This document shows, one piece after another, positions 1-41,630 of a DNA stretch of 41,630 nt (position 1 is its first letter; each line of letters begins with the position of its first letter). The position numbers and the translations under genes were made by a program. The DNA comes from an uncultured Chromatiales bacterium. GTDB taxonomy: Bacteria > Pseudomonadota > Gammaproteobacteria > JACKNK01 > CAYPEH01. Location: contig CAYPEH010000001.1 in NCBI GenBank assembly GCA_964409585.1, positions 1 to 41,630 of the forward strand, read 5' to 3'. The notes beneath the pieces were generated by a model. It saw only the letters and a list, made by a program, of their open reading frames with translations. It was not told the DNA's origin and ran no database searches.

Positions 1-16
1 ATGCACCCCTGTTCAT

Positions 17-107
17 CGTAAGCCATTGATTTGCATCCTTCCCCCAATAGACAACTCCCTGTAAGGGAACTCTGATCAGGGCGCGTAGCGACTTGATCAG
101 AGTTCCC
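17..107. repeat. ~91-nt dispersed intergenic repeat, copy A (contains a 14-bp-stem hairpin)
   Basis: cgtaagccattgatttgcatccttcccccaatagacaactccctgtaagggaactctgatca...tgatcagagttccc aligns base for base, with scattered substitutions, to 35635..35725 in the same orientation. Internal hairpin: gggaactctgatca / tgatcagagttccc. Confidence 0.7.
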
Positions 108-245
108 TCAGGCTCTGACCGCCATTGGGAGCGGACGCCCCCCTCCCGCCTCCCACGATGCCAGGCCGGCGAGACAGGCAACGGCATTGCCCACGCAACG
201 GGAGTGGGGGAGAATACATTGCCCACCCGGACCCGGAAACACACG

Positions 246-1016
246 GTGCCCAAATCCATCATCTACGAGCAGCCGCTCAACGAACGCATACGCAGCCTGC
301 TTCGCCTGGAGTTCCTGTTCCAGCAGACCGCCTACTGCCTGCGTGGCCAATCCGTGTGGGAAAGCCGTGAGGCCCTCAACGGACTGCTGGACATACTCGA
401 TATCACCTCGCGCACCGACATCAAGAACGAGGTACTGATGGAACTGGACCGGCACACGGAAAGCCTGCGCCGCCTGGACCGGGTTGCCGGCGTCGACCGG
501 GAACGGCTTTCGCAAATCCTGCAAGAGCTGGACAGGCTCAGCAAACGGATACAGCGGATCAACGGCCAGATCGGCCAGCGCCTGAGAGACAGCGAATTCC
601 TCGGCGCCATCCGCCAGCGCACCAGTATCCCCGGCGGCACCTGCGACTTCGATCTGCCCGGCTATCATCGCTGGCTGCAGCTGCCCGCGGACGAGCGCAT
701 CCGGGACCTGTTGCAATGGTTCCAGGAATTCGACGCCATCAATCACTCGGTGGAGATGATCCTGCGGATCATCCGGGAAAGCGCCACCCTGGACGAAAAG
801 ACCGCCATGGCAGGTGTGTTCCAGATGAGTCTGGACACCAGCCTGCCCTACCAGATGGTGCGCGTGTCACTGGAAGGGTCGGGCAACCTCTACCCGGAAA
901 TCAGCGGCGGCCGACACCGTTTCTCCATCCGCTTCCTGCGCCAGGAATCCCTCCAGGAACGCCCCGTCCAGGTCAGGGAAGACATCCCCTTCAGGCTCGC
1001 CTGCTGTGTCATCTGA
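246..1016 (+). CDS. zapD: cell division protein ZapD (FtsZ-ring associated)
   Basis: ORF 93..1016. The block [23 protein letters not shown] is the typical ZapD/YacF N-terminus, and yacG follows as usual. The longest ORF starts at a TTG inside the upstream repeat hairpin, so the in-frame GTG at 246, just before the conserved block, is preferred. The start remains uncertain. Confidence 0.85.
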
Positions 1017-1191
1017 ACGTGGAAAGGTGCCCACCGTCACCTGCCCCACCTGCGGGGCACAGGTGGCATGGTGCAAGGACTCCCCCTGGCGGCCGTTTTG
1101 CAGCGAGCGCTGCCGCCTGATCGACCTGGGGGAATGGCTGGAGGAACGGCGTGGACTGCCGGTGGAGAACCCGCCGGAAACCCCTACCTGA
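1006..1191 (+). CDS. yacG: DNA gyrase inhibitor YacG (zinc ribbon)
   Basis: 61 aa with CPTCG...[17 protein letters not shown], the YacG signature. It overlaps the zapD stop. An alternative in-frame GTG lies at 1027. Confidence 0.85.
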
Positions 1192-2134
1192 TCCACCAGG
1201 CGCCGATGGCGGCAATACCCTGGGCGCCATGGGCGAAGGCCATGGACTGGTGCGCCGGCTGCATTCCCCCCAGGGCGTATACCGGCAGGGCCACCTGTTC
1301 CACCAGGCCCCTGAAGCCCTCCCAGCCCAGAACCGGGGCACCGGGATGACTGTCCGTGGGCCGTACCGGGGAGAGGACGGCGAAGTCCACGCCGATGGAC
1401 TCGGCATGGCGCAATTCCCCGAGGTTGTGGCAGGAGGCGGCCAGCCAGCGCCCACGGCCGATGGGACGCCCTTGCAGGGTCATCAGCCGCCGGGTATTCA
1501 GATGCACACCGTCGGCACCCAGTTCCATGGCCTCTTCGGGATCGCCGTTCACCAGCATTTCGGCACCATGGGCCCGGCACAAGACCAGTGCCTGTTCGAT
1601 GCGCGCCCGCCGCTCCGGCCCGTGGAGTTCCGGGGCGCGGAACTGAACCAGCCGTATTCCCTGCTCCAGGGCGCGCTGCAATCGCCGCCGGAAGGTTTCG
1701 GAGTCCCCGGCCGCGCCGGTGATGAGGTAACGGGACGGCAGACGCACGGCATGGACGATGGGCCGGTCGGCGGCGGGCATGTCCTGCTCACCCAGTTCGC
1801 CCACCGGCACCCAGGCCAGGGGCTGGCCTTCCCGACCGTGGGGTTCACCACTGAACCGTTCCACCCGCCACACGTCCAGCAACACGGACTTGTCCGGATA
1901 GTCGTGACGTATGCGAATCAGGGGGCGGGCGCTTTGGACCGCGATGCCCAGTTCCTCGTGCAGCTCGCGGGCCAGGCCCTGTTCGATGTCTTCGCCGGGT
2001 TCCAGCTTGCCACCGGGAAATTCCCACAGGCCGCCCTGATGGACGTGGTCATGGCGCCGGGCGAGCAGGACCTCGCCCCGGGAATTGAAGATGACCCCGG
2101 CGGCGACGTGGATGGGTTTCGATTCTGAATTCAC
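1184..2134 (-). CDS. Nudix (MutT-type) hydrolase fused to a ThiE/TenI-like domain
   Basis: The N-terminal Nudix box [31 protein letters not shown] is seen directly. The ~190-aa C-terminal half resembles the thiamine-phosphate-synthase-like domain of the Pseudomonas-type MutT fusion located next to argJ/secA. That C-terminal assignment is from memory of the family, not a search. Confidence 0.8.
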
Positions 2135-2173
2135 TCTCCGTGAGTCCCGTGCCGCCGGATTCCGGAGACCCCG

Positions 2174-3388
2174 TCAGCTCCGGTACTCGGCATTGATACG
2201 CACGTATTCGTGGGACAGGTCGGTGGTCCAGATGGTGACCGCGGCCTCTCCACGTCCCAGGTGGACGCGCACGGTGATCTCTTCCCGGTCCATCACCGCC
2301 TGACCAGCCTCCTCGGTATAGCCCGGATCGCGGCCGCCGCCGCTGACGATGCAGACATCGTCCAGGTGGATGGTCACGGCGTTCAGGTCCAGGTCCGCCA
2401 GCCCGGCACGGCCGACGGCGGCCAGAATTCGGCCCCAGTTGGGATCGGAGGCGAAAAAGGCGGTCTTGACCAAGGGGGAGTGGGCGATGGTGTAGGCGAC
2501 TTGGCGGCATTCGTCCCGGTCGCGTCCCGCTTCCACCTGGATATGGATGAATTTGGTCGCCCCCTCGCCATCGCGGACGATGGCCTGGGCCAGCTCCACA
2601 CAGACCTCGTTCAATGCCTGGAGGAATGCCTCCTCCTGCCCGCCACCGGCCTCGATGGCCACGCCGGAGGCGCCGGTGGCCACCAGCATGCAGGCATCGT
2701 TGGTGGAAGTGTCGCCATCGACGGTAATGCTGTTGAAGGACTGGTCCACCGCTTGGCTCAGATAACGCTGCAAGCGGTCGGAGGGAATCACCGCGTCGGT
2801 GGCGATATAGGCCAGCATGGTGGCCATGTCCGGCCGTATCATGCCAGAGCCCTTGGCGATGCCGGTCAGGGTCACGGTCCCGGCCGCGGTCTCGATACGG
2901 CGGCTGGAACCCTTGGGGCGGGTGTCCGTGGTGAGGATGCCGTGGGCCGCGTCCCGCCAGCCGTCCAAACTCAGGGCGGCCAACGCTCCTGGAATCCCGG
3001 CGAGAAGCCGGTCCATGGGCAGATTCTCGCCGATCACTCCGGTGGAGAAGGGCAGGACTTCCCGCTCATCGCAACCAACCTGATGCGCCAGTTCGGCGCA
3101 GGTGGCGCGGGCATCGAGCATGCCCTGATCACCGGTGCCGGCATTGGCATTGCCGGTGTTGATGATGAAATAGCGTGGGGCCTTTTGCCCCATGTGTTCT
3201 CTGGCGACGGTGACCGGCGCCGCGCAGAAGGCATTGCGGGTGAAGGTGCCGGCGCAGGTGGAACCCGGCGCGAACTCCATCACCACCAGGTCGCGGCGGC
3301 CGGTGTAGCGGATGCCCGCTTCCGTGCTGCCGATGCGCACGCCGGCCACCGGATGCAACTCGGGCAGGGTTCCGCTTCCTACCGCCAT
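2174..3388 (-). CDS. argJ: bifunctional ornithine acetyltransferase / N-acetylglutamate synthase ArgJ
   Basis: 404 aa. ArgJ-like throughout, with the autoproteolysis motif ATML in ...[23 protein letters not shown] lies 4 nt upstream of the ATG. Confidence 0.93.
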
Positions 3389-3540
3389 GGGGCTCCTCTG
3401 AAAATAGTGATTTTTTCGTCAGAGCGAGGAGTCCCCGCGCACAGAACCGCAGTGTACAGGGGAGTACATGAGGATTCGAGCACGGGGACGACGACGCTAT
3501 GGCGGAAAAAGTGCATTTTTAGAGGTGCCCCATGGGTGGT

Positions 3541-6360
3541 TCAGGCCACCTTGCCATGACAGTGCTTGTACTTCTTGCCGGAGCCGCAGGGGCAGGGCTC
3601 GTTGCGACCGATCTTGCGCCCCTCGCGGACGAAAGGCTCGTGCTCGGCCTGGGCGGCGGCTGCCTCGTCCCGCCCGGTCTCGATACCCTCGGGGGCGACC
3701 TGGGCCATGGTCGCGGCGTCGGCATGCTGATACTGCATGGCCGCGGCGGCTGCAGCGCGGCGCTGGGCCTCCAGCTCCTCCACATCCTGCTCTGCGGCCA
3801 CGCGCACCTTGCTGAGGATACCAATGACCTCGTGTTTGATGCGATCCAGCAGGGCCTCGAACATTTCGAAGGCCTCGCGCTTGTATTCCTGCTTGGGGTT
3901 CTTCTGCGCATAGCCGCGCAGGTGAATGCCCTGCCGCAGGTAGTCCATGGCCGCCAGGTGTTCCTTCCACAGGGTATCCAGGGTTTGCAGGGTCACGGCC
4001 TTTTCGAAATGGCGCATGACCGGCGCGCCCACCTGTTCCTCCTTGACCTTGGCCTCGGCGACCAGCTCCCCGAGGATGCGCTCGCGCAGGTTTTCCTCGT
4101 GCAGGTTGTGATCTTCCTCCAGCCAGCGTCCGATTTCGTAGCGTGAGCCGAATTCCTTCTCCAGGGCATCTTCCAGGCCGGGTATGTCCCACTGCTCGTC
4201 GATGGAGCCGGGCGGGATATAGCGGTCGATGACCTCGTTGACCACGTCCCGGCGGATGGCCTCGATGATGTCCGAGATGTCATCGGTGGCCATCAGCTCG
4301 TTGCGCTGCTGGTAGATCACCTTGCGCTGGTCGTTGGCCACATCGTCGAATTCCAGCAGGTTCTTGCGGATGTCGAAGTTGTGGGCCTCCACCTTGCGCT
4401 GGGCATTTTCGATCGCCTTGGTCACCCAGGGGTGCTCGATGGCCTCGCCCTCTTCCATGCCCAGTTTCTGCATGATGCCGCTGATGCGCTCGGAGGCGAA
4501 GATGCGCATCAGGTTGTCTTCCAGGGAAAGGTAGAAACGGCTGGAACCGGGGTCGCCCTGGCGGCCGGCACGGCCGCGCAACTGGTTGTCGATGCGCCGG
4601 GATTCGTGGCGCTCGGTGCCGATGATGTGCAGCCCCCCCGCCTCGATCACCTGCTGGTGACGCTGCTGCCATTCCTCGCGCAGCTTTTCCTTCTCCGCCT
4701 CGTCGGCATCGGGGCCGAGTGCGTTCAGATCGGCATCGAGGCTGCCGCCGAGGACGATGTCGGTGCCACGGCCGGCCATGTTGGTGGCGATGGTGACCGC
4801 GCCGGGACGGCCGGCGTGCTCCACCACGTGAGCCTCGCGCTCATGCTGCTTGGCGTTGAGCACCTGATGTTCGATGCCCTCCTTGGTCAGCATCCCGGAA
4901 AGCAGTTCCGAGGTCTCGATGGCCGTGGTGCCCACCAGTACCGGCTGGCCCCTGGCGATGCAGTCGCGGATATCCTCGATGATGGCCTTGTACTTCTCGC
5001 CGGTGGTCAGATAGACCAGATCGGGGCGGTCATCGCGGATCATCTTCCTGTGGGTGGGGATGACGATGACCTCCAGGCCGTAGATCTGCTGGAATTCATA
5101 GGCCTCCGTGTCGGCCGTGCCGGTCATGCCCGACAGCTTGTTGTACATGCGGAAATAGTTCTGGAAGGTGATGGAGGCGAGGGTCTGGTTCTCCGCCTGG
5201 ATCGGCACCCCTTCCTTGGCCTCCACCGCCTGGTGCAGTCCCTCGGACCAGCGCCGCCCCGGCATGGTGCGGCCGGTGAATTCATCGACGATGACCACCT
5301 CGCCGTTGCGCACGATGTAATGCACATCCCGCTGGTAGAGGGCGTGGGCACGCAGGGCTGCGTTCAGGTGATGCAGCTTGGCGATGTTGGCGGTGTCGTA
5401 GAGGCTCTCCCCCTCGCCCAGCAATCCCAGCTCGGTGAGCATCTCCTCCACATGCTGGTGGCCTTCCTCGGTGAGATAGACCTGACGGGCCTTCTCGTCC
5501 ACCCAGTAGTCGCCGTCCCCGGAATCCTCCGACTCCTGCTTCCGCAGGCGGGGGATCAGGTCGTTCATGGTCATGTACAGATCGGTCCGCTCATCGGTGG
5601 GGCCGGAGATGATCAGCGGGGTGCGGGCCTCGTCGATGAGGATGGAGTCCACCTCGTCGACGATGGCGAAATTCAGTTCGCGCTGGACCTTCTCCTCGGT
5701 GGAAAAGGCCATGTTGTCGCGCAGGTAGTCGAAACCGAATTCGTTGTTGGTGCCATAGGTGATATCGGCGGCATAGGCCTCGCGGCGGCTGACCGGGCGC
5801 AGGTGCAGGTAGCCGTCGCCGTCGGCGGGGACGAAATCCGGATCGAAGCGGTAGGAACTGCTGTCCGGCCCCATGCCACCGGAGGAATTGAGCACCCCGG
5901 TGCTCAGACCGAGGGCGTGATAGACGCGCCCCATCCACTCCGCGTCGCGGCGCGCCAGGTAATCGTTGACCGTCACTACGTGCACACCCTTGCCGGGCAG
6001 GGCATTGAGATAGGCCGCCAGGGTTGCCACGAGGGTCTTGCCCTCGCCGGTGCGCATCTCGGCGATCCGTCCCTGGTTCAACACCATGCCGCCGATGAGC
6101 TGGACATCGAAGTGGCGCATGCCCAGCACACGCCGCCCGGTCTCGCGCACCACGGCAAAGGCCTCCACCAGCAGATCATCCAGGGCCGCACCCTGCTCCA
6201 GGCGCTGACGGAATTCAGCCGTCTTGGCCTTCAACTCCTCGTCGGAAAGTTTCTCGATTTCGGGCTCGATGGCATTGATCCGTTCGACTTCTTTCCGCAG
6301 GCGCTTGATGACACGCTCATTGCGGCTGCCGAAGATCTTGCTGAGCAGTTTGCTGACCAT
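3541..6360 (-). CDS. secA: preprotein translocase ATPase SecA
   Basis: 939 aa. N-terminus [16 protein letters not shown], motor motifs [10 protein letters not shown] and [19 protein letters not shown], and the C-terminal zinc motif [14 protein letters not shown]. Confidence 0.98.
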
Positions 6361-6523
6361 AGCCGGGAAGGTCCTGATTCAAGGCGCTAAAAGACGTAAA
6401 TCATACCCGAAGGGGGAATGCGGCGCGAGGAACAAACGTCATCGCCTGCCGGCATCGGGAACGACAGTGGAAGACCGGGACGGGAACGGCCAGGGTGACG
6501 TGAAGCGACTACCGACGGGGGAA

Positions 6524-7468
6524 TCAACGGGCAGCCAGAATGAATTTCCGCGGATTGACCGGGCGGCCGTCCTTGCGGACCTCGAAATGCACATGGGGGC
6601 CAGTAGAGCGCCCCGTGTTGCCCAGCAACGCGATCACATCCCCGCGCTTGACCATGTCGCCCGGCTTGACGAGATTCTTCTTGTTGTGCGCATAGCGGGT
6701 GGTGTACCCGTCACCGTGGTCGATCTCCACCATGTAACCGTAGTTGGAGCGCTTGCCGGACCAGATAACCACACCAGCGGCCACCGCCATCACCTCCGAG
6801 CCCTCCTTGCCCGCGAAATCGTAGCCATGGTGCCACTGTTTGCGGCCGGTGATGGGATCGGTCCGGCGGCCGTAACCGGACGAGATCCATCCGTCCGTCA
6901 GCGGACGACCCGCCGGCTGCACCGCTTCCTGCAGCTGGCGGTCGAGCATGAGATCCTCCAGCACCAGCAGCTGGCGTTCACGATCCTTCAGTTCCCGCTC
7001 CAGATCGTCCAATGATTTCAGCAACTCGGTGGCATTGATCGCCTGCGCATCCAGGGGGACACCCGGGCCACCCTGCGCCGGAGGACGGCTGAAGTCGAAT
7101 TCACCGCCGTCCAGCTTGGCCATGTGGGTCATGCGCTGACCGAAGGCATTGATCCGGGTAACCTCCGCCTGCAACCGTCCAACCCGCTGGGACAAGGCCT
7201 CCAGGGTGGCCTTCACTTCGATACGCGTGGCATCGACCCGGCCCCGGAGCCTCTCCAGCTCCTTGTCGACCACATCGGCGACTTCCACCTGCGCCGGCGC
7301 CTTCACCGCCACGGGATCTTCATTCAGGGCCGCGAACATATAACCGGCATAGAAGGTCGAACCGCCCACGAGTGCGAGCGCCAGGGTGAGCAGGGCAAAT
7401 GAGGCCAGGCCGCTCAACTGAATGTTGCGGGTGCGATGCCTTGCCTTGGAAAAAATGACAACCTTCAT
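6524..7468 (-). CDS. M23/LytM-family metallopeptidase (membrane-anchored, coiled-coil N-terminal region)
   Basis: C-terminal HHGYDF (HxxxD) and GPHVHFEV (HxH) M23 zinc motifs, plus an N-terminal hydrophobic segment LASFALLTLALALVGG. The start is either ATG 7468 (MKVVIFSK...) or GTG 7501. Confidence 0.85.
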   Translation of the reverse strand: MKVVIFSKARHRTRNIQLSGLASFALLTLALALVGGSTFYAGYMFAALNEDPVAVKAPAQVEVADVVDKELERLRGRVDATRIEVKATLEALSQRVGRLQAEVTRINAFGQRMTHMAKLDGGEFDFSRPPAQGGPGVPLDAQAINATELLKSLDDLERELKDRERQLLVLEDLMLDRQLQEAVQPAGRPLTDGWISSGYGRRTDPITGRKQWHHGYDFAGKEGSEVMAVAAGVVIWSGKRSNYGYMVEIDHGDGYTTRYAHNKKNLVKPGDMVKRGDVIALLGNTGRSTGPHVHFEVRKDGRPVNPRKFILAAR

Positions 7469-7526
7469 GGATTCCAACCCTGCCGGGGGGGAGGTAGCCA
7501 CCCCGATATTTTATTATTCTGCCGGT

Positions 7527-7970
7527 ATGTCATACCGGTCTGTGCAATCCAGGTCAATCAGGACCCTTCTGAGGCGCTCCTCCCTCTACTCCCGCGCGGA
7601 ACAGTTGCGCGCACTGGATGCCCTGCTGGCCGAGTGTCTTTCACCGGATCTGGCGCCCCATTGCAGGGCGGCCCGTCTCGAAGGAAATGTCCTCACCCTG
7701 ATCGCCGAATCATCCGCATGGGCAACCCGCCTGCGCTACCAGGCGGGGGCCATCATATCCCACTTTTCCACCCGCCCGGACATTGATATCCGTCAGGTAA
7801 AGGTCAAAACAGGCAAAAGGCGTATCAAGCGCCCGCCACGCAAAAAACGCAAGGCCGAAATATCCACTGCCAACAGAAAAGCCATCGCTCGCGGGGCGGC
7901 GGGCATCAATGACCCGAAGTTGCGCCAGGCCCTGTTGCGCCTGGCGGGCGGCGGGCGCCCGAAACGCTGA
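7527..7970 (+). CDS. dciA: DUF721 / DciA-family protein (candidate replicative-helicase operator)
   Basis: The core ...LDALLAECLSPDLAPHCRAARLEGNVLTLIAESSAWATRLRYQAGAIISHF fits the DUF721 pattern, and the C-terminal tail is very basic. The secA/lpxC neighbourhood is typical. ATG 7527 is preferred over the longest ORF (7422), which would overlap the divergent peptidase gene. Confidence 0.7.
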   Translation: MSYRSVQSRSIRTLLRRSSLYSRAEQLRALDALLAECLSPDLAPHCRAARLEGNVLTLIAESSAWATRLRYQAGAIISHFSTRPDIDIRQVKVKTGKRRIKRPPRKKRKAEISTANRKAIARGAAGINDPKLRQALLRLAGGGRPKR

Positions 7971-7994
7971 GGCGGCCCGCTGCTTCGGCCCGTA

Positions 7995-8912
7995 TCAGGC
8001 CGGTGCCACGGACACCGCCTGGCTGTACGAGATCGGCGCCTGGCCGGCATCGTTGAAGGTGACCTCTTCCCAGCATTCCTCCTGGGCGAGCAGGGTACGC
8101 AACAGATGGTTGTTGAGCGCATGTCCCGACTTGTAGCCCTGGAAGGCGCCCACCAGACTCCTGCCCAGCAGATAGAGGTCACCGATCGCATCGAGGATCT
8201 TGTGTTTGACGAATTCGTCCTCGTAGCGAAGACCGTCCTCGTTGAGAATGCGGTAATCGTCCACCACCACTGCGTTGTCCATGCTGCCGCCGAGGGCCAG
8301 CCTGCGTTCACGCAGCAGCTCCACGTCACGCATGAAACCGAAGGTGCGGGCGCGGCTCACCTCCTTGACGAAGGAGGTGGTGGAGAAATCCACCTCGGCA
8401 CGCTGACTGTGAGCGTGGAATACCGGGTGGTCGAAATCGATGGTGAAACCCACCTTGAAACCGTCGAAGGGATCGAAGCGGGCCCATTTGTCGCCATCGC
8501 GGACTTCAACCGGTTTCCTGATCCGGATGAAACGCTTGGCTGCGTTCTGCTCCTCGATACCGGCGGACTGGATGAGGAACACGAAAGGACCGGCACTGCC
8601 ATCCATGATCGGCAGTTCGGGGGCACTGACATCCACATAGGCATTGTCGATGCCCAGGCCGGCCATGGCCGACAGCAGGTGTTCGACCGTGGAGATACGC
8701 ACGTCCCCCTTGACCAGGGTGGTGGAGAGGCGGGTGTCGCCGACGTGATCCGGGCTGGCCTTGATCTCCACGGGATCGTCGAGATCCACCCGCCGGAACA
8801 CGATACCCGTGCCCACTGCGGCGGGACGCAGAGTCAGATAAACCTTTTCCCCTGTATGGAGGCCAACGCCAGTCGCACGAATGACGTTCTTGAGCGTGCG
8901 TTGTCTTATCAT
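7995..8912 (-). CDS. lpxC: UDP-3-O-acyl-N-acetylglucosamine deacetylase LpxC
   Basis: [31 protein letters not shown] is the canonical LpxC N-terminus, giving 305 aa from ATG 8912. The longer ORF to 9239 is an Arg/Pro-rich extension overlapping ftsZ and is rejected. Confidence 0.95.
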
Positions 8913-9008
8913 CGTTATGTATCGATTTCCCCAAACCATCCCTGGCCCGAATATTCGTTGGGGCACGATGTTACTAAGACCCACCGGAACATGGCAAGCC
9001 ATTGAAAC

Positions 9009-9043
9009 GGCCACGGGCACCCGGCGCAGGGGCACCCGTGGCC
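9009..9043 (-). terminator. GC-rich hairpin between ftsZ and lpxC (possible attenuator/terminator)
   Basis: ggccacggg...cccgtggcc forms a 9-bp stem plus 3 inner pairs, followed on the minus strand by GTTTC. The U tract is short, so this call is weak. Confidence 0.3.
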
Positions 9044-9069
9044 ACTTCCAGGGCCGGGGGGGCGATCGG

Positions 9070-10233
9070 TCAGTCGGCCTGACGGCGCAGGAAGGCCGGG
9101 ATGTCCAGATAGGCCATGCTGTCATCCTGTCCCTGCGGGGCATAACCGTCGCCGACCGCCTTCTTGCGATCCACCGCCGGAGTCTCGTACTTGCGGTAAT
9201 CGGGGTTCTCTTCCGGCGCCGCCGACTTCTCCACCACACGCAGCGGCTCGGCCACGGTCACTGGCGCCTCGCCACCCAGGCCGGTGGCCACCACGGTAAC
9301 ACGCAGCTCATCCTGCATGTCCATGTCGACCACGGTGCCCACCACCACATTGGCCTCCGGCGAGGCGAATTCCTTGATCGTGTTGCCCACCGCCTCGAAC
9401 TCGGTGATGCCCATGTCCATGCCACCGGTGACATTCACCAGGATGCCACGGGCGCCACGCAGGTCGATGTCTTCCAGCAGCGGGCTGTGGATGGCCGCCT
9501 CGGCCGCCTCCTGGGCGCGGTTCTCGCCACGGGAGGTGCCGGTGCCCATCATCGCCTGCCCCATTTCCGACATCACCGTGCGTACATCGGCGAAGTCGAC
9601 GTTGATCAGGCCGCGGCGGGTGATGAGTTCGGAAATACCCTGCACCGCCCCCAGCAATACGTTGTTGGCCTCGCCAAACGCATCCAGCAGCGAGATGTTG
9701 GCATTCTGCGCCGCCAGCACGGTGAGCAGCTTCTCGTTGGGGATGGTGATCAACGAATCGACGTATTCACCCAATTCCTTGATGCCTTCCTTGGCCACGC
9801 GCATGCGCTTGCCGCCCTCGAAGGAAAACGGCTTGGTCACCACCGCCACGGTGAGGATATCCAGCTCCTTGGCCAGTTGGGCCACCACCGGTGCGGCGCC
9901 GGTACCGGTGCCGCCGCCCATGCCGGCGGTGATGAACAGCATGTCGGAGCCGTCGATGGCCTCCTTGATGCGGTCGCGGTCCTCCAGGGCCGCCTCGCGG
10001 CCCTTGTCCGGATCGGCGCCGGCGCCCAGTCCCTTGGTCACGTTGGCCCCCATCTGGATCACGGTGTGGTTGGCCACATTCTCCAACGCCTGGGCATCGG
10101 TGTTGGCGTAGATGAATTCCACCCCCTCCAGGTTGCCCTTCGTCATGTGCTGCACGGCGTTGCCACCGCCACCACCGACGCCGATCACGCGGATCACCGC
10201 CTGCTGCGAATAGGAATCTACCAGTTCAAACAT
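9070..10233 (-). CDS. ftsZ: cell division GTPase FtsZ
   Basis: 387 aa. [14 protein letters not shown] and the tubulin signature [13 protein letters not shown] are present. Confidence 0.98.
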
Positions 10234-10300
10234 TTGTTGCGCCTCCAGATTAGACCGGTCAATCGCCCCAACGGGCCCCGTCCCTTACCTATACGTACGG

Positions 10301-11545
10301 TTAATAGTTGCCCTGAAACCAGCTCTTCATGCGCGCCCACACGCCTTTGAGACCGGATTCGGACAGTTCCTCGTGCGCCGGCCGGTCGCGGTTCTGCTGT
10401 CCGTAGATCAACAGCCCCACGCCGGTGGCATAAATCGGATTGCGGACCACGTCCGCCAGGCCGGTGACACTGTGCGGACTGCCCAGCCGCACCGGCATGT
10501 GAAACACTTCTTCCGCCAGTTCGATCACCCCTTCCATCTTCGAGCTGCCACCGGTGAGCACCACCCCCGCGGCGATCAGATCCTCGAAACCGGAGCGCTG
10601 CAGCTCCTCCTGGATGAGTGTGAACAGTTCCTCGTAGCGCGGCTCCACCACCTCGGCCAGGGTATGGCGCGCCATTCGCCGCGGCGGCCGGTCCCCCACA
10701 CCGGGCACCTCGATGGTTTCCTTGTCGGTGGCCAGTTGGGTCAGCGCGCAGGCGTACTTGATCTTGATCTCCTCGGCATGCTGCGTCGGCGTGCGCAGGG
10801 CCACGGCGATGTCATTGGTCACCTGATCACCGGCGATGGGAATCACGGCGGTATGGCGGATCGCCCCCTCGGTGAACACGGCGATATCGGTGGTGCCGCC
10901 ACCGATATCCACCAGGCAGACTCCCAGTTCCTTCTCGTCCTCGGTGAGCACGGCATAGCTGGATGCCAGTTGTTCGAGGATGATGTCCTCCACCTCCAGG
11001 CCACAGCGGCGCACGCATTTGATGATGTTCTGGGCCGCGCTGACCGCGCCGGTGACCATGTGCACCTTCGCCTCCAGGCGCACGCCGCACATGCCGATGG
11101 GGTCGCGGATCCCCTCCTGGCCGTCGATGATGAATTGCTGCGGCAGGATGTGCAGGATGCGCTGGTCGGCGGGGATCGCCACCGCGCGGGCCGCGTCGAT
11201 GACCCGGTCCAGATCCGGCTGGCTGACCTCCTTGTCGCGGATCGCCACGATGCCGTTGGAATTGAGGCTGCGGATGTGGCTGCCGGCAATACCCGCGTAG
11301 ACCGAATGAATCTCGCAGCCGGCCATCAGTTCAGCCTCCTCCACCGCCCGCTGAATGGACTGCACGGTGGATTCGATATTCACCACGACGCCCTTCTTCA
11401 GCCCCCGCGAGGGGTGCGAGCCCAGACCGGCGATTTCGATCTCGCCCTCCTCGTTGATCTCCGCCACGATGGCGACCACCTTCGAGGTACCGATGTCCAG
11501 ACTCACCAGCAGATTTCGGAGCGGTTTTTTCGTCATGGAATTCAT
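10301..11545 (-). CDS. ftsA: cell division protein FtsA
   Basis: 414 aa. Actin-like ATPase motifs (VSLDIGTSKV, DIGGGTTDIAVF) and a position between ftsQ and ftsZ. Confidence 0.97.
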   Translation of the reverse strand: MNSMTKKPLRNLLVSLDIGTSKVVAIVAEINEEGEIEIAGLGSHPSRGLKKGVVVNIESTVQSIQRAVEEAELMAGCEIHSVYAGIAGSHIRSLNSNGIVAIRDKEVSQPDLDRVIDAARAVAIPADQRILHILPQQFIIDGQEGIRDPIGMCGVRLEAKVHMVTGAVSAAQNIIKCVRRCGLEVEDIILEQLASSYAVLTEDEKELGVCLVDIGGGTTDIAVFTEGAIRHTAVIPIAGDQVTNDIAVALRTPTQHAEEIKIKYACALTQLATDKETIEVPGVGDRPPRRMARHTLAEVVEPRYEELFTLIQEELQRSGFEDLIAAGVVLTGGSSKMEGVIELAEEVFHMPVRLGSPHSVTGLADVVRNPIYATGVGLLIYGQQNRDRPAHEELSESGLKGVWARMKSWFQGNY

Positions 11546-12321
11546 CCTTCCATCAACCCTTTGGCCGTTTCCTCCTTCCAGGAAACGGCGAACCCGTTGG
11601 TGTAACGAAGGTCCACGGTCCGCACCCGCCCGGCCACCGCCCTCAGGCTGCCGTCATAGACCTTGAGAAAACGCCTCATGCGCGCCTCCACCTCATCCCT
11701 GCCCAATCGAAGCTCGATGCCGTTGCCCAGCCGTGCCTGCCAGGCACCGCGCCTGTTCATGGAGAGGCCCGCAAGGTAGAGACCCTGTCCGCGCGCCTCA
11801 TGGGCCAGACGCAGGAAGCGGTCGGCCACGCGCCTGGCGCTGCCCTCCGGTCCCCGCAGACGCGGCAGTTCCGGCAGCGCATCGATGTGCTCGGGACGAA
11901 ACACCTCACCACGCTCATTCAGCAGCGCATCCCCGTTCCAGCGGGCAAACGCCTTCTGTTCCGTCAGTTGCACCTGAACCGTGGAGGGCCAGACACGCCA
12001 TACCGTCACCTCATCGACCCAGGGCTGTCTTTGCAGGGCCTCGCGCAGCGCCGCCACATCCACATGGAAAAAGCCGTCCGCCACGTAATCCTCCGCAATC
12101 GCCCGCACCTGACCCACGTCCAGTTGCTGCAAATCCCCCTGCACCACCAGCCGCGTCACCGGCAGGCGGCCCGGCGCCAGCAACCAGGCACTGCCCCAAC
12201 CCAGCGTCCCCAGGCTGGCCGCCGCCAGCAGGACCGCCAGCATGGGCCGCAACAGCCGTTTCACCGGCCGGCGTTGATGGCCACGGCGTGCCACTGGGCG
12301 GGGGCGGCGGCTCACGCTCAT
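11542..12321 (-). CDS. ftsQ: cell division protein FtsQ
   Basis: 259 aa. Basic N-terminus, one TM segment ([17 protein letters not shown]) and a POTRA-like region. ATGA overlaps with ddl (12318-12321) and ftsA (11542-11545). Confidence 0.9.
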
Positions 12322-14150
12322 GCCCGCTCCTCCAGGGTCTGTTCGAGGATGCGCACCACCAGTTCATCGAAGCCGATGCCCGCCGCCTTGGCCGCCATGG
12401 GCACCAGGCTGTGACTGGTCATGCCCGGTACGGTATTGATCTCCAGCAGATGAGGCCGGCCTGCGCCGTCCAGCATCAAATCGACCCGGCCCCATCCGCT
12501 GGCCCCCACCGCGCGGAAGGCATCCAGGGCCAGTTGCCGCAACTCGCTCTCACGCCCGGCATCCAGGCCACAGGGACAGTGATAACGGGTATCGTCGGAC
12601 TGATACTTGGCCTCGTAATCGTAGAAACTGTTGGGCGTCTCCAGCCGGATCATCGGCAGGGCCTCGTCGCCGAGGATGGCGACGGTGTACTCCGCGCCCT
12701 CCAGCCACTTCTCCGCCAGCACACTACCGTCATACCGGGCGGCCTCGATGCGCGCGGTTTCCAGCTCATCGACGCTGTTCACCTTGCTCATGCCGATGCT
12801 GGAACCCTCGTGGGCCGGCTTGACCATGACCGGCAGACCCAGGCGTTCGACCACGGCGTGCGTATCGGTGTCCGCGTCCAGCAGCAGGTAATCCGCCGTG
12901 GGCAGCCCCAGGGACTGCCACAATTGTTTGCAACGCAGCTTGTCCATACCCAGCGCGGAGCCGAGCACCCCGCTGCCGGTATAGGGCATCCCCAGCATCT
13001 CCAGCGCCCCCTGCAGCACTCCGTCCTCGCCGCCACGCCCGTGCACGATGATGAATGCGCGGTCGTAGCCACCCCGTGCCAGCACGGGCAGGGTTTCGCG
13101 GCCCACATCGATGCCGTGGGCATCGACGCCGCTGCGCCGCAGCCCCTCCAGCACGGCTGCGCCGCTGACCAGGGAGACCTCGCGCTCGGCCGCCCAGCCG
13201 CCCATGAGGACCGCTACCCGCCCCAGGTCCCGGCGCTGTGACCGACCCGTGCTCACTGCAGGCCCTCCCACGATGCGCACCTCGGTCTGCAAACGCACAC
13301 CGCAGCGTTTCTCCACCTCACGCTGCACGAACAGCAACAGGCCCTCGATGTCGCTGGCGGTCGCGCCGCCGGTGTTGATGATGAAATTGGCGTGCTTGGT
13401 GGACACGCAGGCCTTGCCACGGCAGCGTCCCTTCAGCCCAGCCGCCTCGATCAGGCGGCCGGCGTGATCACGCCCCGGATTGCGGAACACCGAACCACAA
13501 CTGGGCTGGCCGGTGGGTTGGGTACGCGCCCGCCGCTCCAGCAGCTCGCGGATGCGTTGCTGTGCCGCCGCCGCATCGCCGGTCCCCAGTTCCAGCTCCG
13601 CGCCGATGAACCATTCCTCCCCGGGCCCCCGGACGCTGCGGTACCCCACCTCGTATTCATCCGCCGCGCGGTCATGCAGCCGGCCGCTGCGGTCGATGGT
13701 CTGCACCCGCCGCACCAGCGCCCAGGTCTCCCCGCCAAAGGCGCCCGCGTTCATGGCCAGGGCGCCGCCCATGGTGCCGGGAATCCCGGCCAGGAATTCC
13801 GCTCCGGTGAGGTTCCAGCGGCCGCTCTCGCGCGCAACCCTGGCGCAGGCCAGACCGGCACCCACCCGCACACGGGTCTCGCCCACCCGTTCCAGGGTGT
13901 CCAGAACCCCGTACAAGGCGATGACCGTGCCGTGGAAACCACCGTCCCGCACCAGCAGATTGCTGCCCAGGCCCAGCCACAGCAGCGGCTCATCGGCGGG
14001 CAGTCCGGACAGGAACTGCACCAGATCGTCCAGATCCGCCGGCCGGTAGAACCGGGCCGCCGGTCCACCGGCCTTCCAGGTCACGTGCCGGCCCATGGGC
14101 TCGTTGAACAACAGCTCACCGCGCAGCCTGGATTTCGGAGCCGCCATCAT
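12318..14150 (-). CDS. murB/ddl: continuous MurB~Ddl reading frame (UDP-N-acetylenolpyruvoylglucosamine reductase fused in frame to D-alanine--D-alanine ligase)
   Basis: The N-terminal ~298 aa are MurB-like ([23 protein letters not shown] ... ending EVRIVG). There is no stop, and the frame continues into a full Ddl ([20 protein letters not shown]...). An internal SD GGGAGGG (13263-13269) plus GTG 13256 would give a separate 312-aa Ddl. The MurB start is taken as ATG 14150; the longest ORF starts at GTG 14195. Confidence 0.85.
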
Positions 14151-14344
14151 CGGTTGCCACCCCACTGTTCCCGTACCCGGCGTGGACTCGGCCACTCGCG
14201 CCAGGCCCGGTTGAGGGCCGGCCCCTTTTCCCCGTCGTCACCGGTGGCAGCCTCCACCAGGTCGCGGTGATCCGGCTCCACATAACGGCTGCGCAGCGAT
14301 TCGCCACACCCCTGATGCAGATCCTGCAGGTCGTACTCACTCAT
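14147..14344 (-). CDS. 65-aa hypothetical protein between murC and murB
   Basis: ATG 14344 is preceded by GGGAGGGGAG with a 3-nt spacer (GTC), 20 nt after the murC stop. The stop TGA overlaps the murB ATG (ATGA at 14147-14150). About 73% of third codon positions are G/C by my count. No family was recognised. Confidence 0.45.
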
Positions 14345-14365
14345 GACTCCCCTCCCGCATCGTCT

Positions 14366-15799
14366 TCAACGCCCGTCATCACCCAGTTGTCGCGGCAAAC
14401 CCGCGGCCACCGCCCCTATATCCCCGGCGCCCAGCGTCAACAGCACATCACCATCGCGCAGCACCCCGGGCAGGACCGCCGGCAGTTCCGCGCAGGACGG
14501 CACGAACACCGGATCCACCTGACCTCGGGCGCGGATGGCGCGGCACAGGGCACGCCCGTCGGCACCGCTGATTGGTTCCTCGCCCGCGGCATAGACCTCG
14601 GTCACCAGCAATGCCTCGGCACCGCACAACACGCTGGCAAAATCATCGAGCAGATCGCGGGTACGGCTGTAGCGGTGGGGTTGGAAGGCCACCACCAGGC
14701 GGCGCTCCGGCCAGGCCTGACGCGCCGCCCGCATGGTCGCGGCCACCTCGCTGGGGTGATGGCCGTAGTCATCCACCAGCAGCACCTTGCCGCCATTTAC
14801 CGTCACCTCGCCATTGACCTGGAAGCGGCGGCCGATACCCTGAAATCCGGACAGCGCCTTCTGCACCGCCGCGTCCTCCACACCCAGTTCACGGGCCACG
14901 GCGATCGCCGCCAGGGCATTGCGCACGTTGTGCACACCGGGCATGTTCAGGGTCACCGGCAGTCCTGGCCCGCCATCCCGCCAGAGCACCCGGAAATGGG
15001 TACGGATTCCCTCCTGGCGGATATCCACGGCACGCACATCGGCCTCCTCACCGGTGCCGAAGGTCAGTATCCGCCGGGTCACCCGGGGCAGGATTTCGCG
15101 CACACCCGGATCGTCCAGGCACAGCACCGCCAGGCCGTAGAAGGGCAGGTGATGCAGGAATTCCACGAAGGCCGCGTGCAGCCGGCGCACATCGCCCTGG
15201 TAGGTGCCCAGGTGATCGGCATCGATATTGGTCACCACCGACAGGATCGGTTGCAGGAACAGGAAGGAGGCATCGCTCTCATCGGCCTCGGCCACCAGAA
15301 ACCGCCCCTCCCCCAGCCGGGCATGGGCGCCGGCGCTGTTGAGACGCCCGCCGATCACGAAGGTGGGATCGAGCCCGCCTTCGGCCAGCAGCGAGGCCAC
15401 CAGGCTGGTGGTGGTGGTCTTGCCGTGGGTGCCGGCCACGGCGATGCCGTCGCGCAGACGCATCAGTTCAGCCAGCATTTCCGCCCGCGGCACCACCGGC
15501 AGGCGCAGTTCACGGGCCGCCACCACCTCCGGGTTGTCGTCCTGCACGGCCGTGGACACCACCAGCACATCGACATTGCGCACGTTGTCGGCGGCATGGC
15601 CGATGGCGATATTCACGCCCAGTTCCCGTAGACGGCGCGTGACCGCATTCTCGCGCAGGTCGGAACCACTGACCTCGAAACCCAGGTTGGACATCACCTC
15701 GGCGATGCCTCCCATGCCGGCGCCACCGGCACCGACGAAGTGCACGCGGCGGATACGCCCCATGGGATCGAGGCTGGGGCCCTTGGTATGGCTGCTCAT
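14366..15799 (-). CDS. murC: UDP-N-acetylmuramate--L-alanine ligase MurC
   Basis: 477 aa. [17 protein letters not shown] and [10 protein letters not shown] Mur-ligase motifs. Start overlaps the murG stop. Confidence 0.96.
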
Positions 15800-16890
15800 C
15801 GTTCCCCCTCCTTCAGTGCTACCGCCAGACAGGCCTCCGCCACATCCCTGGCCGCCTCCGGCAGTGCCAGGGCACGCGCCCTGGCGGCCATGGCGGCCAG
15901 CCTCGGCCGGTCGTCGGACAATTCCAGCAGTCGTGCCGCGAGACTCTCCGCTTCCAGATCCGATTGCGGGATCAGCAGCGCCGCCCCCGCCTCGTGCAGA
16001 TACCGGGCATTGCCGGTCTGGTGGTCGTCCACCGCATGGGGGTACGGCACCAGCAGGGACGGCAGACCGGCGGCGGTCAATTCGGCCACGGTCAGGGCGC
16101 CCGCCCGGCAGATCACCAGATCGGCCCAGGCATAGGCCCCGGCCATGTCATCGATGAAGGCGGTCAGTTCCACCTCCACCCCGGCCCTGGCATAGGCATC
16201 GCGGGCCTGCTCCAGGGTGCGCTCGCCCGCTTGGTGCCATACCTTCGGGCGCCGCTCTGCAGGTATACGCGCCAGTGCCTCGGGCACCGTCTCGTTCAAG
16301 GCCAGGGCACCGAGGCTGCCACCCAGCACCAGCAGGCGCATGGGGCCGGCATGATCGGCCATGCGCCGTTCCGGCGGCGGCAGGGCGGCGATCTCTGCCC
16401 GCACCGGATTGCCCACCTGCTGCACACACCGTCCGGGGAAGCAGTCGGGAAAGGCCGTCAGCACCCGCGCCGCCAACGGCGCCAACAGGCGATTGGTCAG
16501 ACCGGCCACGGAATTCTGCTCATGGATCACCAGCGGCCTGCCCAGCAGACGGGCCACCAGGCCGCCGGGGCCGGAAACGAATCCGCCCATGCCCAGGACG
16601 GTGCGCGGGCGCACCCGCCGCAGCACCCGCAGGGCCTGATACCCGGCCAGCAGCAGGCGGGCGGGCGCCAACAGGCGATCCAGCCAGCCCTTGCCACGCA
16701 GGCCGGTCACATCCAGCCACTCCATGGGGATTCCGGCCGCGGGCACCACCCGCGCCTCCAGGCCACGCCGGGTGCCCAGCCAGACCACCGGCACGTCCCG
16801 TTCCCGCAGCACGGAGGCCACCGCCAGGGCAGGAAATACGTGTCCACCGGTACCGCCGGCCATGATCAGCACAGGGGCATCAGCCATCAT
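15796..16890 (-). CDS. murG: undecaprenyl-PP-MurNAc-pentapeptide GlcNAc transferase MurG
   Basis: [21 protein letters not shown] is the MurG N-terminal signature. ATG 16890 is preferred over the longest ORF start at 16935. Confidence 0.95.
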
Positions 16891-18094
16891 CTTCCTGCCC
16901 CTCTTTCGCCTGGCCGCGCACGGCCACGGCCTCATTGAGCCGGATGCGGTTTTCGCGGTCCACCCGCAACAGCAGGCCCATGGCCATGCACATGGTCACC
17001 AGGCTGGAACCGCCGTAACTCATCAGCGGCAGGGTCAGACCCTTGGTGGGCAGGATGCCGGTGTTCACGCCCATGTTGATGAAGGCCTGCAAACCCACCC
17101 ACAGGCCGATGCCATAGGCGAGATACCCGCCGTAGGGCCGCCCCAACTCCAGGGCGCGGCGGCCGATATGCAGCGCCCGCACCACCAGGAAGGCGAACAG
17201 GCCGATGACCAGCACCGAACCGATCAGGCCCAGCTCCTCGGCCAGGATGGCGAAGAGGAAATCGGTATGGGCCTCGGGCAGGTAGTAGAGCTTTTGCACG
17301 CTGGCGCCCAGACCGACACCGAACCACTCGCCGCGGCCAATGGCGATCAGCGACTGGATCAGTTGAAAACCGCTGTTGAAGGGGTCGGCCCAGGGATCGC
17401 GGAAGGAGATCAGGCGCTGCACACGGTAGGGAGCCGACACCACCAGCACCGCCAGCATGGCGAGAACACCGACCAACAACATGCCGAACTGCCAGAGGCG
17501 GGCACCGGCCAGGAACATCATGCCCAAGGCCACCGCCATCAGCACCACGGTGGCGCCGAAGTCCGGTTGCAGCAGCATCAGGGCGCAGATCAGGATCAGC
17601 AGCAGCATGGGGCGTATGAAACCGGCGGCGCGGGTGCGGACGGTCTCGCCCTGGCGCACAAGATAGCCGGCCAGATAGATGATGACGAACAGTTTGACCA
17701 GCTCGGACACCTGAAGATTGAACAGGCCGAGCCGGATCCAGCGGGTACTGCCGTTGACGGTATGGCCGATGCCCGGCAGCAGCACCAGCGCCAGCAGCAG
17801 GATACCGGCCAGCAGCAGCCAGGCGCTGATCCGGCGCCAGAAATCCACCGGCTCATGCAGGCAGACCACCATCACGACCAACCCCATCGCCAGGTAGACA
17901 CACTGATGCAGGAAGAAATAGAACGGCTGGGAATAGTTGCCATCGGCCGTGGCGATGGAGGCGGAGGCGACCATCACCAGCCCCAGCAGGAGCAGGGTCA
18001 GCACCGTCCCCAGCAGGGGTCTGTCGATGGTGGCGACCACCTGCCGGCGCCCGGCGGCCGGCCGCTGTCTGCCCATGGCGGCGGTGATACTCAT
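16880..18094 (-). CDS. ftsW: SEDS-family peptidoglycan polymerase / division protein FtsW
   Basis: 404 aa, polytopic membrane protein with SEDS-like motifs (QPSELVK-like VSELVKLF, PEAHTDFLFA, GILPTKGLTLPLMSYGGSS). Confidence 0.95.
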   Translation of the reverse strand: MSITAAMGRQRPAAGRRQVVATIDRPLLGTVLTLLLLGLVMVASASIATADGNYSQPFYFFLHQCVYLAMGLVVMVVCLHEPVDFWRRISAWLLLAGILLLALVLLPGIGHTVNGSTRWIRLGLFNLQVSELVKLFVIIYLAGYLVRQGETVRTRAAGFIRPMLLLILICALMLLQPDFGATVVLMAVALGMMFLAGARLWQFGMLLVGVLAMLAVLVVSAPYRVQRLISFRDPWADPFNSGFQLIQSLIAIGRGEWFGVGLGASVQKLYYLPEAHTDFLFAILAEELGLIGSVLVIGLFAFLVVRALHIGRRALELGRPYGGYLAYGIGLWVGLQAFINMGVNTGILPTKGLTLPLMSYGGSSLVTMCMAMGLLLRVDRENRIRLNEAVAVRGQAKEGQEDDG

Positions 18095-19452
18095 GTCAGC
18101 AGCCTCTCCACCGCCGCGACAAAGGCATCGCCACGCTGTTCGAAATTGCTGAACATGTCGAAGCTGGCACAGGCCGGCGACAACAACACAGCATCCCCCG
18201 GGCTCGACAAGCGGAAAGCGGTCTCCACCGCCTCATCCATACCGCCGGCATGGTGGATGGCCACGGCACCGTCCAGGGCCTGTTCCAGCAGGGGGGCGTC
18301 GCGGCCGATCAGCACCACCGCGCGCACGTCCTCGCCCATGGCCTCGCGCAGTGGCGTGAAATCCTGCCCCTTGCCCTCGCCACCGGCGATCAGCACCAGC
18401 GGGCGTTCCATGCCGCGCACCGCCGCCACGGTGGCGCCCACATTGGTGCCTTTGGAATCATCGAAGAACTGGACCCCGTTCACCTCGGCCACCCAACGGC
18501 TGCGATGGGCCAGGCCGGGGAACTCGCGCAGCGCGGCCAGCATGGCCGCCATCGGCAGTCCCACTGCATTTCCCAGGGCCAGCGCGGCCAGGGCATTGGC
18601 CTGGTTGTGGCGGCCGGCCAGAAGCATCCGCCGCACCGGCAGCAAGGGCTCGGAACCATGGGCCAGCCAGTCTCCGTCCCCCCTCGCCAGCAACCCGAAA
18701 TCCCCTTCGGCCGGGCGTCCCAGGGTGAACCGGACCACCTCCCTGCCCGTCTCCAGCATGTCCATGACGCGGCTGTCATCGGCATTCAGCACCATCACGC
18801 CGTCGCCATGGAAGACCTGCCGCTTGGCCTCGGCGTACTCATCCATACCCGCATAGCGGTCCATGTGATCGGGGCTCAGGTTGAGAACCGTGGCCGCCCG
18901 CGCATCCAGGCTGTAGGTGGTCTCCAACTGGAAGCTGGACAGTTCCAGGACGTAGAGATCGGGCACGGAACCGTCCAGCAGATCCAGGGCCGGGGTGCCC
19001 AGATTGCCACCGACCTTCACGGACCAGCCGGCCCGTTCGGCCATCCGTCCCACCAGGGTGGTGACCGTGCTCTTGCCGTTGGAACCGGTGATCGCCACCA
19101 CCGGCGCGGGAACATGGCGTGCGAACAGTTCGATGTCACCGATCACCTCGGCCCCACGGGCGCGCGCGGCACGGATCGGTTCCTCCTTGATGCTTACCCC
19201 CGGGCTGACGATCAACTGCTCGGCACGGCGGAAGGCGGCCGGATCGAAACCACCCCGGAACACCGCCACGTCCGGCAGTTCACGGCGCAACGCCTCCAGG
19301 CCTGGCGGGTCCTCGCGGCTGTCCACCACCGCCACCGGACAGCCGCGGCCGGCCAGGAAACGGGCCACGGACAAACCGGTCCTGCCCAGGCCGACCACCA
19401 GTGTCCTGCGGTAGGCATCGTGGTCTTTGCTGTACATATCTACAGCCATCAT
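18091..19452 (-). CDS. murD: UDP-N-acetylmuramoylalanine--D-glutamate ligase MurD
   Basis: 453 aa. VVGLGRTGLS and ITGSNGKSTV motifs, with the expected position between mraY and ftsW. Confidence 0.96.
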   Translation of the reverse strand: MMAVDMYSKDHDAYRRTLVVGLGRTGLSVARFLAGRGCPVAVVDSREDPPGLEALRRELPDVAVFRGGFDPAAFRRAEQLIVSPGVSIKEEPIRAARARGAEVIGDIELFARHVPAPVVAITGSNGKSTVTTLVGRMAERAGWSVKVGGNLGTPALDLLDGSVPDLYVLELSSFQLETTYSLDARAATVLNLSPDHMDRYAGMDEYAEAKRQVFHGDGVMVLNADDSRVMDMLETGREVVRFTLGRPAEGDFGLLARGDGDWLAHGSEPLLPVRRMLLAGRHNQANALAALALGNAVGLPMAAMLAALREFPGLAHRSRWVAEVNGVQFFDDSKGTNVGATVAAVRGMERPLVLIAGGEGKGQDFTPLREAMGEDVRAVVLIGRDAPLLEQALDGAVAIHHAGGMDEAVETAFRLSSPGDAVLLSPACASFDMFSNFEQRGDAFVAAVERLLT

Positions 19453-19453
19453 C

Positions 19454-20536
19454 TCAGCGCACCTTGAGGGTTGCCAGACCGATCAGCACCAGGATGACGG
19501 TGATGATCCAGAAGCGCACGATGACCCGCGGCTCGGGCCAGCCCTTCAATTCGAAATGGTGGTGCAGGGGCGCCATGCGGAAGATGCGCCGCCCGGTGAG
19601 CTTGAACGAGGCCACCTGCAGGATCACCGATACGGTCTCCATGACGAACACGCCCCCCATGATGAACAGCACCAGTTCCTGACGGACCAGCACGGCCAGC
19701 ACGCCCAGGGCCGCACCCAGAGCCAGGGCGCCGACATCGCCCATGAAGACCTGCGCCGGATAGGCGTTGAACCAGAGGAAACCGAGGCCGGCCCCCAGCA
19801 GGGCGCCGCAGAACACCACCAGTTCACCGGCGCCGGGGATGTAGGGGATGCTCAGGTAAGAGGCGAAGCCGGAATGGCCGGTGGCATAGGCGAAGATACC
19901 CAGGGCCCCGCCCACCATGACCGTCGGCAGGATCGCCAGACCGTCCAGGCCATCGGTCAGGTTGACCGCGTTGCTGGAGCCGACGATGACGAAATAGGTC
20001 AAGGGCACGAACAGCCAGCCCAGATCGAAGACCACATCCTTGAACACCGGCACGATCAATTGCAGCTCTGCCGGCAGGGTCGCGGTGAAATAGAGGAACA
20101 GGGCCGTGCCCAGCGCCACCACCGACTGCCAGAAATATTTCCAGCGCGCCGGCAGCCCCTTGGGATCGTGTTTCACCAGCTTGCGGTAATCGTCCACCCA
20201 GCCGATGACACCGAAGGCCAGGGTAGTCAGCAGCACCACCCAGACATAGCGGTTTTCCAGGTTGCCCCACAGCAGCATGGTGGTGGCGATGGCCACCAGG
20301 ATCAGGGCACCGCCCATGGTCGGCGTGCCGGCCTTGGACAGGTGGGACTGCGGGCCATCGTCACGCACCGTCTGGCCGATCTGGTGATAACTCAGACGGC
20401 GGATCATGAACGGCCCGATGACGAAAGAGATGAACAGCGCCGTCAGCACGCCGAGAATGGCGCGCAGGGTCAGGTACTGAAACACGTTGAACGCGCTGTA
20501 GAACTTTTCCAGATATTCGGCCAGCCACAACAGCAT
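19454..20536 (-). CDS. mraY: phospho-N-acetylmuramoyl-pentapeptide transferase MraY
   Basis: 360 aa. MLLWLAEYL... N-terminus, plus KAGTPTMGG and [13 protein letters not shown] motifs. Confidence 0.97.
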
Positions 20537-20537
20537 G

Positions 20538-21905
20538 TCAGCCTCCGTTGGCCTGCCGTGGGCGCCGCCGGCCGCACAGCGCGGTGATCACCCGCTCCAT
20601 GCCCATGCGTCGTGAGCCCTTGACCAGCACGGTGACGCCGGCCTGCAATTCCGTGCCCAGCGCCTTGATGAGACCCTCCATGGTGTCGAAGCTGCGGCCG
20701 CCGGGGCCGAAACCGATGGCCAGCTCGCAACCGAGCCGCCCCAGCGCGTAGACCCGCTGCACCCCGGCGACACGGGCCTGACGCCCCATTTCCCGGTGCA
20801 TGGCCTCGGCGTCCCCGCCCAGTTCCAGCATGTCACCCACCACCAGCCAGAGGGGGCCGCGCCGCCCGGCCATGGCCTCGATGCCCGCCTGCAACGAAGC
20901 CGGGTTGGCGTTGTAGCTGTCATCGACGAAGGTGGTCTGCAAGGGGCCGGGGAAACGCTGCAGGCGCCCGGCCACCGGCTGCATGGCCTGCAATCCGGCA
21001 CAGACGGCCGGCAGGCTGGCGCCGGCGGCGATGGCGGCGGCGGTGGCGGCCAGGGCGTTCATGACGTTGTGCCGTCCGGGCAGGGACAGTTGCACCTGGG
21101 TCTCGCCCAGAGGGGTACGCAGATGCAACAGGCTACCCTGGTGGTTGCCGCGCCAGTCGGCGCTCACCTCCGCCTCGTTCTCCAGGCCGAAGCGGATCAC
21201 CCGGCGCCCATCGTTGAGTCCCAGCCAATAATCCGCGAAGGGGTCATCGGCGTTGATCACCGCCACCCCGCCTTCAGTCAGCCCCGAATAGATCTCACCC
21301 TTGGCATGGGCCACCCCCTCCAGGCTGCCAAAGCCTTCCAGATGGGCAGGGCCCGCATTGTTGACCACGGCCACGGTGGGGCGGGCGATACCGCTCAGAT
21401 AGCCGATCTCGCCCGGATGATTGGCGCCCATCTCCAGTACCGCCGCCTGCTGGCCCGGTTCCAGTTCCAGCAGACTCAGGGGCAGGCCGATGTCGTTGTT
21501 CAGGTTGCCGCGGGTGGCCAGCACCGGCCCCGCCACGCCCAGGATGCGGGCCACCATTTCCTTCACACTGGTCTTGCCGTTGCTGCCGGTGACCCCCACC
21601 AGGGGAAGATCGAAACGGCCGCGCCACCAGGCGGCCAGACGGCCGAGGGCAAGACGGGTGTCGGCCACCACCAGTTGCGGCAGATCCAGCTCGGCGGGCC
21701 TGCTCACCAAGGCGGCAGCCGCCCCGGCGGCCTGCACATCGGCAAGGTAGCGATGGGCATCGTGGTTGGGACCCACCAGGGCGATGAACAACATCCCGGC
21801 CGCCACCTGGCGGCTGTCGATGGCAACCCCGTTCACCACCGCATCCTCACCCGGCGGGCGCACATCCAGGGCGGTTGCGATCTCGCTCAGCCGGACCCCG
21901 TTCAC
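20538..21905 (-). CDS. murF: UDP-MurNAc-tripeptide--D-alanyl-D-alanine ligase MurF
   Basis: 455 aa. [13 protein letters not shown] motif. Position between murE and mraY. Confidence 0.95.
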
Positions 21906-23419
21906 GACACCACCTCGCCGAAGAATTCCGCCACCAGGCGGCGGTCGCTGAAGGGCAGACGCTCGTCGCCCACCAGTTGCCAGGTCTCGTGCCCCTTGCC
22001 GGCCACCAGCACCATGTCTCCCGCCCCGGCCTGCTCCAGGGCCAGGGCGATGGCCGCGGCGCGGTCGCGCAACACCACCGCCGCCCGCGGATCGTCCATG
22101 CCCGCGAGGATGTCCTGGACGATACCCTCCGGGTCTTCGTGCCGGGGATTGTCGTCGGTCACCACCACCCGGTCGGCAAGCCGTTCGGCAATGGCACCCA
22201 TCAGCGGCCGCTTGCCGCGATCCCGGTCACCACCGCAACCGAACACGCACCAGACCTGGCCGGTGCAGTGGGCACGCACCGCCGTCAGGGCTTGCTCCAG
22301 CGCACCGGGGGTGTGCGCGTAATCGACCACCGCCACAGGCAGTTCCGGACCACCATGGAAACGCTCCATGCGGCCGGGAACGGTGCGGGTATGGGCCAGG
22401 CGGCGCAGGGCCTCCGGCAAGGGGATGTCCAGAGCCAGCAGCACGCCCAGCACGCCCAGCAGGTTTTCCGCATTGAAACGCCCCAGCAGACGGCTGTGCA
22501 GATGCCCCTGTCCCCAGTCGGTATGCACGTCCAGATCCATTCCGGAGGCCTTTTGCCGCAGTTCCTTTCCCCACACCAGATGGGCCTCGCCGGGCGGACA
22601 GCGGTTGGGATCGAGGCAGCAGGCGATACCCTCCACCCCATCGGGCAGATCGGCCAGCAGGCGCCGACCGAAGGCATCGTCGGCATTGATAACGGCGTGG
22701 CGCAGACCCTCGGCCCGGAACAGGCGCGCCTTGGCGGCGCCGTAGCTTTCCACGTCGCCGTGGTAATCCAGGTGATCACGGCCCAGGTTGGTGAACAGGG
22801 CCACATCGAAGGCCACCCCGCTCACCCGGCCCTGATCGAGGCCGTGGGAAGAAACCTCCATCACCACGCGGCGGGCGCCACGGGAGGCCATGTCGTGCAA
22901 CAGGGCGTGCAGGGTGACCGGATCCGGGGTGGTATGGGTCGATGCCTCCAGTTCACCGAACAGGCCATTGCCCAGGGTTCCGATCACGCCGCAGGCGGCA
23001 CCATCCTGATGCAGGGCCTGGGAGAGGAAGTGACTGCACGAGGTCTTGCCGTCGGTACCGGTGATGCCCACCACGGTCAGGCGCTGGGAGGGATGATGGT
23101 AGAAACGGTCGGCGATGGCACCGGCGAGCCTGGACAGCCCGGCCACCGCCACCACGGGGATATCCAGATCGGGACGGTCGACGCCATCGGCGGGTTCCCA
23201 GGCCACTGCGGCGGCACCCCGTTGCAAGGCCTCGTCCAGGTGGTCCAGGCCATGGCCACGGGTACCGGAGACGGCCAGGAAGAGGTCACCGGGGACAATG
23301 CGCCGGCTGTCCATGGCCAGACCGGTGATATCCACGTCGGCGGCATCGCGCAGATCCCCCCATCCTTCCAGCAGGGAATGCAGGCCGCGCCCCTGTTCCA
23401 TGCGATATGCCGCCATCAT
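21902..23419 (-). CDS. murE: UDP-MurNAc-L-Ala-D-Glu--2,6-diaminopimelate ligase MurE
   Basis: 505 aa. ITGTDGKTS motif and a DNPR motif (VVVTDDNPRHEDP), consistent with meso-DAP-adding MurE. Confidence 0.95.
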   Translation of the reverse strand: MMAAYRMEQGRGLHSLLEGWGDLRDAADVDITGLAMDSRRIVPGDLFLAVSGTRGHGLDHLDEALQRGAAAVAWEPADGVDRPDLDIPVVAVAGLSRLAGAIADRFYHHPSQRLTVVGITGTDGKTSCSHFLSQALHQDGAACGVIGTLGNGLFGELEASTHTTPDPVTLHALLHDMASRGARRVVMEVSSHGLDQGRVSGVAFDVALFTNLGRDHLDYHGDVESYGAAKARLFRAEGLRHAVINADDAFGRRLLADLPDGVEGIACCLDPNRCPPGEAHLVWGKELRQKASGMDLDVHTDWGQGHLHSRLLGRFNAENLLGVLGVLLALDIPLPEALRRLAHTRTVPGRMERFHGGPELPVAVVDYAHTPGALEQALTAVRAHCTGQVWCVFGCGGDRDRGKRPLMGAIAERLADRVVVTDDNPRHEDPEGIVQDILAGMDDPRAAVVLRDRAAAIALALEQAGAGDMVLVAGKGHETWQLVGDERLPFSDRRLVAEFFGEVVS

Positions 23420-25140
23420 GCCCGGCCCTCCGGTTTCGTGCGCAAGGCGGTCACACCCGGCAGATCGTCCGGGGGAACGTTGAACAGGCGCAGTGCCGCC
23501 TTCATGACGCGGGAGAACACCGGCGCGGCCACCTGACCGCCGTAGTATTCGTCGCCGGCCGGCTCATCCAGCATCACCACCATCACCAAACGCGGGGCGC
23601 TGGCTGGCACCATGCCCGCGAACACCGCCACGTGGCGGTCCTCGGCATAGCCACCGGCCACCGACTTACGCACCGTACCGGTCTTGCCGGCCACACGGTA
23701 TCCGGGAATGGCGGCACGGCGCCCGGTGCCCTCCGGTCCCACCACATGCTCCATCATGGCGCGCACGGCCCGGGCGGTGTCGGCCGACAGGACCCGCGTC
23801 GCCGCCACCGGCTGATCCGTCTTCACCAGTGACACCGGCCTCAGCTCGCCATCGGCGGCCAGCACCGAATAGGCGCGGGCCAGTTGCAACACGCTGGTGG
23901 ACAGTCCGTAGCCGAAGGACAGGGTGGCCTGCTCGAAACGGCTCCAATGGGTGTAATGGGGCAGATCACCAATGGCCTCACCGGGGAAACCGCTCTCCGG
24001 CAGCCAGCCGAAGCCCACACCGGAAAGCAACCCGTAAAAGAAACCGGGGTCCAGGGAAAGAGCGATCTTGCTCGCACCCACGTTGCTGGACTTGGCGATC
24101 ACGCGGGTCACGTCCAGCTCGCCATAGTCGCGCACGTCACGCACCCATTGCCGCCCCACCTTGTACCGACCCGGGTGGGTATCGATGAGGGTACCGGGCC
24201 GGTAGAGGCCGCTTTCCAGTCCCGCCGCCACGGTAAAGGGCTTGAGGGTGGAACCCGGTTCGAACAGATCGGTAACGGCACGATTGCGGAACAGGGCGGG
24301 TTTGAGCGCCTTGCGGTTGTTGGGATTGAACGACGGCTGGTTGACCATGGCCAGGATTTCACCTGTACGCGCATCCAGCACCACTGCCGATCCGCTCTGC
24401 GCCCGGTGCTGGGCCACGGCCGCCTTGAGGGCACGATAGGCCAGATACTGCAAACGACGGTCGATGGTCAGGGCGAGATCCTTGCCCGGCTGGGGTTCGA
24501 CCCGGCCAGGGGCATCCTCGACCACACGGCCGATGCGATCCTTGAGCACCTGGGTCTTGCCGGGAATGCCGCGCAGCCATTCGTCGTAGGCCAGCTCCAT
24601 GCCTTCCTGTCCATGGTCGTCGATATCGGTAAACCCCACCAACTGGCCGCTCACCTCACCGCTCGGATAGTAACGGCGGTATTCACGTTGCAGGTTCACG
24701 CCCGGAACCTCCAGGGCGGCCACGCGCTGCGCGGCCTCGGGCGTCAGGTGCCGGCGCAGGTAGACGAAGCGCCGGCTGGCGCGGTCGGTGAGATAGCGCA
24801 GCAGGTGGCTTTTCTTCATGCCCAGAGCGTCTGCCAGTTCACCGATGCGTTTTTTCGCCCGCAGGGTTTCGGTGGGATCACACCAGACCGAGGAAACCGG
24901 TGCGCTCACCGCCAGGGGCTCGCCATTGCGATCGGTGATCATGCCGCGATGGGCCGGCAGTTCGATGGTGCGCAGGGCACGGGCATCCCCTTCGCCCTGC
25001 AGGAAGTCCGTGCGCAACACCTGCAAATCGACCATGCGCCAGATCAGCACGCCCACCACAAAGGCGCACATCAGCAGCACCACGATAAAACGGCCGGTAT
25101 AGAGCGGCGTGGGCGTTGTCCTGAGGCTTTCCTGGTTCAC
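23416..25140 (-). CDS. ftsI: division-specific transpeptidase FtsI (PBP3)
   Basis: TM segment FIVVLLMCAFVVGVLIW and transpeptidase motifs STLKP, SSN and KTGT. GTG 25140 overlaps the ftsL stop (GTGA). The longer ORF to 25272 would overlap ftsL by 136 nt and is rejected. Confidence 0.93.
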   Translation of the reverse strand: MNQESLRTTPTPLYTGRFIVVLLMCAFVVGVLIWRMVDLQVLRTDFLQGEGDARALRTIELPAHRGMITDRNGEPLAVSAPVSSVWCDPTETLRAKKRIGELADALGMKKSHLLRYLTDRASRRFVYLRRHLTPEAAQRVAALEVPGVNLQREYRRYYPSGEVSGQLVGFTDIDDHGQEGMELAYDEWLRGIPGKTQVLKDRIGRVVEDAPGRVEPQPGKDLALTIDRRLQYLAYRALKAAVAQHRAQSGSAVVLDARTGEILAMVNQPSFNPNNRKALKPALFRNRAVTDLFEPGSTLKPFTVAAGLESGLYRPGTLIDTHPGRYKVGRQWVRDVRDYGELDVTRVIAKSSNVGASKIALSLDPGFFYGLLSGVGFGWLPESGFPGEAIGDLPHYTHWSRFEQATLSFGYGLSTSVLQLARAYSVLAADGELRPVSLVKTDQPVAATRVLSADTARAVRAMMEHVVGPEGTGRRAAIPGYRVAGKTGTVRKSVAGGYAEDRHVAVFAGMVPASAPRLVMVVMLDEPAGDEYYGGQVAAPVFSRVMKAALRLFNVPPDDLPGVTALRTKPEGRA

Positions 25141-25418
25141 CGGACCGCACCCACCCTTGCAATCACGCTTTCGCCGGCATCGGGCATGCGCATGCCCAGA
25201 CGGCGGCGCGCAATCGGTTCCACCCGTGCATGGTCGGCCAAAGTGCTCTGCTCCAGTTGCAGACGCCCCCATTCCACCTGCATCGCGTCACGCTGGCGGT
25301 TGAGTTCCTGCAACTGGACGAATTCCTTGCGTGCGGCATGCTTGGCGTAGACCACACCCAGCGACGAACCGACGGCCAGCAACACCATCAGGCCCAGCAG
25401 GATCAGACGGGCATTCAT
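25137..25418 (-). CDS. ftsL: cell division protein FtsL
   Basis: 93 aa. An N-terminal TM segment ([20 protein letters not shown]) followed by a coiled-coil region ([23 protein letters not shown]). Lies between rsmH and ftsI. Confidence 0.9.
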
Positions 25419-26347
25419 GCCACTTTCTCCGCAATACGCAGCACGGCACTGCGTGCACGCGGATTTTCCGCCTGCTCCCGCTCACCGGCACGGATGGCCT
25501 TGCCGATGCCGCGCAGGCGGATATTCCGTTCCACTTCACGAACGGGCAGATCCGGAGGCAATTCAGGCCCCCTGCTTTCGCTGCGGATAAACCGTTTCAC
25601 CCGCCGGTCTTCCAGGGAATGGAAACTGATCACCACCAGACGCCCCCCGGGCGCCAGCAGATCCACACAGGAGGAAAGGAACTCGTCCAGTTCCTCCAGT
25701 TCACCATTGACATGGATGCGGATGGCCTGGAAGCTGCGGGTGGCGGGATGTTTCCTGCGCTCGCGGGAGGGAACGGCGGCGGCGATGAGATCGGCCAGTT
25801 GCCTGGTGGTGACAATCGGCTGCCTTTCGCGCTCACGCACGATGGCGCGGGCAATGCGGCGGGCGAAACGCTCTTCGCCGTATTCCTTGAGCACACGGGC
25901 GATGTCACCCTCGTCGGCTCGGGCCAGCCACTGGGCGGCACTCTCCCCCGTCTCGGGGTCCATGCGCATGTCCAGGGGGCCGTCACGCAGGAAACTGAAA
26001 CCCCGCCCGGCGTCATCCAACTGGGGCGAGGAGACGCCCAGGTCGAGCAGCATGCCATCCACGCCCCCGGCCAGATTCTGTTCCCGCACCACCGACTCGA
26101 CCATGGTGAACGACCCCCGGAAAATGGAAAACCGCCTGTCCCCGCCAAAACGTTCCCGCGCCACTTCAACCGCCTGCGGATCCTTGTCGAATGCCAGCAG
26201 ACGCCCTTGCGGCCCCAACAGCGCCAGGATGGCGCCACTGTGACCGCCGCGGCCGAAAGTGCCGTCCACATAGATCCCTTCCGGACGCACCCGCAAGGCA
26301 TCGAGTGCCTCACGAAGCAGAACCGGCCGATGCACGACCGGTTCCAT
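25415..26347 (-). CDS. rsmH: 16S rRNA (cytosine1402-N4)-methyltransferase RsmH (MraW)
   Basis: [13 protein letters not shown]...[12 protein letters not shown] and the [11 protein letters not shown] motif. ATG 26347 overlaps the mraZ stop (TGATG). The longest ORF start at 26455 is rejected. Confidence 0.95.
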
Positions 26348-26808
26348 CAGAACTTCAGATCCGCCAGTGCCGACCCCTGTCCGCCGGCACCTGGTGTCGG
26401 CCTGGCCAACTCCACCCACTGATCGCGCATGGACAACCAGACCTCTTCGTCCCACAGCTCCAGCTTGTTCATCTGCCCGACCAACACCACGCGCTTGTCG
26501 ATGCCGGCGTATTCACGCAACGGCTGGGGCAGCAGGATGCGGCTGTGCCCATCCATCTCGCACTCGGTGGCATATCCCACCAGCAGGCGTTGCAGGCTGC
26601 GGGCCTGGGGATCCATGGTGGGGAGATTCATCAGGCGCTGCTCGATGACCTGCCATTCGGAGGCGGTGTACAGCAGCAGGCAGCTTTCGAAGTCCACCGT
26701 CAGCACCAGGCCGCCCGCATCCTCGCGCAGGCGGTCGCGATACTTGGCCGGTATCGCCAACCGGCCCTTGGCATCGACGCTGAGGTGATTGACCCCTCGA
26801 AATAACAT
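26347..26808 (-). CDS. mraZ: transcriptional regulator MraZ
   Basis: 153 aa. [20 protein letters not shown] plus a second half with [14 protein letters not shown] (duplicated SpoVT/AbrB-like halves). SD GGGGAGGA lies upstream. Confidence 0.96.
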
Positions 26809-26850
26809 CCATCCTCCCCTTGATCCGGATCGGGTGAGTTGGGGTTTTTA

Positions 26851-26875
26851 TCCCAGTTTTTCCCACTCCGACCCA
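26851..26875 (-). promoter_or_regulatory. MraZ operator: three TGGGN direct repeats with 5-nt spacers
   Basis: The minus strand reads TGGGT cggag TGGGA aaaac TGGGA, starting 9 nt downstream of the -10 element. This is the same architecture as the described E. coli MraZ-binding repeats. Confidence 0.75.
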
Positions 26876-26884
26876 CTATGTTGC

Positions 26885-26913
26885 ACTTTAGGCAACGAAA
26901 TCAGGGGTGTCAA
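26885..26913 (-). promoter_or_regulatory. sigma70-type dcw promoter (Pmra-like)
   Basis: The minus strand reads TTGACA (26913-26908), a 17-nt spacer and TAAAGT (26890-26885), about 80 nt upstream of the mraZ ATG. Confidence 0.7.
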
Positions 26914-27106
26914 GCAAACTTTTCTTTTGCGACAGGGACTTACAGGCGACATTCAAAGCGCTGGACAAACCTGTAGCGGCACAGATTCTCGCCGCCAGAT
27001 CAAACGATTGAAGACAGAACTTAAAGTGGATTATGAAGATTGGGCCCGCCAGGGGGGGGGACAAAGTGGGAAAAATGATTTCCGGCGACAGGACAGACCT
27101 GAAAGA

Positions 27107-27463
27107 GGTGGGAGTCGGCCTGTAAGCCGGGTTCTGTCGAGGGCAGCCATTCATCTGGGACACGCGTCACCGCGTGCCTCAAGCAACCTACCCGGGTGCG
27201 ATGCGGGCCACATCATTGCACCCCTATTTGGTCTTGCTCCGAGTGAGGTTTACCGTGCCGCGGAATGTTGCCACCCGCGCGGTGCGCTCTTACCGCACCT
27301 TTTCACCCTTGCCTGTGCCGGCGAACCGGCCATCGGCGGTCTGTTTTCTGTGGCACTGTCTGTAGGCTCACGCCCCCCAGGCGTTACCTGGCACTCCGCC
27401 CTATGGAGCCCGGACTTTCCTCCATGCCCTCGCGGGCACAGCGACTGCCTGGCCGACTCCCAC
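27107..27463 (-). ncRNA. rnpB: RNase P RNA, bacterial type A
   Basis: The minus strand contains GGAAAGTCCGGGCTCCATAGGGC...GCCAGGTAACGCCTGGGGGG...GGTGAAAAGGTGCGGTAAGAGCGCACCGCGCGG...CACGGTAAAC...GAGCAAGACCAAATAGGGG...ACAGAACCCGGCTTACAGGCCGACTCCCACC, collinear with E. coli M1 RNA. P1 pairs GGGAGTCGGCC with GGCCGACTCCC. Ends are accurate to about 5 nt. Confidence 0.95.
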
Positions 27464-27468
27464 CCATT

Positions 27469-27497
27469 ACGGTACGCAGTGCGGGCGAAAAGTTCAA
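27469..27497 (-). promoter_or_regulatory. possible rnpB promoter
   Basis: The minus strand reads TTGAAC (27497-27492), a 17-nt spacer and TACCGT (27474-27469). This places a start about 7 nt downstream, at the first P1 nucleotides. The -10 is weak. Confidence 0.35.
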
Positions 27498-27505
27498 AAT
27501 TCGGA

Positions 27506-27592
27506 GCCTGAATCCGTGGGTTCAGAGGGGATGCAGAGCGCAAGCTCTTGATCCGCCTGGCTACAGGAACCTCTGAACCCACGGATTCAGGC
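27506..27592. repeat. 87-nt palindromic element (perfect 23-bp arms) overlapping the yqaA stop codon
   Basis: gcctgaatccgtgggttcagagg (27506-27528) is the exact reverse complement of 27570-27592. The 41-nt loop holds a nested agagc-GCAA-gctct hairpin. It probably acts as the yqaA terminator/stabiliser. Confidence 0.8.
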
Positions 27593-28000
27593 AGAGACCA
27601 ACCACAACAGGGCGGCATAACGCGCCCCCTTGCCGGATGTGATCAGCAACAGGGACAGCCGCCAGTCGATCCGCAGCCAGCCGGCGGCCAGACAGAGCGG
27701 GTCACCGATCAGCGGCAGCCAGGACAACAACAGGGCGGGACTACCCCATCGGCGCAGCCGTTCGACCGCAACACGGTGCTTCTCCCCGGAAAGCCCTCCG
27801 GCCGGATAGCGCCAGGCGATGACCCTTCCGATCAGCCAGGTACTCATGCCGCCCAGGCTATTACCGGCGGTGGCCACCGCCCAAAGGGACAGCCATGTGT
27901 AGTCATCGGCCAGCAGCCAGAGAACGGCCTCGGAACCACCGGGAAAGAGGGTGGAAGAAATAAAGGCGCTGGTGAACAGCGTCCAGAGGCCCGTTGCCAT
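27587..28000 (-). CDS. yqaA: YqaA-family (DedA-superfamily) inner-membrane protein
   Basis: 137 aa. Collinear with E. coli YqaA: LFPGGSEAVL, GNSLGGMSTW, LLLSWLPLIGDPLCLAAGW and GKGARY. A GAGG SD lies 4 nt upstream of the ATG. Confidence 0.88.
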   Translation of the reverse strand: MATGLWTLFTSAFISSTLFPGGSEAVLWLLADDYTWLSLWAVATAGNSLGGMSTWLIGRVIAWRYPAGGLSGEKHRVAVERLRRWGSPALLLSWLPLIGDPLCLAAGWLRIDWRLSLLLITSGKGARYAALLWLVSA

Positions 28001-28025
28001 CGCGCCTCAATCGCCCATTCCCGGC

Positions 28026-30020
28026 TCAACGCCGCAAAGAAACCAAACGCCGACGCAACTGGTCGAACAACCGGGTGAAATGCTGTTGCGCGGTGGTATC
28101 GAATATTTCCGCTGGTCTTTCCCCCATTTGCTGAAGGAATGCACGCGCGGGCTCGGAGCGGTCGAAGTGGATCCGATGGCGGGCCAGGGCCTGCCGGTAA
28201 TGCTCGACGATGTTGCCCGCCGTCTCCGGCTTGCCGAGACGCTTGCGCCCAAGCCGTGATCGATAGGCGGCCAGCACCAGCGCATGGTAGGCGTCCACGC
28301 CCAGCAGGTCTTCGACGCAGGCGGGGTGGGCACCGCTGATATCACCATAGGAACACAGGCGGTCCTCGCCACGCAGAGCCTCGCGCAACCCGGCCCTTTC
28401 ACTGACATGGCCATTGCCCAGCAGCACCACCAGCCTGCCCGCGCGGGCCGTCAGCAGGGCCCCCGCGTACACCAGCCCATGGGCTCCACCGGCGGGGAAG
28501 ATCTTGACCCCTTCGGGCAGGCCTTTGTCACCGTTGGCATTGAGGTAGTCGGAGGCCGCCTGCAGGAACCACAGTTCCGCCACCTCCTCGACCACCACGT
28601 ACTTGTGATCACCGAACAGGCCGTCGGCTATCTCGTAACCCAAGGCAGTCTGGATGGGGAACAGGGTCTGTTCATCACCGGTGGGCGTGTTGTGCACCAC
28701 GCTGCCGTCCTCCGGAGAGGCGATCACGGTGCGCACGGAATCCAGGTCGCTGGCCGCGATCATGAACGGCGAATGGGTGGCATAGAGAATCTGGTTCTCA
28801 AAGTGGTCCTTGAAATAGCGCAGCATGTCCTGCTGCCCCAGGGCGTGCAGGTGCAGGCCCGGCTCGTCCAGCAGCAGGATGGCGTTCTCCGCCGGGCCGC
28901 CATCGGTATCGGCGGCAAAGGTGACGAACAGGGAGAAGAACCAGCGAAAGCCGCGGCTGCGCTCCTGAAGATTCACTTCCAGGTCATACAGGGCGCCGGG
29001 GTCGGACACCATGGTATCGAAGTGATCGCCGTCAATGCTGAAACGGATCTTCAACGGCCGGTCGCTCCACAGCTCGTGCAGCTTGCGGGTGATGGTGGCA
29101 CTGGCTCGGCTGACGCGCTGCTGACGGCGCGTGTAGTCGTCATCGTTGGCCAGCCTGTCCAGTTCCACCGGGTCCAGCCCGGCCACCTTCATCAACCGCG
29201 CGAACATCCGGTCAGCGGTGGTCTGACGCCCCTCCTGGGTACGGCGGATGAAATCGGGGATGTTCTGCCGCCCTTCCAGGGCGGGCACGTCGCGGATGTA
29301 GACGAATACCGGCAGGCGGCGGATGATCCAGTTGATGGCCTCGATGTGTGCCTTGCCATCGCCCAGCAATTCATCCAACAACTCCCTGATGGCCTCGAGG
29401 CCATTGGCGGCTGAACGTGGCATGCGCACGCCGAGCCCGGACACTTCCTCCTCCAGGGCATATACCGCTTCCCGGACGGCCCCGGCCCAACTGGCGGCCT
29501 GGGTATGATCCTCGCCCAATACGGCCAGGAAATCGTCCAGAGCATTTTCCAGATCCTCGGCATCCTCATCCTCGCGGTCACGGGCCACCGCCCTCAGGGA
29601 GCGCTCGACACGGCGCAGGGCCTTTTCCAGCCGTTCCTGATCCACCACCAGGGGCGGCAGCCCGGGAAACCCCACATAGACCGTCGGTTTGTAGGCACGC
29701 CCGACAGTGATCCGCTCCACGGTGCGCGCCCGCGGAAACAGGCGGGCCAGTTCCTCGCGTTCCTCCTCATCCAGTTCCCAGTGACTTTCCACCACACGCA
29801 GGTCGCGGGAAAACTCGTCAGGATCGTAATCACGGGGAAAATCGGTGATGTCGGACAGTTCACGGATACCACCGGCCGGATTGAGACTCTCCAGGGCACG
29901 CAGCAAATTGGTCTTTCCGCTTTCGTTTCGCCCGACGAGAGCCACGTGCTGCCCCACCTCGATGAGGCCACTGTCGATGATGGAGCGGTAATTTTTGATT
30001 CGGAACTGCGTGAGTCTCAT
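28026..30020 (-). CDS. OLD-family-like ABC-type ATPase with C-terminal TOPRIM_OLD-like domain (candidate defence protein)
   Basis: 664 aa from ATG 30020 (GGAGA 10 nt upstream); the longest ORF starts at TTG 30086. It has FRIKNYRSI, Walker A GRNESGKT (aa 30-37), a ~320-aa acidic helical insert, the signature-like ERSRGFRWFFSL, Walker B ILLLDEPGLHLH (aa 381-392) and the H-loop YATHSPF. The TOPRIM-like part has YVVVEEVAELWFL, FPAGGAHGL, VVLLGNGH (where DxD is expected) and ACVEDLL. Confidence 0.8.
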   Translation of the reverse strand: MRLTQFRIKNYRSIIDSGLIEVGQHVALVGRNESGKTNLLRALESLNPAGGIRELSDITDFPRDYDPDEFSRDLRVVESHWELDEEEREELARLFPRARTVERITVGRAYKPTVYVGFPGLPPLVVDQERLEKALRRVERSLRAVARDREDEDAEDLENALDDFLAVLGEDHTQAASWAGAVREAVYALEEEVSGLGVRMPRSAANGLEAIRELLDELLGDGKAHIEAINWIIRRLPVFVYIRDVPALEGRQNIPDFIRRTQEGRQTTADRMFARLMKVAGLDPVELDRLANDDDYTRRQQRVSRASATITRKLHELWSDRPLKIRFSIDGDHFDTMVSDPGALYDLEVNLQERSRGFRWFFSLFVTFAADTDGGPAENAILLLDEPGLHLHALGQQDMLRYFKDHFENQILYATHSPFMIAASDLDSVRTVIASPEDGSVVHNTPTGDEQTLFPIQTALGYEIADGLFGDHKYVVVEEVAELWFLQAASDYLNANGDKGLPEGVKIFPAGGAHGLVYAGALLTARAGRLVVLLGNGHVSERAGLREALRGEDRLCSYGDISGAHPACVEDLLGVDAYHALVLAAYRSRLGRKRLGKPETAGNIVEHYRQALARHRIHFDRSEPARAFLQQMGERPAEIFDTTAQQHFTRLFDQLRRRLVSLRR

Positions 30021-30118
30021 CTGTTGTACGTCTCCGGAACCACCGGTCCAGCCGGGCATCCGGGCTATCGGAGCGCCGCCCTGCAAAGACGGCAGCTCGA
30101 TCCTTTGGGGTCAACCAT

Positions 30119-30146
30119 GGAAAACGGCCCTGGTAATGCCAGGGCC
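30119..30146 (-). terminator. Rho-independent terminator (minus strand), ~230 nt downstream of adk and ~100 nt upstream of the ATPase gene
   Basis: The minus strand reads GGCCCTGG-catta-CCAGGGCC followed by GTTTTCC. Confidence 0.6.
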
Positions 30147-30213
30147 GAATACTCTCTATGTACGGGAGGCCTTTTTCTTTTTCGCTCCGGCCTTTCTCTT
30201 CGATTTGACCTTA

Positions 30214-30374
30214 GAGCCTGTCGGACTCAGGGGGATCGTAGCGAAAAAGTGGGACAGCGAGGATGATTTTTCATGATTTTGAGGAGCATGGTGGGAACCA
30301 TGTGACGAAAAATCAGGGAAAATCAGACCGCTGTCCCGCTTTTGCAGCCGATCCAGCCTGAGGCCGACAGGCTC
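30214..30374. repeat. 161-nt imperfect palindrome (MITE/ERIC-like) immediately 3' of adk
   Basis: Arm ends gagcctgtcggactcagg (30214-30231) and cctgaggccgacaggctc (30357-30374) match 17/18. Nested pairs include gggacagcg/cgctgtccc and tgatttt x2 / aaaatca x2, with a central catggt-ggga-accatg. The two ~80-nt arms pair over most of their length. Confidence 0.75.
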
Positions 30375-30375
30375 C

Positions 30376-31059
30376 TTACTTCTTGCTTGCCGCCGCCCGC
30401 TTCACGGCAGCCATCTGTTCGTCGACCAGCTTGCAGATCCCGGCGAAGATGTCATCGATGTCACCGATGCCCTGGACCTCCTTCAGCTTGCCCTGGGACC
30501 GGTAATAATCGATCAGGGGAGCGGTCTGATCCCGATAGACGGCCAGACGGTTGCGGATGGTCTCTTCATTGTCATCGGACCGCTGCACGACATCACCGCC
30601 GCACTTGTCGCAGATGCCATCCACGGCAGGGGGCGAGGTATAGACGTTGTACATCTGCCCGCAATCCTTGCAGGTCCGGCGACCGGTCAAGCGCTGCATG
30701 AGCACATCGAAATCCACATCGATCAACAGGGCGAGGTCGATGGGCTGTTCGAGTTCATCGAGAAGGCTGTCCAGGGACTCAGCCTGGCCGGTGTTACGAG
30801 GGAAACCGTCAAGGATGCAGCCGGCCTGGGCGTCGGCCTCGCCGAGGCGTTCACGGATCATGGCGAGAACCAGTTCGTCGGAGACCAGACGCCCCGCATC
30901 CATGGCCTCTTTGGCCTGGCGGCCAAGATCTGTTCCGGCCGCCACTTGGGCCCTGAGCAAGTCTCCGGTGGAAATCTGTGGAATATGGTAACGATCGACC
31001 AGCCGTTTGGCCTGCGTACCCTTGCCGGAACCCGGTGCCCCAAGCAGTACGATTCTCAT
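30376..31059 (-). CDS. adk: adenylate kinase
   Basis: 227 aa. MRIVLLGAPGSGKGTQA P-loop and ILDGFPRN. The lid carries CKDCG...CDKCGG (a four-Cys arrangement). Confidence 0.97.
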   Translation of the reverse strand: MRIVLLGAPGSGKGTQAKRLVDRYHIPQISTGDLLRAQVAAGTDLGRQAKEAMDAGRLVSDELVLAMIRERLGEADAQAGCILDGFPRNTGQAESLDSLLDELEQPIDLALLIDVDFDVLMQRLTGRRTCKDCGQMYNVYTSPPAVDGICDKCGGDVVQRSDDNEETIRNRLAVYRDQTAPLIDYYRSQGKLKEVQGIGDIDDIFAGICKLVDEQMAAVKRAAASKK

Positions 31060-31263
31060 TGTCGACTCACTCCACTGGGTTTCCTGCCCGCCCGTCAGGA
31101 CAGCGGAAACTGATTAGCTTTATTATTGAGGCCATACATATTTTTGCCTAGCCTACCACCCGCCCTGAGTCTAAGCTACCCTCCTTTTTCCTTTGCCGGC
31201 AGCCTGTTGCGATCCCTTTGGGGACGGCTTCCAGCAACCTTCAGAGACACTGTATTCCACCCC

Positions 31264-31617
31264 ATGATCGACACCATTCCCGACTTTACCGACAGCGAAC
31301 ACTGGGTGGTCCAGACCACCCTGCGCGAGCGTTATGGCCGCAAGGTGGATCTGGCGGAAGTGGAAACGGAAATGCGCCTGAGCCCCTATTCCACGGAGCT
31401 GACACCCTGCCCCGGCCTCTACTGGAAGGACAAGGACTGTAGTTTCATCGTCGTCAAGGTCGGCGAAAAACGCTTCCGCGGACAGTTCTTCTACCGCGTG
31501 CATCAGCAGTACGGCACCGGCAAGAGCGAGTACGATGACCTCGGCGACTGTGTGATCAGCCTGCTACAGGTTCAGGCCGACCACGAAGCGAAAAAGAACA
31601 AGGAGACCTCCGGATGA
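31264..31617 (+). CDS. hypothetical protein (117 aa)
   Basis: ORF 31126..31617. ATG 31264 is preferred because the upstream part is a Pro/Leu/Ser-rich extension into the adk promoter region. No strong SD and no recognised family. Codon usage looks coding. Confidence 0.5.
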   Translation: MIDTIPDFTDSEHWVVQTTLRERYGRKVDLAEVETEMRLSPYSTELTPCPGLYWKDKDCSFIVVKVGEKRFRGQFFYRVHQQYGTGKSEYDDLGDCVISLLQVQADHEAKKNKETSG

Positions 31618-31751
31618 TCACCAGGGGTGATCCGGTAGAGCATCCATGACTTGTCCAGAGGCCCGATGAATACTATCCGGCAGTCGCACCCGGCAGCCGT
31701 GACCATTTTCAATCACAGGAAATCCGACCCGTAATCAAGGGAGACCATCGC

Positions 31752-33005
31752 ATGACCGCAAAGAACGCGTTTTATGCCCAGTCCGGCGGTGTCACCGCTG
31801 TCATCAACGCCAGCGCCTGCGGCGTGATCGAGACCGCGCGTCAGTACCCGGACAAGATCGCCAACGTCTATGCCGGCCGCAACGGCATTATCGGCGCCCT
31901 GACCGAAGACCTGATCGACACCAGCAAGGAATCCGCTGAGGACATCGCCGCCCTGCGCTACACACCGTCCGGTGGTTTCGGTTCCTGCCGCTACAAACTG
32001 AAGAGCCTGGAGGACAACAAGCGCGAATACGAGCGCCTGATCGAGGTCTTCAAGGCCCATAACATCGGCTATTTCTTCTATAACGGTGGCGGTGACTCCG
32101 CCGACACCTGTTACAAGGTCTCCCAGCTTTCCGAGAAGATGGGTTTTCCGGTCCAGGCCATCCACGTGCCGAAGACTGTCGACAACGATCTGCCCATCAC
32201 CGACAACTGCCCCGGCTTCGGTTCCGTGGCCAAATACATCGCCGTCTCCACCCTGGAGGCCTCCTATGATGTGCGTTCCATGGCCGCCACCTCCACCAAG
32301 ATCTTCGTCATCGAGGTGATGGGCCGCCATGCCGGCTGGATCGCCGCCGCCGGTGGTCTGGTGGAGGATCATGGCATCCCCGTCGTGGTGCTGTTCCCGG
32401 AAGTGGAATTCGACAAGGAGAAATTCCTCGCCAGGGTCGATGCCAAGGTCAAGGAACACGGCTACTGCACCATCGTGGTCTCCGAGGGATGCCATTGGCC
32501 CGACGGCCGTTTCCTGGCCGAACAGGGCACCCGCGACGCCTTCGGCCATGCCCAGCTGGGCGGCGCCGCCCCGGTGGTGGCCAACATGATCAAGGATGCC
32601 CTGGGCCACAAGTTCCACTGGGCCGTCGCCGATTACCTGCAACGCGCCGCCCGTCACCTGTCCTCCAAGTCGGACGTGGAACAGGCCTACGCCCTCGGCA
32701 AGGCCGCGGTGGAATACGCCATCGCCGGCGAGAACTCCATCATGCCCACGGTGGTGCGCACCTCGAACGATCCCTACCAGTGGGAGATCGGCAAGGCGCC
32801 GCTGTCCGAGGTGGCCAATGTGGAGAAGATGATGCCCATGGAGTTCATCACCGAGGACGGCTTTGGCATCACCCAGGCCTGCAAGGACTACCTGATCCCG
32901 CTGATCCAGGGCGAGGACTACCCGCCCTACAGCAACGGCATGCCCGATTACGTGACTCTGAAGGGCGTGGCGGTGCCGAAGAAGCTGGCCGGCTTCGAGG
33001 TCTGA
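31752..33005 (+). CDS. pfp: pyrophosphate-dependent 6-phosphofructokinase (PPi-PFK)
   Basis: 417 aa PFK-family protein. It has GGGDS (Asp at the position that is Gly104 in ATP-PFK) and PKTVDND (Lys at the Gly124 position), which are the known PPi-specificity determinants. SD AAGGGAGA. Confidence 0.88.
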   Translation: MTAKNAFYAQSGGVTAVINASACGVIETARQYPDKIANVYAGRNGIIGALTEDLIDTSKESAEDIAALRYTPSGGFGSCRYKLKSLEDNKREYERLIEVFKAHNIGYFFYNGGGDSADTCYKVSQLSEKMGFPVQAIHVPKTVDNDLPITDNCPGFGSVAKYIAVSTLEASYDVRSMAATSTKIFVIEVMGRHAGWIAAAGGLVEDHGIPVVVLFPEVEFDKEKFLARVDAKVKEHGYCTIVVSEGCHWPDGRFLAEQGTRDAFGHAQLGGAAPVVANMIKDALGHKFHWAVADYLQRAARHLSSKSDVEQAYALGKAAVEYAIAGENSIMPTVVRTSNDPYQWEIGKAPLSEVANVEKMMPMEFITEDGFGITQACKDYLIPLIQGEDYPPYSNGMPDYVTLKGVAVPKKLAGFEV

Positions 33006-33015
33006 TCCTGCAATG

Positions 33016-33047
33016 AAAAAGGGGGCGTCATCCACGCCCCCTTTTTT
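33016..33047. terminator. bidirectional Rho-independent terminator after pfp
   Basis: AAAAA-GGGGGCGT-catcc-ACGCCCCC-TTTTTT. Confidence 0.8.
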
Positions 33048-33324
33048 ATGGATGGACAAATAACGCCAATGAGGCGTTTGACCGGAGTCAAGCCATGACC
33101 ATGGTGAAACCCAGAGAATTGCCGCGCGTTCCGGCCAACCCGACCGTCGGTGGCTGCCGGTGCACGGCACGGCCAATCCTCAAAAAACACAAACGAATGT
33201 CCTGCCTGCCTGGACACCGGACACGGCCAGGGGCCGCCAACCGCTAGGGATGGGAAGAAAGATCCGGCTTCCCGCCAGGAGCTGGATCGAAGGTTTTCTG
33301 ATAGTTACATTCGGGGGAAATCAC

Positions 33325-35340
33325 ATGTCTGTTGGAGTTTTGATAGCAATCGGCTGCGCAGCCCTTGCGCTGGCATACGGCGCATGGTCCGTCAAATGGA
33401 TTCTCGCCCTGCCGGAAGGCAATGAGCGCATGCGCGAAATCGCCGCCGCCATTCAGGCCGGCGCCAAGGCCTACCTCAACCGCCAGTACACCACCATCGC
33501 CATGGCGGGCGCGGTACTGTTCGTGGTCATCTTCTTTGCCCTGGGTCTGGGTTCGGCGATCGGCTTCGCCATCGGCGCACTGCTCTCCGGCGCCGCCGGC
33601 TATATCGGCATGAACATCTCCGTGCGCGCCAATGCCCGCACCGCCCAGGCCGCCCATGACGGCATCAACGCCGCCCTCACCGTTGCCTTCCGCGGCGGCG
33701 CCATCACCGGCCTGCTGGTGGTCGGCCTGGGCCTGCTGGGCGTGGCCGGTTACTACGGCGTGCTGCAGATGATCGATCCGGAAGTCAACAACATCCACGC
33801 CCTGGTTTCCCTCGGCTTCGGCGGCTCCCTGATCTCCATCTTCGCCCGTCTGGGTGGCGGCATCTTCACCAAGGGCGCGGACGTGGGCGCCGATATCGTC
33901 GGCAAGGTGGAGGCCGGAATCCCCGAGGACGACCCCCGCAACCCGGCAGTCATCGCCGACAACGTGGGTGACAACGTGGGTGACTGCGCCGGCATGGCCG
34001 CCGACCTGTTCGAGACCTATGCCGTGACCATCATCGCCACCATGATGCTGGGTGGCCTGTTACTGCCGGACGTGGCCAACTCGGCCGTCTATCCGCTGGT
34101 ACTGGGCGGCGCCTCCATCGTCGCATCCATCGCCGGCACCTTCTTCGTCAAGACATCCGAAGGCTCCAAGATCATGAACGCCCTGTACAAGGGCCTGATC
34201 GTCTCCGGCCTGCTGGCTGCCGTCGCCTTCTATCCCATCACCGACTGGCTGATGGGCGACAACGGCACCTATCCGGTCATCAACCTGTATGGCGCAGCCC
34301 TGATCGGCCTCGCCCTGACTGCCGCCATGGTGGTCATCACCGAGTACTACACCGCCACCGAGTTCAGCCCCGTGCGTCATATCGCCGAGGCATCCACCAC
34401 CGGCGACGGCACCAACGTCATCGCCGGCTTGGGCGTTTCCATGAAATCCACCGCCGCTCCGGTGTTGGTAGTCTGCGCTTCCATCTGGAGTGCCCACGAA
34501 CTGGCCGGCCTCTACGGCATCGCCATCGCCGCCACCTCCATGCTGTCCATGACCGGCATCGTGGTTGCCCTGGACGCCTACGGCCCCATCACCGACAACG
34601 CCGGCGGTATCGCCGAGATGGCCGAACTGGACGAGAGCATCCGCAACATCACCGATCCGCTGGACGCCGTCGGCAACACCACCAAGGCCGTCACCAAGGG
34701 ATACGCCATCGGTTCCGCCGGTCTGGCCGCACTGGTGCTGTTCGCCGACTACACTCACGAGCTGACCCGCGCCGGTCACACGGACATCACCTTCGACCTG
34801 TCCAACCACATGGTCATCATCGGCCTGTTCATCGGCGGCCTGGTGCCCTATCTGTTCGGCGCCATGGCCATGGAGGCGGTCGGCCGCGCCGCCGGTGGCA
34901 TCGTCAACGAGGTGCGCCGCCAGTTCCGCGAGATGCCCGGCATCATGGACTACACCCAGAAGCCGGACTATTCCAAGGCGGTGGACATGCTGACCAAGGC
35001 TGCCATCAAGGAGATGGTCATACCCTCGCTGCTGCCGGTGCTGGTGCCGGTGCTGGTCGGCTTCACCCTCGGTGCCCAGGCGCTGGGCGGCCTGCTCATC
35101 GGCACCATCGTCACCGGTCTGTTCGTGGCCATCTCCATGACCACCGGCGGCGGCGCCTGGGACAACGCCAAGAAATACATCGAGGATGGCCACTTCGGCG
35201 GCAAGGGCTCCGACGCCCACAAGGCGGCGGTCACCGGTGATACGGTGGGCGACCCCTACAAGGACACCGCCGGCCCGGCCGTCAACCCGCTGATCAAGAT
35301 CATCAACATCGTCGCACTCATGATCGTGCCGCTGTTGTGA
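33325..35340 (+). CDS. hppA: membrane-bound H+-translocating pyrophosphatase, K+-independent type
   Basis: 671 aa from ATG 33325 (GGGGGAAA SD). It has [20 protein letters not shown] and [31 protein letters not shown] has Lys at the Ala/Lys switch position that marks K+-independent enzymes. The N-terminal extension of the longest ORF (33160) is rejected. Confidence 0.95.
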
Positions 35341-35369
35341 TGAGGAACAGCCGATAGGCCCGAAAGGAA

Positions 35370-35396
35370 GGGGCGGCCGACTGGCCGCCCCTTTTT
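35370..35396 (+). terminator. Rho-independent terminator after hppA
   Basis: GGGGCGGCC-gact-GGCCGCCCC-TTTTT. Confidence 0.85.
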
Positions 35397-35404
35397 CGTT
35401 TCCA

Positions 35405-35424
35405 CCCGAATCCGTGGATTCGGG
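35405..35424. repeat. REP-like 20-nt palindrome sharing a GAATCCGTGG core with the 27506..27592 element
   Basis: cccgaatccgtggattcggg forms a 9-bp stem. The core gaatccgtgg also occurs at 27511-27520 and, reverse-complemented, at 27579-27588. Confidence 0.55.
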
Positions 35425-35634
35425 CCTCAAGCCCCAATGTTGCACCCGGGGGCACGAGGGCGCGCCCGGCCAGGGCACGGGTACCTTTCGTTACCGGCTT
35501 ATATACAGCGATGCCTCAATAAAACCAGTAAGCTGCAAGTCAATTCCGGCGACCGGGTGCAATATTGGCGCAAGGGAAGCTCTGAATAAGTACCGGGGGA
35601 TGGGGGTTTGAGGGAAGGGGTGTGTGGCCGTTTC

Positions 35635-35725
35635 CGTAAGCCATTGATTCGTATCCTTCCCCCAATAGGCAATCTCCCGGAAGGGGACTCTGATCAAGTC
35701 GCGCGCGACTTGATCAGAGGTTCCC
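35635..35725. repeat. ~91-nt dispersed intergenic repeat, copy B
   Basis: Aligns to 17..107 in the same orientation. It contains the perfect 16-bp palindrome arms ctctgatcaagtcgcg/cgcgacttgatcagag and ends 3 nt from the stop of the GCS2 gene. Confidence 0.7.
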
Positions 35726-35728
35726 AAG

Positions 35729-37168
35729 CTACACCGGCCACCGCACCACCGGCAGGCCGCTCTCCTGGTATCGCAGATAAGCGGCCACCAGGGCATCCAT
35801 ACCCGGCCCGTTCTGCTCGATGAAGGCCCGCTGCCAGACGGTTCCATTGATGCCATATTTCACCCGCCGTTCCACCACCCCCAGATAACGCTGGATATCG
35901 TCACCATCGATATCCAGCATTCCCAGCCCATGGGCGGCGCGGGGCAACAGCTCATCCAGCAGCAGTTCCCGCATGGCCACGCGCCGGCCTTCCAGCCAGA
36001 CGATCTCGCTGTCGAGACCACGGCGCGAGGCGCGGTAGAAGTTCTCCCGCGCGTCCTCGAACGACAGCCTTTCCTCCGGTGGCTCGTCCTCGCGTCCCAG
36101 CGAATGCACCAGTCCGAAGTAGAAGGCCGCGTTGGCAATGGAGTCCAGCACGCTGGGACCAGCCGGCATCACCCGATGCTCGATGCGCAGATGGGGGCAA
36201 CCGTTGCGATCGAAGCCGACCAAGGGACGGTTCCAGCGCCAGATGGTGCCGTTGTGCAGGCGCAAATGGCTCAACGAGGATGGATATTTGTCCATCTCCA
36301 TGGGCAGCAGGGCATGGAAACAGTGCTCGTTCTCATGGAAACACTCCATCATGCTCTCCCGCACATATCCGCTGCCGAAGGTCACCCGATGCAATTCCGG
36401 ATGATCGCAGCTCCCGCCGACACGGGCCGTCACATCCACCGACTGTTCGAACAAGGGCACGCGAGTTTCATCCCACAGGTCACGCCCGAACAGATAGGGG
36501 GAATTGGCGCTCATGGCCACCATGGGCGCCGACAGAACAATGGACGCATTGTAAAAACGCCGTGCATCCCTGGGTGCCACCTGCAAATGAATCTGGAAGG
36601 AGGTGGTGGCCGATTCCAGCATCACGTCACGGTGGCTGGTGCGCAGGGTCTCTCGCCCCCGGATATCCAGCTCCAGCGCCCGGCCCCGGCGGTGTTTGAG
36701 CACCTGTTCATTGAGCGCCCGGTAGCGATGCAGGGGGGTCATATTGATCAGGCTCAATTGCCCCTCGCGCACCGTGGGCAGGATACCGATCATCGCCAGC
36801 CGGGCATTGAATTCGTCCGCCACCTGCTTGCAGCGGTCCCAAGTCTCCTGCAACTGCCGCTCCATGCGCCGCAGGGCCTGGTCCCGCAGGCACACCGGTT
36901 CGGTATTGAGTTCCACGTTGAACTTGGCCAGCTCGGGCACCACCAGCGAATCGCCCAGCCGCTCGATGTAATCCTGGTTGATGGGAAACGGTTCGAGCTT
37001 GCGATTGACCAGCCAGGCCTCCACCTCGAAACCGCCCATGCTCGGCCCGTCATCCAGGCGGGTGGATTCATACCACTCGGTCAGCAGCCTTGTCTCGTCC
37101 CGCAGGCGCCGCTCGAACACGCGAAAATCATGTCCGGTGAAATGGGTGCTGGTGATCTCCTGGCCCAT
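35729..37168 (-). CDS. glutamate--cysteine ligase family 2 (GCS2) carboxylate-amine ligase
   Basis: 479 aa. GFEVEAWLV, PELAKFNVELNT, TSFQIHLQV and NSPYLFGRDLW resemble the YbdK/GCS2 family. The substrate cannot be assigned from sequence alone. Confidence 0.75.
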   Translation of the reverse strand: MGQEITSTHFTGHDFRVFERRLRDETRLLTEWYESTRLDDGPSMGGFEVEAWLVNRKLEPFPINQDYIERLGDSLVVPELAKFNVELNTEPVCLRDQALRRMERQLQETWDRCKQVADEFNARLAMIGILPTVREGQLSLINMTPLHRYRALNEQVLKHRRGRALELDIRGRETLRTSHRDVMLESATTSFQIHLQVAPRDARRFYNASIVLSAPMVAMSANSPYLFGRDLWDETRVPLFEQSVDVTARVGGSCDHPELHRVTFGSGYVRESMMECFHENEHCFHALLPMEMDKYPSSLSHLRLHNGTIWRWNRPLVGFDRNGCPHLRIEHRVMPAGPSVLDSIANAAFYFGLVHSLGREDEPPEERLSFEDARENFYRASRRGLDSEIVWLEGRRVAMRELLLDELLPRAAHGLGMLDIDGDDIQRYLGVVERRVKYGINGTVWQRAFIEQNGPGMDALVAAYLRYQESGLPVVRWPV

Positions 37169-37201
37169 TATTATTAACCCGGCGACTCGCCGAGCGTGGT
37201 A

Positions 37202-38943
<1,742 letters not shown>

Positions 38944-38993
38944 GCAAGCTGTGCGATTTTACGCGGCTCACGATAAAAAACAGAATCAGAGCC

Positions 38994-41630
38994 TTGTCCC
39001 AGTCTCATTCCAGCCATTCAATCTTCCTGATCAGCCTGTCGCTGGCTGCCTCTCTGGCGCCCGGGAGGGCGGCCGCAGACGATGGCCAATGGGTCTGCCT
39101 GCCATCCAGTGGAGATGGCTGGGAGTGCGTGCGTGCCGGCACCGTCAGCAAACAGGCGCGCCAGGAAGCCGTGCAGGTCCTGAGTGAAAAAATCGCCGCC
39201 ACACCCCCTCCTGAACCGGCACCGGAACCAACCGGGGAAACTGCGGCGGCACAGATGGCCGAAGCATCGGAACCTGTGACACCGGAACCCGTAACACCGG
39301 AACCCGTTGTGGAACAGGCTCCTGCTACGGCCGCGGAAACCCCCGCCCCCGCACCAGCCAGTAAGCCGTCCGCAACCGGGGAGCCATCGATTCTCGCCGA
39401 TGCCGAAGTCATGCAGGTCGAATCCCGTCCCGACCTGATCGCCCCCATCCAGGAGGAGCCGGAACAGTCACCGGCCCAACAGGCCACCGCTGAACCACCG
39501 GCGCGGGTACAGCAACGGGAACCGGAACCAGGATCTGAACCGCAAACCGTGACCACGCCGGCGGCGGATGACTCCGCCTCATCCCCTGCCACGGAAACGG
39601 CCGTTGCGGTTACTGAAGGTGAGCGAGTGGGTGAACAGGAGCCGGAGACCAAAACCGGGGTCGAACCTTCATCCCCTGGCAGTGTGACAGAAGCTGCCGC
39701 CCGCCAGCCACGCCACCGCCGTCCCACCCCACAACCGGTGGAGCCCATCGACCCCCGCCTGGAGGCCAGACTGGAGCAGGAATTTGGCGACAGCGATTAC
39801 CGCTGGCCACCTGAAATGCTCGTGTTACAAAGGCTGAGGGCGGAAGATGACGAAGTGGATGACTTCAAGGAAGAGCCTGAACCGGACCCGGAACTGGCGG
39901 ATCTGCCTGCGGACTTTCTGCGTATTCTGAAAGAATTCGAATCGGTGCAGACCATCCGCCCTGAGCGCCCGTTGCTGGAGCATCTGGACTGGACTTTCTG
40001 CCAACCCTATGAACTCTGGTACCAGCCGCGTCCGCCCGTGCCGGTACCGTCCCAGAGCGAACGCGCCAACGCCCCGACCTTCATCGTCGGCAATCACATG
40101 GAGCAACGCACGCCGGACATCTCCGTGTGGAGCGGCGATGCGGAGGTCAGCCAGGCCGACCAGCGGATGAGTGCCGACACCATCGTCCATGACCGTGCCA
40201 ACAACATCGCCGAGGGCATTGGCAATGTGAAATACCGCGAAAACGGCATGAGCCTGACCAGCTCATTCGGACGTACCATGCTGGACGCGGACCGGCATCA
40301 TTTCGAAGACACCCATTTCTACCTGCAGGGGAAACATGCCCAGGGCAAGGCGGAGGTCATCGATACCCATGGTTCATTCCTCCGCTATCTGTCCAACACC
40401 ACCTACTCCACCTGCCCGGCCGACAAACAGGACTGGGTGATGACCAGTGACCGCACCGACCTGGACTACGAGGAAGGCATCGGTGAGTCCTACCACGCGG
40501 TGCTGAGATTCAAGAACGTTCCCATCCTCTACACCCCATACATCAATTTCCCGCTGGACGACCGGCGCAAGACCGGCTTCCTGCGCCCCACCTACGGCGA
40601 CACCTCATCCGGCGGGCGCAAGATCAGCATCCCGTTCTACTGGAACATCGCCCCTCACCGCGACGCATTGATCACCAGCCATTGGAACGAATATCGCGGC
40701 TGGCATTTCGTAGGAGAAGGGCGGTACCTGAACCCCTTCAGCAGCGGCCTGGTCAATGCCGAGTACATCTACAACGACCGCAGCTATGGTGACAGCCGCG
40801 GCTATCTGAGCCTGGTGCACGACACCAATCCGCTGGACAACCTGGATATCAACCTCACCTACCGGCACGTCTCGGACAAGGATTATTTCAACGACCTCGG
40901 CACCTCGCTGGCCACCTCCACCGTCACCCATCTGGAACGCTCCCTGTCGGCCAGCTATTCCACCGAATACTGGTCCGTCGATGCCTTTACCAATGCCTAC
41001 CAGCTGGTGGACAAGACCTACACCGGCGCGGAACCCTACAAGCAGTTGCCAAAACTGAATTTCCGCGCCACGCTGCCACCGAACGATTGGGATCTCGATC
41101 TATCCCTCAGCGGCGAACTGGTGAACTTCCAACGCGATACGGGGGTGACCGGGCCGCGCCTCGTGCTCACACCGACCCTCAGCCGCAGTTTCAGCGAGAG
41201 TTATGGTTATATCACCCCTTCCGTGTCACTGACCCACACCCGTTACTGGCTGGAGAACCAGGACACCGGCCAGACCGGCAATCCATCGGTCACGGTACCC
41301 AGCTTCAAGCTTGCCGGCGGCCTGAACTTCGAGCGCGACACCCGGCTCGGCGACCGTGATGTCTACCAGACCCTGGAGCCATCACTCACCTTCGATTACA
41401 CGCCCTACCGCAACCAGTCGCACATGCCCACCTTCGACTCGGGCAATCTGACCTTCGGTAGCGCGCAGCTTCAGTCGAGCGAGCGTTTCTCCGGCAACGA
41501 CCGCGTGGGAGACACCAAGCAGCTCACCTTCAACCTGACTTCCAAGCTCCTGGACGCCATCACGGGCGACACCTGGGCATCGGCCAGCATCGGTCAGGTG
41601 TACTACCTGGACGACCGGCGGGTGACCCTG
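38994..41630 (+). CDS. lptD: LPS-assembly outer-membrane protein LptD (5' partial, continues beyond the window)
   Basis: An open frame runs to the window end and is not in the ORF track because it has no stop. Signal-like IFLISLSLAASLAPGRAAA. OstA-N-like block GNVKYRENGMSLTS. Barrel region with NVPILYTPYINFPLDDRRKTGFL and SIPFYWNIAPHRD. The start is tentatively TTG 38994, with no ATG/GTG nearby in frame. Confidence 0.85.
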   Translation, partial: MSQSHSSHSIFLISLSLAASLAPGRAAADDGQWVCLPSSGDGWECVRAGTVSKQARQEAVQVLSEKIAATPPPEPAPEPTGETAAAQMAEASEPVTPEPVTPEPVVEQAPATAAETPAPAPASKPSATGEPSILADAEVMQVESRPDLIAPIQEEPEQSPAQQATAEPPARVQQREPEPGSEPQTVTTPAADDSASSPATETAVAVTEGERVGEQEPETKTGVEPSSPGSVTEAAARQPRHRRPTPQPVEPIDPRLEARLEQEFGDSDYRWPPEMLVLQRLRAEDDEVDDFKEEPEPDPELADLPADFLRILKEFESVQTIRPERPLLEHLDWTFCQPYELWYQPRPPVPVPSQSERANAPTFIVGNHMEQRTPDISVWSGDAEVSQADQRMSADTIVHDRANNIAEGIGNVKYRENGMSLTSSFGRTMLDADRHHFEDTHFYLQGKHAQGKAEVIDTHGSFLRYLSNTTYSTCPADKQDWVMTSDRTDLDYEEGIGESYHAVLRFKNVPILYTPYINFPLDDRRKTGFLRPTYGDTSSGGRKISIPFYWNIAPHRDALITSHWNEYRGWHFVGEGRYLNPFSSGLVNAEYIYNDRSYGDSRGYLSLVHDTNPLDNLDINLTYRHVSDKDYFNDLGTSLATSTVTHLERSLSASYSTEYWSVDAFTNAYQLVDKTYTGAEPYKQLPKLNFRATLPPNDWDLDLSLSGELVNFQRDTGVTGPRLVLTPTLSRSFSESYGYITPSVSLTHTRYWLENQDTGQTGNPSVTVPSFKLAGGLNFERDTRLGDRDVYQTLEPSLTFDYTPYRNQSHMPTFDSGNLTFGSAQLQSSERFSGNDRVGDTKQLTFNLTSKLLDAITGDTWASASIGQVYYLDDRRVTL

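Follow-up and report, generated by a model that had tools for sequence, protein, structure and literature searches.

The window, the whole stretch of 41,630 nucleotides of an uncultured Chromatiales bacterium analysed here, carries between adk and rnpB a gene for a 664-aa protein which, judged from its sequence, is a genuine relative, unremarkable in appearance, of the bacterial anti-phage OLD ATPase-nucleases, with a putative role in defence. We favour, with moderate confidence, the reading that it is a stand-alone Class-1-type OLD protein with an attenuated nuclease, long established at the adk locus, and that the adjoining yqaA gene is not its partner. OLD-family proteins are understood to combine a sensor, the ATPase, with an effector, the TOPRIM nuclease. 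In the window protein the sensor half is conserved under selection and the metal-A site of the effector is gone, raising the question of what a nuclease-less OLD ATPase does. The practical outcome for the window is a corrected annotation: the label EcfA2 for the 664-aa gene is dropped in favour of OLD-family ATPase, and the locus is neither a two-gene module with yqaA nor a recent island. The case is also a warning that, when defence genes are annotated by profile, "OLD-like" genes can be called active systems too readily.

Structure of the ATPase

28026-30020, minus strand: OLD-family ATPase/TOPRIM-derived gene, 664 aa, stop codon at 28026-28028 (ORF list, family alignment, Pfam)
29910-29933, minus strand: Walker A, G30-RNESGK36-T37, invariant in 31 sequences and intact in 124 representatives
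29316-29660, minus strand: insert of four long helices, residues 121-235, with a net charge of -11 (AF2 model, charge count)
28857-28877, minus strand: Walker B and start of the D-loop, L382-LLDEPG388 (D385/E386), invariant

The open reading frame extends over 28026-30086 on the minus strand, and an alignment of 30 homologues begins at the ATG at 30020 (M1), bearing out the 664-aa product of the earlier note; the in-frame TTG upstream at 30086 has no homologue support as a start. The identical protein is encoded on four independent contigs or assemblies. Pfam recognizes AAA_15 (4.8e-16) and AAA_21 (8.6e-12) in it, and the complete motif set of an OLD-family N-terminal ABC-type ATPase is present, comprising Walker A, a signature-like motif (N350..R354-S355-x-G357), Walker B, the D-loop and the H-loop THSP at residues 415-418. 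The features that had been picked out by eye (K36, D385/E386, THSP and the signature-like motif) were all found to be invariant or nearly so across the family.

An acidic helical insert of ~320 aa had also been proposed. The insert is indeed helical and acidic, but its coiled-coil-like part covers only ~115 aa (residues 121-235, with helices at 128-147, 151-168, 175-195 and 202-235 in the AF2 model), the remainder of the ~313 aa from Walker A to the signature motif being ATPase lobe. By its position the insert corresponds to the dimerization domain of OLD proteins, and by analogy it probably serves to dimerize the protein (PMC7049728). A helical tail (residues 601-664) ends the protein. A Foldseek search with the full-length AF2 model places PtuA chains at the top and also recovers Ts OLD (6p74, E 3e-11), GajA and SMC heads.

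A probable TOPRIM-derived domain with a degenerate metal site

28221-28685, minus strand: TOPRIM-derived domain, residues 446-600, beta-alpha-beta-alpha-beta-alpha-beta (family-profile alignment to 6p74, secondary structure)
28587-28589, minus strand: E478, the retained TOPRIM glutamate, equivalent to Ts OLD E377 (alignment, motif tables)
28410-28418, minus strand: G535-N536-G537, replacing the family D-x-[DE], which provides metal-A ligands D431/D433 in Ts OLD (alignment, motif tables)

The first PDB match of the family profile is Ts OLD (6p74, E=1.2e-13), aligned through the TOPRIM motifs E377...D431-x-D433, and the same structure is the best sequence match of the 664-aa protein alone (1.8e-5). 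The window domain aligns over its full length with relatives, of which PF20469 matches 22 of 37, while it does not match the window copy. Pfam assigns the isolated C-terminal domain of the window protein to no family, and a domain-only AF2 model (residues 445-664, pLDDT 88) finds no PDB match at E<=1e-3, the search returning generic Rossmann-like folds with 6p74 ranked 12th (E 0.11). We therefore infer that the domain is TOPRIM-derived, an assignment that is transitive, through the relatives and the family profile. The OLD-type ABC-ATPase plus TOPRIM architecture read from the sequence in the earlier note stands, on the AAA_15/AAA_21 and 6p74 profile matches, as ATPase plus TOPRIM-derived domain; its ~190-aa TOPRIM_OLD-like C-terminal domain is a probable homology at the family level, but no TOPRIM model detects the window copy and the DxD motif reads GNG. 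The structure prediction and fold search that it suggested succeed for the full-length protein (PtuA, 6p74, GajA), not for the domain alone.

The metal ligands of Ts OLD are E377, D381 and D431/D433, together with the metal-B pair S478/E480, and mutating these residues cripples cleavage, although metal-A triple mutants still nick (PMC7049728). In Vc OLD, defence requires the TOPRIM acidic residues, and variation of the metal site is tolerated (PMC12392090). Canonical members of the clade to which the window protein belongs retain E...D...DxD/E...ED. The window copy does not have the full acidic ligand set of an OLD nuclease, both DxD aspartates being Gly; E478 is followed by E479 (Gly in the family) and E482 (Asp in the family, Ts D381), position 568 has Cys for the family Asp, and E570/D571 of the metal-B region are kept. 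From these residues we predict that nuclease activity has been lost or strongly reduced. That the protein works as a class-1 OLD or merged-PARIS nuclease, as envisaged in the earlier note, is thus not supported, both metal-A aspartates being gone and no DUF4435/AriB signal being found, and since G535 and G537 have replaced two ligands, the E478A mutant proposed there would hit a site that is already without them.

The domain has also diverged unusually, with 32-37% identity between the window copy and any relative as compared to 60-64% between canonical pairs and 53-64% for the ATPase halves, and AF2 confidence in the full-length model is lowest in the TOPRIM region (65-72). As synonymous sites are saturated and dN/dS is not computable, we give pN against pS instead: between two of the loci (L003 and L087) pN is 0.11-0.16 and pS ~0.76-0.82 across all domains, with pN/pS of ~0.2 in each, TOPRIM included. 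By this measure all domains are under purifying selection.

An old accessory gene at the adk locus

30376-31059, minus strand: adk, conserved upstream anchor gene (ORF list, gene calls, synteny)
31264-31617, plus strand: P117, conserved hypothetical of 117 aa, first gene of a P117-PFK-H+PPase module and synteny anchor
27107-27460, minus strand: rnpB (RNase P RNA), downstream boundary (Rfam RNaseP_bact_a, 331 bits)

The placement between adk (30376-31059) and rnpB, the latter identified by Rfam, agrees with the earlier note. Gene calls around the locus include adk, the ATPase gene, yqaA and mraZ, with no mobile genes near the ATPase, which can still be called the only non-housekeeping gene in this neighbourhood. 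The window copy groups in a subclade with the P0006 and P0001 groups, all three lineages being without some of the metal-A ligands; neighbour-joining bootstrap values of 74% (ATPase-only columns) and 80% (full length), on long branches, give the grouping moderate support. The locus of the subclade is formed by adk, P117 and PPi-PFK in related sulfur-type Gammaproteobacteria, with the gene order PFK-P117-adk-ATPase at L086 and PFK-P117-...-ATPase at L003 and L087. A metagenome scan with Adk produced matches of at most 71% identity, mostly from non-syntenic genomes and none with the ATPase, and as it gave no close relatives the synteny comparison was anchored on P117 instead. Three genomes (L208, L209 and L210), relatives equally close, contain the adk to P117-PFK anchor without a downstream ATPase, indicating that the ATPase gene is dispensable; presence and absence at the locus is what the earlier note had proposed to look for, and the universal presence that would have spoken against its reading is not seen.

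The GC3 of the gene is 0.776 and its codon usage correlates with that of host genes at 0.95. These host-like codons, the locus shared with clade-mates and the absence from three equally related genomes suggest an old accessory gene rather than a recent insertion. The word "inserted" in the earlier note, taken as a recent event, consequently does not hold, given also that mobile genes are absent nearby and that in distant relatives the clade-mates are found at this very locus. The ATPase diverges far faster (43-47% identity) than its neighbours PFK (86-88%) and Adk (64%). A recombination hotspot downstream of adk could also generate the same-locus pattern.

Distribution of the wider clade

Homology places the 664-aa protein in a very large, uncharacterized, single-gene and horizontally mobile OLD clade, whose typical members keep, by their aligned residues, the full two-metal TOPRIM site. 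The family is present at no fewer than 528 genome loci (at least) with a patchy taxonomic spread over Proteobacteria, Acidobacteriota, Gemmatimonadota, Planctomycetota and archaea, and in 37 IMG/VR loci and 88 plasmid records; GenBank phages yield a single weak match, so that the viral link depends on the IMG/VR contigs. One canonical member, on pEA4_88 of E. albertii, is bracketed by IS481 and IS66, another (L088) adjoins a resolvase and an integrase, and neighbours in the wider family include R-M, SIR2, AbiJ, RmrA and PD-Lambda-5 genes. The defence-type setting proposed for the family is therefore appropriate for its wider membership, whose genes are carried by plasmids and proviruses and also lie in defence islands. 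This link is contextual and concerns the wider family; the window subclade is, by analogy, at most a candidate for a defence role. Among PADLOC models, "Old" scores best on canonical members (71-98 bits).

Loss of the DxD aspartate with retention of the ATPase is seen in ~20% of the nearest representative clusters, including further degenerate groups outside the window subclade (the P0064, P0057 and P0116 groups). That about one-fifth of these clusters lack the aspartate could, on a more speculative view, point to a recurrent, so far unrecognized functional class of putative "nuclease-dead OLD" proteins. The 90% cluster of the window protein itself, represented by a 51-aa fragment, was missed by the homologue search, which is why the best homologue is only 46% identical.

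The downstream gene yqaA

27587-28000, minus strand: yqaA, DedA/VTT superfamily, 137 aa, four transmembrane segments (Pfam, similarity to named YqaA)

The start of yqaA lies 25 nt past the ATPase stop and has its own GAGG-type Shine-Dalgarno sequence, as previously described. The Pfam VTT_dom match is weak (1.2e-3; 19.7 bits against a cut-off of 33.9), falling below the cut-off in the window copy only, and membership of the YqaA/DedA superfamily follows from 60-69% identity to more than 100 proteins with PF09335, several of them named YqaA. With more than 5385 family members, yqaA is by homology a widespread housekeeping-type gene. It is probably co-transcribed with the ATPase gene, but it is not a partner of the ATPase family: tblastn (E<=1e-3) detects no YqaA in 80 genome loci of the family (the 37 viral loci lay outside this test), it does not adjoin the ATPase in the clade-mate lineages P0001 (L086) and P0033 (L087), and the adjacency is confined to the window and the P0006 lineage (44% identical, 42-nt gap). 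In three of three sampled relatives yqaA adjoins a DUF3683/FAD-oxidase gene with no ATPase nearby, and PADLOC has no match to YqaA. The co-occurrence test thus went against the module of ATPase and yqaA put forward in the earlier note.

Comparison with known systems

The window protein resembles Class 1 OLD proteins (P2 Old, Ts OLD 6P74, Vc OLD) in being encoded by a single gene and in its layout, an N-terminal ABC ATPase into which a helical insert is set and then a C-terminal domain probably of TOPRIM type. There is no conserved partner, neighbours varying at almost every one of the 80 genome loci and clade-mates carrying different downstream genes. Unlike these proteins, which it exceeds by ~80-140 aa, it has a larger insert as well as the extra tail, it has glycines for DxD and Glu for D381, and its gene is chromosomal and syntenic rather than on a prophage or island. 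The PADLOC Old model scores 61 bits on it, via the ATPase ends, indicative of remote kinship.

AriA (PARIS) and PtuA (Septu, retron I-A) have the same ABC-ATPase-with-coiled-coil fold and are comparable in concept, being ATPases without a nuclease site of their own, and AriA is the top PADLOC match of the window protein (5.9e-18). However, they use a separately encoded nuclease (AriB DUF4435, PtuB HNH), whereas the window protein keeps a fused, degenerate TOPRIM, and no AriB- or PtuB-type partner is found at the window locus or conserved beside clade-mates. The Pfam and PADLOC searches suggested earlier gave AAA_15/AAA_21 and Old/AriA matches, but no DUF4435 and no TOPRIM in this copy. PARIS, split or fused, was rejected because Pfam finds no DUF4435 and the PADLOC AriAB match is limited to residues 377-429 around Walker B, as was Septu/retron I-A, with no HNH gene nearby and an NCBIfam PtuA score of 33 bits against a cut-off of 500. 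GajA (Gabija, Class 2 OLD) shares the layout of ATPase and TOPRIM, and its PADLOC and fold matches are weak and do not extend beyond the ATPase ends; Class 2 was rejected as no UvrD/PcrA/Rep-like helicase (GajB) adjoins among the gene calls. Class 3 OLD/retron I-B was rejected likewise, there being no RT gene among the gene calls and no msr/msd ncRNA among the Rfam matches and the NCBIfam retron Eco8 effector scoring 25 bits against 250.

A non-defence precedent is Cran1 of the Sulfolobales, an archaeal OLD-family ATPase with a cell-cycle role, which is essential, order-wide and an active nickase (PMC12796447). The window gene is like it in its stable chromosomal place and apparently vertical inheritance within a lineage, and unlike it in being bacterial, dispensable and degenerate at metal A.

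Proposed function and alternatives

On the favoured reading of an attenuated Class-1-type protein, the window gene would go back to an ancient acquisition, that of a mobile OLD nuclease of defence type. ATP-driven sensing or binding of nucleic-acid structures would still be at work, as in the ATPase half of P2 OLD, the protein's own cleavage would be strongly reduced or gone, and any output would come about by binding, by sequestration or by residual nicking with one metal instead of canonical two-metal cleavage; yqaA would be a resident neighbour sharing the transcript by chance. A more speculative proposal, which we consider unlikely, is that the adk-linked subclade is a domesticated OLD derivative, sensing aberrant nucleic-acid structures by means of ATP, that has abandoned cleavage for a host function (such as genome maintenance or regulation) or acts in immunity as a sensor or decoy without a nuclease.

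Also unlikely is that the protein remains a fully active anti-phage nuclease or tRNase of the Class-1 OLD type, with a rewired metal site in which E478/E479/E482 and E570/D571 would stand in for DxD. In just those lineages that lack DxD (the window and the P0006 group), E479 takes the place of the family Gly, and the resulting "VVEE" might rebuild a metal site; purifying selection on the domain, retention of E570/D571, the accessory nature of the gene, the ties of the wider family to defence islands and the tolerance of metal-site variation in Vc OLD (PMC12392090) are consistent with this. However, the P0001 group lacks E479 and has lost even the glutamate, and the loss of different ligands in three lineages looks like relaxation of the metal site. 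The low TOPRIM identity, the missing TOPRIM model match and the poor AF2 confidence of the region also speak against a rewired site. A two-gene defence module, in which the ATPase senses infection and the four-TM YqaA acts as membrane effector or partner, is very improbable here and at the family level largely refuted: the common strand, the short gap with no convincing terminator in it, the Shine-Dalgarno sequence of yqaA and the recurrence of the pair in the P0006 lineage would fit it, but YqaA is in 0 of 80 genome loci, is not beside the P0001 or P0033 clade-mates, belongs to a very large family found elsewhere without the ATPase and has no PADLOC match.

A cellular function for an OLD-derived ATPase in chromosome or nucleic-acid maintenance, comparable to Cran1, seems to us improbable, less so than the two-gene module. 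The stable locus among housekeeping genes, host-like codons, apparent vertical inheritance within the clade, conserved ATPase motifs under purifying selection and the Cran1 precedent (PMC12796447) argue for it; against it, the gene is missing from genomes that are equally related and share the anchor genes, and is therefore not essential, divergence is much faster than that of PFK and Adk, and Cran1 retains an active nickase, which the window protein is predicted not to. Least probable of all is a decaying relic, an ex-defence gene now functionless and heading for loss. Missing catalytic residues, rapid TOPRIM divergence and loss of the gene from related genomes would be expected of such a relic, but the ORF is intact and full-length in every lineage, the ATPase motifs are invariant, every domain, TOPRIM included, shows the same low pN/pS and four independent assemblies have the identical protein.

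Hairpins and palindromes

30125-30147, minus strand: terminator-like hairpin after adk, ~100 nt upstream of the ATPase start, 9 pairs of which 8 GC
30214-30374: nested palindrome of 161 nt directly past the adk stop, dG -88.4 kcal/mol, z = -10.6
27506-27592: 23-nt perfect inverted repeat (27506-27528 and 27570-27592) with a 41-nt spacer, overlapping the yqaA stop

The sole Rfam match in the window is rnpB, and the 161-nt palindrome has no Rfam match even in permissive mode. Neither this palindrome nor the repeat at 27506-27592 was found at other loci, suggesting that they are not conserved parts of a system. All three elements had been described in the earlier note, as a Rho-independent terminator separating the gene pair from adk and as two flanking palindromes; a terminator-like hairpin is indeed seen at the first site and both of the others are inverted repeats. 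T-runs follow the 27506-27592 repeat on the minus strand, and its sequence suggests that the operon probably terminates at it, before rnpB.

Locus organization

The analysed stretch is a metagenome contig (JGI 3300023503, Ga0256915_100194) from a gammaproteobacterium with a GC content of ~63%. The OLD-like ATPase gene and yqaA lie between adk and rnpB, and downstream of rnpB on the minus strand are mraZ and then the dcw cluster.

Genes of the adk-rnpB interval
30376-31059, minus strand: adk
28026-30020, minus strand: OLD-like ATPase ORF (664 aa)
27587-28000, minus strand: yqaA ORF (137 aa)
27107-27460, minus strand: rnpB (Rfam, 331 bits)

A longer ATPase reading frame starting from a TTG at 30086 found no support, as every homologue aligns from the ATG at 30020. 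JGI misannotates this protein and several of its relatives as 'energy-coupling factor transporter ATP-binding protein EcfA2', and the 90% cluster that holds it is represented by a 51-aa fragment, hiding the protein from clustered searches.

Family assignment of the ATPase

The ATPase motifs named in the earlier note were all found in the window protein and are invariant across its family.

Family-invariant motifs of the window ATPase
Walker A: GRNESGKT (K36)
Signature-like motif: N350..RS-x-G357
Walker B: LLLDEPG (D385/E386)
H-loop: THSP

Pfam recognized only AAA_15 and AAA_21, and PADLOC and NCBIfam models of AriA, Old, GajA and PtuA matched weakly, at the ATPase ends only and far under their curated cut-offs. 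The protein shares 40-46% identity with its family across 99-100% of its length, with 1696 matches in a 90%-clustered database and, at 50% clustering, 6379 representatives (686 with E<=1e-30). In an AF2 model (pLDDT 86.8) four long helices (121-235) split the ABC head, which is followed C-terminally by a beta-alpha-beta-alpha-beta-alpha-beta domain and a helical tail. The top PDB folds for this model were PtuA, Thermus scotoductus (Ts) OLD (6p74, E 3e-11) and GajA, with SMC/Rad50 heads next. The family profile also ranked 6p74 first (1.2e-13) in an alignment spanning Walker B to TOPRIM, which equates the family 'VVEGvtD' with Ts OLD 'LVEGygD' (E377, D381) and 'LLDxE' with 'VHDED' (D431, D433). 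PF20469 (OLD-like_TOPRIM) matched 22 of 37 relatives, and the best PADLOC model for canonical members was 'Old' (71-98 bits, Walker B to TOPRIM). Together, the profile alignment and the PF20469 and 'Old' matches identify the family as an OLD clade, uncharacterised and of Class-1-type single-gene architecture, consistent with the many OLD clades that are uncharacterised (Yang et al., PMC12796447).

Degeneration of the nuclease site

An E...D...D-x-E...ED pattern is present in about 100 of 120 close homologues. At this TOPRIM site the window ATPase has E478-E479...E482, G535-N536-G537 and C568-V-E570-D571. Metal A is bound in Ts OLD by E377/D431/D433 and metal B by D381/S478/E480; a triple metal-A mutant loses activity 12-15-fold and a D431A/D433A/S478A/E480A mutant is dead (PMC7049728). 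Acidic TOPRIM residues are likewise needed for Vc OLD defence and P2 Old toxicity (PMC7049728, PMC12392090). Comparison with the Ts OLD ligand set indicates that the window ATPase is without two of the three metal-A ligands. The earlier note's reading of the gene as an OLD-family relative stands, but its product does not have the full catalytic residue set of an OLD nuclease, the DxD being lost.

Two further lineages have degenerate sites, namely the groups of the relatives P0006 ('VVVEE...LLLNG') and P0001 ('MVAS...LVNDCE', in which the glutamate itself is gone). The residues lost differ among the three lineages, and PF20469 matched none of them. TOPRIM identity between the window ATPase and any relative is 32-37%, against 53-64% for the ATPase halves, and canonical pairs at similar overall distance retain 60-64% in TOPRIM; the divergence is specific to this domain. 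Between the loci of P0006 and a third relative, P0033, pN ranges from 0.11 (ATPase) to 0.16 (TOPRIM) with pS saturated at ~0.8, and on this basis the TOPRIM domain is under purifying selection and not decaying. Of 124 full-length representatives (50% identity), 63% have a complete metal-A set. The equivalent of D431, the first DxD aspartate, is absent in about 20% and the Walker motifs are essentially always intact, so nuclease-site loss is recurrent in the superfamily.

Among these representatives (P0373-P0519), those that keep Walker A/B but not the first DxD aspartate include a separate 'EDGR' group, 715-916 aa long and with additional C-terminal sequence.

Relationship to yqaA

The 137-aa protein has 60-69% identity to many PF09335 proteins named YqaA, a family of >5385 homologues, and is an ordinary YqaA/DedA-type protein. 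The gap of 25 nt between the genes contains no convincing terminator, making co-transcription likely. The earlier note had considered the pair as a possible two-gene defence system. Outside the window the pair recurs in the P0006 lineage only, YqaA does not adjoin the ATPases of P0001 or P0033, and tblastn found no YqaA in the 80 genome loci (the search covered these and not the 37 viral loci). A two-gene ATPase-yqaA module is therefore not supported. A DUF3683/FAD-oxidase gene, with no ATPase, adjoins yqaA in three relatives (L211, L212, L213), and in L208, a locus sampled via the anchor gene P117 (see below), that oxidase gene is only a few kb away from adk-P117-PFK (PFK, PPi-dependent phosphofructokinase). 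Given this proximity of its oxidase neighbour, yqaA was seemingly part of the ancestral gene neighbourhood. In all three sampled relatives yqaA is followed by a ~1300-aa DUF3683/FAD-oxidase/Fer4/CCG protein, a conserved gene pair.

Distribution and history

The family is scattered across Alpha-, Beta- and Gammaproteobacteria, Acidobacteriota, Gemmatimonadota, Planctomycetota, Methanospirillum and Thaumarchaeota, and occurs on IMG/VR contigs and in 88 plasmid records, including Escherichia albertii pEA4_88 where the member sits between IS481 and IS66. Neighbours differ among 30 canonical loci and include resolvases, integrases, type II R-M, Eco57I, SIR2, AbiJ, RmrA, PD-Lambda-5 and an STK/PP2C pair; in one locus (L088) a resolvase and integrase are directly upstream. 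On this qualitative comparison the wider family resembles mobile defence genes in behaviour. On pEA4_88 a hypothetical gene of 160 aa (L214, 5508-5990) stops 10 nt short of the canonical family member.

NJ trees group the window ATPase with the P0006 and P0001 groups (bootstrap 74% with ATPase-only columns, 80% full length). P117, a 117-aa conserved hypothetical (31264-31617, plus strand), served as synteny anchor. The order PFK-P117-adk-ATPase at the P0001 locus (L086) is exactly that of the window, and PFK-P117 adjoins the ATPase of P0006 (L003) and P0033 (L087); identities to the window genes are 86-88% for PFK, 64% for Adk, 51-55% for P117 and 43-47% for the ATPase. The P117-PFK-H+PPase module marks a group of Chromatiales/Ectothiorhodospiraceae/Thiotrichales-like genomes. 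All four P117-bearing genomes sampled via P117 (L207-L210) lack the OLD-like ATPase; adk holds the same divergent position in three of them, with different genes downstream. Because equally related genomes with the same anchor are without it, the ATPase gene is accessory, in keeping with the earlier note's reading of it as a non-housekeeping gene. A recent insertion did not hold up: the gene has a host-like GC3 of 0.776, its codon usage follows that of the dcw genes (r = 0.95), and gene calls around the locus include no mobile-element genes. The gene is anciently resident and not newly inserted. In the simplest history the gene was acquired once, long ago, downstream of adk, and was then inherited vertically and lost several times; alternatively, a recombination hotspot at the locus would explain the copies found in the same place.

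The P117 family (113-124 aa, 229 members, found in the window, L003, L086, L087 and L207-L210) has no match in Pfam or PADLOC. In 8/8 loci of the Chromatiales/Ectothiorhodospiraceae/Thiotrichales-like genomes its gene immediately precedes those of PPi-dependent PFK and H+-PPase; P117 is a partner of the PPi-glycolysis module that is in tight linkage with it but lacks an annotation. The window Adk is short (227 aa) and the adk position in L003 is taken by a 386-aa AT-hook protein; adenylate kinases of related genomes are much extended at the C-terminus, to a full length of 397-454 aa, and in L210 and L209 the extension matches the histone-H1-like HC2 family.

Extended adenylate kinases
L208, 5587-6810
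L210, 5440-6780
L209, 5389-6753
L086, 769-1962

Predicted activity

OLD ATPases dimerise via the insert (PMC7049728), and the ATPase part of P2 OLD is a sensor of aberrant DNA or ssDNA hairpins whose response unleashes the TOPRIM tRNase (bioRxiv 10.64898/2026.07.10.737580; PMC7049728). The window protein has intact ATPase motifs, a lost DxD, purifying selection on every domain and no conserved partner gene. It would be expected to bind and hydrolyse ATP and probably still recognizes nucleic-acid structures, with its own two-metal cleavage predicted to be strongly reduced or lost. It might then act by residual nicking, by sequestration, as a decoy, or in a host function comparable to that of Cran1. 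Judged from its sequence, the protein is best filed as a nuclease-site-degenerate OLD-family relative.

Repeats and hairpins

The terminator-like hairpin reported after adk was recovered at 30147-30125, as were both palindromic elements.

Palindromic elements
27506-27592: inverted repeat, 23 nt perfect with a 41-nt spacer, overlapping the yqaA stop codon
30214-30374: nested near-perfect palindrome, 161 nt, immediately after the adk stop codon

Neither element matches Rfam or occurs in any of the other loci compared, and both are unique to this organism. The former is followed by T-runs on the minus strand, precedes the 5' end of rnpB by ~45 nt and is probably a terminator insulating rnpB. The latter has no second copy in the window and folds with a dG of -88.4 kcal/mol (z = -10.6); it may be a 3' structure of adk, the remains of a MITE or a site of recombination.
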